A stretch of 12,645 nucleotides of DNA, taken from IMG/VR virus record IMGVR_UViG_2778261591_000019. The stretch is one strand, 5' to 3'. The stretch is from a virus (Duplodnaviria > Heunggongvirae > Uroviricota > Caudoviricetes). Below are positions 1 through 12,645 of this stretch, one piece after another. Under the pieces are notes generated by a model. That model was given only the letters and a program-made list of their open reading frames with translations. It searched no databases and was not told where the DNA came from. How positions within the stretch are numbered: the stretch's first letter is position 1; every line of letters begins with the position of its first letter. A program made the position numbers and the translations under genes.

Positions 1-276
1 CTGGCGAAGGATATCGTTACTGCGGCGCAGTTCACGATTTTCACGTTCCAGCTCTTTCAGACGCTGACGTTCAGCGCTGGTGAGCCCACCATCACCGCCC
101 CCGGTATCCCGCTCATGCTGGCGAACCCAGACACGCAGAGTCTCCGGCGTACAGCCAATCTTTGGGGCAATGGAACAAATTGCCGCCCACTGTGAGTCAT
201 ATTCATCCTGACTTTCCAGAACCATACGAATCGCCCGCTGACGGACTTCGGGGGAAAAACGAGTATTTTTAGTCAT
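1..276 (-). CDS. IS3-family transposase OrfA (HTH/leucine-zipper subunit), N-terminal 92 codons; 3' end lies outside the window
   Basis: ATG at 276-274 (minus strand); exactly 92 in-frame codons to position 1 with no stop; sequence ends ...[20 protein letters not shown], typical of IS3/IS629 OrfA. Confidence 0.85.
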
Positions 277-330
277 CCTGTTTACCTCTTTCTCAGGGAG
301 TTTAGTCTCCAGGATTTCCGGGGCGGTTCA
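1..330 (-). mobile_element. IS3-family insertion sequence (IS629/IS1203/IS3411-like), terminal 330 bp; element continues beyond the left edge of the window
   Basis: Minus-strand OrfA translation [23 protein letters not shown]... is recognisably IS3-family OrfA (recalled, not searched). The element ends ...GGCGGTTCA at 330, matching the TG...CA termini of IS3-family inverted repeats, with about 54 bp between the terminus and the OrfA ATG. Confidence 0.8.
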
Positions 331-1743
331 GACGAATATGACAGTCTGTTACGGGAAGTGCCTGAAAAAATAAAGGCGAAATATGACGAAAGTGTGGCAA
401 ATCTGAAAGCACGTTATGAGAGCAATGGTGAAGTTGTTCCTCAGGGTAAACTCGATTCATTAATGCGAAAGTACGAAAAGGAATTACGGAAAGAACAGTC
501 CAGACTTTCAAAATCAAGAGCAAATGATCTCAGAGACATAACAGCATTACGCGATCGTCTTGTTGGTACATATGGTATGCCTGATGATCCGTCTTCGTTT
601 TTTGTTCGTGCTGGCGCTTTTCTGCGGGATGTGAACTTCACGACCAAACTCGGTGGAATGACAGTATCAGCTATTCCAGATCTGGCCAGAGGGGTTATGG
701 TTAATGGTTTCCGTAACACCATGAAAGGCTATGCTTCTCAGATATCCCAATCACCGGCATTTAAGGCCAGCAAAGAAGAGATGTTGAAGATGGGGATTGG
801 ATTGGAAGCTGTACTACATTCACGTTCTCGTGCAATTGGTGATCTTGTTGACAGTTCTTCCAGGACAACAGCAGTCGAAGCAGGAATGGAGCGAATTACT
901 GATGCCTTCGGCAAGCTGACACTCATGGATCGATTTAATGACATAAACAAATCCATGAACGGAATGCTCACGTCAGACGGTATTTTGTCTGGTGCGTTTT
1001 CTGCACGTCGCATGGCAAAACTCGGTATCAACGACAATATGGCTGCGCGTATTCGCAGTGAGTTCGAGAAACATGGTGAGGTAATTGATGGATGGCACAT
1101 TGGTAACTTTGATAAATGGGACGATCAGTACGTTGCCGGAGTATTCCAGTCAGCGGTTCTGAAAGACGTTAATAACACTATCATCACCCCCGGTATTGGT
1201 GACACACCTTTATGGGCGAGTACTCCAATGGGGCGAACGATATTTCAGTTTAAATCATTCACAACGGCTTCATACAACCGTGCGCTACTTGGTGGGTTAC
1301 AGGAAGGAACTGCGCAATTTTATTATGGCACTGTATTTCAGATTGCTCTTGGCTCACTGGTCTATGCGCTAAAAGAAGCATCGAAAGGGAAAAATGTTGA
1401 CTGGTCACCAGAGAAGCTGGTGCTTGAGGGTATAGATAGATCCGGTATTCTTGGGCCATTGATGGAATATAACAACATGGCTGAAAAGGCTACTGGTGGT
1501 GCTGTTGGGCTGGGGGCTTTATTTGGCACTGGCACACAGTCTAGGTATGCCAGTCGTGGATTCGTAGGATCTCTATTCGGACCGTCATTTGGTCTTGCGG
1601 ATAGCATCATTGATGTGACCGCAGGAGTGTTGAATGGTGATGCCGGTGATCGTATTGTGCATAATGTCCGAACCCTGATACCAGGCAATAACCTGTTCTG
1701 GATTGCGCCACTAATAAACCAGGTGGATCCGGTGATGCGGTGA
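331..1743 (+). pseudogene. 3' portion (about 470 codons) of a phage virion/DNA-ejection-type protein gene, 5' end removed by the IS insertion
   Basis: The reading frame is open from the IS boundary (331: D E Y D S L L R E V...) to the stop at 1741-1743, with no credible start codon or RBS near the 5' end. Position just upstream of a P22-type immI module, and a Gly-rich C-terminal region, are consistent with a gp16-like ejection protein, but family assignment is unverified. Confidence 0.6.
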
Positions 1744-1754
1744 GTTAAACGCCT

Positions 1755-2345
1755 TTAGCATGATTCAGGGGAAACCCCAATATTAAATATGAGTGACTCT
1801 CCTGAATCAGCATAATAATGTAATATTATTGACTTACGTTGTTTTCTTGCTTCGTAGAATAAACGCTCTTGCGGCGATAATTTGTGAAAACTGCCGGATG
1901 CACAATATATGTTTTTTAACTTTTCGCTGGTTGCTTTTATTGTATCTTCTGAGATGTATTTTAGGTATTTATCCGTATAGATGTTGCTACTATAAGAAAT
2001 TAATGTTTTGCTGTTGTTGTGATGTATTGTATTTTTATCGTTGAAGTCTGTATTTTTATTTACTGTCATTAGGTTTTTAATGATTACATGTAATGCAATA
2101 GTCTCCCCATCATCAATTCCATATTTGATGTCATAGTCAGTATATTTATTTGTTATACCGCTTCCTGATAGCGGCACTATGTACTCTGAGAAAAATGAGT
2201 TTGCCGCGTGACCATCAAGAGCAATAGCAGTTTTTTTGTGGTAAAAATAAAACAATATTGAGAGAGTCAAAATAATAGCGACGCCTAATGCAACCTTTAA
2301 TATAGATATGGTTTTCAAAATATCGCTCCTTGTTGTAACATACAT
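1755..2345 (-). CDS. Hypothetical single-pass membrane protein in an AT-rich island; candidate superinfection-exclusion-type moron
   Basis: About 200-codon ORF in visibly AT-rich DNA, where long ORFs are unlikely by chance. Predicted N-terminal TM helix (ISILKVALGVAIILTLSILFYFY) followed by an N/K/Y/S-rich soluble domain. Start ambiguous (ATG 2345 or TTG 2366), no clear SD. Sits where sieA lies in P22-like phages. Confidence 0.5.
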   Translation of the reverse strand: MYVTTRSDILKTISILKVALGVAIILTLSILFYFYHKKTAIALDGHAANSFFSEYIVPLSGSGITNKYTDYDIKYGIDDGETIALHVIIKNLMTVNKNTDFNDKNTIHHNNSKTLISYSSNIYTDKYLKYISEDTIKATSEKLKNIYCASGSFHKLSPQERLFYEARKQRKSIILHYYADSGESLIFNIGVSPESC

Positions 2346-2378
2346 CAGTAATGTGGCGTTTTTCAATTGTATTAAAGA

Positions 2379-2408
2379 CGTGTAATATGTACACGCCTTT
2401 TGTTCTTC
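2379..2408 (-). terminator. Weak hairpin plus T-rich tract between the mnt-like gene and the membrane-protein gene
   Basis: CGTGTA-ATATG-TACACG stem-loop (2379-2395) flanked by T-rich sequence; only a 6-bp stem. Confidence 0.25.
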
Positions 2409-2840
2409 CTATTCAGGTATTTCAATTCCAAAACCATCTGCATCCCATGAGTTTTCACAGATGATGTAACCTAGTTCATTGAGCTTATTAAATGTTTTTT
2501 CAAAGATGATCTGGTAATCATTATCTGCAAGTGATTCCAGTTCAAGGTCATTAAGGTTTATATAAAAACTTGTATGTCCAAGTGTTATTTTCTTATTGAT
2601 TTCATTAAAAGTTCTTTTGAAAATAATATTTGATATTTCATGCCGTGCATTGTTTGCAATAATTTTTGCTTCATAAGCAGAAATTACGTCATCTTCATGA
2701 ATATCTTTCAGAAAGCTGGTGTCAAGACGTTGTACTATTTCAGCGTTCATTGAGCGCTTATTGGCTTTTGCAGAAATTTCTATTTTTTCTTTTACTTCAA
2801 CGGGAAGTCTGATCCTTAGTTGTGGATCTTCTCTGCTCAT
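2409..2840 (-). CDS. mnt: Mnt-like ribbon-helix-helix repressor with an extra C-terminal domain of about 60 aa
   Basis: N-terminus MSREDPQLRIRLPVEVKEKIEISAKANKRSMNAEIVQRL matches the P22 Mnt RHH motif (DP..F..R.P.EV.EK....A.AN.RSMN.E..Q). ATG at 2840 preceded by a GGTGA SD. Divergent from the arc-like/ant genes as in P22 immI. 143 aa versus 83 aa for P22 Mnt. Confidence 0.75.
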   Translation of the reverse strand: MSREDPQLRIRLPVEVKEKIEISAKANKRSMNAEIVQRLDTSFLKDIHEDDVISAYEAKIIANNARHEISNIIFKRTFNEINKKITLGHTSFYINLNDLELESLADNDYQIIFEKTFNKLNELGYIICENSWDADGFGIEIPE

Positions 2841-2870
2841 GTTCTTCACCAAATATTGAGTTACTTGCAA

Positions 2871-2960
2871 TGATTGAAGTATGCCTCACCGTGTGCTTGA
2901 CATCAATGACGCACGGTGTGACAATTGTTTTGCCCCACGGTGGGGCTAAGGAGATATGAA
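2871..2960. promoter_or_regulatory. Divergent promoter/operator region (Pant-like promoter with RHH operator half-sites)
   Basis: -35 TTGACA (2897-2902), 17-nt spacer, -10 GACAAT (2920-2925), reading toward the arc-like gene. Heptamer CACGGTG at 2912-2918 and 2936-2942 and its reverse complement CACCGTG at 2887-2893, about 24-25 bp apart. SD TAAGGAG at 2947-2953. Confidence 0.45.
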
Positions 2961-3128
2961 ATGCAAAAAGCAAAAGAGATGTGTCAACGACGAGTTCGTT
3001 TTCCGGACGATGTGAAGTTAGCTATTGAAAGAAATGGCGAAAAAGAATGCCGAAAGTTCAATACAGAGATTATCTATCAGCTGAGGAAAGTGTATGGACT
3101 CACTGGTGAGAAGAATAGCGTGGCATAA
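2961..3128 (+). CDS. arc: Arc-like ribbon-helix-helix repressor (55 aa)
   Basis: ATG 2961 with strong SD (TAAGGAG, 7-nt spacing). 55 aa, similar in size to P22 Arc (53 aa). RVRFPDDVKLAI...NTEIIYQLRKV fits the RHH beta-strand/helix pattern. Immediately upstream of the antirepressor gene. Confidence 0.65.
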   Translation: MQKAKEMCQRRVRFPDDVKLAIERNGEKECRKFNTEIIYQLRKVYGLTGEKNSVA

Positions 3129-3200
3129 AACAGCGAAGCCCAACGGTGGCCAGACCGTCAGGGCTTCAGTATCGTAAAACTACGTATAGGAATTAACGAC
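3127..3200 (-). ncRNA. Predicted sar-like small antisense RNA across the antirepressor RBS/start
   Basis: Minus-strand promoter inside the first codons of ant: -35 TTGATA (complement of 3230-3235), 17-nt spacer, -10 TATACT (complement of 3207-3212). Minus-strand terminator: stem GAAGCCC/GGGCTTC (3135-3141 with 3161-3167) followed by a T-tract (complement of 3127-3134). Predicted length about 70 nt, as for P22 sar. Confidence 0.35.
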
Positions 3201-4145
3201 ATGACGAGTATAGCAACAGCGCTATCTACTATCAACGTGCCATTCCACGGCGCAGAACTTTATGTTGTCAATCACAACGGAGAACCGTACACCCCAATGA
3301 AACCTATCGTTGAAGGCATGGGTATGGATTGGGCTTCACAGTTTACGAAAATGAAGCAGCGGTTTAAAACCTGCATTGTGAAAATCACAATGCAGCTTCC
3401 TGGGGATGAACAGCGCCGTGAGATTATTTGTTTGGCACTTCGCAAACTTGCTGGCTGGTTGCAAACCATCAGCCCTAACAAAGTCCGCCCTGAAATCCGC
3501 GACAAGGTAATCCAGTATCAGGAAGAGTGTGACGATGTTCTCTACGAGTACTGGACTAAAGGCCATGTGGTTAACCCACGCAAAGCTAAAAAGGCGTTGC
3601 CGGGTAAAATAACCACTGAACAGCAGGAAGCCATTAAACAACTCGTCATGAGTCGCGGTCAGTCTCTGCCAAAAGAAAAACAGGCTAAGGCGATGATCAC
3701 CATGTGGTCGTCACTGAAATCTCATTTTGGCTGTTCGTACAAAGAAATTGATGAAGATCAATTCGCCGAAGCGTTGTCTCTTGTTGCTCGGGTTCCGCTT
3801 GAAGGGGAGCATCTCCCTGCTGGATCTGCATCAGAGAATGATGAAGTGGCAGTCAAGATGTTAGATGCGCTTCGTGAGGCAATTAAAACACAGACAAAAT
3901 GTTATGGTTATCCGCTGAAGCCCGGCTACCGCAGTCTGATTCATTCGCCGTCTGGTGTTCTCGGCCTGACGGAGAACTCACTGCTGATGAATCTGCTTAA
4001 CCAGTTACAGGACGACGGGCACGATGTATCGGGCGCGGCGGCGGAGCTGACCACCATGTTCTGCTACATCGTCGGTGTGAGCAAGTGCCTGCGTGATATC
4101 CAGACCCACGCGGAGTACATCAACGACAAGGCAGGGTTCTTCTGA
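3201..4145 (+). CDS. ant: Phage antirepressor (Ant); N-terminal AntA-type domain plus a C-terminal module shared with two other genes in the window
   Basis: 314-aa ORF directly after arc in the immI arrangement, with ATG 3201 and AGGA upstream. N-terminus VPFHGAELYVVNHNGEPYTPMKPIVEGMGMDW resembles antirepressor N-domains. C-terminal 77 aa are near-identical to the C-terminus of the 5121-5813 gene. Confidence 0.75.
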   Translation: MTSIATALSTINVPFHGAELYVVNHNGEPYTPMKPIVEGMGMDWASQFTKMKQRFKTCIVKITMQLPGDEQRREIICLALRKLAGWLQTISPNKVRPEIRDKVIQYQEECDDVLYEYWTKGHVVNPRKAKKALPGKITTEQQEAIKQLVMSRGQSLPKEKQAKAMITMWSSLKSHFGCSYKEIDEDQFAEALSLVARVPLEGEHLPAGSASENDEVAVKMLDALREAIKTQTKCYGYPLKPGYRSLIHSPSGVLGLTENSLLMNLLNQLQDDGHDVSGAAAELTTMFCYIVGVSKCLRDIQTHAEYINDKAGFF

Positions 4146-4169
4146 CAGAACGGCGGCACAGGGATGTGC
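3915..4169. repeat. Inverted repeat, left copy (3' end of ant plus about 24 bp downstream)
   Basis: Reverse complement of 5099-5353 matches 3915-4169 at about 95% identity by hand alignment (about 12 mismatches over 231 coding bp); similarity continues past the stop codons (CGGCGGCACAGGGATGTGC). Confidence 0.85.
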
Positions 4170-4196
4170 AAAACGGAACTATCGTGACATGTCACA

Positions 4197-4220
4197 GGCC
4201 GCTTTCGCGGCCTTGTTTTT
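4197..4220 (+). terminator. Rho-independent terminator downstream of ant
   Basis: GGCCGC-TTTC-GCGGCC hairpin (4197-4212) followed by TTGTTTTT (4213-4220). A 12-bp perfect palindrome GTGACATGTCAC lies immediately upstream (4184-4195). Confidence 0.6.
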
Positions 4221-4260
4221 AACGAATGCCACCGCCGCCCGGGCGGGAATCCGCAGACAC

Positions 4261-4281
4261 AAAAAAGCCCGCAACGCGGGC
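4261..4281 (-). terminator. Rho-independent terminator for the minus-strand toxin-like operon
   Basis: GCCCGC-AAC-GCGGGC hairpin (4267-4281) immediately after the minus-strand stop at 4282-4284, followed on the minus strand by TTTTTT (complement of 4261-4266). Confidence 0.6.
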
Positions 4282-4827
4282 TTATTCCTTCCATTTATCA
4301 GAAAAAAGATCTTCTTCTAAAGGCATTGGTTCTGTTTTTGTTTTCTCAAAGAATTGATAACTGATAGTGATTGCTTCCTCTTTAAACTCTTCTTGCTCAG
4401 TTATGTTGTGGGCATCTGCGTCAACAAAAAACATAACCAGCGCATCACGATTGTGATTTACCGAATAAACTAAAAAGCAATCACTTGTTGGTATGCATTT
4501 TACTTGCACAGACGCTATATTTTTCCATGCATCCCAAGATGATTTTTTACCAGTGTGTTTTTTATCACTATCTTCTGGAATATAGTCTTGGTTATCGACA
4601 TGAGTATGCCTGACATTTAGTTTAAGCATTTCTGTCGGACGAGCAAATGCAGCATCTTTACCAAGAGATGGATGGTATCCCGTTTTCCAATACTGGGTAA
4701 AGGCATCAGATACTTTCTTCAGCTCAAGATCAGATGCACAAAGGGCCGAGAAATTTTGCGTATGCAATACTCGACCCTTATATCTGACAATTTGATTTTT
4801 ATCATTCTGCGACGCAGACGAACTCAT
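4282..4827 (-). CDS. YafO-like toxin candidate (181 aa)
   Basis: ATG 4827 with AAGGA SD. By-eye similarity to E. coli YafO as I recall it: GKDAAF..P..LKLNVRHTHV versus GRDALY..P..IKFERVAHIHL, and FLVYSV...ALVMFFVDADAH versus HLVYCQ...WLLIAILKPEPH. The YafO sequence is from memory and unverified. Confidence 0.55.
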   Translation of the reverse strand: MSSSASQNDKNQIVRYKGRVLHTQNFSALCASDLELKKVSDAFTQYWKTGYHPSLGKDAAFARPTEMLKLNVRHTHVDNQDYIPEDSDKKHTGKKSSWDAWKNIASVQVKCIPTSDCFLVYSVNHNRDALVMFFVDADAHNITEQEEFKEEAITISYQFFEKTKTEPMPLEEDLFSDKWKE

Positions 4828-4981
4828 AATTTTCCTTATTGTTACGAGAATCAAAGAAAGCTCGGGATACGCGACTTGCGTGATCTTTTGTCATAGTAAC
4901 TTTTACGTACTCTACGCTTCCATTGAAAGAACGTCTTGCGGCAGCTTGCGCTCTACGCATCTGCAATTTTTCGTTTCGCAT
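4802..4981 (-). CDS. Small basic ORF (59 aa) overlapping the start of the toxin-like gene; candidate cognate antitoxin/regulator
   Basis: Not in the supplied ORF track (below size cutoff). ATG 4981 preceded by GAGG SD; stop TGA at 4804-4802 overlaps the downstream gene start by 26 nt. Promoter-like -35 TTGGTT (complement of 5031-5036), 17-nt spacer, -10 TGTAAT (complement of 5008-5013). Product MRNEKLQMRRAQAAARRSFNGSVEYVKVTMTKDHASRVSRAFFDSRNNKENYEFVCVAE. Confidence 0.35.
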   Translation of the reverse strand: MRNEKLQMRRAQAAARRSFNGSVEYVKVTMTKDHASRVSRAFFDSRNNKENYEFVCVAE

Positions 4982-5041
4982 GACATTACCTCATATCTCA
5001 TAAGTTCATTACACGGATTAATAAAAATGAAACCAATCCGT

Positions 5042-5056
5042 TTACCCTTGAGGTAA
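5042..5056. promoter_or_regulatory. TTACC-N5-GGTAA palindrome immediately upstream of the -35 of the toxin-like operon promoter
   Basis: TTACCCTTGAGGTAA read directly; same palindrome family as 6080-6096, 6173-6189 and 7292-7308. Confidence 0.35.
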
Positions 5057-5098
5057 TAGTACGCTATTCACCTGCAATCTGTACAGAATTATTTAAAG

Positions 5099-5353
5099 GC
5101 ACATCCCTGTGCGCCGCCCGTCAGAAGAACCCTGCTTTGTCGTTGATATACTCCGCGTGAGTCTGGATATCACGCAGGCATTTGCTCACACCAACGATGT
5201 AGCAGAACATGGTGGTCAGCTCCGCCGCCGCGCCAGATACGTCGTGCCCGTCTTCCTGTAACTGGTTCAGCAGATTCATCAGCAGTGAGTTCTCCGTCAG
5301 GCCGAGAACACCAGACGGAGAATGAATCAGGCTGCGGTATCCGGGCTTCAGTG
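5099..5353. repeat. Inverted repeat, right copy (3' end of the second antirepressor gene plus flanking bases)
   Basis: See left copy; the two copies encode nearly identical C-terminal peptides KPGYRSLIHSPSGVLGLTENSLLMNLLNQLQ(D/E)DGHDVSGAAAELTTMFCYIVGVSKCLRDIQTHAEYINDKAGFF on opposite strands. Confidence 0.85.
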
Positions 5354-5813
5354 GGGCGCTGTAGGTTTTGTTCTCTATCTTCATTGCCTGCATTACTGCT
5401 GACGCCGTGGCGTTGGCTACCTGGTCGGCAACCATCTTTATGCGTTCTTCCTGCGGGAGCGAGTTTTTAATGTAACTTCCAGTGCGGCGGATCTGAGGAA
5501 GAACCTCACCTGTAACCCATTCAAGAAATCTGAATGCTCTCGTTCCCTCTGTCATTGCCTCTTTGCAACGCAGAATAAGGATGTAGAGACCTGATTCTGA
5601 AACGATGGATAGTTCTTGTATTCCACCAGGGGTCTGTATTGAATACAGCCCCTTTTTGTTCCAGCCTTTTTTATCAAGTTTTCTCGCTTGTGTAACATCA
5701 ATATTCAAAGCATTGCACACATCTTTGGTGACAAACCAAGGTTCTCCGTCAATCATGAACATACGGATCTGGCAGGATGACTCAAAGGAAAAGATGGAAG
5801 GTTTGGTATTCAT
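5121..5813 (-). CDS. Second antirepressor: Bro-N-type N-terminal domain plus the shared antirepressor C-terminal module (230 aa)
   Basis: ATG 5813 with AGGTG SD. N-terminus IRMFMIDGEPWFVTKDVCNALNI...SESGLYILILRCKEAMTEGTRAFRFLEWVTGEVLPQIRR has classic Bro-N/antirepressor motifs. C-terminus as in ant. Confidence 0.8.
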   Translation of the reverse strand: MNTKPSIFSFESSCQIRMFMIDGEPWFVTKDVCNALNIDVTQARKLDKKGWNKKGLYSIQTPGGIQELSIVSESGLYILILRCKEAMTEGTRAFRFLEWVTGEVLPQIRRTGSYIKNSLPQEERIKMVADQVANATASAVMQAMKIENKTYSAPLKPGYRSLIHSPSGVLGLTENSLLMNLLNQLQEDGHDVSGAAAELTTMFCYIVGVSKCLRDIQTHAEYINDKAGFF

Positions 5814-6079
5814 GGCGATCACCTTTGTAGTTAGGTTAATCACCACCGCTGAGACCAATCAGATGGTGGTGAACTGTGCAGAGTTGGTCTTACCGGCTAC
5901 AAAGGAACCCGGCGCACCTTTCGGTGCCCCCACACAGCCCACCATAGAATAGGTGCGCTTTACACATAAAAAAACCGCTTATGCGGCATATGTGCCTCTG
6001 TAGTAATCCGGGAGACCAATCCCGGCACTGGATTTTGCCAGTGCCCGGTTACTATGGCACAGGATGAGTGCGATGTAAA

Positions 6080-6096
6080 TTTACCGTAAAGGTAAT
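6080..6096. promoter_or_regulatory. ATTACC-N5-GGTAAT palindrome (distal site upstream of the 6209 gene)
   Basis: ATTACCGTAAAGGTAAT read directly. Confidence 0.35.
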
Positions 6097-6172
6097 GATA
6101 AGCGCTGAGAAATATCAAAATCAACCGTATTTGGTTGATGGAGTTTAATGCTTGATCACCTGAAAGCAAGAT

Positions 6173-6189
6173 ATTACCTTTAAGGTAAT
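6173..6189. promoter_or_regulatory. ATTACC-N5-GGTAAT palindrome (proximal site, about 20 bp upstream of the 6209 start)
   Basis: ATTACCTTTAAGGTAAT read directly; preceded by ATCACCTGAAAG (6155-6166), which recurs at 7292-7303. Confidence 0.35.
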
Positions 6190-6208
6190 GTTATTGTGAG
6201 GAAAAGCA

Positions 6209-6937
6209 ATGGAAGTTTTCTGGATAGTTGTTGGTGTGGTTGCGGTGATTATTTATGTCCTTCACCAGAACAAGACTAAGATCTCTGATCGCACGGTCGT
6301 TAATCATAACAAAACGATAAAGACCGAAGATGGGGAGATAACGATTAATCGTACACAGGTGATAGAACACACCTCTACTCAGTTTCAAAAAACTGGAGGT
6401 AATGCGCCTAATATTTCCGCACCTCCTGCTTATGATAGTGAGGTAATCCAGACATATTATAAACAGCAGGAGTTAGCAAAAGAGAGGCAACTGATTCAGC
6501 CAAAGCCATTTACAGCAGAGCTTCCACCTGGAGTGTCAACGCGTCCGGCATATCATGGAAGATTCCCTGGTGATGACATATCGTCTCAGTCACCTAAAAA
6601 AGCACCTCAGGCAGTATCAGAGTCAGCAAGAATACCTTCTGTATCGCCGTCAAAAGAAGAATCAGCTAACAGAGTTTCAAGTGGCCGCAAGCAGTGTTTG
6701 CGATGCAGAATAAACCTTCCATATGAAAAATTCCGGAAATCGTCAAAAAATCCAGATGGATTGACTAAGTGGTGTGCAAGGTGTCTCGATGGCCCAAAGA
6801 ATACACGTCATATGAAGTGGTGCCCAATTTGTAATGTCCGCAGAAAACGAACCAGCTTTTATCCTAATAATCAAAATGCGGATGGTTTAATGGCATGGTG
6901 CAAAACGTGCTGGGACGAGCACAAAGCGAAACGATAG
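6209..6937 (+). CDS. Membrane-tethered protein with two tandem C-x2-C-x22-C-x2-C zinc-ribbon motifs (242 aa); function unknown
   Basis: ATG 6209 with GAGG SD. N-terminal TM helix (VFWIVVGVVAVIIYVL), S/P/Q-rich linker, then CLRC-x22-CARC and CPIC-x22-CKTC, each with a conserved P...N.DGL..WC core. Confidence 0.7.
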   Translation: MEVFWIVVGVVAVIIYVLHQNKTKISDRTVVNHNKTIKTEDGEITINRTQVIEHTSTQFQKTGGNAPNISAPPAYDSEVIQTYYKQQELAKERQLIQPKPFTAELPPGVSTRPAYHGRFPGDDISSQSPKKAPQAVSESARIPSVSPSKEESANRVSSGRKQCLRCRINLPYEKFRKSSKNPDGLTKWCARCLDGPKNTRHMKWCPICNVRRKRTSFYPNNQNADGLMAWCKTCWDEHKAKR

Positions 6938-6960
6938 GCCGCTCTTGCGGCCTTTTCTTT
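6937..6960 (+). terminator. Rho-independent terminator after the zinc-ribbon gene (possibly bidirectional)
   Basis: GGCCGC-TCTT-GCGGCC hairpin (6937-6952) plus TTTTCTTT; same stem sequence as the ant terminator at 4197-4212. Confidence 0.6.
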
Positions 6961-7216
6961 ATGTAGTTTGTTTTCGTAATTGTTCGGCACAATAGTCGAG
7001 ATGTGTTTGCAGATCCTGCATAGACATCTGTGAGCTGGTGACGTAGTTAATCAGTGCAGTCAGTTCGGCAAGTGGGCCATCGACATTAAATCCATCCTTA
7101 TCGAGATCCCGGAGTAATTTCATCAAGTGCGATCCCTCCACCAGTGACCTGACGCCTCCCGGCGTGTGAATCCTTTCGGTAAATCCCTCTTCCAGTGGAT
7201 AGTGATACTGCTGCAT
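6959..7216 (-). CDS. Stand-alone antirepressor C-terminal-module protein (85 aa)
   Basis: ATG 7216 with GGAG SD. IHTPGGVRSLVEGSHLMKLLRDLDKDGFNVDGPLAELTALINYV...DLQTHLDY aligns with IHSPSGVLGLTENSLLMNLLNQLQDDGHDVSGAAAELTTMFCYI...DIQTHAEY of both antirepressors, about 45% identity by eye. Confidence 0.7.
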   Translation of the reverse strand: MQQYHYPLEEGFTERIHTPGGVRSLVEGSHLMKLLRDLDKDGFNVDGPLAELTALINYVTSSQMSMQDLQTHLDYCAEQLRKQTT

Positions 7217-7291
7217 CTTATCTTCTCCATGCAATAACTGTATAAATATACAGTAGCAAATAATTTGTTTGCTATCCAGCACGTTTTGCGA

Positions 7292-7308
7292 ATCACCTGA
7301 AAGGTAAT
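7292..7308. promoter_or_regulatory. ATCACC-N5-GGTAAT palindrome in the divergent promoter region between the Ant-C-like gene and the tailspike
   Basis: ATCACCTGAAAGGTAAT read directly; a further half-site TTTAAGGTAAT at 7348-7358. Confidence 0.35.
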
Positions 7309-7411
7309 ATCTGTTCGTATTTATGGGTTATCTATCCATATATGGTTTTTAAGGTAATAGAATAACCGGATATGCGGCGCAACGGGTGCTGCGACTATCT
7401 GGAGATTTAAC

Positions 7412-9406
7412 ATGACGGTCTCAACCGAAGTTGACCACAACGAATATACAGGTAACGGTGTTACAACTACGTTCCCTTATACCTTTAGGATTTTCCAGAA
7501 ATCTGATCTGGTGGTGCAGGTGATTGACCTTGACGAGAATATCACTGTGCTGGCTCTTGATACTGATTACGCAGTCACTGGTGCGGGAGGCTATAGCGGC
7601 GGTAATATAATACTGTCGAAGGCATTGGCCAACGGTTATCAGATCTCTATATCACGAGAGCTCCCGGTTACTCAGGAAACAGATCTGCGTAATCAGGGTA
7701 AATTCTTTGCAGAGGTGCATGAGGATGCGTTTGATAAGCTAACGATGCTGATTCAACAATGTCGTAGCTTGTTTCGTCTTGCACTTTGCAAACCATCAAG
7801 TATTGCAAACTGGTACGACGCTTTAAATAACAGGATTAGAAATCTTAAAGATCCAGAAAGCCCTCAGGATGCAGTAACTTTAAGTTATCTTGAAGGGTAT
7901 ATAGAAGGTGGTGATAGTACTTTGCGTCCAGATATTACAAGAACTGGAGCTGTAGGGAATAATATACAGCAAGCCATAAACTTATCTATAGCCGGTCAAA
8001 CTGTAATTACGATGAAAGATGATGAAATTGTATCTTCATTGTTAAATGAATATGGTGTTGAAATTGAGCAACGCAGGGGGCGTGTATTTAATACAGAAGG
8101 TGTTCAACTAACAACGTATTCTGACCCTCGTTCCCGTTTTGTAACTGGTGACCAATATCTTAATTATGTTATTAGCAAGATGATAAAAGCAGATGGCGTG
8201 GATAAATCACAGAAAACATATATTTTGTGGTCTGGTGACTCCACGATTGTTGGTGTTAACTCTGAATTATGGCCACCAGCAACTATTGCTGATTTTTATG
8301 CAAAAAGGTATGGAATTATTGATGTAAAAAATACATCGTTAGGTCATTCAGGTAAAACTCTATACGAATGGGGTAATTGGTATATTGATCAGGAATGGTC
8401 TGTTTTTTCTGCTGCTGATTTGATTGTTTTACGATGGGGAATTAACGATCCATATTATGGTTATACATTGGATCAAGTAAAAGACGCATTAGATAGAGGT
8501 CTTTCCAAGTTACGAAATAACAAATCAGTTTCCCAGCAATCAATTATTATCATGTCCCCAAACTCAACATCAGACACACCAAACGGACGTGATGAAAAAT
8601 GGTATGAACAGTTAACAGCCGTACTTAGAGCCAAAGCAAAACAATATAAGTGTATGTTTTTTGATACTTACGGTATGTGGCAGGATTCGCGAGGATCTGC
8701 TGGTAACTGGCTTGACGACCCTTATGGCGATGGCAGGGGAATACACCCAAACTCAACATTTAGCGCACAGATACATAAATTATTATTTGAATATATTTAT
8801 GGACCGTGTGCTGTTATAAATGGGAGTAGCAACCTTTTTTCTAACAATGGTTCTTCCATACAATTCATCAATAGCTCATATCCGCCAAATACTTTTCACA
8901 TGGGGACTTCATGGTGGAGAACAAACCCTGATGATGCTTCTTGGCCTCTTGACGGTGTTATTCAGGTTGATAGATTTGTTGACGGAATAGTAGTACAAAA
9001 AAATTATGGTTATTCTTCAGATAATGCTCGCGTTTGCTTAATGAGGATTGGAAGGATTAGTGAGAATACATGGAGTACATGGCGAGGTAATCAGTATGAT
9101 ATGAGTGGCATATTGCAAAATGGTTGGTCTGTAGGTGAGGCAAGAAGTGGAACATATCAGAAATCAGCCGAGGGCGTTGTTACTTTATCTGCTGTTTTAA
9201 CAGGTGGAAATACATCTGTTGGCACAGTTATTATGGTATTGCCAGAAGGGTTTAGACCAAAGAATGATATTTCTTATATTCCATCAGGTACTGATTCATC
9301 GGTTGCCCTCATTAATATACTTTCAAACGGTAAAGTTACAATTCAGAGCTATCCGTCAGGAACAGTTCTTGTAATTAATACGACATTCCCTTCATTAGTT
9401 AATTAG
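7412..9406 (+). CDS. Tailspike/tail fibre with conserved N-terminal particle-binding domain, central SGNH (GDSL-type) esterase domain and C-terminal beta-rich receptor-binding region (664 aa)
   Basis: ATG 7412 with GGAG SD. SGNH blocks: WSGDST (G275-D276-S277), LGHSGKT, WGINDP, GRGIHPN. N-terminal about 120 aa (NEYTGNGVTTTFPYTF...DTDYAVTG) resembles tail-fibre/tailspike anchor domains. Size and domain order fit an O-antigen-deacetylating tailspike. Confidence 0.8.
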   Translation: MTVSTEVDHNEYTGNGVTTTFPYTFRIFQKSDLVVQVIDLDENITVLALDTDYAVTGAGGYSGGNIILSKALANGYQISISRELPVTQETDLRNQGKFFAEVHEDAFDKLTMLIQQCRSLFRLALCKPSSIANWYDALNNRIRNLKDPESPQDAVTLSYLEGYIEGGDSTLRPDITRTGAVGNNIQQAINLSIAGQTVITMKDDEIVSSLLNEYGVEIEQRRGRVFNTEGVQLTTYSDPRSRFVTGDQYLNYVISKMIKADGVDKSQKTYILWSGDSTIVGVNSELWPPATIADFYAKRYGIIDVKNTSLGHSGKTLYEWGNWYIDQEWSVFSAADLIVLRWGINDPYYGYTLDQVKDALDRGLSKLRNNKSVSQQSIIIMSPNSTSDTPNGRDEKWYEQLTAVLRAKAKQYKCMFFDTYGMWQDSRGSAGNWLDDPYGDGRGIHPNSTFSAQIHKLLFEYIYGPCAVINGSSNLFSNNGSSIQFINSSYPPNTFHMGTSWWRTNPDDASWPLDGVIQVDRFVDGIVVQKNYGYSSDNARVCLMRIGRISENTWSTWRGNQYDMSGILQNGWSVGEARSGTYQKSAEGVVTLSAVLTGGNTSVGTVIMVLPEGFRPKNDISYIPSGTDSSVALINILSNGKVTIQSYPSGTVLVINTTFPSLVN

Positions 9407-9414
9407 TTGTTTTT

Positions 9415-9441
9415 AGATTGCGACTAAAAATCGCAATCTAA
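9415..9441. repeat. Perfect 10-bp inverted repeat with 7-nt spacer between tailspike and lysis genes
   Basis: TAGATTGCGA-CTAAAAA-TCGCAATCTA read directly; flanked by T-run upstream and A-run downstream, so it is not a canonical terminator on either strand. Confidence 0.5.
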
Positions 9442-9557
9442 AAAACACAAATGATGATTTTGTTGTTTACTTATAACATAATAATTCATATATGGTTTGG
9501 TTTTGATGGTGTTCTACCAGAAACTGGAGATTTGATGAATGTTAAATGGTGGTTGAT

Positions 9558-9962
9558 ATGTCATTTCAAATAACTAATGATCATGTAAATCAGTATCTTA
9601 CTGTTGGTTCTCTTGCTGCGGTTATTGGTGGGACTCCACCTGAAGTTGCTTTGGGTTCACTTGCCGGAGCTGTGATTTTTGTTACCTCTGCTGTCGAGTA
9701 TCCAATCCGTCGTCGTGTTCTTCTGTCAGTGCTCAGCTTTATTTGCGGCCTTCTCTTTTACAAACCAGCAGCATCAATTCTTATTGGCATAGCCAGCCTG
9801 ATCCCTACCATCACACAGGACTCTTTTGAGAAAGGGATTGTTTTCTCTGCTGGCGCATTCGTGTCAGCAATTGTCGCTGTGCGTATTGGTATCTGGCTCT
9901 ATCACCGTTCCGATAATCCACGCGAATTAATGCCGGGGAGAAAAGACGATGGTAACGCATGA
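9558..9962 (+). CDS. Putative holin (multi-TM small membrane protein), possible dual start
   Basis: First gene of the lysis cluster, with about 3-4 predicted TM segments. ATG 9558 has a GGTGG SD; an in-frame upstream ATG at 9546 gives MVVDM..., a dual-start arrangement like that of lambda S. Confidence 0.55.
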   Translation: MSFQITNDHVNQYLTVGSLAAVIGGTPPEVALGSLAGAVIFVTSAVEYPIRRRVLLSVLSFICGLLFYKPAASILIGIASLIPTITQDSFEKGIVFSAGAFVSAIVAVRIGIWLYHRSDNPRELMPGRKDDGNA

Positions 9963-10257
9963 GCTTTTTTTACTTATCACCAATGCGGTTATTTGTACTG
10001 GCATAGCAATTCGCGTTGTCACTTTCCAGCGTAACGGATCTCAACATCGAAGATGGGGTGGGTGGATTGCTTATTTCCTGATTGTTGCTGCTGCGAGTAT
10101 TCCAGTTCGTGTTGTTTATGCAATCTGGTTACGCACGCCAATGGCTGTGGATTTATCTGAGGTCATTATCAACGCTGTCATGCTTGCTGCGGTTCTTAAA
10201 ACTCGCGGTAACGTCGTTCAGATTTTCAAAATAACGAGGTCTAAATATGGAGATTAA
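9949..10257 (+). CDS. Second small membrane protein of the lysis cassette (holin/antiholin-like, 3 TM, 102 aa)
   Basis: ATG 9949 with GGAG SD; overlaps neighbours at both ends; three hydrophobic segments. Confidence 0.5.
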
Positions 10258-10876
10258 ACAATTCCAGCGAGCTGCAGGTATTAGCGAGGCGCTGGCCGCT
10301 CGCTGGTTCTCGCATATAACTTCTGCGATGAAAGAGTTTGGTATCAGCAAACCAGAAGATCAGGCAATGTTTATTGCTCAGGTCGGGCATGAGTCTGGAG
10401 GCTTCACCCGGTTGCAGGAAAATTTCAACTACAGCGTAACCGGATTGGCTAACTTCGTTCGGGCTGGGCGTCTCACTCAGGGGCAGGCTAATGCACTTGG
10501 TCGCCGTGCTGGTGAACCACCATTGCCACTCGAGCGCCAGCGCGCGATCGCAAATCTGGTGTACAGCAAACGCATGGGGAACAATGCCCCTGGTGATGGC
10601 TGGAATTACCGTGGGCGCGGGCTTATCCAGATTACCGGTTTGAATAACTATCGTGACTGTGGAAACGGTCTGAAAGTTGACCTGCTGGAGAATCCTGAAC
10701 TGTTGGCGCAGGACGAATACGCGGCTCGTAGCGCGGCGTGGTTCTTCTCCAGCAAAGGTTGCATGAAGTATACCGGCGATATTGCACGTGTAACTCTGAT
10801 TATCAATGGTGGCAGGAATGGCATCGACGACCGGTGCGCGCGGTACGTCACTGCCAGTAAGGTGCTGGCTGTATGA
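10247..10876 (+). CDS. Endolysin, glycoside hydrolase family 19 (chitinase-like lysozyme) type
   Basis: ATG 10247 with GAGG SD. Motifs [12 protein letters not shown] and [13 protein letters not shown] are typical of GH19-type phage endolysins (from memory). Position between holins and spanins. Confidence 0.8.
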
Positions 10877-11355
10877 TCTGGGCATTCGTAAAAGCATACT
10901 GGAAACAGATGCTTATCGTGTTGATGCTTGCTGCTCTGTTCATCGTCGGAGTGGTTGCCTGGAATATACACGGCAGCCGCCAGTACGATGCCGGGTATGC
11001 GCAGGCGGAAGAAGACCGCAAAGACGAAGAAGACAAAGTTCGTCAGTACTACGAACAGGAGAAAGTGACCAATGAACGTGAAGCTCAGCAGAGGATCGAC
11101 CAGGCGCGCAATGATGCTCTTGATGCTGCCGCTCGCGCTGGCCGGTTGCAGCAACAACTCTTTGCCATCCGTGAGTATCTCAGGCAGTATAACGCCATTG
11201 TCGGCGCTGGGACGTCAGCCGCAGACACCGGAGTTTTGCTTGCCGACGTGCTCAGCAAATCTCTCGAGAGAAACAGACAACTGGCAGAGTATGCTGACCG
11301 GGCAGCCGAAGCCGGAAGAGTCTGCGAAAAACAGTACGACACCCTGACCAGATAG
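10873..11355 (+). CDS. i-spanin (Rz-like): N-terminal TM anchor plus periplasmic coiled coil
   Basis: ATGA start/stop overlap with the endolysin (10873-10876). TM helix [18 protein letters not shown] followed by a charged helical region; contains an embedded +1-frame lipoprotein ORF. Confidence 0.65.
11072..11347 (+). CDS. o-spanin (Rz1-like outer-membrane lipoprotein) embedded within the i-spanin gene
   Basis: Signal peptide with lipobox ([26 protein letters not shown]), Pro/Ser-rich mature region; entirely inside the Rz frame, ending 8 nt before it. Start could instead be ATG 11111. Confidence 0.55.
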   Translation: MNVKLSRGSTRRAMMLLMLPLALAGCSNNSLPSVSISGSITPLSALGRQPQTPEFCLPTCSANLSRETDNWQSMLTGQPKPEESAKNSTTP

Positions 11356-11510
11356 CATGGCATTTTTCATGGTACTGATTTCCGGTGACGGTATATAAAA
11401 CGGTACCAGAAAAATGAAGTTTTGGAAAAATGTTATCACTCAATTGGTTATGATTGTCGTAAATAATTGAGTGGGAATGATTTTAATCCCTGCACTATGA
11501 ATGAACAAAA

Positions 11511-11538
11511 CCCTCTGTTACTACAGAGGGTTTTTTAT
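11511..11538. terminator. Bidirectional rho-independent terminator after the lysis cassette
   Basis: CCCTCTG-TTACTA-CAGAGGG hairpin (11511-11530) with TTTTTTAT downstream and AAAA upstream; serves the plus-strand lysis operon and the convergent minus-strand gene ending at 11575. Confidence 0.65.
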
Positions 11539-11574
11539 CTTCAAGAATCATAGGCTTGAAGTTACTAACATCGA

Positions 11575-12114
11575 TTAATTAAACCAGCTGTCCGATTTGT
11601 TCTCTTCTGCTTTGCCCACGCTTTTCATCAGATCGCGACCGCCTTCAGTCATATTTCTGTTGGCGTCAGCTTCAGATTGCACCACATCGGTTTGCGCAGC
11701 TTTGTGCTTCAGTTCCTGATCGATAAATTCGTTTTCTCGCTTAACGCGGGCTTCTTCTTTCGCCAGCGCCAGTTTTTGTTTCTGAATCTCTAAGCTGCGT
11801 AGCTCATCTTCATAACTTTGATCGCGTTTTTTGTCCGCAGAGGCTTCGGCGTCCAGTTTATCCTGACGAGCTTTCTTATTTGCTGCTGCCGTTGCCGCTC
11901 TTTTGTTAGCGGCGGCCTGGGCATTTGCGCGACGTTGCTTCTCTTGCTGGATTTCCCTGTTGCGCTCCGCGACCCATTCGTCATGCTGCCTTTGCTCTTC
12001 ATTTTTACCTTGCTGTTCAGCTTCTGCTACAGCAGAGAGTTGATCCTGCAATGATGAGGCGATAGCCGGATAGCTTAAGGAGGCCAAGATGGCGCAAAGA
12101 AAAACTTTCTTCAT
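11575..12114 (-). CDS. Secreted coiled-coil protein (signal peptide; Ala/Lys/Glu/Gln-rich), 179 aa
   Basis: ATG 12114 with strong AGGAGG SD. Signal peptide MKKVFLCAILASLSYPAIA; remainder strongly helical/charged. No family recognised. Confidence 0.6.
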   Translation of the reverse strand: MKKVFLCAILASLSYPAIASSLQDQLSAVAEAEQQGKNEEQRQHDEWVAERNREIQQEKQRRANAQAAANKRAATAAANKKARQDKLDAEASADKKRDQSYEDELRSLEIQKQKLALAKEEARVKRENEFIDQELKHKAAQTDVVQSEADANRNMTEGGRDLMKSVGKAEENKSDSWFN

Positions 12115-12129
12115 GACTCCTCCTGATTA

Positions 12130-12645
12130 TTAGCTCTTTTCAGGACATTTAGTATTTGGCTGAATACGCGTTTCGTTATACGTTGTGGTAATAACAACGG
12201 CTAAACCTGTCGTAAACTGGCACTCTTTACCCACCTGGGTAGAGGTATACACTTTGGTGCCTTCCTTATATGTTAAAGAAACACCTTCCACTAAGGTTTT
12301 ATCATTCACCATAGAACCCGCTGCCGCGCCTACAGCTCCGCCGCCAACTGCCCCTGCCGTCGTTCCGGAATTGCTGCCAGAACCGACGTTGTGGCCGATA
12401 ACACCGCCAGCGACTGCGCCAATAAGCGCGCCGAAGGCTTGTGCGTTCCGTTTATTTTGGGAGTTGTCTACGGCAACTTTTGCGGGAAGAATGGAAATAA
12501 TATTAACGGTTTTAGTTTCTTGTTTGGTATTCAGTTGATCGGTTTGATAAACATCGGCGGCATGATCGTCAGCATTTGACTGGCATCCTGCCAGAGTGAA
12601 TGACGCTAACATTGCCACAGGCAGAAGACATTTTTTAAATTTCAT
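12130..12645 (-). CDS. Outer-membrane lipoprotein with glycine-zipper domain (YcfJ/SlyB/Pcp-like, 17-kDa-antigen family), 171 aa
   Basis: Lipobox LAGC after a signal peptide. GALIGAVAGGVIGHNVGSG...GAVGGGAVGAAAG closely resembles the YcfJ/SlyB glycine-zipper core (from memory). ATG at the window edge (12645). Confidence 0.7.
   Translation of the reverse strand: MKFKKCLLPVAMLASFTLAGCQSNADDHAADVYQTDQLNTKQETKTVNIISILPAKVAVDNSQNKRNAQAFGALIGAVAGGVIGHNVGSGSNSGTTAGAVGGGAVGAAAGSMVNDKTLVEGVSLTYKEGTKVYTSTQVGKECQFTTGLAVVITTTYNETRIQPNTKCPEKS

Follow-up and report, generated by a model that had tools for sequence, protein, structure and literature searches.

An insertion sequence of the IS629/IS1203 type has very likely transposed into a T7-gp16-type ejection gene of an Escherichia coli prophage, entering after codon 534 of 1004 and separating the two halves of the gene, with a probably non-infectious prophage as the outcome. 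The window analyzed here, a stretch of 12,645 nucleotides catalogued as viral DNA (IMG/VR record IMGVR_UViG_2778261591_000019), opens inside the insertion sequence and continues through the distal half of the gene, the right arm of the prophage and the adjoining host genes (Table 1). The reading frame that directly follows the element is the remnant of a 1004-codon gene split by IS629/IS1203, and we discuss below the origin of the break, the identity of the lost product, and the expected consequences for the phage.

Table 1. Features of the window, with strand and supporting evidence
Feature	Position	Strand	Evidence or remark
IS629/IS1203 (IS3 family), left, IRL-proximal 330 bases	1..330	-	330/330 identity to annotated IS1203 copies
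IS629 OrfA, first 92 codons, helix-turn-helix transposase N-terminal protein	1..276	-	ATG at 276-274; Pfam PF01527 HTH_Tnp_1, E=1.4e-12; gene call on NJUJ01000007.1
IS terminal inverted repeat IRL, imperfect	306..330		Minus-strand reading TGAACCGCCCCGGAAATCCTGGAGA; identified by comparing both ends of the full PV15-279 copy
GAC, predicted copy of the 3-bp target-site duplication	331..333	+	By likeness to the CTT duplication at the PV15-279 copy; only this copy lies in the window
3' fragment of T7-gp16-type internal virion/ejection protein gene, codons 535-1004 plus stop	331..1743	+	99.6% amino acid identity to the TL-2011b gp38 C-terminus
461-codon gene-caller ORF from GTG358	358..1743	+	Truncation artefact; start codon is internal Val-544 in intact relatives
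Right arm of the prophage, apparently intact	1755..11355		Gene calls, Pfam, PHROGs; collinear at 93-99% with 13E0780, TL-2011b and UTAK-1
Host genes yfgI and yfgH (yfgH cut by the window end)	11575..12645	-	Collinear annotation in 13E0780 and UTAK-1

Results

An IS629/IS1203 Terminus at Base 330

The first 330 bases of the window are identical, base for base, to copies that thousands of E. coli records annotate as "IS3-like element IS1203 family transposase" (330/330, E=1e-171), and they coincide exactly with the final 330 bases of a full-length 1310-bp copy in E. coli O157:H7 PV15-279, which sits within espY2 and has the 3-bp duplication CTT on both sides. The element ends in ...GGGGCGGTTCA, with GGTTCA as its final letters, and the single end visible in the window agrees with the TG...CA termini usual for IS629/IS1203. 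Placement of the terminus at base 330 follows from the full identity to known copies, from the terminal inverted repeat that closes there, and from a fall in GC content across the junction, from 54% in the element to 42-46% in the phage gene; the IS3-family assignment and the terminus proposed in a first-pass annotation of the sequence are thus both borne out, with the element now specified as IS629/IS1203.

IS3-family elements encode OrfA, a helix-turn-helix protein, followed by OrfB with its DDE/rve domain, the latter reached through a programmed -1 frameshift. In the present copy the transposase points away from the phage gene and only the beginning of OrfA is at hand: the window starts at the second base of NJUJ01000007.1 (NCBI GCA_002459835.1, 154,766 bp), a draft contig that itself begins within the element, and the remainder of the 1310-bp IS, including OrfB and the frameshift site that are both present in the reference copy, lies beyond the window and the contig alike.

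The Element Breaks a 1004-Codon Gene

Positions 331-1743 form an ungapped alignment with the 3'-terminal 1413 nt of a 1004-codon gene (3015 nt) that is intact in TL-2011b, E. coli 13E0780 and UTAK-1, from which they differ at 3, 3 and 7 nucleotides, respectively, and the fragment contains neither a frameshift nor an internal stop. The break falls after codon 534: the intact proteins read ...RLQLIE and continue directly into DEYDSLL..., whereas in the window DEYDSLL... is preceded by the IS. A large virion gene deprived of its 5' part had been proposed from the sequence before any database was consulted, and the comparison with the three intact relatives now puts the loss at 534 of 1004 codons; BLASTP with the 470-aa fragment, suggested at the same time, leads to the C-terminus of TL-2011b gp38 at the identity listed in Table 1.

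The site was further surveyed by megablast with window positions 1-2400 as the query against a database of 5426 complete E. coli genomes. Thirty-six of these carry the segment 331-2400 at 99.2-99.8% identity, in each case with the match starting at base 330 or 331 of the query, and the IS is absent from this site in all 36.

The Far Side of the Element

We infer that the missing 5' part of the gene continues beyond the 1310-bp element. The first-pass annotation had stated that it must lie there, which is firmer than a contig that starts inside the IS can support; for the same reason the suggested extension to the left ends at the contig boundary. Under a simple insertion, the 5' fragment would end in ...ATT GAG GAC and then run into a TGA of the IS to give a 535-aa product, with a predicted left junction in which ...CAATTAATTGAGGAC is directly followed by TGAACCGCCCCGGGTTTCC (also given as ...CAATTAATTGAGGAC followed by TGAACCGCCCCGGGTTTCCTGGAG). 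Three guessed alleles of this product, each ending in D535, were not found by exact look-up in the protein collection, and a homology search seeded with the first 535 residues of the protein yielded no sequence more than 88% identical; both junction patterns were without a match in viral contigs, as was the IS-gene junction in metagenome contigs. A 22-mer of the predicted left junction does occur in one MAG contig, where blastn detects neither IS629 nor the phage gene, and it was rejected as a chance match. On the right-hand side, exact look-up of the 461-aa product in a collection of 15 billion proteins leads to a single contig, NJUJ01000007.1, reported in 2 samples.

These results bear on a different origin for the same junction, namely an IS629-bounded deletion or rearrangement, whether through deletion next to the element or through recombination of one IS629 copy with another, in which the 5' half, with or without more of the prophage, was lost or moved and the DNA to the left of the IS would be unrelated. 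A contig that ends inside the IS places no constraint on what lies beyond, such strains carry many copies of IS629 (as many as 51 places in one genome), and the 535-aa product was missed with all three allele guesses. We nevertheless consider such an event unlikely, given that the look-ups relied on guessed alleles for which one residue of difference is enough to miss, that simple insertion is the commonest IS629 polymorphism in prophages (PMC4587872), and that the right arm is perfectly collinear with its intact relatives. Whether the junction arose by simple insertion or by such a deletion or rearrangement, the gene is inactivated.

The Right End of a TL-2011b-Like Prophage

Collinearity with known prophages identifies the window as the right-hand part of an E. 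coli podovirus prophage that is TL-2011b-like (Uetakevirus-type) and occupies the guaA-yfgI locus. Its best match is UTAK-1, which covers 91% of the window at 98.3% identity; the UTAK-1 and 13E0780 prophages are both located between guaA and yfgI, and in the window yfgI and yfgH adjoin the Rz gene, at the right-hand boundary between prophage and chromosome. The left arm, with the main repressor, the integrase and the head genes, lies outside the window, as does the guaA flank.

Downstream of the interrupted gene, the right arm encodes a 187-aa hypothetical protein, an Arc-family regulator, a small Arc-like protein, Ant, and a YafO-family toxin with a small upstream ORF, followed by a Bro-N protein, a 242-aa and an 85-aa ORF, an SGNH-esterase tailspike, two holins, a GH19 endolysin and Rz. 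Every gene from 1755 to 11355 matches its counterpart in the intact relatives in length, and the earlier description of the accessory and lysis genes as intact therefore stands for the right arm present in the window.

Among named phages the nearest is Escherichia phage TL-2011b, an infectious phage: obtained by induction of the O103:H25 strain from the Norwegian outbreak, it infects O103:H25 by spot assay (PMC4315091) and has been referred to as a Uetakevirus (PMC11522302). The window prophage resembles it in the near identity of the fragment to gp38 (YP_007001989.1), in the order of the downstream genes, and in the right chromosomal flank; it differs in that TL-2011b retains an intact gene of its own (1004 aa) and in that the window prophage has another tailspike body, an SGNH esterase as in UTAK-1, and is without the O-acetyltransferase gene.

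The Interrupted Gene Encodes a T7 gp16 Homologue

Searched against PHROGs, residues 24-1002 of the full 1004-aa protein match phrog_342 (E=1.4e-209), a family labeled "internal virion protein with endolysin domain," and the window fragment alone does so with E=6.5e-107; T7 gp16 is itself in this family (1354.7 bits). The match begins at profile position 203, past the endolysin part, and an N-terminal lytic transglycosylase domain is absent from the 1004-aa protein, an SLT domain being found in the preceding 905-aa protein instead. This combination points to a split-architecture variant for which homology to gp16 holds for the body and C-terminus only. Alignment of a 42-sequence family alignment to T7 gp16 with hhalign gave a probability of 97.8% (E=1.2e-12) over 620 columns, pairing residues 274-965 with T7 gp16 residues 514-1261; the C-terminal half stranded in the window corresponds to roughly residues 820-1261 of the T7 protein.

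Gene order in TL-2011b, 13E0780 and UTAK-1 is consistent with this assignment. There, tail protein and tail tube genes are followed by a pair of genes for small internal virion proteins, assigned to phrog_308 and phrog_418 and sharing 63-65% identity with gp13 and gp14 of epsilon15, by that of the 905-aa SLT protein, and by the 1004-codon gene, which closes the structural operon and is the last and largest of a gp14-like/gp15-like/gp16-like cluster, as read from the relatives, the upstream genes being outside the window. Together, the phrog_342 match, the hhalign result and the gene order identify the interrupted gene as a homologue of T7 gp16, with the transglycosylase domain encoded by its neighbor, and on sequence grounds we assign the TL-2011b gp38 family to the internal virion/ejection proteins of the gp16 type. 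The ejection or structural role that the first-pass annotation had suggested from the position of the gene is thereby given a specific identity.

Further searches place the family among large virion proteins. Its profile matches three PDB chains of 1239-1337 residues (E=9.5e-8 to 2.8e-4), of which 9sfn_G is named "Internal virion protein," 23sg_S only gp10, and 9vvp_L only Gp29; a direct phmmer search of PDB sequences with the full protein gave no match. An exhaustive phmmer search with the 470-aa fragment retrieved 4256 cluster representatives at E<=0.001, and for nearly all of the best 150 of these the matched region forms the extreme C-terminus of a protein of 900-2000 aa. A few homologues of approximately 430-510 aa appear among the matches listed and may be contig-end fragments or free-standing C-terminal genes. 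Pfam, NCBIfam and PADLOC gave no significant match to the 1004-aa protein, and a Tox-REase-2 domain was rejected at 16.7 bits against a cut-off of 27.6. AlphaFold2 modeling of the 470-aa fragment from a 20-sequence alignment yielded a mean pLDDT of 46. The Kyte-Doolittle profile of the fragment (19-residue window) peaks at 1.2, below a confident transmembrane call, and features glycine-rich, moderately hydrophobic stretches at fragment residues ~326-350 and ~409-435, the first of which aligns near T7 gp16 residues 1140-1165.

T7 gp16 is packaged in the head and expelled at adsorption, and it forms the inner portion of the channel through which DNA is ejected across the cell envelope. With gp15 it forms a tunnel that reaches and crosses the inner membrane, and its C-terminal region has putative transmembrane helices and last residues that are needed for infectivity (PMC8954989). 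The C-terminal region discussed in that work is the part stranded in the window. The TL-2011b-type protein shares with T7 gp16 membership of phrog_342, a profile match that extends nearly to the C-terminus, and the terminal position in the gp14/gp15/gp16-like cluster, whereas identity is only ~18% and the N-terminal transglycosylase is absent; the T7 mechanism would carry over by analogy.

A counterpoint is offered by epsilon15, a related Salmonella phage and the type Uetakevirus, whose proteins in this slot are of a different kind: its gp16 and gp17 occupy the same operon position, after gp13, gp14 and the SLT protein gp15, but are unrelated to the 1004-aa protein (BLASTP best E=0.04). From these comparisons the distal ejection module appears swapped between epsilon15 and the TL-2011b-like phages.

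Discussion

Expected Loss of Infectivity

The insertion would cut the conserved C-terminal half off from the promoter, the ribosome binding site and the N-terminal half, and with these parts separated no full-length protein would be possible. After induction, excision, replication, head and tail assembly and cell lysis might all still proceed, and the resulting particles, devoid of the inner part of the ejection channel, would be expected to fail in DNA delivery. Since ejection proteins are required for podovirus infectivity (PMC8954989), a defective prophage can reasonably be expected, and by homology the predicted loss of infectivity is well founded. Rescue would be conceivable through a co-resident phage that provides a compatible gp16-type protein in trans, and the defect could be complemented in this way by another related prophage, should this genome carry one. 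The 1.3-kb insertion may also exert polarity on any late transcript running on towards the tailspike and lysis genes.

A Probably Recent Event

The age of the event matters for how the prophage is viewed. The element is identical to other copies of IS629/IS1203 and the fragment is undecayed, at 3 nt in 1413 from the gene of an infectious phage, so that the event looks very recent; likewise, the occurrence of the insertion in 0 of 5426 complete genomes and of the product on one contig among 15 billion proteins is a recent, strain-private signature. We infer that the IS hit is recent. The first-pass annotation had gone further and described a domesticated prophage retained for its cargo, and this part of it finds no support: nothing points to selection for retention. 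Long-standing defectiveness with selection for toxin-antitoxin genes, Ant/Bro regulators and lysis or exclusion genes is compatible with inactivation by the IS, and the full length of all right-arm genes and the presence of a YafO-family toxin and other accessory genes would suit it, yet intact neighbors are what one recent hit leaves by default, and an IS without divergence next to an orphan fragment without frameshift or stop lacks the signs of age. We therefore hold domestication to be improbable.

Integrity of the Junction and of the Reading Frame

Very improbable, in our assessment, is an assembly artefact or a sub-population, in which a chimeric join or a minority of cells would account for the junction and the main population would have an intact gene. 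The assembly is a draft whose contig ends in a repeat, and the exact product is confined to a single contig in the 15-billion-protein collection; the switch from IS to gene, however, coincides exactly with the terminal base of the inverted repeat, as in true transposition and unlike a random chimera, and the contig is reported in 2 samples.

The start signals of the fragment speak to whether 331-1743 could be a complete and functional ORF, initiated at GTG358 or an internal ATG, in an unimpaired prophage. The frame remains open for 45 codons back into the IS, as far as a stop at 193-195, and from there on contains no ATG, GTG or TTG upstream of GTG358. This first candidate is directly abutted by GGGAA, which with no spacing is unusable as a Shine-Dalgarno sequence, and no sigma-70 or promoter-like site was found on the plus strand within 1-1743. 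The first-pass annotation had reported a fragment without start codon or ribosome binding site and had named a functional start with such a site as the finding that would speak against truncation; the search described here found none, nor any promoter on which the fragment could rely. Given the missing earlier start, the unusable ribosome binding site, the missing promoter-like site, and the internal position of the valine codon in the relatives, the 461-aa ORF is best regarded as a truncation artefact. That a gene caller nonetheless begins an ORF at GTG358 and that a handful of family members have only 430-510 aa does little to make a complete gene credible, as these codons lie well inside a gene of 1004 codons in all close relatives, most listed homologues carry the region at the end of a 900-2000-aa protein, and homology stops exactly at the IS terminus.

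Equally hard to credit is a scenario in which the orphan C-terminal half is expressed, for instance by read-through from the IS or the late operon, and acts in the lysogen as a dominant-negative or decoy against ejectosome assembly by incoming related podoviruses; if true, the IS would have made a superinfection-exclusion factor out of a virion gene, and the prophage, though disabled, would be retained on that account.

Relation to Known IS629 Insertions and Implications for Annotation

The phage family, the insertion sequence, and the splitting of prophage ORFs by IS629 are all already known. What the present analysis adds is modest, namely that the TL-2011b gp38 family, so far annotated only as hypothetical and without a Pfam or NCBIfam model, belongs with T7 gp16. 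For annotation, the 461-aa "hypothetical protein" that opens NJUJ01000007.1 would accordingly be recorded as the 3' remnant of a putative ejection gene and not as a gene, and the TL-2011b-like prophage of this strain is probably unable to spread alone.

In Shiga toxin-producing E. coli, Stx2a phages that are otherwise identical vary mainly in how many IS629 copies they carry and where these sit (PMC4587872). The case described here shares with these phages the element and the splitting of a phage ORF, and differs from them in its target, a podovirus ejection gene of a TL-2011b-like prophage as opposed to a lambdoid Stx phage; it is one further instance, of local importance only, of IS629 inactivating an E. 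coli prophage gene.

Ejection Module Comparison Within the Genus Uetakevirus

As judged from protein comparisons, the distal ejection module has been exchanged within the genus Uetakevirus, with one version of the epsilon15 type and another of the TL-2011b type. We compared positions 14669-19329 of epsilon15 (L008) with the intact TL-2011b-type gene (L004, 32239-35253): the gp13 and gp14 homologues share 63-65% identity, the match between the TL-2011b-type SLT protein and epsilon15 gp15 is limited to the first 250 residues, and the 1004-aa T7-gp16-like protein shows no BLASTP similarity to either gp16 or gp17 of epsilon15. For the N-terminal 535 residues, the predicted 5′ product of the split ejection-protein gene, a word-indexed protein search returned no match above 88% identity, although near-identical E. 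coli proteins do exist in RefSeq, such as WP_001145705.1 from strain UTAK-1; close relatives were seemingly absent from that search or hidden in it.

IS insertions are not rare in the TL-2011b-like prophage family, since the corresponding right arms of two related E. coli prophages, H35 (NZ_AP045810.1) and H39 (NZ_CP074866.1), carry IS66-family (ISEc23, ISEc8) and IS3-family transposase genes.

Accessory Genes and Tailspike

Directly 3′ of the ejection-protein gene lies an island (window 1755-2850) with a GC content of 30-35%. It occupies the position at which sieA/mnt/arc/ant are found in P22, which makes the 187-aa hypothetical protein encoded there a candidate for an exclusion or moron function expressed in the lysogen; Pfam and PADLOC searches with this protein gave no match.

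Features of the prophage right arm (window coordinates)
Feature	Position	Strand	Remarks
187-aa conserved hypothetical	1755-2318	minus	phrog_8033
143-aa Arc-family protein	2409-2840	minus	within low-GC island
YafO-family toxin gene (181 aa) and overlapping upstream 59-aa ORF	4282-4981	minus	59-aa ORF: phrog_6685
242-aa ORF	6209-6937	plus	phrog_6762
85-aa free-standing ORF	6959-7216		same C-terminal module as ant/Bro-N (phrog_450/15539)
Tailspike	7412-9406	plus	conserved 160-aa N-terminal anchor and SGNH/GDSL esterase body

The YafO-family gene and its 59-aa partner, a pair also present in TL-2011b, likely constitute a prophage-borne toxin-antitoxin system. The 3′ ends of ant, on the plus strand, and of the Bro-N gene, on the minus strand, form a 270-nt inverted repeat, 90% complementary, with arms at 3877-4146 and 5120-5389. 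This repeat might favour inversion of the intervening YafO segment.

The 242-aa ORF has an endonuclease VII/HNH/Lar-like zinc-finger stretch at its C-terminus; neither the UTAK-1 nor the 13E0780 prophage contains this ORF, and its TL-2011b counterpart is marked only as a misc_feature, "similar to hypothetical protein". The esterase body of the tailspike is shared with UTAK-1, whereas TL-2011b carries an O103-type spike; unlike the window, both TL-2011b and 13E0780 have an O-acetyltransferase gene between tailspike and holin.

Follow-up and report, generated by a model that had tools for sequence, protein, structure and literature searches.

The AT-rich region described here belongs to a full P22-type immI switch, composed of a long mnt gene, an arc-like gene, the sar antisense RNA and ant, that resides inside a phage which is not P22-like. 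It was found in a stretch of 12,645 nucleotides that was analysed as a whole and is called the window below. The immI region of P22 is a textbook case of a regulatory switch, and its Arc and Mnt proteins are model ribbon-helix-helix proteins. A second and longer form of Mnt moves among unrelated tailed prophages of many Gammaproteobacteria within a compact cassette that also comprises three operators, an arc-like gene and a variable antirepressor, and in some cases sar. The explanation favoured here, which as a whole is considered moderately probable, is that the AT-rich island would be the leftward half of a portable switch of this type with a cargo gene attached, and that it encodes a 143-residue equivalent of Mnt equipped with an oligomerising C-terminal domain. 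This is a modest variation on a well-known phage circuit that does not overturn its current understanding, and it provides a natural experiment on the way in which ribbon-helix-helix heads acquire cooperativity, together with a defined set of operators. The island and the genes of the switch are the following.

1744-2870, no strand: AT-rich island, 32.8% GC, its left edge a mosaic breakpoint
2409-2840, minus strand: long Mnt-type repressor gene, 143 aa (Pfam Arc, PHROG, 1mnt, homologue alignment and models)
2703-2840, minus strand: ribbon-helix-helix head of long Mnt, residues 1-46, followed by a linker
2412-2699, minus strand: C-terminal alpha/beta domain of long Mnt, residues 48-143 (as modelled)
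2961-3128, plus strand: arc-like small repressor gene, 55 aa (BLASTP against P22 Arc, E 4e-5), the divergent partner of long mnt
3132-3199, minus strand: sar antisense RNA (Rfam RF00262, full length, 45.2 bits for a gathering score of 43, E 2.5e-7)
3201-4145, plus strand: antirepressor Ant with a P22_AR_N domain (Pfam, PHROG), the proposed regulated target

In the window, the gene of the last ejection or internal virion protein (358-1743, plus strand) is followed by a membrane protein ORF and the mnt-like gene on the minus strand, then by the arc-like gene and ant on the plus strand, further genes and the tailspike. The annotated order of P22 runs parallel to it, with 16, sieA, orf59a and mnt followed by the divergent arc, ant and 9, and the membrane gene thus occupies the position of sieA, as an earlier note on this DNA had proposed. 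The switch was assigned as complete because the sar RNA was found besides this parallel gene order. This RNA is antisense to the arc-ant junction, with a promoter-like site inside ant (3235-3207) and a terminator-like hairpin, and its fold scores a z of -3.05 against shuffled sequence.

The island had been singled out as far more AT-rich than the flanking phage genes, and the computed composition agrees: GC is 32.8% at 1744-2870, compared with 44.1% in the window as a whole, 45.8% in the virion gene upstream and 49.3% in ant. Among segments of 1127 nt, the minimum (32.7%) begins at 1754 and an equally low value is reached in just 0.26% of them. As estimated from the GC figures, the island lies about 8 binomial standard deviations under the remainder of the window. 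When read by 300-nt segments, GC passes from 0.47-0.49 (1500-1800) to 0.30-0.35 (1800-2850) and then back to 0.41-0.47. Both island genes have about 32.5% GC, with GC at the third codon position of 0.31 and 0.24. Milder low-GC patches are also present in the window, at 4282-4854 (a YafO-like gene, 36.8%) and in the C-terminal part of the tailspike (37.6%). The island is the most extreme among several mosaic low-GC patches. At its left edge, the related prophage L090 is 99.4% identical to the window as far as 1739 and divergent beyond. The island contains two genuine minus-strand genes, the mnt-like gene and the membrane protein gene, and it is a mosaic module that associates a regulator with an orphan cargo gene.

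The source is an epsilon15/TL-2011b-like Escherichia coli prophage. Escherichia phage TL-2011b shares 99% identity with the window, and so do prophages in 36 of 5,426 complete E. coli genomes, in all of which both island ORFs are intact. Its phage type is epsilon15 with a T7 core, as it encodes a core protein of the T7 gp14 family and an internal virion protein with an SLT domain, and its tail protein carries the N-terminal domain of the T7 tail fibre. Host DNA (yfgI, yfgH) is reached at 11575-12645. The P22-like setting that had been supposed for the island therefore holds for the portable immI cassette and not for the phage itself. More widely, the phages that carry long Mnt are epsilon15-like podoviruses and several siphoviruses, not P22-like ones.

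The 143-residue product was correctly recognized from the outset as a homologue of Mnt. Its gene starts with an ATG at 2840 and stops at 2409-2411; a 153-aa ORF from a TTG was discarded as an artefact of ORF listing, every relative beginning with MSREDPQ. Residues 2-46 match Pfam PF03869 (Arc) with an E of 1e-14 and 54.5 bits (curated cut-off 20.4), and the best PDB match is 1mnt, the N-terminal domain of Mnt (E 3.5e-7, residues 3-45). BLASTP against P22 Mnt gives an E of 3e-14 with 32% identity over residues 1-86. As judged from sequence, the protein is thus a member of the Arc/MetJ ribbon-helix-helix superfamily, with a head that is closest to that of Mnt. In the model, the helices of the head span residues 14-26 and 31-46. 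The N-terminal strand MSREDPQLRIRLP is unchanged throughout the close relatives, and a pN/pS of about 0.05 points to purifying selection on the gene. Moreover, the protein is a full-length member of PHROG 1388 (E 5e-72, 143/143 positions).

The base-contacting strand reads PQLRIRLP in long Mnt and CQRRVRFP in the arc-like protein. Both share Q, R and R in a Q-x-R-x-R pattern, at the positions of base contact in Arc and Mnt, whereas P22 Mnt has H-N-R. This common Q-R-R accords with the common core of the operators described below and makes the assignment of each operator to one of the two proteins ambiguous. The best-supported reading of the 143-residue protein is that of a maintenance repressor of ant.

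The association of long mnt with an arc-like partner is conserved well beyond the window. Fifteen close loci from other genomes encode relatives that are 52-64% identical to long Mnt, and they come from Leclercia, Yersinia, Escherichia, Kluyvera, Citrobacter, Dryocola, Xenorhabdus, Rouxiella, Proteus, Morganella and Raoultella. A divergent arc-like gene was found in all 15, with a product that shares 62-76% identity with the one encoded in the window (55 aa). In the three close loci with gene calls (L003, L004 and L006), a Bro-N-type antirepressor gene comes after the arc-like gene, and the cassette is embedded in siphovirus tail gene clusters. More distant members (29-37% identity), five in number, were recovered from Vibrio navarrensis, one Pseudomonas genome and three uncultured sources. 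All five have a small gene of 53-77 aa across a short divergent region. In four of them the next gene has antirepressor-type domains (Bro-N, pRha/ANT or KilA-N), and the 1.3-kb contig of the fifth is too short to show one. Long mnt is therefore divergent from a small gene in all 20 prophage loci that were compared, in the same way as P22 mnt is divergent from arc-sar-ant.

The DNA between the two divergent genes carries the sites listed here.

2878-2906, minus strand: putative mnt promoter TTGATG-17-CATACT, read from the sequence and back to back with the ant promoter
2883-2897, no strand: O1, operator-like palindrome GCCTCACCGTGTGCT, degenerate here (consensus GCCCCACGGTGGGG elsewhere), within the spacer of the putative mnt promoter
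2897-2925, plus strand: arc/ant promoter TTGACA-17-GACAAT, preceded by TG (TTGACA at 2897-2902, GACAAT at 2920-2925), conserved in 16 loci
2907-2923, no strand: O2, operator-like palindrome TGACGCACGGTGTGACA, within the ant promoter spacer, which is the position of O-arc in P22
2932-2946, no strand: O3, operator-like palindrome GCCCCACGGTGGGGC with core CCACGGTGG, 6 nt past the -10 hexamer

When the 15 close loci and the window are taken together (16 loci), this 120-bp divergent region is conserved above the protein level. Its consensus reads ATTATG-CCCCAC(G/C)GTGGGG-TTGACA-(T/G)CAATGACGCACGGTGT-GACA(A/C)T-(6-8 nt)-GCC(C/T)CACGGTGGGGC. Fourteen of the 16 loci, which come from about 12 genera, retain three palindromes centred on CAC(G/C)GTG with spacings of 25 and then 24-27 bp; the core of the third one is missing from both Proteus loci. 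By chance, about 2.5 such heptamers would be expected in the whole 12.6-kb window. The 9-bp core CCACGGTGG is common to O3 and to the annotated mnt operator of P22, and AGGTCCACGGTGGACCT in P22 also lies 6 nt past its -10 hexamer, so that the two palindromic operators stand at an equal distance from the -10 of ant; binding of long Mnt to O3 is predicted. The two systems differ in that the long-Mnt loci have three related sites and P22 has a distinct O-arc and O-mnt. The leftward TTGATG-17-CATACT is a putative mnt promoter; it scores below the threshold of the promoter scanner and reads TTGnnG-17-CATAAT in other loci. As O1 is degenerate in the window, autoregulation could be weak at this locus. 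The Vibrio relative has other residues in the strand and also other palindromes (two copies of TGACAGC-N5-GCTGTCA), in an unchanged layout around the promoter.

What follows the head distinguishes this protein from P22 Mnt, which has 83 aa and a short C-terminal coiled-coil tetramerisation domain, whereas long Mnt has 143 aa and a predicted alpha/beta domain of 96 aa. The earlier note had described a novel extension of 60 residues that replaces the tetramerisation tail. A region absent from ordinary 83-aa Mnt proteins is indeed present, and a helix does stand at the position of the tetramerisation helix; nevertheless, the models argue for a single alpha/beta domain over residues 48-143 rather than a tail of 60 residues. 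In both proteins the head is followed by a linker and then by a long helix. The BLASTP alignment to P22 Mnt spans this helix (residues 55-86) and ends precisely at the C-terminus of P22 Mnt, beyond which long Mnt continues for 57 residues. AlphaFold2 modelling of the whole protein with a 21-sequence alignment gave a pLDDT of 82.8, confidence being low in the linker (about residues 41-50), and residues 48-143 modelled alone reached a pLDDT of 90.8 and a pTM of 0.78. The predicted domain opens with a helix of 32 residues and a strand, which are followed by a short acidic loop (DLELE), a helix of 17 residues and two further strands.

This domain resembles none of the families that were searched. 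Pfam gave no match to it in any of the 20 family members. A profile search of PDB sequences returned noise alone (for example DnaK, E 0.06) and left the C-terminal domain of Mnt unmatched, and Foldseek against viral models gave no match under an E of 1e-3. With hhalign, the comparison to P22 Mnt had a probability of 0.9%, which is not significant, and the equivalence of the long helix with the tetramerisation helix of Mnt is therefore positional only. The C-terminal domains of NikR, AmrZ, MatP and TraM likewise have no significant similarity to it in sequence or fold. NikR-like proteins have a ferredoxin/ACT-like domain with conserved ligand-binding residues that are absent from long Mnt, in which no metal-site residues were found.

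The domain is rare, with 19 clusters at 50% identity among 1.84 billion representatives. Of 29 proteins that match its profile, 26 bear an N-terminal Arc head according to precomputed Pfam assignments; the remaining three have just 69-122 aa, one being labelled partial, and no head other than Arc was seen among the 29. Most proteins with the domain have 137-157 aa. A 758-aa match in the representative search (P0036) was taken as spurious, being a repetitive protein, and Acinetobacter ribbon-helix-helix proteins of 143 aa from a genome scan were excluded since their C-terminal region differs. The extension that had been called novel is genuine and uncharacterised, but it is not unique to the window: it defines a small, unstudied subfamily that already exists in databases (PHROG 1388). 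The PHROG 1388 and NCBI 'Arc family DNA-binding protein' entries name the head only and describe neither the C-terminal domain nor the operators nor the arc-ant pairing, and among the papers searched, none was found on the long Mnt protein or on TL-2011b immI.

Within the domain, G88, L120 and G124 are invariant. Conserved polar residues (K/R66, R76, E80, K83 and H89) and acidic ones (D98/E100/E102/D106) were also observed, and residues 87-143 have a net charge of -10. The hydrophobicity of the potentially exposed face of strand beta1 is not conserved, which counts against the oligomerisation proposed below, and no conserved pocket-like polar residues were found in the domain.

The domain is probably an oligomerisation module that gives dimer-of-dimers or higher contacts. 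This reading follows from its place, after a flexible linker and where the tetramerisation helix of Mnt stands, from the fact that it was not encountered without an Arc head, and from the lack of a conserved pocket. It is an argument by analogy, since the ribbon-helix-helix heads of Mnt, AmrZ, MatP, TraM and NikR all have C-terminal oligomerisation modules added to them. In a lysogen, long Mnt would then be made from its weak leftward promoter and its head would bind the CAC(G/C)GTG-centred palindromes, chiefly O3, where the ant transcript begins, and probably also O1 in its own promoter. Arc-ant would thereby be kept silent and Ant would be unable to inactivate the prophage repressor. The C-terminal domain, a long helix followed by a beta-alpha-beta-beta arrangement, would replace the coiled-coil tail of Mnt and join head dimers into tetramers or higher oligomers, leading to a cooperative filling of the evenly spaced operators. 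Expression of the membrane gene in the prophage may depend on transcripts that read through from the promoter of mnt, on its own promoter, or on both.

A different role had been proposed for the extension, namely that of a sensor or interaction domain. In such a case, a small ligand or a protein would dock on the C-terminal domain and free the ant promoter, and a signal distinct from SOS would then be able to induce the prophage by way of Ant. The conserved acidic set and the net charge of -10 could equally form a partner-binding surface. Yet the lack of any other DNA-binding head and of pocket-like residues gives this role no specific support, oligomerisation fits better, and a sensor or docking function is regarded as unlikely. 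Its more particular version, in which the domain is a signal-receiving switch that docks via the acidic patch and is released from the ant promoter by a host or phage factor, is judged slightly less likely still. If true, it would place an SOS-independent, Ant-mediated induction route on a portable cassette, in prophages of Enterobacterales, Vibrio and Pseudomonas.

Besides the repressor that is probably oligomeric, the island carries the membrane protein gene and, between the two genes, a hairpin.

1755-2318, minus strand: orphan single-pass membrane protein gene, 187 aa from its likely TTG start, with AAGGAG at 2326-2331; Cys139 and Cys187
2366-2395, minus strand: hairpin CGTGTACATATTACACG with a weak T tail, 3' of the mnt-like gene (consensus match, putative function)

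The longest ORF (1755-2366, minus strand) has 203 aa from a TTG. The start is likely the TTG at 2318, which gives 187 aa, because AAGGAG is found 7 nt upstream and this length agrees with PHROG 8033 and RefSeq; the PHROG 8033 match covers residues 17-203 of the longer ORF. In accordance with the protein of about 200 aa with one N-terminal transmembrane helix that had been anticipated, a single hydrophobic segment was found at about residues 4-26 (Kyte-Doolittle maximum 2.47), without a second one. Positive charges on either side of it make the topology ambiguous. The protein consists of this N-terminal anchor and a soluble domain of about 160 aa. Upstream of the gene, a sigma-70-like site (TGTACA-16-TACAAT, a consensus match) overlaps the hairpin.

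The pN/pS of the gene is 0.2-0.3, and its most divergent E. coli copies differ by 12 synonymous and 9 non-synonymous changes. Its homologues amount to four close clusters among 5.8 billion proteins, and TL-2011b is the sole carrier among 50,697 phage records. No match to the protein was found in Pfam, NCBIfam or PDB, and a PADLOC match to ThsB was not accepted (E 0.013, non-significant). The sequences point to a genuine protein under purifying selection that is confined to TL-2011b-like prophages.

The slot that it occupies is variable. In L090, a different and non-homologous TM-anchored ORF of 175 aa is found there, and elsewhere the slot beside long mnt holds variable genes or none. In L012 it contains gtrA/gtrB-like genes and in L013 an acyltransferase-like gene, both identified from N-terminal sequences only. 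The slot therefore appears to be a cargo site that collects lysogenic-conversion genes. In the proposed explanation, the membrane gene would be an independently acquired moron, that is, a cargo gene dispensable for phage growth, and the orphan protein is a candidate lysogenic-conversion factor for which envelope modification or exclusion is the best guess.

A more specific function, superinfection exclusion in the manner of SieA, had been suggested from the position of the gene. The protein would then stop incoming phage DNA at the inner membrane. As for P22 SieA, it is a prophage-encoded membrane protein, with a gene situated between mnt and the gene of the last ejection protein and on the strand of mnt; it has an N-terminal anchor, its own promoter-like site and a record of purifying selection. 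The same slot holds the TM-anchored ORF in L090, and surface-modification genes adjoin long mnt elsewhere. However, BLASTP against P22 SieA gives an E of 0.14, limited to hydrophobic segments, no similarity being thus found, and the database and PADLOC searches identified no relative. SieA is also another kind of membrane protein, whereas the window protein has a single N-terminal anchor and is found only in TL-2011b-like prophages. Position alone does not give function, and no conserved pairing with the repressor was seen, the membrane gene being present in none of the 15 other long-mnt loci. A SieA-like role is therefore considered possible and rather doubtful.

The same absence weighs against a toxin-antitoxin or abortive-infection pair, in which the ribbon-helix-helix protein would be the antitoxin and the membrane protein the toxin. 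The regulator does come first in the gene order, but the gene downstream of it varies between loci or is absent, the two genes are set apart by a hairpin and a distinct promoter-like site, and the repressor is paired with arc-ant instead. Such a pair is thus very improbable. Equally hard to credit is the view of the island as silenced or decaying foreign DNA without function. Its low GC and a membrane ORF lacking homologues beyond one prophage lineage would agree with decay, but the ORFs are intact in the 36 complete E. coli genomes, the pN/pS values of 0.05 and 0.2-0.3 are those of selected genes, and the regulatory DNA is conserved across genera. A cargo gene beside a maintained repressor module remains the preferred reading.

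Apart from the 20 prophage loci, one relative of long Mnt was found in a Pseudomonas filamentous (Pf) phage, where it adjoins an excisionase gene instead of a small divergent gene. In a survey of Pf prophages, an Arc-family gene was reported in place of repressor C in 6.6% of them (PMC7549136).

The segment of DNA between ant and the tailspike gene of the window holds a second patch of low GC content (36.8%), which corresponds to a toxin-like gene, and copies of an antirepressor module.

4282-4854, minus strand: YafO-family toxin-like protein gene (Pfam 26.1 bits, cut-off 25)
3912-4169 and 5099-5354: inverted repeat of about 258 bp, 95% identity
6959-7282, minus strand: third, free-standing copy of the Ant/Bro-N C-terminal module (PHROG 450)
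6209-6937, plus strand: gene for a 242-aa protein (PHROG 6762)
7412-9406, plus strand: tailspike

The YafO-like patch is likely to be another cargo module, and in the annotation of phage TL-2011b a small ORF overlaps the start of the toxin-like gene. It is bracketed by the copies of the inverted repeat, which is the C-terminal module common to Ant and the Bro-N antirepressor. Comparison of the two prophage sequences suggests that a rearrangement has taken place between these repeats, because 5099-6136, just beyond the repeat, is matched at 97% in the related prophage L090 in the opposite orientation.

The 242-aa protein combines a hydrophobic anchor at its N-terminus, MEVFWIVVGVVAVIIYVL, with zinc-ribbon-like repeats at its C-terminus, and gives weak endonuclease VII/HNH-like matches. 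Around the start of its gene, the DNA shares about 90% identity with the beginning of an unrelated TM-anchored ORF (6566-7093 in L090) that occupies the sieA-like slot of that prophage. The tailspike begins with an adaptor that resembles the T7 tail fibre and has a GDSL esterase domain (Pfam E 7e-15) at its centre; GC content is low in its receptor-binding part. In TL-2011b an O-acetyltransferase gene lies between the tailspike and holin genes, whereas the prophage of the window has none there.

A full-length sar antisense RNA is carried by the window, which comes from a phage that is not P22-like.

3132-3199, minus strand: sar antisense RNA, full-length (Rfam RF00262, above gathering score)

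The RNA was also found in the siphovirus cassettes of Leclercia (L003, 7636-7704) and E. coli (L006, 7637-7705), and the remaining 12 loci showed none at the Rfam gathering threshold.

Several observations concern mnt itself, in the window and elsewhere.

2812-2816 in the window, about 11210-11215 in TL-2011b (L001, NC_019445): extra G in long mnt of TL-2011b
3750-3800 in P22 (L005), 1750-1800 in SE1 (L007): post-stop stretch in the mnt frame
2968-3740 in E. coli STEC384 (L091): short mnt and ClpP-like protease subunit gene region
2929-3423 in Pseudomonas phage PfAC03 (L008): long-Mnt family member, head and same C-terminal domain

At codon 9 of long mnt, the sequenced free phage TL-2011b reads GGG where the window reads GG. 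This additional G puts the gene out of frame past MSREDPQL, and the TL-2011b annotation gives it a later start (342 nt). Either a sequencing error or a naturally mnt-defective phage would account for the insertion; if real, it could explain the release of TL-2011b from its lysogen.

Directly beyond the mnt stop codon, P22 and SE1 read KKTT*RRVNFCIYLGH in the mnt frame. This resembles the long-Mnt family at equal register, KKARMGHKNFCIDL, with a tblastn E of 0.036 obtained post hoc in a tiny search space. The 83-aa Mnt may conceivably be a truncated long Mnt, of which the post-stop stretch would be a relic.

In the P22-like E. coli prophage L091, the gene directly downstream of a short mnt carries the annotation ClpP-like protease subunit, a further case of unusual cargo in the slot next to mnt. 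Finally, the long-Mnt scaffold is not confined to the control of ant, since its relative in PfAC03 adjoins the excisionase gene of this filamentous Pf phage and sits where repressor C is found in other Pf phages.

Follow-up and report, generated by a model that had tools for sequence, protein, structure and literature searches.

The window, which is the whole stretch of DNA analysed here (12,645 nt of the Caudoviricetes record IMGVR_UViG_2778261591_000019 in IMG/VR), contains on its minus strand a homologue of the sar antisense RNA of phage P22, located within an mnt-arc-sar-ant cassette of a TL-2011b-like E. coli prophage. By analogy with P22, this RNA very probably blocks the synthesis of the antirepressor Ant by pairing with the ribosome-binding site of its mRNA. 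It is a divergent, previously unannotated member of a known family and involves no new mechanism or principle. The sar family was reportedly described in 1987 and is curated in Rfam. Coordinates of the features are compiled in Table 1.

Table 1. Features of the sar cassette and of the adjoining promoter region in the window.
Feature	Position	Strand	Basis
mnt-like ribbon-helix-helix repressor gene, 143 aa, divergent from arc	2409..2840	-	Arc domain in Pfam (E 1.1e-14); P22 Mnt 32% identical (E 3e-14)
TTGACA-17-GACAAT between CACCGTG/CACGGTG half-sites (candidate Pant promoter)	2897..2925	+	Promoter scan; putative function
arc-like small repressor gene, 55 aa	2961..3128	+	BLASTP to P22 Arc: 33% identical across 40 aa (pairwise E 4e-5)
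sar RNA as predicted (G3200 to U-tract, ca. 71-74 nt)	3127..3200	-	Rfam RF00262 match; start from P22 geometry
UUUU tract, about 3 nt after the stem (GCUG between), tail GCUGUUUU	3127..3130	-	Sequence; tail in terminator scan
Stem-loop II, terminator hairpin: 14 pairs, one bulged U, loop CUGGCC	3134..3168	-	Fold; terminator scan
Stem-loop I: 5-bp stem GUCGU/ACGAU, 20-nt loop with anti-Shine-Dalgarno UUCCU (3192-3188)	3171..3200	-	Single-sequence fold
ant Shine-Dalgarno AGGA, 9 nt before ATG, target of sar loop I	3188..3191	+	Complementary to sar nt 10-13
ant, antirepressor gene, 314 aa	3201..4145	+	Pfam P22_AR_N, E 9.6e-45; 39% identity to P22 Ant, E 8e-41
Psar extended -10, TGC-TATACT, ant codons 3-5 (AGT ATA GCA)	3207..3215	-	Promoter scan; P22 comparison
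Psar -35 hexamer TTGATA, 5/6 vs TTGACA, ant codons 10-12	3230..3235	-	Promoter consensus scan

Genomic context of the sar cassette

Positions 2400-4200 of the window are 95.6% identical to Escherichia phage TL-2011b. The arc-ant junction (2840-3300, counted as present when at least 80% of it was covered) was found in 38 of 5426 complete E. coli genomes and was chromosomal in every case, which, together with the identity to TL-2011b, indicates that the window is part of a TL-2011b-like E. coli prophage. The genes are arranged in the same order as in the P22 immunity-I (immI) region (mnt-like, arc-like, ant), and Pfam searches and BLASTP against P22 proteins identified homologues of all three flanking the sar element, each with an intact reading frame. 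No Pfam match was obtained for the arc-like ORF (2961-3128, plus strand), and its counterpart in the TL-2011b record is named 'Arc-like repressor'. The arc stop codon TAA (3126-3128) and the ant ATG (3201) are separated by a spacer of 72 nt. Rightward of the cassette lie a GDSL-lipase tailspike-like gene, holins, an endolysin and a DUF2514 (PF10721) gene.

Assignment to the sar family

A whole-Rfam scan of the window returned three matches over their gathering scores. One of them is sar (RF00262), which matched 3132-3199 on the minus strand (model positions 1-68) with 45.2 bits against a gathering score of 43 (E 1.1e-6). The RF00262 model was not built from the window. A search with the sar-family covariance model had been put forward as a check in the initial annotation, which was made from the sequence alone, and its outcome is positive, with a margin of just 2 bits over the gathering score. 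As a positive control, the model scored 97.8 bits at the annotated P22 sar; scores for other phages were 84.6 (CUS-3), 77.3 (S.Kent 1-2-1), 72.4 (Kapi1), 69.4 (PhiR12_1), 61.7 (Emek) and 44.8 bits (TL-2011b). PhiR5_1 (34.0 bits) and Klebsiella phage ST899-OXA48phi17.1 (27.1 bits) are below the threshold. Such sub-threshold relatives keep the same promoter and two-hairpin layout, and the Rfam sar model under-detects the family. No ncRNA is annotated in the TL-2011b record or in the RefSeq E. coli genome carrying it, and a literature search for transcript evidence on TL-2011b or TL-2011b-like prophages found none.

Extent and structure of the predicted RNA

The start of the RNA was placed by applying the distance between the -10 element and the annotated start in P22 to the window. 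At the -10, the window has the same TGCTATACT as P22, then six bases (the last three CAT) and then G, and this P22-like spacing puts the predicted start at G3200, the base immediately preceding the ant ATG; the 3' end would be at about 3127-3130. A transcript of about 70 nt had been proposed, which agrees with the 71-74 nt predicted from these ends. The element at 3127-3200 is antisense within the arc-ant spacer, and its 5' end adjoins the ant start codon. It had also been claimed that the RNA covers both the Shine-Dalgarno sequence and the start codon of ant. The first part holds, since the predicted sar is fully complementary to the arc-ant spacer, including 3188-3191; the second probably does not, because with a predicted start at G3200 the ATG lies outside the duplex. 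A duplex ending at position -1 is still within the ribosome footprint. No other site matching the loop-I segment of sar, and thus no second target, was found in the window.

Folded alone, the 74-nt RNA has a free energy of -23.7 kcal/mol and forms two elements joined by a 2-nt linker, with a modest z-score of -2.56 (4 of 200 shuffled sequences fold as well). P22 sar folds into the same two-element architecture. Minimum free energy folds of the window, P22 and the 21 variants described below all place the anti-Shine-Dalgarno in the loop of a 5' hairpin, which is followed on the 3' side by a GC-rich terminator hairpin. The hairpin and following U-tract that had been noticed in the arc-ant spacer correspond to the 14-bp hairpin at 3168-3134, followed by GCUGUUUU; the terminator scan picks up the inner part of this stem-loop II, and the UUUU tract (3130-3127) overlaps the arc stop codon. 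How efficiently sar terminates, and where precisely it ends, is uncertain because the U-tract is short (4 U) and GCUG lies between the stem and the U residues. The complementary plus-strand hairpin was considered as a terminator after arc and ruled out, since no U-tract follows it on that strand. In stem-loop II the window and TL-2011b (L001) differ by a single U/G polymorphism, at window position 3141 in the 3' arm, which distinguishes two sub-lineages; it shifts the bulge by one position and keeps the pairing.

The Psar promoter within ant

Psar consists of TTGATA (3235-3230) and TATACT (3212-3207) on the minus strand, 17 nt apart, matching the consensus at 10 of 12 positions, and the TG at 3215-3214 provides an extended -10. 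It lies within the first codons of ant (codons 3-12) and is directed away from this gene, exactly as the initial annotation had described it. Counts of promoter-like sites (2, compared with 1.2 +/- 0.9 in shuffled sequences) and terminator-like sites (2, compared with 0.6 +/- 0.7) are insignificant on their own, in contrast to the Rfam match and the fixed promoter position in related loci, which are significant; the case therefore rests on comparative evidence.

The comparison draws on 91 sources: the window itself, annotated regions from ten phages and a further 80 viral contigs obtained by Ant protein retrieval. The motif TGnTAnnnT is present at a fixed position in 91 of the 91 related loci, which represent 21 distinct promoter regions. 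A lack of promoter conservation in related immI regions had been named as a refuting observation, but the extended -10 was recovered at the same place in every locus. The -10 and the end of the ATG complement are six bases apart in 19 promoter types and three bases apart in two. The -10 hexamer is TATACT in 16 types, with TAAGCT, TACAAT, TAAAGT, TAAACT and TACACT represented once each. The -35 element is conserved less than the extended -10 across the related loci, being TTGATA or TTGATT in 16 of the 21 distinct promoter regions.

The N-termini of Ant vary among loci (M-x-S-I-A, S-S-L-A, S-I-V-A and N-T-L-A). Across 34 translated sequence variants, the Ile, Leu or Val codon always ends in TA (ATA, TTA or GTA), and Ala is encoded by GCA throughout. 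These invariant codon bases supply the TG, T-12 and A-11 of the promoter on the opposite strand. ATA accounts for only 2 of the 19 Ile codons in the window's ant. Because the promoter bases are kept through differing amino acids and uncommon codons, this pattern points to selection on the DNA signal, beyond selection on the protein alone. Psar sits in coding sequence, and protein constraint may explain part of its conservation.

Comparative structure and modularity of sar elements

We built our own covariance model (R1) from ten phage sequences. The window was included in the training set, and its R1 score of 78.9 bits was discarded as evidence because it is circular. R1 matched 73 of the 91 sources on the minus strand adjoining the ant start and missed 18 at E < 0.01. 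On inspection, the missed loci differ in stem-loop II but retain the promoter and the two-hairpin layout; they are diverged members and no counter-examples. The Ant loci missed by R1 carry the labels L039-L055, L080, L081, L085 and L086, with the element at positions of about 1428-1500 on the minus strand.

In an alignment of the 73 matches (30 distinct rows), 90.9% of cells form standard pairs, compared with 85.5 +/- 0.7 after column shuffling (0 of 500 shuffles reach the observed value) and 36-44% when partners were slid by 1-3 columns; these pair counts are inflated, as a covariance-model alignment is fitted to the structure. Changes on both sides occur in 8 of 21 pairs; stem-loop I accounts for five of these eight, out of its seven stem pairs. 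When the 21 distinct variants were folded singly, a set that included types from the 18 loci missed by R1, every one gave a 5' hairpin with the anti-Shine-Dalgarno in the loop, followed by a GC-rich hairpin. Stem I occurs as GUCGU/ACGAU, GUUGGU/ACUGAC, GUCAAUA/UGUUGAU, GUCGGU/GCUGAC and GUCAGU/ACUGGC across the variants. In stem-loop II the basal pairs GAAGCC/GGCUUC hardly vary, and covariation among variants is seen in the upper stem. A de novo consensus from 17 diverse variants (MAFFT and RNAalifold) recovered only the base of stem-loop II; stem-loop I was lost because its registers differ and it was misaligned, and the de novo consensus was replaced by the covariance-model alignment and single-sequence folds.

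Stem-loop I, stem-loop II and the 3' tail reassort independently among phages. In the window, stem-loop I is of the CUS-3 type, and stem-loop II belongs to a type that is also present in a Klebsiella phage. The cassette also occurs in other settings. In PhiR5_1, an arc-sar cassette lies in the nin region and the downstream gene is annotated Rha (L006, 2498-2570); in the lambda-like PhiR12_1 it lies between tail genes L and K (L008, 2473-2546); and in Salmonella phage Emek it is upstream of a gene annotated KilA-N (L005, 2499-2572).

Comparison with known systems

Mechanistic details of P22 were taken from its GenBank annotation and from secondary papers. The P22 record NC_002371 places sar at 15021-15090 on the minus strand, its promoter at 15097-15125, its terminator at 15021-15058 and the ant ATG at 15091. 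Similar to the element in the window, P22 sar is antisense, fills the arc-ant spacer and has its 5' end adjoining the ant ATG. Both share the extended -10 TGCTATACT in ant codons 3-5 at the same distance from the ATG, the two-hairpin design with the anti-Shine-Dalgarno in loop I, and the terminator stem base GAAGCCC...GGGCUUC. The two differ in stem-loop I (GUUGGU/ACUGAC in P22, GUCGU/ACGAU in the window) and in stem-loop II, the upper half of which is replaced in the window, with a 6-nt loop and a bulge. The tail is GCUGUUUU in the window and AACUUUAC in P22, and the -35 of the window (TTGATA, 5/6) is closer to the consensus than that of P22 (GTGTTA, 3/6). The flanking proteins are just 32-39% identical to those of P22, which is a Lederbergvirus, whereas the window belongs to a TL-2011b-like prophage with an E. 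coli host.

In P22, sar base-pairs with the ribosome-binding site of the ant mRNA, so that Ant is not made (PMC7968456, PMC11016777). It supplements Arc and Mnt within the 'ant moron', which is itself located inside the late operon (PMC2629481, PMC12111858), and small-RNA sequencing of P22-infected cells shows sar reads (PMC13397905).

The promoter and stem-loop I of CUS-3, a phage of E. coli K1, are near-identical to those of the window, with two loop bases differing; unlike the window, CUS-3 has a P22-type stem-loop II and a different upstream gene. Its record labels the sar-like element just 'bsq2; boundary sequence'. The C4 antisense RNA of P1/P7 (RF01695) is, like sar, a small phage RNA that pairs at the translation start region of an antirepressor-type gene and thereby shuts off its expression, but C4 and its target are encoded on one strand, contact is made via short a'/b' segments, and neither sequence nor structure relates C4 to sar. 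IS10 RNA-OUT and lambda OOP are likewise short, stable, hairpin-rich cis-antisense RNAs with a promoter inside the 5' end of the target, without sequence relationship to sar. RNA-OUT occludes the ribosome-binding site as sar does, but overlaps the start codon; OOP differs from sar in overlapping a 3' end and acting through RNase III.

Proposed mechanism and alternative explanations

In the mechanism that we favour, ant codons 3-12 contain a sigma-70 promoter of the extended -10 type that would fire leftward. Transcription would start at G3200 and end once past the GC-rich hairpin where arc stops; the product, ~72 nt long and folded into two stem-loops, would be perfectly complementary to the spacer of the arc-ant mRNA. 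The large 5' loop would show UUCCU opposite the ant Shine-Dalgarno, and pairing would block the ribosome-binding site and thereby prevent Ant synthesis. In this scheme, homology, geometry, the conserved promoter and the conserved, covarying structure come from the window and its relatives; transcription, the termination point, pairing and repression are modelled on P22. The RNA would matter most for transcripts beyond Arc/Mnt shut-off, such as read-through from the surrounding late operon. Control of ant of the P22 sar type, which the initial annotation had suggested, is supported by the Rfam match, the mnt, arc and ant homologues, the P22-matching layout and the promoter in 91 of 91 loci, and by this analogy the window's sar most likely blocks ant translation.

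Another explanation, which we consider improbable, is that the sar-like transcript acts mainly by convergent transcription against Pant and late read-through, through interference or duplex processing, rather than by occlusion of the ribosome-binding site. Psar faces the candidate Pant (2897-2925, plus strand) at a distance of about 300 bp, and sar leaves the start codon uncovered. However, the anti-Shine-Dalgarno is kept in the loop of stem-loop I in 21 of 21 variants despite many changes in the stem, which fits selection for RNA-RNA contact at the ribosome-binding site, and repression in P22 has been described as base-pairing with the ant mRNA (PMC7968456).

It is very improbable that no antisense RNA is made and that the spacer instead represents a hairpin of the plus-strand arc-ant mRNA or a recombination 'boundary sequence', the promoter hexamers being a by-product of the conserved Ant N-terminus. 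The CUS-3 annotation of the spacer agrees with this reading, as do BLAST homologies to other phages that start or end within or beside the element, and promoter-like sites in the region are no rarer than expected by chance. Yet the TG, T-12, A-11 and T-7 of the promoter are kept through varying amino acids and uncommon codons, the plus-strand hairpin has no following U-tract, and the homologous P22 RNA is experimentally established. The least credible explanation is a decayed remnant, an immI-homologous cassette whose divergent sar no longer terminates or pairs productively: the score of 45.2 bits against 97.8 for P22, the bulged stem, the 6-nt loop and the tail GCUGUUUU could be read in this way, but the promoter is nearer to the consensus than that of P22 (-35 5/6 against 3/6), the same stem-loop II variant is found, still paired, at two further loci (L004, L033), one in a Klebsiella phage and the other an unrelated ant locus from a metagenome, the one-base difference from TL-2011b just moves the bulge, and the mnt, arc and ant frames are all intact.

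Neighbouring regulatory elements and annotation of ant

Three CACCGTG/CACGGTG half-sites (2887-2893, 2912-2918 and 2936-2942) bracket the candidate Pant promoter and are candidate Arc/Mnt operators. A perfect hairpin, GCCCCAC-G-GTGGGGC, is located at 2932-2946, where the arc-ant mRNA is predicted to begin.

Small RNAs and an antirepressor-type gene form a second module at 5121-6079 on the minus strand, about 2 kb from the sar cassette. Rfam matches to isrK (5968-6044, minus strand, 74.7 bits) and to the C4 antisense RNA (RF01695; 5862-5949, minus strand, 78.6 bits) are accompanied by a promoter-like TTTACA-17-CATAGT (6079-6051, minus strand) and an ORF with a Bro-N domain (5858-5121, minus strand). 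The prophage thus carries a P1/P7-type c4 module besides the P22-type sar module, and the same two-module arrangement is present in TL-2011b. Neither the isrK nor the C4 RNA is annotated in the records examined. Between both antirepressor modules, an ORF at 4282-4854 (minus strand) matches the YafO family of type II toxins (Pfam E 9.1e-6, just over the threshold); a small ORF annotated in TL-2011b overlaps its start on the same strand and may encode an antitoxin.

In E. coli OkiPb01683 (NZ_AP042515; L091, 6398), the RefSeq start of ant is placed 36 nt downstream, at a GTG equivalent to window position 3237, giving a CDS of 909 nt. The ATG at 3201 has the Shine-Dalgarno sequence and the conserved M-x-S-I-A N-terminus. 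In this genome at least, the RefSeq start lies too far downstream and hides the overlap of promoter and coding sequence.

Implications

The annotation gained here is a complete P22-type immunity-I switch, with a predicted RNA regulator, in the TL-2011b-like prophages of pathogenic E. coli. The Rfam sar model, in addition, misses diverged relatives of sar. A tentative extension, which we regard as possible but rather unlikely, is that the sar family is wider and more modular than the Rfam model and that its loop and stem variants are mutually non-cross-reacting specificity classes that diversify immunity. If this is true, such classes would decide whether or not a prophage can silence the antirepressor of a relative that superinfects it.

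Follow-up and report, generated by a model that had tools for sequence, protein, structure and literature searches.

The window analyzed here, a 12,645-nt stretch of DNA, belongs to a TL-2011b-like (phiV10/epsilon15-type) E. coli prophage. Two convergent antirepressor genes, here called ant and bro, face each other across a toxin-like cassette. Arc-like repressor genes and a sar RNA precede ant, whereas isrK and C4 RNAs precede bro. The features are listed below.

2409–2840, minus strand: gene for an Arc-family (Mnt-like) DNA-binding protein (Pfam Arc PF03869, E 1.2e-14), divergent from the arc-ant operon
2961–3128, plus strand: small Arc-like repressor gene, 55 aa (PHROG Arc-like repressor match), immediately 5' of ant
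3132–3199, minus strand: sar antisense RNA of the P22 immI type (Rfam RF00262, 45.2 bits, just over the gathering score of 43), in the arc-ant spacer
3201–4145, plus strand: ant, 314 aa, with P22_AR_N (aa 12–123) and an SPC32H-Ant-like domain (aa ~226–314)
3915–4170, plus strand: left arm of the inverted repeat, core 3915–4146 plus ~24 nt 3' of the stop codon
4196–4213, plus strand: predicted terminator-like hairpin 3' of ant
4265–4283, minus strand: predicted terminator-like hairpin 3' of the yafO-like gene
4282–4827, minus strand: YafO-family toxin-like gene, 181 aa (Pfam YafO_toxin, 26.3 bits vs a cut-off of 25; RefSeq annotation)
4802–4981, minus strand: 59-aa ORF overlapping the yafO start, in the antitoxin position (phrog_6685, E 3e-45)
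5097–5351, minus strand: right arm of the inverted repeat, core 5120–5351 plus ~22 nt 3' of the stop codon
5121–5813, minus strand: bro, 230 aa, with Bro-N (aa 16–106) and an SPC32H-Ant-like domain (aa ~147–230)
5862–5949, minus strand: C4 antisense RNA of the P1 immI type (Rfam RF01695, 78.6 bits vs a gathering score of 45), 5' of bro
5968–6044, minus strand: isrK-like RNA (Rfam RF01394, 74.7 bits vs a gathering score of 50), 5' of C4 and bro
6959–7216, minus strand: stand-alone third copy of the C-terminal module, an orthologue of SPC32H Ant, 85 aa (PDB 5D50_E, phrog_450)
7238–7253: perfect LexA-box palindrome, CTGTATAAATATACAG, 22 nt 5' of the start codon of the stand-alone ant

The placement of ant and of bro (counted from its ATG) made in a first-pass annotation held, while the start of the yafO-like ORF was corrected from 4830 to 4827. 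Its N-terminal domain labels stood for bro, which matches Pfam Bro-N (E 1.8e-13), but not for ant, which had been called AntA-type and instead matches Pfam P22_AR_N (PF10547; E 9.6e-45). The C-terminal parts of both proteins match phrog_450, at residues 232–312 of ant and 147–228 of bro. RefSeq homologues of the divergent gene at 2409–2840 are labelled as a 143-aa Arc family protein, the TL-2011b counterpart of the small gene ahead of ant carries the annotation “Arc-like repressor,” and a promoter-like site is predicted at 2897–2925, ahead of this small arc. The C4 RNA is encoded upstream of bro (start at 5813, minus strand) on the same strand. The LexA box is the sole match to CTGT-N8-ACAG in the window, and the Rep gene lies outside the window.

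A search of the window against itself returned one outstanding inverted repeat, with arms at 3877–4146 and 5120–5389 (270 nt, 90% complementary, 973 nt apart); the runner-up was only 29 nt long at 76%. In ungapped register, the core (3915–4146 vs 5120–5351) is identical at 220 of 232 positions, or 94.8%, and blastn extends the match to 258 nt at 93.4% (3912–4169 vs 5354–5099). The first-pass estimate of a repeat of ~255 bp at ~95% identity is thus confirmed. So are its observations that the last 77 codons of the two genes are nearly identical and that similarity continues for ~24 nt beyond both stop codons, which it does with a 2-nt indel (CAGAACGGCGGCACAGGGATGTGC vs CGGGCGGCGCACAGGGATGTGC). 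Eleven of the 12 core differences are synonymous and one is non-synonymous (pS 0.20, pN 0.006), so the last 77 residues of ant and bro differ by one change (D/E). A literature search for descriptions of this inverted repeat found none.

Judged by homology, each arm encodes a complete domain of ~80 residues related to Ant, a small antirepressor of the epsilon15-like Salmonella phage SPC32H whose structure has been solved. The arm-encoded C-terminal peptide of ant matches PDB 5D50_E with an E value of 1.1e-14 over residues 3–79 of 86 in a PDB sequence search. The stand-alone copy matches the same entry, named “Anti-repressor protein,” at E 5e-48 and is near-identical to it across 84 residues. 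The family phrog_450 takes in all three copies (E 1.4e-47 for the stand-alone one), and a C-terminal block formerly considered “hypothetical” is hereby identified as an SPC32H-type antirepressor domain. The domain family is limited in size: a set of 1.84 billion proteins yielded 63 representative clusters, the majority being stand-alone proteins 85–95 aa long. A protein homologue search with the 82-aa domain gave only 19 short proteins, with no fusion architectures among them; fusions were seen in genomic loci instead. An AlphaFold2 model of the arm domain, built from a 10-sequence alignment, is helical with a pLDDT of 64, which is low confidence, and a Foldseek search of the PDB with this model gave nothing below E = 5.

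SPC32H Ant, studied by Kim & Ryu (2013) and Kim et al. (2016), is described in papers citing that work as a tetramer that binds Rep dimers and frees Rep from DNA (PMC9638917, PMC9986798), touching the tetramerization domain of Rep (PMC9986798). The arm-encoded domain is 36% identical to the stand-alone Ant orthologue, and because of this low identity the fused domains could target a different repressor. [quoted passage not shown] In our comparison, this ORF4 pairs Bro-N with the same arm, whose DNA is 96% identical.

In related prophages, the same arm, at 95–98% DNA identity, is joined to P22_AR_N, to two or more Bro-N subtypes, to ORF6N, and to AntA heads, so that its N-terminal partners number five kinds or more. 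The Bro-N type found on the right here sits on the left in locus L018. These arrangements strongly support the module-shuffling reading put forward in the first-pass annotation. Base composition follows the same division, with a GC content of 0.56–0.58 in the arm, 0.43–0.49 in the N-terminal parts, and 0.35–0.42 in the cargo. About 1100 of the 5426 complete E. coli genomes searched contain a match to the arm block.

We then compared 125 arms. They fall into 101 haplotypes with 52 segregating sites, 43 of which are third codon positions, and pN/pS is about 0.03. These arms encode essentially two protein alleles, although this near-invariance is partly a sampling effect since most arms came from the best 80 of 305 IMG/VR matches, ordered by protein identity. 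Among informative site pairs, 49% show all four gametes, and Rm for the 232 nt is 16. Diversity also changes along the genes: π in bro is 0 across the first 200 nt and 0.02–0.06 in the arm, and in ant it is about 0.01 mid-gene and 0.02–0.056 in the arm. The arms therefore form one heavily recombining allele pool under strong protein-level constraint, and DNA-level exchange among them at the population level is supported. The arm domain is probably the part that engages the phage Rep repressor and oligomerizes, which would explain why the protein varies so little.

We consider it likely that the inverted repeat results from a shared domain: in a TL-2011b-like E. coli prophage, one kind of domain closes both of two antirepressor genes transcribed toward each other. 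The locus is probably a product of ordinary modular phage evolution rather than a dedicated DNA switch. Conserved arm DNA, together with short conserved spacers adjoining it, would serve as portable homology, and general or phage-encoded homologous recombination may use this homology to swap N-terminal domains and cargo.

The slot between the arms is variable. Here, as had been noted at first pass, the repeats flank a toxin-like cassette and its terminators: the YafO-family ORF and the hairpins at 4196–4213 (plus) and 4283–4265 (minus) all lie between the arms. As a candidate type II toxin-antitoxin pair of the YafO family, the cassette has a YafO_toxin match barely above its cut-off (26.3 vs 25) and a small overlapping ORF at the 5' end of that gene. 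The identical YafO-like protein is recorded in 2292 blocks of the searched collection, and its gene has a GC content of 0.35–0.42. The 59-aa ORF is called as a gene in several assemblies and has no Pfam or antitoxin family match. The cargo would be co-transcribed with bro and end at the 4283–4265 terminator; the basis for this is only the absence of a predicted promoter or terminator between bro and the cargo. Across 34 two-arm loci, we found 12 cargo clusters, and complete genomes likewise show different annotated cargos between the arms. We did not call the slot a defense hotspot, as PADLOC gave zero matches for 10 cargo proteins.

It had also been suggested that the repeat marks the recombination joint by which the cargo was acquired. 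This holds only approximately: cargos do vary, but the arms are not the exact joint. Between loci with differing cargos, shared homology reaches ~111–330 bp inside the left arm and ~85 bp inside the right arm, so the arms are part of the flanking homology.

We weighed several other explanations. The first is that gene conversion within each genome holds the two arms close in sequence, a concerted evolution of the inverted repeat, as the first-pass annotation had allowed. Left and right arms do share polymorphisms and have no fixed differences, the identity reaches into non-coding DNA 3' of the stop codons, and in certain loci the arms are just 3–5 mismatches apart. However, arms are no closer within a genome than between genomes (8.97 vs 8.81 mismatches; permutation P = 0.67), and those of this window differ at 12 of 232 sites with a pS of 0.20. 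Furthermore, whole genes swap position among loci, as the Bro-N type does, and such changes of position would alone be sufficient to mix alleles between left and right. Homogenization of arms within genomes is therefore not supported, and we regard this explanation as improbable.

A second explanation is a functional inversion switch acting on the repeat, in which 4147–5119 would flip and alter the timing of toxin cassette expression. The cargo and terminators would leave the bro operon, under isrK/C4 control, and join the ant operon, under Arc/sar control, and the terminators are indeed asymmetrically placed within the invertible segment. A crossover between the arms leaves both proteins intact, and two contigs show the inverted orientation. 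One, the only clean candidate, is a draft contig of IMG isolate 2740892230, L061, that is 99.95% identical to TL-2011b with the slot inverted; its arm changes from left type to right type between 4162 and 4219, and its Ant is identical to that of TL-2011b. However, the contig stops 13 nt into the second arm and the arm type changes within a 56-nt identical run, a pattern that resembles k-mer misassembly and could be just that. The other is a metagenome contig, L021, in which a DUF4760 cargo faces the opposite way from that in L018 and L065, with breakpoints within the repeat. We do not take it as decisive proof of inversion: its cargo keeps its orientation relative to the neighboring bro gene and its source metagenome holds many related phages, so inter-phage recombination or chimeric assembly would explain it equally well. 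A further candidate, L054 compared with L023 and L044, is not a slot inversion, as the inverted block takes in two genes along with the cargo, 3.26 kb in all, and the inversion runs through an outer repeat of 276 nt at 81% identity in the bro upstream regions. This outer repeat is absent from the window.

The surveys also speak against a switch. The inverted ant-YafO junction occurs in 0 of 5426 complete E. coli genomes and the normal one in at least 11. Exact-anchor pattern scans gave 10 normal junctions and 1 inverted, and scans of genome contigs found neither. Cargo orientation is the same in 32 of 34 two-arm loci, all eight distinct YafO contexts (28 contigs) are co-directional with the gene beside the stand-alone ant, and no invertase or recombinase is annotated within 3–5 kb in nine homologous annotated loci. 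The earlier statement that the segment could physically invert with both proteins preserved stands, but inversion is rare or unproven. A working inversion switch is not supported, and we consider it quite unlikely.

Crossing-over between the arms may still invert the slot from time to time, probably as a rare by-product and not as a regulated event. A stronger version, in which such crossover is a real and recurrent event that rewires the locus by moving the cargo and its two asymmetric terminators to the other operon, with L061 as a fixed example, seems doubtful to us. If true, the antirepressor domain would double as a natural site of cassette exchange and operon swapping.

Third, the repeat could be an old duplication held under purifying selection on the protein, with no role in DNA exchange or rearrangement. 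The near-invariant protein and the pN/pS of about 0.03 fit this idea. However, protein-level selection leaves unexplained the 80% synonymous-site identity beside N-terminal parts that are unrelated or 83% identical, and likewise the match past the stop codons, the four-gamete signal with an Rm of 16 in 232 nt, and the jump in diversity limited to the arm within otherwise identical genes. We find this very unlikely. Finally, although an inverted repeat bracketing AT-rich, foreign-looking cargo could recall the terminal inverted repeats of a mobile cassette that brought the cargo, this is scarcely credible, as the arms code for domains of two functional proteins' genes already in place, phiV10-type phages carry a single arm copy without a second arm, there is no transposase, the cargo boundaries lie about 85–330 bp inside the arms rather than at their ends, and the same arms bracket 12 different cargos.

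In our preferred reading of convergent genes sharing one domain, the locus reveals no new mechanism. It is a clean natural case of a conserved coding block acting as common homology for the exchange of both N-terminal domains and cargo. A single prophage can carry the domain three times, each copy under its own predicted element: a LexA box, Arc with sar, and isrK with C4. This pattern suggests that phiV10/TL-2011b-type phages feed several signals into a single effector domain in the course of induction or anti-immunity.

Parts of this arrangement resemble known systems. As in the P22 immI region (mnt, arc, sar RNA, ant), there is a divergent Arc-family gene, a small arc, a sar match, and P22_AR_N in Ant. 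Its position beside the tailspike gene is likewise that seen in P22. Pfam found no P22_AR_C in ant, whose C-terminal half is instead phrog_450/SPC32H-Ant-like, and the phage type differs from P22 in being epsilon15/phiV10-like. The bro side resembles the P1/P7 immI region (c4 RNA-icd-ant) and the Gifsy-1 isrK-orf45-anrP region (PMC4825925). The isrK and C4 models match directly 5' of bro, which makes RNA-level control of this antirepressor-like gene likely, but here the gene 3' of these RNAs is a Bro-N/SPC32H-Ant fusion and has cargo after it.

The stand-alone copy reproduces the SPC32H Ant-Rep arrangement, as a near-identical orthologue likewise with a LexA box at its 5' side. In contrast, the arm domains are the C-terminal halves of larger proteins with P22_AR_N or Bro-N heads, carrying 150–230 extra N-terminal residues; they are not small SOS-controlled proteins, and their genes follow antisense-RNA modules without a LexA box. 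The slot is similar to phage moron slots (PMC3573123) in its AT-rich, prophage-variable cargo with its own terminator at a fixed position, but it is flanked by inverted copies of one coding domain, and the 10 cargo proteins had no PADLOC match.

Two other comparisons can be made. Invertible segments include the G segment of Mu, the C segment of P1, Salmonella hin, and the shufflons. These likewise have inverted repeats at the 3' ends of genes, with reading frames kept upon inversion; here there is no invertase gene, the complete genomes searched did not show both orientations, and the arms are long coding sequences (232 nt) rather than short crossover sites. Domain shuffling in Bro-N/KilA-N/ANT-type phage regulators was reportedly described by Iyer, Koonin, and Aravind in 2002. 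There, as here, many N-terminal DNA-binding-like modules share a single C-terminal module, but at this locus the exchange can be followed in the DNA of a single phage lineage, as a recombining block of 95–98% identity, two copies of which lie convergently in one genome.

A repeat search of the window returned an inverted repeat with arms at 3877-4146 and 5120-5389, 270 nt long, 90% complementary and spaced 973 nt apart. The runner-up in the 12.6-kb window spans 29 nt at 76%, and the arm-to-arm repeat is far beyond chance. In the core, 3915-4146 and 5120-5351 are identical at 220/232 positions (94.8%), and blastn aligned 258 nt at 93.4% identity. Each arm is the 3' end of an ORF. The two ORFs, ant (3201-4145, plus strand, 314 aa) and bro (5121-5813, minus strand, 230 aa), converge, and the similarity of the arms goes about 24 nt beyond the stop codons on both sides, with a 2-nt indel. 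Repeat search, ungapped core comparison, blastn and ORF positions all confirmed the repeat as the first-pass annotation had described it. The 12 core differences comprise 11 synonymous changes and one D/E replacement (pS 0.20, pN 0.006).

Pfam recognized only the N-terminal domains of the two proteins: Bro-N in bro (E 1.8e-13) and, in ant, P22_AR_N (E 9.6e-45), which replaces the AntA label given earlier. The C-terminal parts of both belong to phrog_450 (PHROGs), as does a stand-alone 85-aa gene at 6959-7216 (minus strand), which brings the module to three copies in the window. This third copy shares 36% protein identity with the arms. It matches PDB 5D50 chain E ("Anti-repressor protein") almost residue for residue (E 5e-48) and is an orthologue of SPC32H Ant. 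The arm peptide alone matches residues 3-79 of 86 in the same chain (E 1.1e-14). PDB 5D50 is the Ant-Rep complex from the epsilon15-like Salmonella phage SPC32H, and Ant acts on Rep through Rep's tetramerisation domain (PMC9986798). In phage vB_EcoP_ZX5 the arm, 96% identical in DNA, is part of a Bro-N protein that lowered lysogens about 1000-fold when overexpressed (PMC9782041). The repeat is explained by two paralogous fusions that both carry an SPC32H-type antirepressor domain at the C-terminus and converge on a moron slot. The family of this module is small and restricted in lineage: among 1.84 billion proteins it forms 63 representative clusters, most of them stand-alone and 85-95 aa long. 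Of 50,697 phage records, only 14 contain the arm DNA, and all 14 are Uetakevirus-like; among 5426 complete E. coli genomes, about 1100 match the region.

The window is 96% identical to Escherichia phage TL-2011b across 81% of its length, and its right half is common to phiV10-type (Uetakevirus) phages. The gene order is as follows.

Left end: injection-type protein; hypothetical gene (minus); Arc-family gene (minus); small arc (plus)
Middle: ant (plus); cargo (minus); bro (minus); second variable slot with a 242-aa ORF
Right: 85-aa gene (minus); tailspike (GDSL esterase type); holins; GH19 endolysin; spanin

The tailspike (7412-9406, plus strand) combines a T7-tail-fibre-like N-terminus with a GDSL/SGNH esterase domain and is a receptor-binding protein of the O-antigen deacetylase type; related prophages carry pectate-lyase, GH28 or Peptidase_S74 types at this position. 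The 17-nt attP/attB core described for phiV10, epsilon15 and vB_EcoP_ZX5, ATTGAGTGGGAATGATT, recurs without a mismatch at 11466-11482 (plus strand), with the spanin genes on one side and a DUF5384-type gene on the other; it lies inside a 28-nt imperfect inverted repeat (11426-11484).

The stand-alone ant (region 6959-7282, minus strand) is divergent from the tailspike gene and has a perfect LexA-box palindrome, CTGTATAAATATACAG, at 7238-7253, 22 nt 5' of its start codon. Kim and Ryu are said to have found, in 2013, that ant of SPC32H-type phages is SOS-controlled, and the predicted box is consistent with such control. Rfam placed three RNAs, all above the gathering score, beside the fused copies.

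3132-3199, minus strand, sar RNA, exactly between arc and ant
5862-5949, minus strand, C4 antisense RNA, directly upstream of bro
5968-6044, minus strand, isrK, directly upstream of bro with C4

The convergent antirepressor genes therefore have two different antisense-RNA control modules. Counting the LexA box, three differently controlled genes appear to deliver one antirepressor domain, a regulatory logic we infer from these elements.

The comparison covered 10 annotated loci (complete E. coli genomes and phages) and 80 IMG/VR loci, taken from 305 as those highest in protein identity, a choice that inflates apparent protein invariance. Many loci in this set have a single arm and resemble phiV10 in layout, two convergent genes (ant/bro or bro/bro) supply a pair of arms in 34, and one has three arms. 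phiV10 itself has only the bro-type gene and lacks ant. ORF6N and AntA N-terminal domains are also fused to the same arm, a GC-rich island (0.56-0.58) beside N-terminal parts at 0.43-0.49 and cargo at 0.35-0.42. One arm joined to various N-terminal domains among related loci supports the module shuffling proposed at first pass. In the ORF6N/AntA fusions (L091 1980-2699; L094 2044-2700; proteins P0001 and P0003), the module starts ...MPAIMEAIKLEDKKEYSAPLKPGY, the full N-terminus, start Met included, of 95-97-aa stand-alone proteins 90% identical to the arm domain; this suggests in-frame capture of a once stand-alone gene, or internal-start annotations. The module set is further rearranged in L069 (4005-4566), where the ant arm directly adjoins the stand-alone ant and cargo and bro are absent, and in the metagenome contig L021 (1628-5548), which has three arms.

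The 125 arms resolve into 101 DNA haplotypes with 52 segregating sites, 43 at third codon positions, and essentially two protein alleles, an invariance inflated by taking the best 80 of 305 IMG/VR loci by protein identity. Four gametes occur in 49% of informative site pairs, with a Hudson-Kaplan Rm of 16 in 232 nt. Diversity among otherwise identical bro genes rises from zero across the first 200 nt to 0.02-0.06 within the arm, and ant diversity shows the same step. Left and right arms have no fixed differences, and mismatches average 8.97 within one genome vs 8.81 between genomes (P = 0.67). From these patterns, the arms form one allele pool that has recombined heavily; they are not paired copies homogenised genome by genome. 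Of the gene conversion suggested earlier, population-level exchange among arms is supported and intragenomic conversion is not.

Cargo varies widely between the arms, with 12 unrelated types in the 34 two-arm loci (IMG/VR part, best 80 of 305), including two YafO-like toxins, DUF4760, DUF2335 and several proteins without family; a PADLOC search with 10 cargo proteins gave no matches. The window's yafO-like gene is present as annotated, with its start corrected to 4827 (minus strand). Loci with different cargos have about 111-330 bp in common beside the left arm, a stretch with the ant terminator and, in most cases, a membrane-anchored ORF of 53 aa, and about 85 bp beside the right arm. The arms are therefore part of the flanking homology: the idea that they mark a recombination joint is right about cargo turnover but not about the exact joint. 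Most related loci have this 53-aa "transmembrane anchored protein" gene, placed between yafO and the ant terminator; it is absent from the window (4147-4281, compared with TL-2011b, L004 4318-4645), where the inter-arm distance is 973 nt vs 1171-1173 nt. Two terminator-like sites lie between the arms.

4283-4265, after yafO
4196-4213, after ant

Cargo is probably co-transcribed with bro, because no promoter- or terminator-like site was predicted between bro and the 59-aa ORF plus yafO, and a terminator-like site follows yafO. The second variable slot, from bro to the stand-alone ant (5814-6958), holds a 242-aa ORF (6209-6937, plus strand, phrog_6762) whose C-terminus matches an endonuclease VII/HNH/Lar-like zinc finger; strain MSB1_8B (L009) has a different YafO-family toxin and an upstream ORF in this slot, which is empty in several other loci.

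Inversion between the arms, raised at first pass, is possible, though no more than rare. In a search with a constructed inverted junction (ant and its arm joined to the cargo end in reverse), 0/5426 complete E. coli genomes matched at ≥80% coverage; at least 11 have the normal ant-YafO-bro arrangement. Relative to the stand-alone ant, the cargo keeps one orientation in 32/34 loci (IMG/VR part, best 80 of 305), and the exact YafO protein does so in 8/8 distinct contexts. Exact-anchor pattern scans found the normal junction 7 times in IMG/VR and 3 times in metagenomes; the inverted junction turned up once in IMG/VR and never in metagenomes, and species-representative genomes had neither. The lone inverted junction, on draft contig L061 (99.95% identical to TL-2011b), changes from left-type to right-type arm between 4162 and 4219 and leaves the Ant protein intact. 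The switch falls within a 56-nt identical run and the contig stops 13 nt into the second arm; a true crossover would leave the same picture as a k-mer misassembly. In L021 the DUF4760 cargo is inverted with breakpoints inside the repeat, and this contig could be a chimera. Where a locus has two bro genes, their upstream regions form an outer inverted repeat (276 nt, 81% identical), which in L054 lies at two positions.

About 3232-3499 and 6221-6488, outer repeat in L054

Through it, the entire 3.26-kb segment with both genes and the cargo is inverted in L054 vs L023 and L044, and so occurs both ways round with respect to the tailspike side. The region therefore does rearrange, though not via the arms.

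Our literature search found no published description of the repeat or of the fused architecture. What the locus shows is of known kinds: Bro/Ant regulators that shuffle domains, moron slots and mosaic phage junctions.

Follow-up and report, generated by a model that had tools for sequence, protein, structure and literature searches.

What does the compact two-gene cassette on the minus strand between two antirepressor genes of an E. coli prophage encode, and by what is it controlled? The window, that is, the whole 12,645-nt stretch of DNA analysed here (IMG/VR record IMGVR_UViG_2778261591_000019), is a phiV10/TL-2011b-like (Uetakevirus) prophage of E. coli. An earlier note, made from the letters of the window alone, had described two overlapping ORFs with an SD sequence each and a dedicated terminator, lodged between two convergent antirepressor genes, and we find all of these elements in the sequence, including a stem-loop and T run called by the terminator scan:

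3201-4145, plus strand: Ant, a P22-type antirepressor (P22_AR_N match, E 1e-44)
4255-4283, minus strand: intrinsic terminator, AAGCCCGC-GTT-GCGGGCTT followed by a T run (terminator scan and sequence)
ATG 4827 to TAA 4284-4282, minus strand: 181-aa ORF, YafO-family putative endoribonuclease toxin of the RelE/ParE superfamily (predicted BECR fold)
4837-4833, minus strand: SD-like AAGGA preceding the 181-aa ORF, inside the 59-aa ORF
4802-4827, minus strand: 26-nt overlap of the two ORFs, with the toxin SD and start codon within the 3' end of the 59-aa ORF
ATG 4981 to stop 4802, minus strand: 59-aa ORF, basic protein and candidate antitoxin
4992-4989, minus strand: SD-like GAGG preceding the 59-aa ORF
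5121-5816/5858, minus strand: Bro-N antirepressor protein, converging with Ant so that the cassette lies between the two

The stem-loop of the terminator (4283-4265; 8 pairs, 6 of them G-C) begins within the toxin stop codon. At the other end of the toxin ORF a TTG at 4854 offers an alternative start that would give 190 aa; the ATG at 4827 is the start kept in relatives and annotated by RefSeq. The cassette region is 98% identical to that of phage TL-2011b, where the ORFs are gp45 (59-aa) and gp44 (181-aa), and at least 80% of it is found in 61 of 5426 complete E. coli genomes (~1%). Both ORFs match PHROG families (E 5e-51 for the 181-aa and 3e-45 for the 59-aa protein, the latter to PHROG 6685).

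The cassette is accessory cargo of the variable region of Uetakevirus-like prophages. It sits between the ejection-protein genes and the orf85/tailspike genes, is closed by a terminator of its own and is oriented against the structural genes on either side; it is missing from phiV10 and most relatives, and EC.W1-9 has just a distant homologue pair. Relatives carry other cargo in this slot: EC.W1-9 has a DUF2335 pair, L049 an OspG-like kinase, L054/L055 ORF6N and SLATT_5 proteins, and phiV10 and TL-2011b carry oac. The latter, an O-acetyltransferase 'moron' that confers superinfection immunity on phiV10 lysogens, is the nearest known parallel in position, as oac-type morons are likewise self-contained units placed opposite structural genes and variable among syntenic phages, whereas their biochemistry is different and nothing in the cassette implies surface modification. 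Nearly all members of the toxin family occupy the same Uetakevirus-like slot, homologues of 32-44% identity included, and a few distant homologues reside on plasmids or beside a restriction-modification gene.

The 181-aa product had been assigned by eye to the YafO-type mRNA interferases, and profile methods bear this out. It matches Pfam PF13957 (YafO_toxin) with 26.3 bits (E 8e-6; residues 46-152 on profile positions 3-92 of 101), which passes the gathering cut-off of 25 bits by a small margin, and BLASTP against K-12 YafO gave no significant alignment. When the close family was compared by hhalign with a canonical YafO set (17 canonical-length proteins plus K-12 YafO), the two aligned over 135 columns with a probability of 99.8% (E 8e-29), residues 16-167 covering all of YafO, in a test that is partly dependent on the family profile because all members of the set but K-12 YafO came from the same profile search. 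That search, run against 1.84 billion representatives, yielded only 70 proteins at E <= 0.001, which range from a 165-195-aa 'long form' to proteins of canonical length (~130-150 aa), and PF13957 is matched by 38 of the 59 aligned family sequences (best E 1e-39). Across these 59 sequences, K-12 YafO among them, G56 and H76 are invariant and F43, D58, P64, S115, Y121 and H140 are conserved in at least 90%, with H74 also counted among the family-conserved residues; judged by their conservation, these are putative catalytic residues, and the protein shares the G / HxH / S-D / Y / H positions of the family. In RefSeq/PGAP the large product already goes by the name 'type II toxin-antitoxin system YafO family toxin', so the label itself is not new.

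A structural model agrees with this assignment. AlphaFold (AF2) returned a pLDDT of 54 from a 24-sequence alignment of the close family, and we used instead a 79-sequence alignment, from which the protein was modelled with a pLDDT of 92 and a pTM of 0.87. The resulting model has a RelE-type (BECR) fold, as the structure prediction proposed in the earlier note was to ascertain, such that membership of the 181-aa protein in the YafO family and, by prediction, in the RelE/ParE (BECR) fold class is well supported. Foldseek searches of the model against PDB and BFVD gave no significant match, PDB sequence searches with the toxin and the family profiles gave nothing meaningful, and no YafO structure was found in the PDB by sequence search.

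Relative to K-12 YafO (132 aa), the protein differs by an N-terminus of ~15 residues, an insertion at ~80-112 and an acidic tail. The N-terminal extension that had been remarked on is present, but it amounts to ~15 disordered residues (pLDDT below 50 for residues 1-9) and occurs mainly where the two genes overlap, homologues with a non-overlapping partner starting directly at an [F/Y]-K-G-x-V motif; the conservation of the N-terminal MSSSASQ is therefore probably imposed by the C-terminal codons of the partner. The larger departures are the internal insertion, which holds two conserved Trp, and the C-terminal tail (164-181), conserved as P-M-P-L-E/D-E-D-L-F-x-x-K-W, reading PMPLEEDLFSDKW in the window and modelled with high confidence. 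We considered a beta-clamp-binding motif in this tail, where EEDLF is a poor match to the consensus QL[SD]LF. The toxin has a net charge of -4.9, and residues 113-181 carry -10.

Might such a protein be a degenerate or non-toxic derivative that keeps the YafO fold in a non-nuclease role and takes no part in toxin-antitoxin behaviour? The marginal Pfam score, the overall acidity, the large additions to the core fold and the lack of significant Foldseek matches would all fit. We nonetheless hold this to be very improbable, as G56, H76, F43, D58, P64, S115, Y121 and H140 are retained, the gene is under strong purifying selection (dN/dS 0.06-0.09), and it is the toxin that decays first (see below), as expected of a harmful protein.

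The 59-aa ORF upstream is a genuine gene. Compared with relatives at dS 0.5-0.9 it evolves with a dN/dS of 0.16-0.22 in its own frame only, and the pooled pN/pS is 0.31 in frame versus 1.25 and 1.29 in the two alternative frames. Its product is strongly basic, as had been claimed (pI 10.0, net charge +4.6), with +4.5 carried by residues 1-21 (MRNEKLQMRRAQAAARRSFNG). The N-terminal MRNEKLQMRRAQAAARRS does not vary within the close group and looks like an arginine-rich motif; farther on comes a conserved C-terminal module (~24-59) of the form V-K-V-T-M-T-K-D/E-H-A..V-S-R-A-F-F/Y-D-S-R-N..N-Y-E-F.

This partner belongs to an unannotated family. Neither the protein nor its family has a family match in Pfam, NCBIfam or PDB sequences, and BLASTP against YafN produced no alignment and no Phd/YefM signature was seen, in agreement with the impression of the earlier note that it does not resemble YafN. 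PADLOC-DB v2 defence models gave no match at E <= 1 for either protein of the cassette. All database relatives of the 59-aa protein are unnamed, and RefSeq often leaves the small ORF uncalled or labels it 'hypothetical'. A ribbon-helix-helix fold, conceivable from a VKVTM strand followed by a helix, was discarded, there being no RHH, Arc or CopG match at E <= 10 and no second helix evident. The partner is without a recognisable DNA-binding fold, an observation that speaks against a toxin-antitoxin reading.

The two genes are inherited together. In each of the 44 close loci from IMG/VR and RefSeq the pair is present and overlaps by 26 nt, and a partner-like ORF, of varying similarity, lies directly upstream of all distant toxin homologues examined (28-44% toxin identity). 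A related partner is recognisable at eight of these loci (L047, L048, L049, L051, L053, L054, L056 and L061), with weaker versions of the C-terminal module at L051 and L056, and the upstream ORFs of five read as follows:

L047, C-terminus of the upstream ORF: ...KPMSKDSAKEISDYFYNKSKESKRNNEFCCAE
L049, C-terminus of the upstream ORF: ...SIHFSQKELKEVTDYFYNTRNDPSNYELFE
L053, C-terminus of the upstream ORF: ...PRISEEESKKLSRNMLEAIRASNNEFKLIAE
L054, C-terminus of the upstream ORF: ...PKFSKERLSHYTAYFKNTRNSENNYELADD
L061, within the upstream ORF: ...KKLSFSEASALSRELSDSRE...

The distant pairs are tightly arranged (overlapping by 11-26 nt or separated by 2-8 nt), except for L057 and L060, where the upstream ORF is ~76 nt (L057) and 93 nt (L060) away and weakly resembles the partner. 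A profile scan of genome contigs with the close-family alignment confirmed no relative. Since the partner matches no known family and is yet strictly co-conserved with the toxin, the pairing is real and non-canonical, as the earlier note had surmised, and the conservation of the small ORF that it had asked for is seen both in the constant geometry of the 44 close loci and in the frame-specific purifying selection. Adjacent, co-directional small genes that are tightly spaced or overlapping and co-inherited are what characterises a type II module, and this is what the cassette presents. The overlap further suggests that translation of the toxin would be coupled to that of the partner.

Within the partner family, the C-terminal module is the common part and the N-termini differ, giving proteins of 53 to 186 aa: the 53-63-aa forms have the Arg-rich helix, and an unrelated region of 80-150 aa takes its place in L048, L054 and L061, where a Pfam search of the variable N-terminal regions found no match. 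The [D/E]-F motif at the C-terminus persists in the absence of gene overlap (L051, L056), from which it follows that selection keeps it for a function of the partner itself. Type II antitoxins are classically built like this, with a swappable N-terminus joined to a conserved, toxin-proximal C-terminal module. The pattern of gene decay points in the same direction in a sample that is small: the toxin is truncated and the partner intact at L045, both genes are frameshifted at P0040, and no locus among those examined combined an intact toxin with a broken partner.

An improbable alternative, in our estimation, is that the partner acts not as an antitoxin but as a nucleic-acid-binding accessory, a transcriptional regulator, a chaperone or an adaptor, with the nuclease restrained by its own acidic tail. 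The invariant, arginine-rich-motif-like MRNEKLQMRRAQAAARRS N-terminus and a basic character unlike that of typical antitoxins lend it some weight, as does the conserved tail PMPLEEDLFSDKW of the toxin, which is absent from canonical YafO and confidently modelled. It sits poorly, however, with a family in which the Arg-rich N-terminus is exchanged for unrelated 80-150-aa domains and the C-terminal module is kept, with the lack of a match to any known DNA- or RNA-binding family, and with the distribution of the promoter palindrome described below, which phages without the partner retain, such that the partner is not its binder.

We return to the reading of the cassette as a bicistronic type II toxin-antitoxin-like module carried as phage cargo, which we think is probably correct; within it, the 59-aa protein is probably the antidote of the toxin. 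On this reading a single mRNA would start at a promoter at ~5085-5056 (possibly also at 5036-5008) and end at the terminator (4283-4265), the small protein would be translated first, and the overlap would couple toxin translation to it. The C-terminal module of the partner (~24-59) would bind and neutralise the toxin, and its Arg-rich N-terminal helix might contact either the acidic C-terminal half of the toxin or nucleic acid, the charges of the two proteins being complementary (+4.6 for the partner, -4.9 for the toxin). Depletion of the partner would then free the toxin to cleave mRNA and halt translation and growth. Such a module might pay off by keeping other phages out, by retaining the prophage or in the lytic cycle; the role in abortive infection or prophage stabilisation that the earlier note suggested is conjecture.

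In classic RelE-type pairs the toxin is basic and the antitoxin acidic. The charge polarity of the cassette is reversed relative to these pairs, another observation that runs against a toxin-antitoxin reading.

Of the known systems, YafN-YafO of E. coli (dinB-yafN-yafO-yafP) is the closest. The toxins are homologous by Pfam and hhalign and have in common the G / HxH / (S/T)-D / Y / H residues, and both systems place the antitoxin gene first with tight spacing, an order that is also recorded for PF_YafO (PMC11980606). YafO cleaves mRNA and thereby blocks translation, and the same activity is expected of the 181-aa protein by homology (PMC8546651, PMC11980606), while the ribosome dependence and cleavage specificity of E. 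coli YafO are disputed (PMC8546651). The systems differ in the antitoxin, YafN being a 97-aa acidic protein of the Phd/YefM type and the cassette partner an unrelated basic protein of 59 aa, and in their setting, as YafN-YafO belongs to the SOS-regulated dinB operon and the cassette is phage-borne with a phage-wide operator at its promoter. HigB2/HigA2, HigB1, RelE/RelB, YoeB/YefM and YafQ/DinJ are related through the RelE/ParE superfamily BECR fold, but the identity of their toxins to the 181-aa protein is only 3-17%, the cassette has no Pfam match to them and the antitoxin family differs; HigB-type systems are moreover toxin-first, whereas the cassette is antitoxin-first.

What, then, controls expression of the cassette? 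The region upstream of the 59-aa ORF and the rest of the window contain the following elements:

-35 TGTACA at 5085-5080, 18-nt spacer, -10 TACTAT at 5061-5056, minus strand: sigma-70-like promoter candidate, proposed from its positional conservation
5042-5056: 15-bp palindrome TTACC-N5-GGTAA abutting the -10 hexamer, at about +1, a candidate and likely operator
5008-5040, minus strand: insertion of ~25 nt particular to the lineage of the window, absent from L033, L038, L039 and L040
5056-5042: the 15-bp palindrome just listed, as the copy before the cassette
6095-6081, minus strand: palindrome copy before the unit running into isrK and C4, upstream of Bro
6174-6188, plus strand: palindrome copy before orf242
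7307-7293, minus strand: palindrome copy before orf85

The promoter candidate at 5085-5056 scores 4/6 and 4/6 for its two hexamers, below the threshold of the promoter scan, and has a counterpart of the form TTGnnn-17-TAATAT at the same place in L031, L033, L034, L038, L039, L040 and L044, in an alignment of upstream regions that covered 9 divergent loci. A different promoter had been proposed in the earlier note, TTGGTT (5036-5031)-17-TGTAAT (5013-5008). Its letters are present and agree with the sigma-70 consensus at 3/6 and 5/6 positions, but they lie inside the non-conserved insertion, which also holds the inverted repeat CGGATT (5040-5035)-N15-AATCCG (5019-5014), and the promoter scan does not call them.

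The half-sites of the palindrome are invariant and its centre variable across all close loci. The window holds 4 copies versus 0.24 expected, and all four share the layout of a -10 hexamer followed by TACC. phiV10 and EC.W1-9 keep palindromes at equivalent promoter positions. As these phages retain the sites without the 59-aa partner, we rejected the idea that the palindrome is the partner's own operator; it is a site of the phage backbone, to which the 59-aa protein is not the binder. By the same token, the autoregulation that is a hallmark of toxin-antitoxin modules is unsupported here, as the only conserved promoter palindrome is also present in phages without the cassette.

Rfam places isrK at 5968-6044 and a C4 antisense RNA at 5862-5949, immediately upstream of Bro, which is a c4-ant arrangement of the P1/P7 type; it also places a sar RNA (3132-3199) between an arc-like gene and ant, the position that sar RNA likewise has in P22 immI. 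An operator common to the isrK/C4-Bro antirepressor, orf242 and orf85 units would put the cassette under the control of a phage regulator. The cassette thus seems, from the arrangement of these sites, to be tied into the regulatory circuit of the phage itself, and because the operator is common to neighbouring phage units, its expression probably tracks the phage regulator and not (only) antitoxin autoregulation.

The shared operator also makes it conceivable that the lysogen keeps the cassette repressed. An antirepressor unit such as isrK/C4-Bro is expected to be off in lysogens, and an RNase repressed along with it would be expressed upon infection or induction and would degrade the mRNA of the host or of competitors, as a tool of host takeover in the lytic cycle, with the small protein timing, targeting or restraining the nuclease. 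This possibility is an unlikely one in our view, even though the '-10 hexamer + TACC-N5-GGTAA' layout is the same at the isrK/C4-Bro, orf242 and orf85 promoters, the palindrome is a backbone feature in phiV10 and EC.W1-9 too, and the family is almost confined to one phage lineage and genomic slot. Against it, a possible second promoter at 5036-5008, gained in the lineage of the window downstream of the operator, would not be subject to such control; phages of this type can do without the cassette, as phiV10 and most relatives do; and a small partner that is strictly kept upstream is met more typically in toxin-antitoxin modules.

A further reading, which we put forward tentatively and regard as rather doubtful, is that the pair, instead of being a conventional addiction or abortive-infection module, is a lineage-specific RNase switch under phage control: a long-form YafO would be plugged by the conserved C-terminal peptide of a new class of small basic partner, with the charge polarity reversed relative to RelE-type pairs, and, the operator being that of the antirepressor operon, release of the nuclease would be tied to the lysis-lysogeny decision. 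If true, this would provide, for example, for the shut-off of host mRNA on induction, or for killing where immunity collapses.

Literature searches found no experimental work on the cassette, and a yafO-like gene of a Salmonella prophage is mentioned just as a possible toxin-antitoxin system (PMC9836087). The practical result is modest: RefSeq already carries the toxin label, and the overall architecture has nothing unusual for a type II module. Absent from the annotation and literature searched are the partner family with its reversed charge polarity, the long-form YafO subfamily and the apparent operator wiring. YafO is among the least understood toxins of the RelE superfamily, and the subfamily offers a confidently modelled long form with added elements. 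The partners make up a candidate antitoxin family, overlooked altogether by current annotation, which toxin-antitoxin and defence finders could take up should the partner be validated. With its apparent operator wiring, the cassette would be a naturally occurring example of a toxin module connected to the immunity-region regulation of a temperate phage.

The gene for the Bro-N antirepressor (Bro) is immediately preceded at its 5' end by two small RNAs in tandem, C4 and isrK, an arrangement corresponding to the c4-ant immunity module of P1/P7 or Gifsy-1 type, and the leader also holds promoter-like and terminator-like elements:

5862-5949, minus strand: C4 antisense RNA (Rfam, 78.6 bits)
5968-6044, minus strand: isrK Hfq-binding RNA (Rfam, 74.7 bits)
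5987-5974: terminator-like hairpin
6124-6095: promoter-like TTGATT-18-TATCAT

The other antirepressor gene, ant (3201-4145), is associated with a different RNA, as a sar RNA lies antisense between it and an arc-like gene (2925-3128), in a placement that matches P22 immI; an Arc/Mnt-like gene diverges from this region:

3132-3199, minus strand: sar RNA (Rfam, 45.2 bits against a cut-off of 43)
2409-2870, minus strand: Arc/Mnt-like gene, 153 aa

The presence of the sar/ant module therefore gives the prophage two distinct antirepressor control modules, side by side. Their products have in common a C-terminal region of ~90 aa that is almost identical in Ant (3201-4145, plus strand) and the Bro-N protein (5121-5858, minus strand; ...LKPGYRSLIHSPSGVLGLTENSLLMNLLNQLQ.DGHDVSGAAAELTTMFCYIVGVSKCLRDIQTHAEYINDKAGFF), and a homologue of this domain stands alone as orf85 (6959-7216, minus strand), which resembles epsilon15 gp19/phiV10 p24. 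The domain may be a common repressor-binding or regulatory domain.

At the 3' end of the Bro gene we found a hairpin directly after the stop codon:

5090-5120, minus strand: hairpin GGCGCACAGGGATGTGCC, then TTTAAAT

This hairpin is kept in the homologous toxin-bearing loci L031, L038 and L039 despite sequence changes (GGCGCAGGGACGCGCC and similar), and the terminator scan made no call at 5090-5120. It is probably the terminator of the Bro gene, setting Bro apart from the promoter of the YafO cassette.

Where the YafO cassette would be, phage EC.W1-9 (2500-3301, minus strand) carries a different two-gene cassette, in which the ORF for a product of 108 aa overlaps by 29 nt with that for a DUF2335 membrane protein (167 aa), and a distant YafO-like pair (139 aa and 168 aa) lies elsewhere in the region. 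The slot behaves as a cargo hotspot.

Upstream of the Bro leader lies a further gene:

6209-6937, plus strand: orf242, 242 aa

Its product has a hydrophobic N-terminal segment and a Cys-rich C-terminal region with repeated CxxC pairs, and gave a weak Pfam match to Stc1 (E 7e-4); at this position TL-2011b has only a misc_feature, 'similar to hypothetical protein'. A 40% homologue adjoins the YafO-like pair of locus L054. The gene is flanked 3' by a terminator (6936-6953) and 5' by a copy of a 15-bp palindrome, TTACC-N5-GGTAA, which occurs four times in the window (0.24 expected):

5042-5056: before the YafO cassette
6081-6095: before isrK/C4-Bro
6174-6188: before orf242
7293-7307: before orf85, one mismatch

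An identical palindrome (TTACCGTAAAGGTAA) also lies within the putative partner ORF of L057 (747-761), a distant (31%) homologue from a short metagenomic contig. Each copy in the window adjoins a -10-like hexamer, the four marking four separate transcription units, and the same sites are present in phiV10 and EC.W1-9. TTACC-N5-GGTAA is probably the operator for a Uetakevirus regulator.

Follow-up and report, generated by a model that had tools for sequence, protein, structure and literature searches.

Genomic context of the region

The window (the whole stretch of 12,645 nucleotides that was analyzed) is, judging by sequence and gene order, the right arm of an epsilon15-like E. coli prophage, a temperate podophage of the epsilon15/SPC32H type. 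It shares ~95% (95.6%) identity with the epsilon15-like phage TL-2011b, its gene order agrees with that of phiV10, and at its end the host genes yfgI/yfgH come after an attR core with the same sequence as the attP described in the related phage ZX5. The closest complete E. coli prophage has guaA and yfgI as its neighbors on either side and is 99.3% identical over window positions 4900–7450, and DNA related to the window prophage is carried by 544 of 5426 complete E. coli genomes. The closest prophage was compared together with TL-2011b, phiV10, Tyrion, epsilon15, SPC32H and BUCT711, giving seven complete relatives. Epsilon15 lacks the entire stretch that matches window positions 4221–6935.

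The features of the region are collected in Table 1. Three antirepressor modules, of P22-type, P1/Gifsy-type and SPC32H-type, adjoin one another. In the second of these, the isrK and C4 RNAs (5862..6044) form the leader of a gene for a BRO-N antirepressor-like protein.

Table 1. Genes, RNAs, palindromic sites and predicted promoters of the region (window coordinates).
Feature	Position	Strand	Details
Arc-domain gene, sar RNA, P22-type ant	between 1755 and 4300		
Site A, predicted operator	5041..5057		TTTACCCTTGAGGTAAT; upstream of the minus-strand cassette of a 59-aa ORF and a YafO-type toxin (4282-4981)
Putative sigma-70 promoter of this cassette	5056..5085	-	-35 TGTACA (5085-5080), 18-bp spacer, -10 TACTAT (5061-5056)
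BRO-N antirepressor-like gene	5121-5813	-	Bro-N, E 2e-13
C4 antisense RNA	5862-5949	-	Rfam, 78.6 bits, above gathering score
isrK sRNA	5968-6044	-	Rfam, 74.7 bits, above gathering score
Predicted isrK promoter	6051..6079	-	-35 TTTACA (6079-6074), 17-bp spacer ending TG, -10 CATAGT (6056-6051)
Site B, predicted operator	6080..6096		TTTACCGTAAAGGTAAT; head of the minus-strand isrK-C4-BRO-N antirepressor module
Second predicted promoter at site B	6095..6124	-	TTGATT-18-TATCAT
Putative zinc-ribbon gene promoter	6152..6180	+	-35 TTGATC (6152-6157), 17-bp spacer, -10 TACCTT (6175-6180)
Degenerate site	6155..6171		left half only (ATCACC); 18 bp from site C; overlaps the -35 TTGATC
Site C, predicted operator	6173..6189		ATTACCTTTAAGGTAAT, perfect palindrome; 20 bp upstream of the zinc-ribbon gene (6209-6937)
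Ant, SPC32H-type small antirepressor, 85 aa	6959..7216	-	PDB 5D50 chain E 'Anti-repressor protein', E 5e-48, residues 2-85 aligned
LexA box	7238..7253		CTGTATAAATATACAG; conserved in 7 phages
Site D, predicted operator	7292..7308		ATCACCTGAAAGGTAAT; between ant (minus strand) and the tailspike gene (plus strand)
Predicted late-type tailspike promoter block	7336..7363	+	CCATATATGG-TTTTTAA-GGTAATAGAAT; invariant in 7 phages

A recurrent palindrome in the accessory region

A first-pass annotation of this DNA had described four near-identical palindromes in the promoter regions of the accessory genes. All four are present as 17-bp copies of ATTACC-N5-GGTAAT with 0–1 mismatch, the first running from 5041 to 5057 rather than from 5042 to 5056. 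A search of the whole window for TTACC-N5-GGTAA allowing one mismatch at most returned exactly these four (sites A to D) and, as had been claimed, no further site, while 200 dinucleotide-preserving shuffles gave a mean of 0.24 matches and none of them reached four. Also in line with the earlier description, every one of the four is intergenic, against an intergenic share of ~15% in the phage part of the window (P ~5e-4), and the mnt/arc control region is free of the motif, with no match at two mismatches or fewer between 1755 and 4300. Matches with two mismatches were found twice (9901–9917 and 9976–9992), both within coding sequence of the holin region. The direct repeat (G/A)ATCACCTGAAAG was recovered at 6154–6166 and 7291–7303, the second copy lying one position from where it had been placed. 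Two proposed half-sites (6155–6170 and 7348–7358) fared less well: each offers one half only, ATCACC as the left half of 6155–6171 and GGTAAT within 7342–7358, and neither is significant alone because lone GGTAAT/ATTACC hexamers abound, with 18 copies across the window.

Several known kinds of element were considered for the palindromes and rejected. Operators of the P22 immI (Mnt/Arc) type were ruled out, as no site lies in the mnt-arc-ant control region, and none of the four fits the LexA (SOS) box CTGT-N8-ACAG. A terminator or RNA structure was also ruled out: the arms are short (5–6 bp) and rich in A and T, changes in the spacer are not compensated, and the Rfam matches lie beside the sites and not on them. 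A host transcription-factor site was dismissed since the motif is ~34-fold rarer in 111 kb of host DNA; to our knowledge, no E. coli factor has the consensus ATTACC-N5-GGTAAT.

Position of the sites relative to predicted promoters

At site A, the final two bases of the putative cassette −10 are operator positions 1–2, so that the operator would cover approximately −8 to +9. This fusion of −10 and operator is enriched family-wide, a good −10 ending at operator position 2 being found in 56 of 144 site-orientations against a background of 13%, and a full promoter-like context in 47 of 128 against 0.5% per position. Site A is kept before three different alternative two-gene cassettes in other E. 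coli prophages, with the homology breakpoint between cassettes at or inside its left half.

The −10 of the putative zinc-ribbon gene promoter corresponds to positions 3–8 of site C, and the same geometry (TTGACA-17-TACCTT) recurs at the tRNA/portal divergent site in five relatives. It should be noted that the promoters proposed at A and C match the consensus at 8 of 12 positions and came to light only in a custom scan that tied promoter elements to a set register relative to the operator; a general promoter scan was silent on both because 8 of 12 falls under its threshold of 9 of 12. The degenerate site upstream of C is possibly a weak auxiliary site, and tandem sites 17–18 bp apart recur before terS and at OR in the relatives. 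The spacings of operator pairs (62, 93 and 17–18 bp) were checked for helical phasing and showed no consistent integral phasing. The zinc-ribbon cassette (~6107–6958), which holds site C, is absent from phiV10 and Tyrion, and its junction lies ~10 bp from site B.

Site B adjoins the −35 of the predicted isrK promoter, whose start is predicted near 6044, where the Rfam isrK match begins, which places the operator center at about −44. The −10 of the second predicted promoter is fused to site B, and its predicted start would therefore fall inside the operator. The position of B is compatible with activation as well as with repression. An operator occurs at the equivalent place in TL-2011b and Tyrion, and in phiV10 with two mismatches.

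Site D lies 14 bp upstream of the putative ant −35 and 27 bp upstream of the late-type tailspike promoter element, and no convincing core promoter was found to be overlapped by it. The ant promoter is tentatively assigned to a −35 of TGGATA (7278–7273) and a −10 of TACTGT (7255–7250), which the LexA box would overlap. The half-sites of D are invariant in seven phages and its spacer is variable. As for the half-site once proposed at 7348–7358, it was rejected as a Rep site: its GGTAAT (7353–7358) is invariant in seven relatives within the larger block GGTAATAGAAT, and the segment is better read as the probable −10 region of the conserved late-type tailspike promoter. The same arrangement, CATATrTGGTT-N7-TAnnAn without a −35, precedes the portal and lysis operons of relatives and recurs at window position 9487.

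Distribution of the motif in complete relatives

Enumeration of the motif across a whole prophage and its host, and alignment with related prophages, had been put forward as checks; both were run on the relatives, where the motif proved over-represented and kept in all seven and, in the closest prophage, mostly intergenic. TTACC-N5-GGTAA is by far the commonest hyphenated palindrome in each of the seven, with 8–11 exact copies per genome, or 8–12 sites per ~40-kb genome when one mismatch to the 12 specified bases is allowed. In the closest prophage, intergenic DNA makes up 9% and holds 10 of the 12 sites (P = 2e-9), with the remaining two inside the start of terS, which is probably over-extended. 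Host DNA gave one site in 111 kb compared with 12 in the 39.3-kb prophage (~34-fold enrichment). A matrix built from 72 family sites has invariant TTACC/GGTAA and a variable, A/T-rich 5-bp spacer, and the half-sites are kept across phages of E. coli, Salmonella, Enterobacter and Klebsiella.

In all seven complete relatives, sites cluster on either side of the repressor gene in arrays resembling OL/OR. In TL-2011b, for example, sites at 5171 and 5233 are followed by rep (5306–5890) and then by sites at 5945 and 5993. The motif was also found before the early-left, early-right, replication/nin-like, terminase, tRNA/portal, lysis and integrase regions. In the RefSeq record of epsilon15 (NC_004775.2), seven such 17-mers are annotated as 'protein_bind, repressor, lysogeny', including the site between ant and the tailspike gene, and site D aligns with epsilon15 19895–19911, annotated 'protein_bind: repressor'. 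This annotation is probably itself a prediction. Full-text searches for the motif and for operators of Uetakevirus, phiV10, TL-2011b and SPC32H returned no paper defining the sites, and in the ZX5 paper a PL operator is mentioned as speculation only.

Rep as the probable ligand of the sites

The four palindromes are very probably operators for the master repressor Rep of an epsilon15/SPC32H-type phage, a reading that is based on sequence comparison. The prophage's own Rep is the most likely regulator because of the distribution of the motif in the relatives and the epsilon15 annotation of the same 17-mers as repressor sites. The earlier proposal of an operator for a dimeric DNA-binding protein thus holds, in that a conserved, non-random palindrome of promoter regions is consistent with a symmetric helix-turn-helix (HTH) protein. 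Two further parts of that proposal have to be given up. The regulator had been called unknown; the 17-mers are labeled as repressor sites in epsilon15 and the repressor of the closest prophage is a homolog of SPC32H Rep, matching PDB 5D50 chain A ('Repressor') with an E value of 3.5e-42. The regulon had been taken as specific to accessory genes; in the relatives the same motif flanks rep and precedes early, replication, terminase, portal, lysis and integrase regions.

In the relatives, rep lies ~30 kb from the region matching the window and its product of ~195 aa has an N-terminal HTH DNA-binding domain; the prophage of the window would be expected to carry its own rep outside the window. The N-terminal stretch NLVNRW of Rep is invariant in seven phages from four host genera, with overall identity falling to 43%, and all seven genomes share one operator specificity; the invariant stretch would match the invariant half-sites. 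When the Rep of a relative was compared with solved structures (E ≤ 0.01), only SPC32H Rep (5D50, 5D4Z) was matched and no autocleaving repressor of the lambda CI or LexA type. A lambda-type CI operator was also ruled out by the 5-bp spacer and by the lack of an autocleaving repressor among these structure matches. According to PMC9638917, SPC32H Rep binds palindromic sites as a tetramer and Ant binds Rep and breaks this tetramer.

Another phage regulator, for example the Cro-like protein encoded divergently from rep (the epsilon15 gp39 homolog) or an early activator, might instead be the main reader of the sites, which would then serve lytic-phase tuning and not lysogenic repression. The OR-like region does separate rep from a small divergent gene, repressor and Cro act on shared operators in the lambdoid scheme, and sites B (center ~−44) and D (upstream of both promoters) are placed where activators often sit. 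The Cro-like protein could bind the same sites. However, this explanation is considered unlikely, as the sites are the repressor's in the epsilon15 record, conservation of the half-sites goes along with that of the N-terminal HTH domain in Rep, and most sites overlap a −10 or a start point, which is a repressing position; it would moreover still allow Rep to bind and merely add a second ligand. The restriction of the motif to accessory-gene intergenic regions within the 12.6-kb window is what a dedicated dimeric regulator of the accessory genes only (toxin-like operon, zinc-ribbon gene, Ant/tailspike) would produce. Such a regulator is nevertheless highly improbable given the identical motif at the immunity, replication, terminase, portal/tRNA, lysis and integrase regions of relatives, mostly beyond what the window covers, and the epsilon15 annotation of the motif as a repressor site.

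It might also be argued that the 17-mers are primarily recombination joints for cassette exchange, without a regulatory role, considering that three two-gene cassettes are found behind site A with a breakpoint at or inside its left half and that the zinc-ribbon junction is so close to site B. Invariant half-sites with free spacers are, however, typical of protein recognition, −10 and −35 elements stand in constant register to the sites, and the sites also occur at OL/OR, where there is no mosaic joint. Joints at the operators are more simply explained as a by-product, the operators being the only conserved sequence there, and a purely recombinational role is very unlikely. The frequency of lone GGTAAT/ATTACC hexamers might suggest a compositional artefact of AT-rich promoter DNA, but for the four full sites chance is refuted by the shuffles, by the enrichment over host DNA and by conservation across phages of the four host genera, leaving it a negligible probability.

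Proposed mechanism and implications

With Rep as the ligand, two Rep N-terminal domains would together recognize each ATTACC-N5-GGTAAT site. Occupation of the sites by Rep in the lysogen would shut off the predicted sigma-70 promoters of three accessory cassettes: at A through the operator fused to the −10 of the cassette of the 59-aa ORF and YafO-type toxin, at B through the operator adjoining the isrK −35 and covering the start of the second promoter, so that the isrK-C4-BRO-N module would be repressed, and at C through the operator containing the zinc-ribbon gene −10. The role of D is uncertain; it may give extra repression of ant, which would result in a positive feedback between Rep and Ant at induction, or it may be an anchor for the Rep tetramer. 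On SOS induction, cleavage of LexA would allow Ant to be made and Rep to be stripped from the DNA, and the whole operator set would then be derepressed along with the rest of the phage.

It is conceivable, though doubtful as a whole, that the Rep operators double as docking points for cassette exchange, that site D provides a Rep-Ant feedback making induction irreversible and that CATATrTGGTT-N7-TAnnAn represents an undescribed activator-dependent class of late promoter in epsilon15-like phages. As regards docking, the alternative cassettes of different E. coli prophages are joined exactly at site A, beside a predicted shared promoter, and an incoming cassette would therefore be wired automatically to the master repressor.

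The sites of the window are most likely new instances of an already annotated repressor operator that marks nearly every promoter region of such prophages. If the motif is the operator of the prophage's own master repressor, no new regulator need be sought. The YafO-type toxin cassette, the isrK-C4-BRO-N module and the zinc-ribbon gene are predicted to be silent in the lysogen and to come on together with the lytic genes, unlike lysogen-expressed 'morons', and their functions would then be best tested during infection or induction and not in resting lysogens. As such prophages are common among complete E. coli genomes, a simple 17-bp matrix can be used to annotate their promoters. The three neighboring antirepressor modules should lend themselves well to work on the integration of induction signals.

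Comparison with known systems

Epsilon15 has the same 17-bp palindrome and shares its placement: three sites lie to the left of the repressor gene and others occur before terS, gp3/portal and the gene for a RuvC-like resolvase. The site between gp19 (ant) and the tail fiber gene is the positional homolog of site D, with the difference that the E. coli copy reads ATCACC instead of ATTACC. Since epsilon15 is without the stretch matching 4221–6935, sites A to C lie in cassettes absent from it.

The SPC32H genome has 12 sites of the same motif, one of them between ant and tsp. The Ant of the window is ~88% identical to the crystallized Ant (PDB 5D50/5D4Z) and has a LexA box at its predicted promoter, and a Rep homolog is encoded by the closest complete prophage. 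In contrast, overall identity between the Rep proteins of E. coli and SPC32H is only ~43%, and the window prophage has two more antirepressor modules, which SPC32H lacks. SPC32H Rep is reportedly inactivated by an antirepressor and not by self-cleavage.

The lambda OL/OR system is similar in its 17-bp, partly symmetric operators, in the arrays flanking the repressor gene and in the overlap with −10 and −35 elements of divergent early promoters, and the ATCACC half of site D is similar to TATCACC, the half-site of lambda. It differs in the spacing of the hexamers (5 bp here, 3 bp in lambda), in that the Rep sites are spread genome-wide whereas those of lambda are confined to two arrays, and in the predicted lack of a LexA-like autocleavage domain in Rep, which would instead be inactivated through an antirepressor.

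A genome-wide arrangement is known from phage P1, in which the master repressor C1 has operators scattered over the genome, including Op51 before the c4-icd-ant (immI) operon. The P1 operators, also 17-mers, are asymmetric and not related in sequence to the Rep sites, nor are C1 and Rep related proteins, so the likeness is one of analogy only: in P1 one dispersed operator heads an operon of C4 antisense RNA and antirepressor, as predicted operator B heads isrK-C4-BRO-N here.

Genomic context of the window

The window region showed 95.6% identity to Escherichia phage TL-2011b and shared its gene order with phiV10, both of which are epsilon15-like podophages. Among the complete prophages of the E. 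coli collection searched, the closest lies between guaA and yfgI and was 99.3% identical over positions 4900–7450. An attachment core, attgagtgggaatgatt, was detected at 11468–11484, followed by host yfgI/yfgH (11575–12645); phage vB_EcoP_ZX5 has been reported to use exactly this sequence as its attP/attB. With such relatives, and with this core leading into yfgI/yfgH, the window represents the right arm of an epsilon15-like prophage, short of the immunity region.

Three antirepressor systems lie adjacent to each other in this prophage (see table below): a P22-type immI module (2409–4145) comprising an Arc-domain gene, an arc-like ORF, sar RNA and a P22_AR_N antirepressor gene; a BRO-N module; and an SPC32H-type Ant. 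In the second of these, isrK and C4 stand in tandem (5862–6044, minus strand) and lead into the BRO-N gene, forming a P1 immI/Gifsy-1 IsrK-type module in an epsilon15-like prophage. The SPC32H-type Ant together with the conserved LexA box implies SOS induction via an antirepressor and not via repressor cleavage.

Features of the window and of related genomes (operators A–D were found by sequence reading and motif scan; motif copies of TL-2011b have at most one mismatch, except the weaker copy at 5993 and the two-mismatch copy at 134)
Feature	Genome	Position	Strand	Remark
Arc-domain (Mnt-like) gene	Window	2409–2750	−	
Small arc-like ORF	Window	2961–3128		
sar RNA	Window	3132–3199	−	Rfam, 45.2 bits
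P22-type ant (P22_AR_N)	Window	3201–4145		
59-aa ORF and YafO-family toxin gene	Window	4282–4981	−	
Cassette slot	Window	4282–5057		
Cassette slot	E. coli prophage L010	3797–4516		
Cassette slot	E. coli prophage L011	3864–4520		
Operator A	Window	5041–5057		TTTACCCTTGAGGTAAT
BRO-N antirepressor-like gene	Window	5121–5813	−	
C4 antisense RNA	Window	5862–5949	−	Rfam, above gathering score
isrK	Window	5968–6044	−	Rfam, above gathering score
Operator B	Window	6080–6096		TTTACCGTAAAGGTAAT
Operator C	Window	6173–6189		ATTACCTTTAAGGTAAT, perfect
Zinc-ribbon gene (242 aa)	Window	6209–6937		Hydrophobic N-terminus, CxxC pairs
85-aa protein, SPC32H antirepressor match	Window	6959–7216	−	PDB 5D50 chain E, E 5e-48
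LexA box	Window	7238–7253		CTGTATAAATATACAG, near-consensus, conserved in 7 phages
Operator D	Window	7292–7308		ATCACCTGAAAGGTAAT
SGNH-type tailspike gene	Window	Start 7412		
Motif copy	TL-2011b	134		Before int
Motif copies	TL-2011b	5171, 5233		Between early-left genes and 3′ end of HTH repressor gene (5306–5890)
Motif copies	TL-2011b	5945, 5993		Between repressor gene and divergent cro-like gene
Motif copies	TL-2011b	8226, 8288		
Motif copies	TL-2011b	11589, 11607		Immediately before terS
Motif copy	TL-2011b	14818		
62-bp operator pairs	TL-2011b (L003)	5171/5233, 8226/8288		
62-bp operator pairs	phiV10 (L004)	31952/32014, 35069/35131		
62-bp operator pairs	epsilon15 (L007)	32554/32616, 35906/35968		
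62-bp operator pairs	Tyrion (L006)	34194/34256, 37264/37326		
Late-type element	Window	7336–7363, 9487–9520		Tailspike; before lysis genes
Late-type element	TL-2011b (L003)	14875, 39270		
Late-type element	phiV10 (L004)	3308, 24738		
Late-type element	epsilon15 (L007)	2988, 24751		
Late-type element	Further relative (L008)	3231, 24828		
Late-type element	Tyrion (L006)	4025, 26454		

A phage-wide operator motif

The four palindromes described in the first-pass annotation were recovered by a scan of the whole window for TTACC-N5-GGTAA with at most one mismatch, which returned operators A–D as its sole matches; dinucleotide-preserving shuffles gave a mean of 0.24 matches, and none of 200 reached four. 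All four are intergenic, a class of DNA that takes up approximately 15% of the window's phage portion. The reported absence of the motif from the mnt/arc control region also held, the mnt/arc/ant region having no copy at up to two mismatches. The 12/13 direct repeat (G/A)ATCACCTGAAAG is real, with copies at 6154–6166 and 7291–7303, the latter having been placed one base off. Neither of the two additional half-sites (6155–6170 and 7348–7358) is significant by itself, given the 18 GGTAAT/ATTACC hexamers present in the window. Two-mismatch copies at 9901–9917 and 9976–9992 lie within coding sequences of the holin region, where relatives are similar at the same places, and are probably conserved coding sequence and not operators.

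The motif had been read as an operator restricted to accessory genes; it is indeed an operator, although its distribution extends across the whole phage. The layout seen in TL-2011b recurs in phiV10, Tyrion (Enterobacter), epsilon15 and SPC32H (Salmonella), BUCT711 (Klebsiella) and the closest E. coli prophage, with 8–12 sites per genome at up to one mismatch. When every hyphenated palindrome with 5-mer arms and a gap of 0–9 was counted without preselection, TTACC-N5-GGTAA ranked first in every genome, with 8–11 exact copies. The closest prophage holds 12 sites in 39.3 kb, as against one site in 111 kb of host DNA, and ten of the 12 fall within its intergenic DNA, which makes up 9% of the total (P = 2e-9). 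The remaining two fall within the initial 80 nt of the annotated terS, a gene which other records start further downstream. The terS genes annotated by PGAP (L005, 30885–31559) and in phiV10 (L004, 41–715) reach upstream across two tandem operators, which are left outside terS in the records of epsilon15, SPC32H, Tyrion and TL-2011b; the longer versions of the gene are probably over-extended. The two outcomes named beforehand as refuting the motif, a similar frequency in coding or random genomic DNA and a lack of conservation in related prophages, were thus both tested and neither was observed.

Rep as the probable regulator

The regulator, previously left unnamed, can be proposed from database records. 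The epsilon15 RefSeq record annotates seven such 17-mers as "protein_bind: repressor; lysogeny". Of these, the site at 19895–19911, which separates gp19 from the tail-fibre gene, is operator D's positional homologue in a seven-phage alignment; this alignment shows invariant half-sites and a freely varying spacer. Homology to SPC32H Rep, the master repressor, was found for the repressor of the closest prophage (PDB 5D50 chain A, E 3.5e-42); the Rep-type proteins of TL-2011b and phiV10 are gp10 and phiV10p40. Across the seven phages Rep identity falls to 43% overall with an invariant N-terminal NLVNRW, in parallel with the invariant operator half-sites. From these annotations we infer that Rep would be the protein binding these exact sequences.

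SPC32H Rep is reported to act as a tetramer on palindromic sites, with DNA-binding pairs drawn from different dimers, and this tetramer to be taken apart by tetrameric Ant (PMC9638917). Such a model fits the frequent pairing of sites, with spacings of 62 bp at OL and in the nin-like region, and of 17–18 bp at terS and OR (OL and OR being the operator arrays beside rep). In the four genomes examined, the early-left and nin-like regions each hold an operator pair with a centre-to-centre distance of exactly 62 bp, one operator on either side of a TTGACA promoter, and the downstream operator of the nin-like pair overlaps the Shine-Dalgarno sequence (GAGGTAAAtcATG). The 62-bp pairs hint that a single Rep tetramer may hold both sites.

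Operators and promoters

The register of the operator relative to promoter elements is fixed family-wide. In 56 of 144 site-orientations, operator position 2 is the last base of a −10-like hexamer (A2, T6 and at least 4/6 positions agreeing with TATAAT); the background for AT-ending hexamers is 13%. Three registers with complete −35/−10 contexts account for 47 of 128 site-orientations, compared with a rate of 0.5% per position; examples are TTGACA-17-AATCAT followed by TACC (early-left promoter) and TTGACA-17-TACCTT (tRNA/portal divergent promoter).

Within the window, operator A is fused to a putative minus-strand promoter (TGTACA-18-TACTAT), and operator C holds the −10 of a putative promoter (TTGATC-17-TACCTT) whose −35 is overlapped by the degenerate half-site at 6155–6160. 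Both are consensus matches alone, individually weak (8/12) and under the reporting threshold of the promoter scanner. Operator B adjoins the −35 of a predicted promoter, TTTACA-17(TG)-CATAGT, the predicted start of which is the first base of the Rfam isrK match, and also overlaps the start of a predicted upstream promoter (TTGATT-18-TATCAT). No convincing core promoter is overlapped by operator D. It lies upstream of a putative ant −35 (TGGATA, part of an invariant block) by 14 bp and of a conserved palindrome, CCATATATGG, by 27 bp. Operator D may add to the repression of ant, giving positive Rep–Ant feedback, or may act on the tailspike promoter. Transcription is predicted to start near 5050, 6044 and 6088 on the minus strand, near 6187 on the plus strand, and at about 7367–7370 for the late tailspike promoter; in a lysogen the cassettes would be silent, and induction would switch them on along with the early genes.

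Mosaic cassettes

The region ~4221–6935 is wholly absent from epsilon15 and SPC32H. Missing from phiV10 and Tyrion is 6107–6958, the zinc-ribbon cassette, which brings an operator, a promoter and a terminator of its own. In many E. coli prophages homology to the window ends at 5037–5044, the left edge of operator A. Two of these carry different two-gene cassettes behind a complete operator, of which the right half and adjoining promoter DNA are shared and the left half and spacer are cassette-specific; a Rep operator thus precedes every cassette in the slot. The operators may possibly serve as cassette-docking joints. This variable slot is bordered by the BRO-N gene and by a conserved gene for a 53-aa membrane protein, and is occupied in different E. 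coli prophages by three unrelated two-gene cassettes (one being the 59-aa ORF and YafO-type toxin), each joined at the Rep operator adjoining the shared promoter.

The N-terminal segment of the 242-aa protein is hydrophobic (MEVFWIVVGVVAVIIYVL); a Pro/Ser-rich linker and C-terminal repeated CxxC...WCxxC pairs follow, and the protein's Pfam match is limited to a sub-threshold Stc1. Its gene is flanked by its own operator on one side and a strong terminator (6936–6953) on the other. The cassette also holds a perfect 7-bp inverted repeat, ATCAACC-GTATTT-GGTTGAT (6120–6139), unrelated to ATCACC. This repeat shares bases with the −35 of a minus-strand promoter and, on that strand, was marked as terminator-like; a further site for protein binding is a possibility.

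A late-type promoter element

The GGTAAT at 7353–7358 is invariant in seven phages within a larger GGTAATAGAAT, preceded by CATATATGGTT. It was read as −10-region sequence of this late-type block, and its reading as a Rep half-operator was rejected. The element, CATATrTGGTT-N7-TA(A/T)(A/G)A(T/A/G) without a −35 hexamer, also lies upstream of the portal and lysis operons in relatives and includes the perfect palindrome also noted downstream of operator D. It resembles a late promoter type that would probably depend on an activator, for which a gp49-like regulator, encoded immediately ahead of terS, is a candidate. No published description of the CATATrTGGTT-N7 element was found, and it is possible that it represents a new late-promoter class.

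Comparison with known systems

The sites of the window are further instances of a known element, the epsilon15/SPC32H Rep operator. In its arrays around the repressor gene and its predicted occlusion of promoters this element resembles lambda OL/OR, although Rep operators fall outside the lambda family. The C1 system of P1 also has many dispersed operators, with one at the head of its C4-antirepressor operon, and the Rep operators are alike in both respects but lie outside the P1 C1 family.

Follow-up and report, generated by a model that had tools for sequence, protein, structure and literature searches.

The window, by which we mean the whole stretch of 12,645 nucleotides of phage DNA analysed here, carries on its plus strand at positions 6209-6937 an open reading frame of 242 codons plus stop, whose predicted product joins a membrane anchor to a pair of zinc modules. 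The question raised by this locus is what such a protein does for the phage. An earlier note, made from the sequence alone, had assigned the product to no characterised family and had proposed that it binds nucleic acid or a host factor at the inner membrane, for example in superinfection exclusion or anti-sigma-like sequestration. A Shine-Dalgarno motif read from the sequence (GAGG, 6198-6201) lies 7 nt before the ATG.

The full-length protein was modelled with AlphaFold2 using the family alignment, and residues 155-242 were also modelled alone. Hydropathy analysis placed the top 19-residue window at the very start of the protein (residue 1 onwards), and the model returned a helix over residues 3-24 (6215-6280; hydrophobic core 3-19) with block pLDDT values of 91 and 86 over residues 1-20, thus confirming the single N-terminal transmembrane helix, which is conserved in the alignment. 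Only M1 and E2 precede the helix, E2 being the sole charged residue, and K22, K24 and R28 follow it. By the positive-inside rule a cytoplasmic C-terminus, as the earlier note had proposed from the same charges, is therefore plausible, and this location suits Cys4 zinc sites. A Sec signal peptide was also considered and dropped, since there is no basic n-region.

The helix is followed by a conserved juxtamembrane segment (residues 29-52, 6293-6364), predicted with low confidence as a beta-hairpin (strands 29-39 and 42-52, pLDDT 50-60) and including the conserved columns T39, G42 and E43. Next comes a variable, predicted disordered linker (residues 53-158, 6365-6682; pLDDT 40-63), which differs in length and sequence among homologues. 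It had been described as rich in Ser, Pro and Gln; Ser and Pro do prevail over residues 61-158 (14 and 13 residues) with Ala third (10), whereas Gln is less prominent. The C-terminal part consists of module 1 (residues 159-197, 6683-6799; Cys 163/166/189/192) and module 2 (residues 198-242, 6800-6934; Cys 205/208/231/234). The unit C-x2-C-x22-C-x2-C thus occurs twice, 12 residues apart, with cysteine spacings of 2/22/2/12/2/22/2, and the two copies align without gaps over 40 positions with 14 identities (pairwise E 1e-7), in agreement with the duplication previously noticed. The last 84 residues bear a net charge of +15, and the whole protein contains six histidines (19, 33, 54, 116, 201 and 238).

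A search of 5.8 billion proteins returned 32 relatives, all from Enterobacterales and all labelled 'hypothetical', and the identical protein sequence was present on 236 contigs. The eight cysteines, on whose conservation the earlier note had staked its reading, are kept in full-length homologues across Enterobacterales: among 29 homologues (38-95% identity) C163, C166, C189 and C192 are invariant and the other four nearly so, the lone exception being a truncated sequence. The transmembrane helix and the following segment of about 35 residues are also kept in the alignment, and the zinc domain is highly conserved. Between genera, pN ranged from 0.04 to 0.32 in the zinc domain, from 0.15 to 0.45 at the N-terminus and from 0.30 to 0.66 in the linker, with pS at 0.6-1.0, i.e., with saturated synonymous sites; the single unsaturated pair gave a zinc-domain dN/dS of 0.034. 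These values indicate strong purifying selection on the zinc domain and the N-terminus, relaxed on the linker, and together with the conservation mark the reading frame as a real, conserved and uncharacterised temperate-phage gene.

The zinc-ribbon geometry was then assessed on the models. The C-terminal domain was predicted confidently, with pLDDT above 90 in the full-length model and a mean of 87.7 for residues 155-242 alone. Each module folds into four strands and a helix (beta4-alpha topology), with a CXXC between strands 1 and 2 and a second one where the helix begins. The full-length model had no Foldseek match in the PDB at E<=1 because the disordered linker dominates it, and both full-length and C-terminal sequence profiles retrieved only PacI among solved structures (E 0.06-0.11). 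In fold the modules come closest to the zinc repeats of Hpy99I and PacI, and the structural matches in BFVD are HNH/ββα-Me enzymes from phages and giant viruses. Hpy99I is built from a pair of beta4alpha2 repeats, in either of which hairpin 1 and helix 1 carry the two CXXC motifs. Its active site (Asp148/His149/Asn165) lies in the second repeat; the first has no catalytic role and uses hairpin 2 to read the major groove (PMC2699513). The window protein shows the same repeat design, namely two tandem repeats of two hairpins and a helix, in which hairpin 1 bears one CXXC and the helix N-terminus the second, and shares with Hpy99I, PacI and T4 endonuclease VII one structural zinc per repeat. It differs from these enzymes in being membrane-anchored and in having neither a nuclease domain nor the catalytic Asp-His or Asn. 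As no His or Asp-His is invariant among the 29 homologues, both modules resemble the non-catalytic Hpy99I repeat, and an active HNH nuclease was ruled out for want of conserved catalytic residues; the Pfam HNH (PF01844) and Endonuclease_7 (PF02945) models had no match in the 242-aa protein. The topology suggests that the most conserved polar and basic stretches, K174-F-x-K-S-S-K180 and R211-R-x-x-T-S-F-Y-x-N220, fall in the second hairpins.

Profile comparisons extended this picture to a larger family. PHROGs named endonuclease VII, HNH, Lar-like and primase were matched through the zinc ribbon only, the first three on module 2. The Lar-like match (PHROG 5558) covers positions 7-47 of 130, that is, the zinc-ribbon part, and Pfam Lar gave no match, so the protein does not belong to the Lar restriction-alleviation family. 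Pfam Stc1 (PF12898) scored 20.5 bits (E 7.4e-4), below its gathering cut-off of 24.8 bits, although the protein does possess the tandem unit with eight conserved zinc-binding cysteines and shares with Stc1-like repeats the motif K-x-C-x2-C...F...DG(L)...C-K-x-C. Relatives reached through the family profile exceed the gathering score (56 bits for P0072 and 60 bits for P0062). Since such multi-repeat relatives pass the cut-off, distant Stc1 homology is likely, even if formal membership of the window protein fails; in addition, the Pfam family is defined without a membrane anchor, which the window protein has. In fungi, Stc1 serves in the nucleus as an adaptor that links RNAi to chromatin, and the Stc1/LIM-type precedent, S. 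pombe Stc1, is one of protein binding and not of DNA binding.

An exhaustive search with the family profile gave 1726 clusters at E<=1e-3, i.e., a repeat family of at least 1700 clusters at 50% identity, in which the module recurs up to 10 times per protein. Of the 62 relatives with several repeats, 31 match Pfam Stc1 above or close to its cut-off, 9 contain Endonuclease_7 and 8 contain HNH domains, and others carry SF1 or SF2 helicases, HEAT repeats or wHTH domains. The double module also occurs alone (85-94 aa) and behind unrelated transmembrane helices, a transmembrane helix plus coiled coil, or a J-domain. The Hpy99I/PacI-like folds and the fusions to HNH, endonuclease VII and helicase domains among relatives lend indirect support to the proposed nucleic-acid binding. 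The predicted modules are thus most similar to the zinc repeats that beta-beta-alpha-Me/HNH endonucleases use for structure and for reading DNA, and they belong to a large Stc1-like repeat family whose members are often fused to HNH/EndoVII nucleases.

Scans of the 242-aa protein against Pfam, NCBIfam and PADLOC returned nothing above threshold, the sole match among PADLOC-DB v2 defence components being TniQ at E 2.1, and PHROG 6762, to which the protein belongs, is annotated 'unknown function'. Searches of the papers in the literature library found neither a characterised homologue nor a described operator in epsilon15/phiV10-like phages. The absence of a characterised family, as first reported, is thus borne out: the domain superfamily is known, while the membrane-tethered architecture, the PHROG 6762 family and its role are uncharacterised.

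We then examined how the gene is carried. The cassette in the window is 100% identical to the chromosome of E. coli OkiPb01711 and 96% identical to phage TL-2011b, an epsilon15/phiV10-like podovirus in which the gene is frameshifted and annotated as a misc_feature only. Relative to phiV10 it is an insertion of about 870 bp (window positions ~6086-6958), placed between the isrK-C4-ant unit and a conserved 85-aa gene beside the tailspike gene; about 12 related phages match its flanks only. The gene was found in 133 of 5426 complete E. coli genomes (~2.5%), always on the chromosome. All six phage records that contain it are temperate, and it is absent from the virulent phages of a collection of 50,697 records. 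With a promoter-like site, a Shine-Dalgarno motif and a terminator of its own, and with its presence or absence varying between otherwise collinear phage genomes, the insertion has the features of a moron; the difference from classical morons is that its promoter carries a putative operator. We read the gene as a self-contained accessory cassette carried by a temperate E. coli phage of the epsilon15/phiV10 type.

The cassette promoter reads TTGATC-17-TACCTT on the plus strand, with the -35-like hexamer at 6152-6157 and the -10-like TACCTT at 6175-6180. The latter is overlapped by a 15-bp palindrome, TTACCTTTAAGGTAA, at 6174-6188, a putative repressor operator. A second copy at 6081-6095 lies at the divergent isrK-C4-ant promoter (TTGATA-18-TACCTT on the minus strand), 93 bp away centre to centre, so that the two promoters stand back-to-back with the same layout. 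Downstream of the gene, a terminator-like hairpin (AGGCCGC-TCTT-GCGGCCT, plus strand, 6936-6953) is followed by a T-rich tail; the cassette thus has its own terminator, as claimed before, and equivalent hairpins follow the homologues at four other loci (L003, L004, L007 and L014).

The palindrome had been taken for a shared promoter motif. It is indeed present four times in the window, but it behaves as more than a promoter element and looks operator-like. The pattern TTACC-N5-GGTAA has an expected count of 0.24 in the window, and none of 200 shuffled sequences reached four copies; phage TL-2011b holds 14, a number reached by none of 100 shuffles. The cassette carries a consensus copy of this dispersed 15-bp element (TTACCTnnnAGGTAA), which flanks the phage repressor gene: in TL-2011b two copies lie on each side of a 194-aa HTH gene and others upstream of int, terS and several other transcription units. 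The HTH protein is 98.5% identical to the repressor of vB_EcoP_ZX5, whose overexpression blocks the lytic cycle (PMC9782041), and an unrelated Pectobacterium prophage has a 42%-identical repressor flanked by the same palindrome. The palindrome with a TTGAC-like hexamer 15-17 nt upstream also precedes the zinc-ribbon gene in Enterobacter, Citrobacter-like, Serratia and Pectobacterium prophages, and a Providencia phage has another palindrome, ATTAACC-N5-GGTTAAT, at the same place. The TTACC-N5-GGTAA motif is missing from those genes of the window that are likely expressed in lysogens, namely the mnt-like operon and the terminal lipoprotein genes.

The palindrome thus looks like the operator of the phage repressor overlapping a core promoter, and this putative arrangement argues that lysogens of this phage type keep the gene repressed. 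The -10 element inside a consensus operator, the antirepressor-like layout and the absence of the palindrome from lysogen-type genes together suggest that the gene is probably off in stable lysogens and on after infection or induction. The opposite role for the palindrome-binding protein, as an activator of the promoter, was considered but is unlikely given the overlap of the site with the core promoter.

The distant homologues were next located in their genomes. In Aeromonas phage phiARM81mr a homologue of the same architecture (29% identity) begins 19 nt downstream of cI and is followed by a terminator and an OL/PL-like site, which is the position of rexAB in lambda, and in Marinobacterium another begins 18 nt downstream of an S24-type cI. 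On a metagenomic contig (L018) mnt ends 11 nt before the homologue, arc/ant run divergently and ejection-protein genes lie further along, which is the position of sieA in P22 (PMC10883804). At three Acinetobacter loci it adjoins cI or an Arc-like gene, in Oceanobacter and Pseudoalteromonas it abuts the 3' end of cI in convergent orientation, and in Yersinia phage YeP5 it is antisense to the late operon, with a lipoprotein-like gene behind it. Antirepressor or repressor genes are almost always among its neighbours and ejection-protein genes often adjoin it, while no partner gene is conserved across loci, the neighbours being HicAB, a lipoprotein, a 287-aa ORF, an SNase or none. Helix, hairpin, linker and double zinc module are kept together across several gammaproteobacterial orders. 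This place beside phage immunity genes suggests that the protein blocks competing phages.

Taken together, the data are best explained by a membrane-anchored, nucleic-acid-binding exclusion or defence factor, a reading that we hold tentatively, at somewhat below an even chance. The single helix is strongly predicted to anchor the product in the inner membrane, N-out and C-in, and a flexible tether of 50-110 residues would put two non-catalytic Cys4 modules into the cytoplasm. The strongly basic pair would bind nucleic acid at the cytoplasmic membrane face and would probably capture or obstruct foreign phage DNA, or the cytoplasmic end of its ejection conduit, at entry. In several distant phages the gene appears to be co-transcribed with the lysogeny repressor (cI or mnt), like rexAB and sieA; in the phage type of the window its own promoter over a dispersed operator copy would probably be on when the repressor is absent, hence soon after infection or induction, like T4 imm. 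Exclusion or defence fits best because the gene is temperate-only and dispensable, occupies rexAB and sieA slots, lies close to ejection genes and would be expressed either with the repressor or immediately on its loss. Superinfection exclusion, as originally proposed, therefore gains positional support from the homologues right after cI or mnt, but the operator in the window, by arguing for repression in lysogens, complicates a classical prophage-expressed role. Neither by sequence nor by profile (PADLOC) is the protein similar to known exclusion or defence proteins.

An early lytic function, in which the protein handles the phage's own or the host's DNA at the membrane, is unlikely, yet it survives best among the alternatives. 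It might anchor the incoming or replicating genome like p16.7 of phi29, whose combination of membrane protein and DNA-binding part the layout recalls (PMC4974454), or drag the host nucleoid to the membrane during host takeover. The strongly basic zinc domain suits either variant, and the promoter over an operator with its antirepressor-like layout predicts the expected expression on infection or induction. However, a lytic-only or host-damaging function is hard to reconcile with a gene that in three phages appears to share a transcript with cI or mnt and in five others sits next to a repressor gene. Moreover, the gene is dispensable, being missing from phiV10 and most close relatives and broken in TL-2011b, and it does not occur in the virulent phages of the collection.

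Rather less probable again is a regulator that would use the zinc modules as a Stc1/LIM/RING-like protein-binding adaptor and tune the lysis-lysogeny switch by holding at the membrane a repressor, antirepressor, sigma factor or protease of host or phage. The near-constant company of repressor and antirepressor genes, the weak Pfam Stc1 match and the fusion of a J-domain to the double module (P0103), which suggests client targeting, speak for it; exclusion genes, though, are equally expected beside immunity genes, and nucleases and helicases are the commonest fusion partners. With a periplasmic part of some 2 residues, the protein has no sensor domain. The anti-sigma form of this idea, put forward in the earlier note, was rejected because the motif H-x3-C-x2-C, which ZAS factors carry in an N-terminal cytoplasmic anti-sigma domain ahead of a transmembrane helix, is absent from the 242-aa protein, anti-sigma Pfam families gave no match even at E<=10, and the domain order is reversed, with the transmembrane helix first; the only histidine with x3 spacing to a C-x2-C, H201, precedes the pair 205/208, which belongs to the Cys4 site of module 2. 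Finally, the cassette might be what is left of an HNH homing-endonuclease-type element, decaying or selfish and functionless for the phage. This reading would account for modules like those of phage HNH/EndoVII homing-type nucleases, for the insertion relative to phiV10 and for the TL-2011b frameshift, but it is very improbable given the lack of a nuclease domain, the full architecture retained across several orders, the strong purifying selection on the zinc domain and the exact protein on 236 contigs. The probability left beyond the favoured exclusion or defence factor and these three alternatives falls to other functions.

The dispersed palindrome suggests that epsilon15/phiV10-like phages run most of their transcription units with one repressor, as P1 does, and such control would help to predict which accessory genes are silent in lysogens. 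In the furthest-reaching version of the exclusion or defence reading, which is less likely still, the factor would be spread across Gammaproteobacteria in rexAB and sieA slots and, in epsilon15-like phages, would be wired directly to the prophage repressor through the dispersed operator network. If the protein does act in exclusion or defence, a very large and so far unannotated family of Stc1-like zinc-ribbon repeats would acquire its first function. The idea is easily tested, as it concerns a single gene for 242 aa present in ~2.5% of complete E. coli genomes.

Comparison with known systems sets these readings in context. The p16.7 protein of phage phi29 has an N-terminal transmembrane anchor and a C-terminal DNA-binding domain and is expressed early. 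It is an integral membrane protein that recruits phage DNA to the membrane (PMC4974454), and the window protein resembles it as an integral membrane protein with a probable nucleic-acid-binding part. The two are not homologous, the window protein having no Pfam match to the p16.7 family, and p16.7 differs in its coiled coil and homeodomain-like DNA-binding dimer and in serving protein-primed replication in a virulent Bacillus phage.

With lambda RexA/RexB the likeness lies in the slot directly downstream of cI, seen in phiARM81mr and Marinobacterium, with a terminator and an OL-like site next to it. In the Rex system, membrane and DNA-binding roles are divided between two components, whereas the window protein, which has no homology to either, is a single polypeptide with one transmembrane helix and no evident channel role. 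The likeness to P22 SieA is again one of genomic slot only, through the L018 homologue after mnt and the many homologues that abut ejection-protein genes; in the window itself the sieA-like slot is held by a different gene (1755-2366). P22 SieA has three transmembrane helices, its family three or four, together with a cytoplasmic FxRYPxEAxxFNK motif and no zinc domain (PMC10883804). The window protein shows no sequence similarity to it, has one helix and lacks that motif, and its gene has a promoter under a putative operator. If it does act in exclusion or defence, its mechanism would be distinct from that of the membrane blockers SieA, Imm and HK97 gp15: DNA-reading zinc modules taken over from mobile nucleases and held at the membrane by a tether.

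The zinc-ribbon gene is transcribed divergently from an immunity unit in which a C4 antisense RNA (5862-5949(-); Rfam match of 78.6 bits) and isrK (5968-6044(-); 74.7 bits) form a tandem pair 5' of the gene for a Bro-N antirepressor (5121-5858(-)), and this unit is an immI module of the P1 type. A second immI module, of the P22 type, is formed by a gene for a 153-aa Mnt-like protein with an Arc domain (2409-2870(-)), a small arc-like ORF (2925-3128(+)), the sar antisense RNA (3132-3199(-); 45.2 bits) and a P22_AR_N antirepressor gene (3201-4145(+)). As modules of both types are present, the phage therefore has two different antirepressor systems. The slot that sieA occupies in P22, directly 3' of the Mnt-like gene, is taken here by an ORF (1755-2366(-); phrog_8033, function unknown) whose 203-aa product has an N-terminal TM helix and which is itself a candidate exclusion gene.

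The two antirepressors carry a near-identical C-terminal module, encoded by the arms of a 270-nt inverted repeat (3877-4146 and 5120-5389) that are 90% complementary and bound a segment of 973 nt. Within this segment a 190-aa ORF (4282-4854(-); phrog_1651) matched the Pfam YafO toxin family at 26.1 bits, barely above the cut-off of 25. A conserved 85-aa gene adjoining the tailspike gene (6959-7216(-); phrog_450) showed a weak match to an anti-repressor PHROG and looks like a stand-alone copy of the same C-terminal module.

The related phage TL-2011b has a copy of the zinc-ribbon gene (34564-35238) that appears to be frameshifted near the N-terminus, since the tblastn match begins at residue 18; its sole annotation is a misc_feature of 1089 nt, which also spans the C4 and isrK region. 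Other settings of the zinc module were taken from proteins P0103, P0045 and P0107, which share it, and from loci L107 and L110. The module is preceded by a J-domain in one setting and forms the C-terminal end of an SF1 helicase in another, and helicase, HEAT and wHTH domains accompany up to ten copies of it in a further one. It follows a TM helix and a coiled coil in Haemophilus, and in Neisseria a single copy comes after a TM helix with a linker rich in Pro.

An Rz-like gene (10873-11355(+)) contains in another frame an embedded Rz1-like lipoprotein ORF (11072-11347(+)). Two genes at the right end, 11575-12114(-) and 12130-12645(-), encode N-terminal signal-like sequences, and the latter product has a lipobox and a TL-2011b counterpart annotated as an outer membrane lipoprotein. 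Both genes lack the 15-bp palindrome TTACCTnnnAGGTAA and look like classical lysogen-expressed morons.

This palindrome occurs in the window at 5042-5056, upstream of the YafO-like ORF, and at 6081-6095, 6174-6188 and 7293-7307, and TL-2011b has 14 sites. Another short motif, (C)ATATGTGGTT(TTT), lies at 7338-7350(+) and, in TL-2011b, near 8270 and 14870. Its copies adjoin palindromes, on either the downstream or the upstream side, close to the tailspike gene and two further units in TL-2011b, and it possibly represents a late-promoter or activator element. No description of this dispersed palindrome turned up in the literature that could be searched. Because the palindrome is dispersed at most phage promoter regions and on both flanks of the repressor gene, its distribution suggests that one repressor controls many operators, in a network like that of P1.

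Follow-up and report, generated by a model that had tools for sequence, protein, structure and literature searches.

The 85-aa open reading frame (ORF) examined here encodes, with a probability of about 0.9, Ant, an antirepressor under SOS control that belongs to an epsilon15/phiV10-like (Uetakevirus) prophage and would act by breaking up the tetramer of the prophage repressor Rep. It is a further member of a family that is already known and structurally characterised. This assignment is backed by orthology, fold, synteny, a LexA box and purifying selection, and by the cognate Rep that the closest relative encodes; Rep binding and tetramer disassembly would follow by analogy, from the literature on the SPC32H orthologue. 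The window, meaning the whole 12,645-nucleotide stretch of DNA analysed, is the right end of such a prophage and is 96% identical to Escherichia phage TL-2011b. Two larger antirepressors encoded in the window end in the same module.

Identity of the Small ORF

The small ORF is a single domain of about 86 aa, homologous over its full length to Ant of phage SPC32H (85 versus 86 aa) and 89% identical to the product of the SPC32H 'ant' CDS (SPC32H_020). A phmmer search returned a single PDB match, chain E of 5D50 ('Anti-repressor protein', 86 aa), with an E value of 5e-48 and residues 2-85 aligned to 3-86; this entry is the crystal structure of SPC32H Ant in complex with its repressor. No meaningful family came out of Pfam or NCBIfam scans of the small ORF, and it is recognised only by PHROGs and PDB, the PHROGs match being to phrog_450 ('unknown function') over positions 5-87 of 88.

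Gene order leads to the same assignment. SPC32H ant, epsilon15 gp19 and phiV10 p24 are orthologues of the small ORF by position, and ant is divergent from the tailspike gene in SPC32H, epsilon15, phiV10, Tyrion, BUCT554, BUCT711, ZX5 and TL-2011b. Its place after the virion genes is conserved in Uetakevirus genomes. The GGAG before the start codon is invariant in an alignment of seven phages. A longer reading of 107 aa from a GTG at 7282 was rejected, as it crosses the regulatory sites and the orthologues give it no support.

Table 1. Features of the window, ordered by position
Feature	Position	Strand	Details
Mnt-like gene	2409..2870	minus	Ribbon-helix-helix; Arc domain, E 1.2e-14
Arc-like gene	2925..3128	plus	Ribbon-helix-helix; Arc-like PHROGs, TL-2011b annotation
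sar-like antisense RNA	3132..3199	minus	Between arc and the P22_AR_N antirepressor gene; Rfam 45.2 bits (gathering 43)
Large antirepressor 1, 314 aa	3201..4145	plus	P22_AR_N domain and middle (residues 1 to ~224), Ant module (~232-314)
Inverted repeat of the fused Ant modules, 270 nt	3877..4146 and 5120-5389		Arms 90% complementary
Three Ant-module copies	3894-4142, 5124-5375, 6962-7216	plus, minus, minus	Span 3.3 kb
TTACC-N5-GGTAA palindrome	5042-5056		Upstream of the YafO-like cassette
Large antirepressor 2, 245 aa	5121..5858	minus	Bro-N domain (E 2.1e-13), C-terminal Ant module
Bro-N antirepressor leader	5862..6057	minus	isrK-like RNA, c4 a1/b1 targets, C4 antisense RNA
C4 antisense RNA	5949..5862	minus	Rfam 78.6 bits (gathering 45)
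isrK-like RNA	6044..5968	minus	Rfam 74.7 bits (gathering 50)
c4 a1/b1 targets	6057..6005	minus	Rfam c4-a1b1 40.5 bits, below the gathering score of 46.7
Perfect TTACC-N5-GGTAA palindromes	6081-6095 and 6174-6188		Upstream of the Bro-N antirepressor leader
242-aa protein	6209-6937	plus	N-terminal hydrophobic stretch, C-terminal Cys-rich repeats; phrog_6762
GC-rich hairpin	6936..6953		Between the convergent genes 6209..6937 and ant; terminator with T-run on the plus strand only
ant, 85-aa stand-alone antirepressor	6959..7216	minus	ATG 7216..7214, stop 6961..6959
Shine-Dalgarno GGAG	7225..7228	minus	8 nt before the ant ATG, read from the sequence
Predicted LexA (SOS) box AACTGTATAAATATACAGTA	7236..7255		18/20 consensus matches; 19 nt upstream of the ant ATG
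Palindrome TCACC-N5-GGTAA	7293..7307		One mismatch; ant-tailspike intergenic region, about 40 nt upstream of the LexA box
Tailspike	7412-9406	plus	Uetakevirus-type N-terminal adaptor, SGNH/GDSL esterase (Lipase_GDSL_2, E 7e-15)
Host genes yfgI and yfgH	11575-12645	minus	Beyond the prophage end

Conservation and Distribution

The ant gene is under strong purifying selection. Against the orthologues of Salmonella and Enterobacter phages dN/dS is 0.04-0.07, with synonymous sites nearly saturated, and none of the 35 phage records with the gene has it truncated. In the phage collection Rep occurs in 36 records, and the two sets are largely the same Uetakevirus-type phages. Among 5,426 complete Escherichia coli genomes, 529 (about 10%) have ant together with its upstream region, 523 of them with a match that spans 80% or more of the query; every E. 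coli record among the matches listed labels the gene 'hypothetical protein'. In effect, a common family of podophage prophages that modify the O antigen, several members of which occur in EHEC/STEC and APEC strains, has its SOS switch in this gene.

The number of places per record that hold the Ant module varies. Salmonella members, including SPC32H and epsilon15, have the small Ant only, at one place per record; most E. coli members have two places, and TL-2011b and the window have three.

The Upstream Region of ant

The predicted LexA box upstream of ant is the single match within the window, against 0.01 expected. Across the ant-tailspike intergenic region, aligned for seven phages from four host genera, CTGT-N8-ACAG stands in register in six of the seven Uetakevirus relatives, and the Klebsiella phage has ATGT. 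SPC32N and SPC32H differ at one position in the ant region compared, a C>A change in the CAG of the LexA box. Kim & Ryu reportedly found in 2013 that mutation of this box makes Ant constitutive and drives the SPC32N variant into the lytic cycle. From its sequence the box is a predicted LexA site with a pro-lytic sense, and its position upstream of ant means that Ant would be made exactly when induction is favoured. A review places Ant production after LexA self-cleavage (PMC7380047). A simple sigma-70 consensus scan upstream of ant found no promoter, and inspection by eye gave no confident -35 and -10 hexamers; that the box overlaps the ant promoter is suggested by its position and by the SPC32H work.

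Rep and the Proposed Mechanism

Rep is encoded outside the 12.6-kb window and is known from relatives. TL-2011b, which has all three Ant-module genes, encodes a Rep homologue that matches 5D50_A over its full length (E 6.6e-42). Over its whole length this E. coli-type Rep shares 42% identity with SPC32H Rep; the Rep of ZX5 matches the TL-2011b one at 98% identity. Between the E. coli and Salmonella Uetakeviruses, Ant, at 89% identity, is far more constrained than its presumed partner. Because the partner is known from relatives, and because identity falls from 89% in Ant to 42% in Rep, we infer rather than observe binding for the window's own pair.

Papers citing Kim & Ryu 2013 and Kim et al. 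2016 describe SPC32H Ant as a tetramer that binds two Rep dimers, and the part contacted by Ant is given as the C-terminal tetramerisation domain of Rep (PMC9986798). If the window's Ant behaves likewise, host LexA seated on its box would keep ant off in the lysogen. DNA damage would activate RecA and cause LexA to cleave itself, allowing ant to be transcribed. The Ant tetramer would then bind the C-terminal domain of Rep and split the DNA-binding Rep tetramer into dimers, which would derepress the lytic genes. The two large antirepressors may be extra, LexA-independent ways to inactivate the same repressor, since they carry the same Rep-binding module on other N-terminal domains and behind other circuits; their modules would bind the same Rep, and the small protein would not be their regulator.

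Two Large Antirepressors Share the Ant Module

The earlier note had held that the small protein aligns along its whole length to a C-terminal module of both large antirepressors and that three paralogous copies of this domain lie close together. Both points are borne out, and the similarity is far beyond chance. By BLASTP, without gaps, the small ORF is 44% identical to residues 235-306 of antirepressor 1 (E 3e-16) and 42% identical to residues 164-237 of antirepressor 2 (E 7e-16). The matches of the small protein and both large ones each span the whole of phrog_450 (E 1.6e-47, 2.5e-35 and 3.9e-37), and an alignment of 15 sequences has 21 invariant columns common to stand-alone and fused forms. 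Both fused modules match 5D50_E at E values of about 1e-13 (9.8e-14 for residues 164-240 of antirepressor 2), so that in both large proteins the C-terminal ~80 aa are homologous to SPC32H Ant by sequence as well as by fold. Identity between the two large proteins is 83% over their last ~100 aa and almost complete over the last ~80 aa, whereas in the alignment the fused modules share only 37-39% identity with the prophage's own small Ant. At ~39% identity to the small Ant, the fused modules might differ from it in specificity. For antirepressor 2, the start codon is likely the ATG at 5816, giving a protein of 231 aa.

The small ant is the conserved core gene and original form, and the large antirepressors are derived fusions, the reverse of the direction of descent that the earlier note had assumed. 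Across 1.84 billion representative proteins, an exhaustive profile search found only 60 clusters with the Ant module, and it was this search that recovered the fused forms, a word-indexed protein search having given stand-alone forms only. In the fused forms examined, the module lies at the extreme C-terminus behind Bro-N, AntA or Phage_pRha, and in the window also behind P22_AR_N. A kinship with the C-terminal domain of P22 Ant was considered and rejected. None of the three proteins matches P22_AR_C (PF10548) at E <= 0.1, and P22 Ant aligns to residues 1-214 of antirepressor 1 and to nothing past residue 214. Since P22 Ant aligns to 1-214 only and P22_AR_C is absent, the P22-type protein has swapped its C-terminal domain for the Uetakevirus module.

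The fused modules form the arms of a 270-nt inverted repeat. Because dN/dS between the arms is 0.115, both fused modules are under selection, and they look functional. The repeat brackets a 973-nt segment with a YafO-family toxin-like gene (4282..4854, minus strand) and a small upstream ORF (4802..4981, minus strand), and inversion or recombination between the arms seems possible from this arrangement.

The Bro-N antirepressor is 81% identical to ORF4 of phage ZX5, and the C-terminal ~125 aa are identical. Overexpression of ZX5 ORF4 lowered the prophage titre about 1000-fold, and the paper mentions neither the small gene nor LexA nor SPC32H (PMC9782041). In phiV10 the Bro-N antirepressor gene (3060-3739 of the phiV10 stretch compared) carries a frameshift within its Ant module; the end of p23 is out of frame, and the annotation assigns the last 29 codons to a gene of their own, p22. 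Because of this frameshift, phiV10, the reference phage of the group, is without a working fused copy.

Control Regions of the Large Antirepressors

The control regions differ for each copy of the module: the small Ant has the LexA box, the P22_AR_N fusion has Mnt, Arc and sar, and the Bro-N fusion has C4/isrK RNA. Large antirepressor 1 is controlled by the divergent Mnt-like and Arc-like genes. The Mnt-like protein, of 153 aa, has an N-terminal Arc-type ribbon-helix-helix and a C-terminal extension of ~90 aa and of unknown function (phrog_1388); it is longer than the product of the 113-aa gene annotated at the same place in TL-2011b, and P22 Mnt is likewise shorter. A promoter-like site lies on the minus strand at 3235..3207, near the sar-like RNA. 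ZX5, phiV10 and TL-2011b all keep the Bro-N antirepressor leader, an RNA switch of the P1/P7-immI or Gifsy-1 isrK-anrP type, here within a Uetakevirus prophage.

The palindrome TTACC-N5-GGTAA has four sites in the window, against 0.24 expected. The place of the site between ant and the tailspike gene is occupied in seven of seven relatives, and the site at 6081 is kept in phiV10 and ZX5, with promoter-like hexamers on its flanks. These palindromes cluster around rep in SPC32H, epsilon15 and TL-2011b, and the epsilon15 RefSeq record annotates them as 'repressor / lysogeny' binding sites. They are likely Rep operators, placed ahead of the Bro-N ant leader, the YafO-like cassette and ant/tailspike, and the C4/isrK circuit of the Bro-N copy possibly includes them. 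If Rep does control the promoter of that leader, the Bro-N antirepressor would reinforce the switch after the first inactivation of Rep.

Taken together, the three copies suggest a wider reading, which we hold tentatively and at slightly less than even odds. The SPC32H-type Ant would be a portable repressor-targeting module that acts by itself under LexA and has also been joined to no fewer than four unrelated N-terminal domains (P22_AR_N and Bro-N in the window, AntA and Rha elsewhere), and in this prophage three classical circuits would let several signals converge on one repressor. Repressor binding would then not lie in the widespread N-terminal domains of the large antirepressors, whose role this system would allow to be tested. 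A bolder extension is that the three module-bearing proteins could form mixed tetramers. The part that has not been described before is that a single prophage uses the module repeatedly, on several N-terminal scaffolds and under the control of three circuits. It is of moderate interest and does not overturn current understanding. The prophage offers a compact natural system for asking how prophages integrate several induction signals and what Bro-N, P22_AR_N, AntA and Rha do if the C-terminal module binds the repressor.

Alternative Roles of the Small Protein

The earlier note had proposed that a domain-only paralogue could be either a dominant-negative anti-antirepressor, layered on Mnt/Arc/sar control, or the minimal repressor-binding or oligomerisation unit. 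The latter was essentially correct, as the orthologue was crystallised with its repressor and is described as a tetramer. As an anti-antirepressor, the small Ant would co-assemble with the large antirepressors and poison them, or occupy Rep harmlessly, and so damp induction. Mixed oligomers are physically conceivable, with a tetrameric orthologue and 21 invariant positions and one fold common to the three modules, but 5D50 shows the orthologue, an antirepressor in its own right, in complex with Rep. The gene is also equally conserved in the Salmonella relatives, which have no large module protein; because these phages carry the small Ant alone, its function is independent of the large proteins. 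It sits behind a LexA box, and the only SPC32N/SPC32H difference in the ant region compared falls in that box; according to Kim & Ryu in 2013, SPC32N, constitutive for Ant, reportedly goes lytic. Such a damping role is highly improbable. The probability is close to nil that the ORF is a chance reading frame or a degraded remnant, a functionless 3' left-over of a large antirepressor gene, the other case that the earlier note had raised. Its shortness, the lack of a Pfam or NCBIfam family and the 'hypothetical protein' label in all listed E. coli records are what such a remnant might look like, but the low dN/dS, the intact length in phages and in nearly all E. coli matches, the gene's own LexA box and ribosome-binding site with its invariant GGAG, the conserved position and the crystallised orthologue all count against it. 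A decayed fragment is ruled out by the conservation data.

A division of labour would leave the small ORF an antirepressor. The small Ant and the fused modules would have different targets, such as the Rep immunity types of co-resident or superinfecting Uetakevirus-like phages, or separate surfaces of Rep, and the copies would then not be redundant. The fused modules are nearly identical to each other yet distant from the small Ant, and the unequal identities of Ant and Rep across hosts imply that the two need not co-vary one to one. Trans-acting cross-induction by antirepressors is known among Salmonella prophages (PMC3121763; PMC7380047). However, the ZX5 Bro-N protein, with its identical C-terminal 125 aa, lowers the lysogeny of its own phage, whose Rep is nearly that of TL-2011b, and outside genomes that encode this Rep family the module family hardly occurs. 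A division of labour is therefore unlikely, though it retains some weight, and the preferred reading remains an SOS-controlled Ant that would act on the prophage's own Rep.

Prophage Context

The prophage ends between the spanin gene, which ends at 11355, and 11575, since the host genes yfgI and yfgH follow from that point. The TL-2011b record takes in these host genes too, and its name for the yfgH homologue, 'DNA methyltransferase', seems to be an annotation error. The 242-aa gene is an insertion that separates the Bro-N leader from ant; strain OkiPb01711 has it, phiV10 and ZX5 lack it, and TL-2011b has a similar stretch flagged as a misc_feature. Its product has weak matches to endonuclease VII/HNH-type and Stc1 zinc fingers. 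The tailspike carries an esterase instead of a beta-helix depolymerase, which suggests a deacetylating receptor-binding protein.

Comparison with Known Systems

The closest known system is that of SPC32H, with which the window shares an Ant of 89% identity, its divergence from the tailspike gene and a LexA box in the same register; a two-domain Rep occurs in the same kind of phage. The cognate Rep of such an Ant would be non-cleavable, with an HTH domain at its N-terminus and a C-terminal domain for tetramerisation and Ant binding. The window differs in the host, Salmonella there and E. coli here, and in the presumed partner Rep, at only 42% identity. One half-site of the window's upstream palindrome is degenerate, and the window's genome carries two fused module copies that SPC32H lacks.

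Tum of coliphage 186 and GfoA/GfhA of the Gifsy prophages are alike in strategy, as an uncleaved repressor is inactivated by direct binding of a small LexA-repressed protein (PMC3121763; PMC7380047). No sequence relationship to them showed in Pfam, NCBIfam and PDB scans of the small ORF, which gave no match besides 5D50. The abstract of the SPC32H paper is said to describe Ant as structurally distinct from Tum/Gifsy-type antirepressors.

P22 offers a likeness to large antirepressor 1, which resembles P22 Ant in P22_AR_N and the middle region, at 39% identity across residues 1-214, and, as in P22 immI, stands behind Arc-like and Mnt-like genes and a sar-like RNA. The small ORF, in contrast, has no similarity to P22 Ant. 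The immI region of P1/P7 (c4-icd-ant) and isrK-anrP of Gifsy-1, the latter as outlined in a review (PMC7380047), resemble the Bro-N antirepressor behind its isrK-like and C4 RNA. This likeness holds for the Bro-N copy and not for the small ORF, and the effector at the end of the circuit is here a module of the SPC32H type.

What the first reader, a model, noticed from the sequence alone, without database searches (positions are those of the whole stretch)
7412..9406. Chimeric tailspike: conserved N-terminal anchor fused to an AT-rich SGNH-esterase domain, with a composition break near 7770-7790
The first roughly 120 codons have host-like composition. From about codon 125 onward the gene becomes visibly AT-rich and encodes SGNH hydrolase blocks (GDS with Ser277, GHSG, GxND, and a His-containing block). 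This matches the logic of enzymatic tailspikes that deacetylate or otherwise modify O-antigen, and it suggests the receptor-specificity module was acquired horizontally onto a conserved anchor. The last block is GRGIHP rather than canonical DxxH, so the catalytic triad may be atypical.
Basis: partly seen in the sequence, partly recalled or inferred. Interest (0 to 1): 0.6.

Follow-up and report, generated by a model that had tools for sequence, protein, structure and literature searches.

The report
Mosaic prophage tailspike with esterase module
This gene encodes the host-recognition spike of an epsilon15-like prophage of cattle-associated Shiga-toxin E. coli, built by joining a conserved virion-attachment end to an AT-rich, exchangeable esterase cassette; it is a well-supported but fairly ordinary example of a known kind of phage protein.

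Summary
ORF 7412-9406 (664 aa) has a significant composition change-point. Third-position GC falls from 0.48 to 0.25 at codon ~113 (nt ~7750; support range codons 85-145; 2 of 5000 permutations reach it).

The chimera is shown directly:
- aa 1-~165 is the epsilon15/phiV10-type tailspike anchor, shared by about 490 E. coli genomes.
- aa 174-664 is 79% identical to the distal part of a P22-type tailspike and also occurs on other anchor types.

The protein-level junction (codon 174) lies about 60 codons downstream of the GC break.

Block V is non-canonical across the whole family. Arg442 sits where the triad Asp belongs, and an invariant Asp435 lies 10 residues before His445.

Esterase activity and the substrate were not tested. 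The two complete genomes carrying the gene are O45 and O84, so the receptor is unresolved.

Verdict: a new member of a known kind (SGNH esterase receptor-binding proteins), already annotated in RefSeq as an SGNH/GDSL hydrolase. Interest is modest.

The parts
7401..7404 (+). Shine-Dalgarno-like GGAG, 7 nt before the ATG
   Evidence: Read directly from the sequence.
7412..9406 (+). Tailspike / receptor-binding protein gene, 664 aa plus stop
   Evidence: ORF list and translation. It is 99.5% identical to RefSeq genes annotated 'SGNH/GDSL hydrolase family protein' in E. coli UTAK-1 and OkiPb01711. In both it occupies the tailspike slot of an epsilon15-like prophage, just before the lysis cassette.
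7412..7750 (+). Conserved part of the virion-attachment anchor (aa 1-113), GC3 0.48
   Evidence: About 88-89% nt identity to the tailspike genes of Uetakevirus PAS61 and phage TL-2011b, ending at nt 341 of the gene. GC3 values.
7751..7930 (+). AT-rich neck of the anchor (aa 114-173), GC3 0.22. It still belongs to the anchor family but has diverged from the E. coli phage versions.
   Evidence: PHROG 1640 and related families align to aa 1-162/166, and PDB Dpo31 (28lx) to aa 1-165. DNA identity to PAS61 falls to about 60% after nt 330. The segment is 85% identical in protein to P0014, another anchor-plus-SGNH tailspike.
7931..8206 (+). Start of the exchangeable cassette (aa 174-~265): a small helix/beta subdomain resembling the N-terminal cap of pectate-lyase-3 beta-helices
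   Evidence: Homology to the MDR_56 P22-type tailspike begins at aa 174 / nt 7930. Profile hits to beta-helix caps of 5m5z, 3eqn, Sf6 tailspike 2vbe and phi29 gp12. Secondary structure from the model.
8213..8821 (+). SGNH hydrolase (esterase) domain, aa ~268-470
8240..8242 (+). Codon of Ser277, the predicted nucleophile (block I, GDST)
   Evidence: G275-D276-S277-T278 are invariant in 68/68 homologues. Aligns to TesA Ser10.
8342..8353 (+). Block II, GHSG 311-314 (oxyanion-hole glycine)
   Evidence: Gly311 is invariant. Gly314 is kept in 54/68 homologues and aligns to TesA Gly44.
8438..8449 (+). Block III, GIND 343-346 (Asn345)
   Evidence: G343 68/68, N345 67/68, D346 68/68.
8708..8749 (+). 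Extended block V, W433-L-D435-D-P-Y-G-D440-G-R442-G-I-H445-P446
   Evidence: His445, Pro446 and Asp435 are invariant. Arg442 is kept in 61/68 and Asp440 in 60/68. hhalign against TesA shows a 5-residue insertion, with Arg442 at the position of catalytic Asp154.
8834..9403 (+). C-terminal beta-sandwich domain (aa ~475-664), probably a distal carbohydrate-binding or trimerisation knob

Best explanation
The gene encodes the tailspike (receptor-binding protein) of an epsilon15-like (Uetakevirus-type) podovirus prophage integrated next to yfgI in bovine STEC.

The protein is a mosaic:
- aa 1-~165 form the trimeric anchor that docks the spike onto the tail.
- aa 174-664 are a self-contained, AT-rich cassette that moves between unrelated phage types by recombination near a conserved linker (D-I-T/K-R-T/S-G-A-V/I ... 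I-Q-x-A-I-N).
- The cassette comprises a beta-helix-cap remnant, an SGNH esterase domain and a distal beta-sandwich.

Inferred mechanism. The distal domains bind an O-acetylated surface polysaccharide, most likely the O-antigen. Ser277/His445, with the Gly311/314 and Asn345 oxyanion hole, remove acetyl groups. This modifies the receptor without cutting the chain and lets the virion commit and move toward the outer membrane. Deacetylation by a tailspike has been shown for G7C gp63.1 and Pectobacterium phage PP99 gp55.

The acid of the classical triad is not at His-3, where Arg442 sits. Catalysis would therefore run either as a Ser-His dyad or with a relocated acid (invariant Asp435, or Asp440).

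Shown here: the ORF, the composition break, the mosaic homology, the SGNH fold and motifs, and the prophage context. Inferred: trimer formation, enzymatic activity, the acetyl ester as substrate, O-antigen as the receptor, and the role in adsorption.
For: Prophage and position. The gene sits between the immunity/antirepressor-type genes and the holin-holin-GH19 endolysin-DUF2514 cassette at the right end of a prophage next to yfgI/yfgH. That prophage has T7 gp14-family and SLT internal virion proteins. Window 6936-7832 is 89% identical in DNA to Uetakevirus PAS61, whose homologous gene is annotated as the O146 tailspike.

Anchor. PHROG 1640 'tail protein' E=5e-112 over aa 1-162. PDB Dpo31 tailspike E=4e-27 over aa 1-165. 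DNA identity of 80% to the phiV10 tail-fibre gene and to the tailspike gene of Salmonella phage VB_ST_E15.

Mosaicism. There is a 79%-identical cassette behind the P22 Head_binding domain PF09008. The same cassette occurs behind PF18668 and PF12708 N-termini, always starting at query aa 174-177. The family has 839 clusters at 50% identity, and the cassette begins at many different positions in those proteins.

Composition. The GC3 change-point is significant, and the cassette is also AT-rich in MDR_56.

Link to O-acetylation. In locus L006 a 76%-identical cassette lies directly upstream of an Acyl_transf_3 gene plus a separate SGNH gene, an O-antigen-acetylation-type conversion module.

Precedents from papers. 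The epsilon15 gp20 petal domain is an SGNH esterase acting on O-antigen acetyl groups (bioRxiv 10.64898/2026.07.31.742079). PP99 gp55 deacetylates an O-polysaccharide (PMC6989608). SGNH receptor-binding proteins are prevalent in Klebsiella prophages, and two of them hydrolyse p-nitrophenyl acetate (PMC13123978).
Against: No activity data exist for this protein or for any close relative. The nearest sequenced phage isolates are 33% identical or less.

The canonical DxxH acid is missing, with Arg at His-3. Full catalytic competence therefore cannot be assumed from the motifs.

The two complete genomes with the gene have different O serogroups. UTAK-1 carries O45-family wzx/wzy and OkiPb01711 is O84:H2. 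This fits poorly with a strictly O-antigen-specific spike, unless the O-antigen was switched after lysogeny.

In the window's own strain an IS element truncates an upstream internal-virion protein gene, so this prophage copy may no longer make virions.

The composition break is about 60 codons upstream of the module junction, so a single clean break-and-join at the domain border does not explain both signals.
Confidence: 0.7

Rival explanations
1. The architecture is the same, but the receptor is not the O-antigen. The esterase would act on an acetylated glycan common to many E. coli, such as colanic acid, enterobacterial common antigen or a capsule, giving a host range that crosses O serogroups.
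For: The same tailspike (99.5% identical to the window) sits in an O45-family strain and in an O84:H2 strain. Both chromosomes examined (UTAK-1 and MDR_56) carry colanic-acid clusters with the acetyltransferases WcaB and WcaF. Klebsiella prophage SGNH receptor-binding proteins are linked to capsule types (PMC13123978).
Against: Tailspikes with this anchor in epsilon15, phiV10 and PAS61 are O-antigen specific according to the annotations and papers. Both prophages lie at the same site next to yfgI. Vertical inheritance followed by O-antigen replacement therefore explains the two serogroups equally well. The neighbouring Acyl_transf_3 conversion module in L006 points to O-antigen acetylation.
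Confidence: 0.15
2. The SGNH domain is a catalytically weak or dead binding module. It has lost the triad Asp, and the spike works purely as an adhesin.
For: Arg442 occupies the position of the triad Asp, and the block V loop carries a 5-residue insertion relative to TesA.
Against: Ser277, Gly311, Asn345 and His445 are conserved in 67-68 of 68 homologues spanning 28-80% identity. That conservation is hard to explain without catalysis. The Arg/Asp435 arrangement is itself conserved, so it looks like a functional variant rather than decay. From general knowledge, SGNH-fold esterases working as Ser-His dyads exist, for example in carbohydrate esterase family 2. I did not check this in the papers.
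Confidence: 0.1
3. The composition break is not a scar of horizontal acquisition. It reflects a general AT bias of the distal parts of tailspike genes in these phages.
For: The unrelated beta-helix tailspike of PAS61 also drifts to GC3 0.20-0.34 distally. The EC5654 gene dips to GC3 0.18-0.28 around codons 150-250. Other window genes are AT-rich as well (GC 0.32-0.37 at 1755-2870 and 4282-4854).
Against: The break coincides with the end of high DNA identity to PAS61 and TL-2011b at nt 330-341. The same cassette is AT-rich behind a different anchor in MDR_56. A more distant version of the cassette (P0014) is not AT-rich, with GC3 0.34-0.42. Composition therefore follows lineage, not position in the gene.
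Confidence: 0.05

Closest known systems
Escherichia phage G7C gp63.1 (PDB 4qnl), deacetylating SGNH tailspike
   Different: No sequence similarity was detectable by phmmer, or by the A1 family profile at E<=0.01, against the PDB. It has a different N-terminal attachment (an N4-like, branched adsorption apparatus) and a different overall length (847 aa). I did not check its block V.
Salmonella phage epsilon15 tailspike gp20 (endorhamnosidase beta-helix plus C-terminal SGNH 'petal')
   Same: The same N-terminal anchor family; an epsilon15-named relative, VB_ST_E15, is 80% identical in DNA over the first 387 nt. The phage type is the same. It also carries an SGNH esterase, shown to remove O-antigen acetyl groups.
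   Different: gp20 is 1070 aa, with a GH90-type beta-helix glycosidase as its main body and a canonical Ser787-Asp1035-His1038 triad. The window protein has no beta-helix body, only a cap remnant. Its esterase cassette is not detectably similar in sequence: tblastn found no Salmonella phage hit at E<=1e-3. It also lacks the DxxH acid.
P22-type tailspike of E. coli MDR_56 (WP_078081080.1) and its 270-member cluster
   Same: The distal 491 aa are 79% identical and share the same extended block V. The cassette is AT-rich there too.
   Different: The N-terminus is the P22 Head_binding domain PF09008 instead of the epsilon15-type anchor. That prophage sits at tRNA-Arg with IntS. It is uncharacterised experimentally.
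Pectobacterium phage tail spikes (PPWS4, PPWS2; PP99 gp55)
   Same: SGNH tail spikes of podoviruses. PPWS4 and PPWS2 are about 30% identical over 58-74% of the cassette, and PPWS4 gives Foldseek E=5e-35. PP99 gp55 is a trimer shown to deacetylate an O-polysaccharide and is a structural match (E=8.5e-10).
   Different: They are distant in sequence. PP99 itself was not recovered by tblastn. The hosts and anchors differ (T7/SP6-like phages).
SGNH-domain receptor-binding proteins of Klebsiella prophages (PMC13123978)
   Same: Temperate-phage receptor-binding proteins that carry an SGNH hydrolase domain instead of a beta-helix depolymerase. Two were shown to hydrolyse p-nitrophenyl acetate, and the class is described as prevalent.
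   Different: They are tied to capsule (K) types rather than to E. coli O-antigens. I did not test sequence relatedness to the present cassette.

Membership tests
SGNH/GDSL hydrolase superfamily | Profile match above the curated threshold | tested here: met
   PF13472 Lipase_GDSL_2 scores 56.4 bits against a cut-off of 32.9, E=7e-15, over aa 275-448.
SGNH/GDSL hydrolase superfamily | Three-layer alpha/beta/alpha SGNH fold | tested here: met
SGNH/GDSL hydrolase superfamily | Block I GDS(L) with the nucleophilic Ser | tested here: met
   G275-D276-S277-T278 are invariant in 68/68 homologues and align to TesA Ser10.
SGNH/GDSL hydrolase superfamily | Block II Gly and block III GxND Asn (oxyanion hole) | tested here: met
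   GHSG 311-314: G311 68/68, and G314 54/68 aligned to TesA Gly44. GIND 343-346: N345 67/68.
SGNH/GDSL hydrolase superfamily | Block V DxxH (catalytic His with Asp three residues upstream) | tested here: not met
   His445 is invariant, but Arg442 occupies His-3. There is a 5-residue insertion relative to TesA. Candidate acids are Asp435 (68/68) and Asp440 (60/68). The geometry could not be checked because the tools do not expose the model's coordinates.
epsilon15/phiV10-type (Uetakevirus) tailspike | N-terminal virion-attachment domain homologous to the tailspike gene of Salmonella phage VB_ST_E15 (an epsilon15-named relative) and to the phiV10 tail-fibre gene | tested here: met
   PHROG 1640 E=5e-112 over aa 1-162. 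DNA identity of 80-89% over the first 341-419 nt to phiV10, VB_ST_E15, PAS61 and TL-2011b. PDB Dpo31 E=4e-27.
epsilon15/phiV10-type (Uetakevirus) tailspike | Position in an epsilon15-like genome, after the internal virion protein genes and before the lysis genes | tested here: met
   UTAK-1, OkiPb01711 and window gene order.
Phage T7 tail fibre N-terminal domain (PF03906) | Pfam match above the gathering score | tested here: inconclusive
   20.2 bits against a cut-off of 25.2, E=5e-4, over aa 11-161. This is a plausible distant relationship but falls below the threshold.
Deacetylating tailspikes (G7C gp63.1 / PP99 gp55 type) | Removes O-acetyl groups from the receptor polysaccharide, and this is needed for adsorption | not testable with these tools
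   Needs enzyme assays and NMR on polysaccharide. Only the fold resemblance was tested.
Beta-helix depolymerase tailspikes (P22/Sf6/HK620 type) | Long right-handed parallel beta-helix body carrying the glycosidase site | tested here: not met
   The model has only about four short strands between aa 197 and 227 before the SGNH domain. Only the cap region matches beta-helix proteins.

The most novel reading that the evidence does not exclude
The rewired active site, conserved across the family, may mark a chemistry other than simple O-acetyl ester hydrolysis. The features are Arg442 in place of the triad Asp, an invariant Asp435 ten residues before His445, and a 5-residue loop insertion. The enzyme might attack another acyl substituent or a phosphodiester/glycosyl-phosphate link. 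One host serogroup, O84, has a beta-L-fucosyl-phosphate in its O-antigen backbone. If so, this would be a beta-helix-free tailspike class that cleaves its receptor rather than only modifying it.
Probability: 0.04. Interest if true: 0.7.

Novelty: new member of a known kind. Interest (0 to 1): 0.3.

Why it matters
The locus is a clean, well-delimited example of how receptor specificity moves between phage types. One esterase cassette of about 490 aa is found on epsilon15-type, P22-type and PF18668-type anchors, with the same linker at the junction.

It also adds an E. coli/STEC example to the recent evidence that temperate phages often use SGNH esterases instead of depolymerases.

In practice, the cassette could be tested as a serogroup-typing or surface-modifying reagent for non-O157 STEC. 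Its conserved non-canonical block V gives a defined mutagenesis question: Asp435 versus Asp440 versus Arg442.

None of this changes current understanding. The protein class, the modular logic and the AT-rich composition of receptor modules are all established.

Tried and rejected
1. Close characterised relatives. tblastn of the cassette against 50,697 phage records found nothing above 33% identity and no Escherichia or Salmonella phage. Function cannot be transferred from an isolate.

2. Sequence search of the PDB. The whole protein matched only through the anchor. The family profile reached generic SGNH enzymes and beta-helix caps, but not 4qnl or 9lna.

3. Geometry of the catalytic acid. The tools return no model coordinates, so Asp435 and Asp440 could not be told apart.

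4. Receptor from host serotype.
- OkiPb01711 is O84:H2, and UTAK-1 carries O45-family wzx/wzy.
- The rfb cluster of MDR_56 has rhamnose genes but no serogroup-named wzx/wzy.
- Papers giving the acetylation state of O84 or O45 were not retrievable.
- My recollection that the 6-deoxy-talose of O45 is 2-O-acetylated (Jann et al. 1995) is unverified.
- The serotypes disagree, so no substrate was assigned.

6. A search for 'SFP21A' (the top Foldseek hit, 9lna) found only a taxonomy list.

7. A promoter/terminator scan around the gene gave nothing above the shuffled expectation that bears on the finding.
Full report
**1. What is there**

The window holds a 664-aa ORF at 7412-9406 on the + strand. 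A GGAG lies 7 nt upstream of its ATG.

The window is the right arm of a prophage plus the adjacent chromosome. In order it contains:
- the C-terminal part of an internal virion protein;
- an Arc-type repressor;
- a P22-type antirepressor;
- a YafO-like toxin;
- a BRO-N protein;
- the ORF in question;
- two holins, a GH19 endolysin and a DUF2514 protein;
- the host genes yfgI and yfgH.

The same gene, 99.5% identical, occurs in only 2 of 5,426 complete E. coli genomes. Both are bovine STEC: UTAK-1 and OkiPb01711. In both it sits at the same chromosomal site, and RefSeq calls it 'SGNH/GDSL hydrolase family protein'. Its 90%-identity cluster has 94 member sequences, all named E. coli where a name exists.

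DNA around the start of the gene (window 6936-7832) is 89% identical to Uetakevirus PAS61. There the homologous gene is the annotated O146 tailspike. The first 340-420 nt are 80-89% identical to the tail-fibre or tailspike genes of phiV10, VB_ST_E15, TL-2011b and PAS61. This is therefore the tailspike of an epsilon15-like prophage.

**2. Check of the observation**

Composition of the gene:

| Codons | GC | GC3 |
|---|---|---|
| 1-113 | 0.46 | 0.478 |
| 114-173 | 0.38 | 0.217 |
| 174-664 | 0.375 | 0.257 |

- A two-segment likelihood scan of GC3 puts the change at codon 113 (nt ~7750), with a support range of codons 85-145.
- Only 2 of 5000 permutations of codon order reach the observed likelihood ratio.

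**3. The esterase domain**

- Pfam Lipase_GDSL_2 matches aa 275-448 at E=7e-15, above the gathering score.
- An AlphaFold model of aa 163-664, built on a 68-sequence alignment, has mean pLDDT 87.8.
- Foldseek against the PDB returns SGNH enzymes: TesA, acetyl-xylan, acetyl-mannan and sialate O-acetylesterases. Its first hit is a phage tail fibre, 9lna.
- In predicted viral structures the best matches are tail proteins of Vibrio phage martha 12B12 and Pectobacterium phage PPWS4. PP99 gp55 is also found.
- Across 68 homologues (28-80% identity), G275, D276, S277, T278, G311, G343, D346, D435, H445 and P446 are invariant. N345 is kept in 67 of 68.

**4. The atypical block V**

The motif is W-(L/M)-D-(D/N)-P-(Y/F)-x-D-G-R-x-I-H-P.

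A profile alignment to E. coli TesA aligns blocks I-III and the His normally. It needs a 5-residue insertion before the His, and it places Arg442 where TesA has the catalytic Asp154.

Candidate acids are Asp435 (68/68) and Asp440 (60/68). I could not inspect the geometry because the tools do not expose model coordinates. By contrast, the epsilon15 gp20 esterase petal has a canonical Ser787-Asp1035-His1038 triad.

**5. The chimera**

- PHROG tail families and the solved tailspike Dpo31 align only to aa 1-162/166.
- About 490 E. coli genomes share the first 340-467 nt of the gene but nothing beyond.
- aa 174-664 are 79% identical to the distal part of a 611-aa tailspike in E. coli MDR_56. That protein's first 113 aa are the P22 Head_binding domain. 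It lies in a prophage with Arc/antirepressor genes and a DNA-transfer-protein remnant, integrated beside tRNA-Arg and intS. DNA homology starts at window nt 7930.
- Other homologues carry the cassette behind PF18668 (TSP1/gp66-type) N-termini, PF12708 beta-helix segments, or other epsilon15-type anchors. Similarity always begins at query aa 174-177.
- One PF18668 example sits in a lambda-like tail-tip context.
- An exhaustive search finds 839 clusters at 50% identity (250 at E<=1e-30). Most cover both the SGNH and the C-terminal domain, at very different offsets in their proteins.

The cassette is thus a widely exchanged unit. The linker around D-I-T-R-T-G-A-V-G...I-Q-Q-A-I-N is the recurrent junction.

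**6. Relation between the composition break and the junction**

The two do not coincide. The GC3 drop at codon ~113 matches the point where about 88% DNA identity to PAS61 and TL-2011b ends (nt 330-341). That point is inside the anchor's neck, about 60 codons before the cassette starts.

The neck (aa 114-173) is AT-rich yet still anchor-like: 85% identical in protein to P0014, another anchor-plus-SGNH spike.

The simplest reading is inference, not demonstration. The last exchange in this lineage was a homologous crossover within the conserved anchor, with a donor that already carried an epsilon15-type neck plus the cassette. The codon-174 boundary would be the older boundary between anchor types.

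The AT-richness travels with the close cassette lineage: MDR_56 has GC3 0.20-0.34. A more distant version, P0014, has GC3 0.34-0.42. Distal AT bias is also seen in the unrelated PAS61 tailspike, so the pattern is common in this gene class.

**7. Other domains of the cassette**

- aa 174-~265 form a short helix/strand unit. Its sequence profile matches the N-terminal cap of pectate-lyase-3 beta-helices, including the Sf6 tailspike and phi29 gp12. There is no beta-helix body.
- aa ~475-664 form a confident beta-sandwich. It resembles the Pa223 tail-needle knob and the Listeria phage PSA receptor-binding head.

**8. How it most likely works**

By analogy with G7C gp63.1, PP99 gp55 and the epsilon15 petal, the spike would bind an acetylated surface polysaccharide and hydrolyse its O-acetyl groups through Ser277/His445. 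That would commit the virion to the cell surface without depolymerising the chain.

Indirect support comes from the neighbourhood of a 76%-identical cassette. It is followed directly by an Acyl_transf_3 gene and a separate SGNH gene, the type of module used for O-antigen acetylation.

The substrate is not established. The two complete host genomes are O45-family and O84:H2. That means one of three things: O-antigen replacement after lysogeny, a shared acetylated epitope, or a receptor that is not the O-antigen. Both chromosomes examined carry acetylated colanic-acid clusters. I could not retrieve the acetylation state of O84 or O45 from the held papers.

**9. Comparison with what is known, and verdict**

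SGNH esterase receptor-binding proteins are an established class. Examples are G7C gp63.1, PP99 gp55, the epsilon15 gp20 petal and many Klebsiella prophage receptor-binding proteins. Modular exchange of tailspike receptor domains on conserved anchors is textbook phage biology.

What is specific here:
- an epsilon15-type spike made only of an esterase cassette, with no beta-helix;
- the same cassette documented on at least three anchor types;
- a family-wide block V without the DxxH acid.

I rate it a new member of a known kind, of modest interest.

Noticed in passing
window 1-330 and ORF 358-1743: The first 330 bases are 99.7% identical (reverse orientation) to part of an IS3-family IS1203 copy. 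The element interrupts the gene for a ~1000-aa internal virion protein (PHROG 342/16310), leaving only its C-terminal 461 codons. The prophage copy in this strain is therefore probably defective.
   Followed up: partly
window 6107-6958 (ORF 6209-6937, +): This stretch is absent from the otherwise 95-99% identical UTAK-1 prophage but present in OkiPb01711. It encodes a 242-aa protein of PHROG 6762 (unknown function). The last ~45 residues resemble the zinc-finger region of endonuclease VII / HNH / Lar-like proteins. A strong hairpin-plus-T-run follows at 6936-6953. There was no PADLOC defence hit.
   Followed up: partly
window 1755-2870 (- strand): A second AT-rich island (GC ~0.32) holds a PHROG 8033 protein of unknown function and an Arc-family repressor. 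It is as AT-rich as the tailspike cassette.
   Followed up: no
window 4282-4854 (- strand): A YafO-family toxin-like ORF (Pfam 26.2 bits, just above the cut-off), AT-rich (GC 0.37), lies inside the prophage between the antirepressor and the BRO-N gene. I looked for no antitoxin partner.
   Followed up: no
L006 8001-11876 (Logan SRR17247029): A 76%-identical esterase cassette on a PF18668 anchor, in a lambda-like tail-tip context, is followed directly by an Acyl_transf_3 gene and a separate 248-aa SGNH gene. An esterase spike thus sits next to an apparent O-antigen acetylation module in the same prophage.
   Followed up: no
L007 (UTAK-1 2,019,687-2,030,085) versus OkiPb01711: The two complete genomes carrying the identical tailspike belong to different O serogroups: O45-family wzx/wzy versus O84:H2. 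The prophages are at the same yfgI site but have different upstream immunity-region genes.
   Followed up: partly
window 7931-8090 (aa 174-226): The start of the cassette looks like a vestigial cap of a pectate-lyase-3 beta-helix (profile hits to fungal beta-1,3-glucanases, Sf6 tailspike and phi29 gp12). This hints that the cassette descends from a beta-helix spike that lost its body.
   Followed up: no
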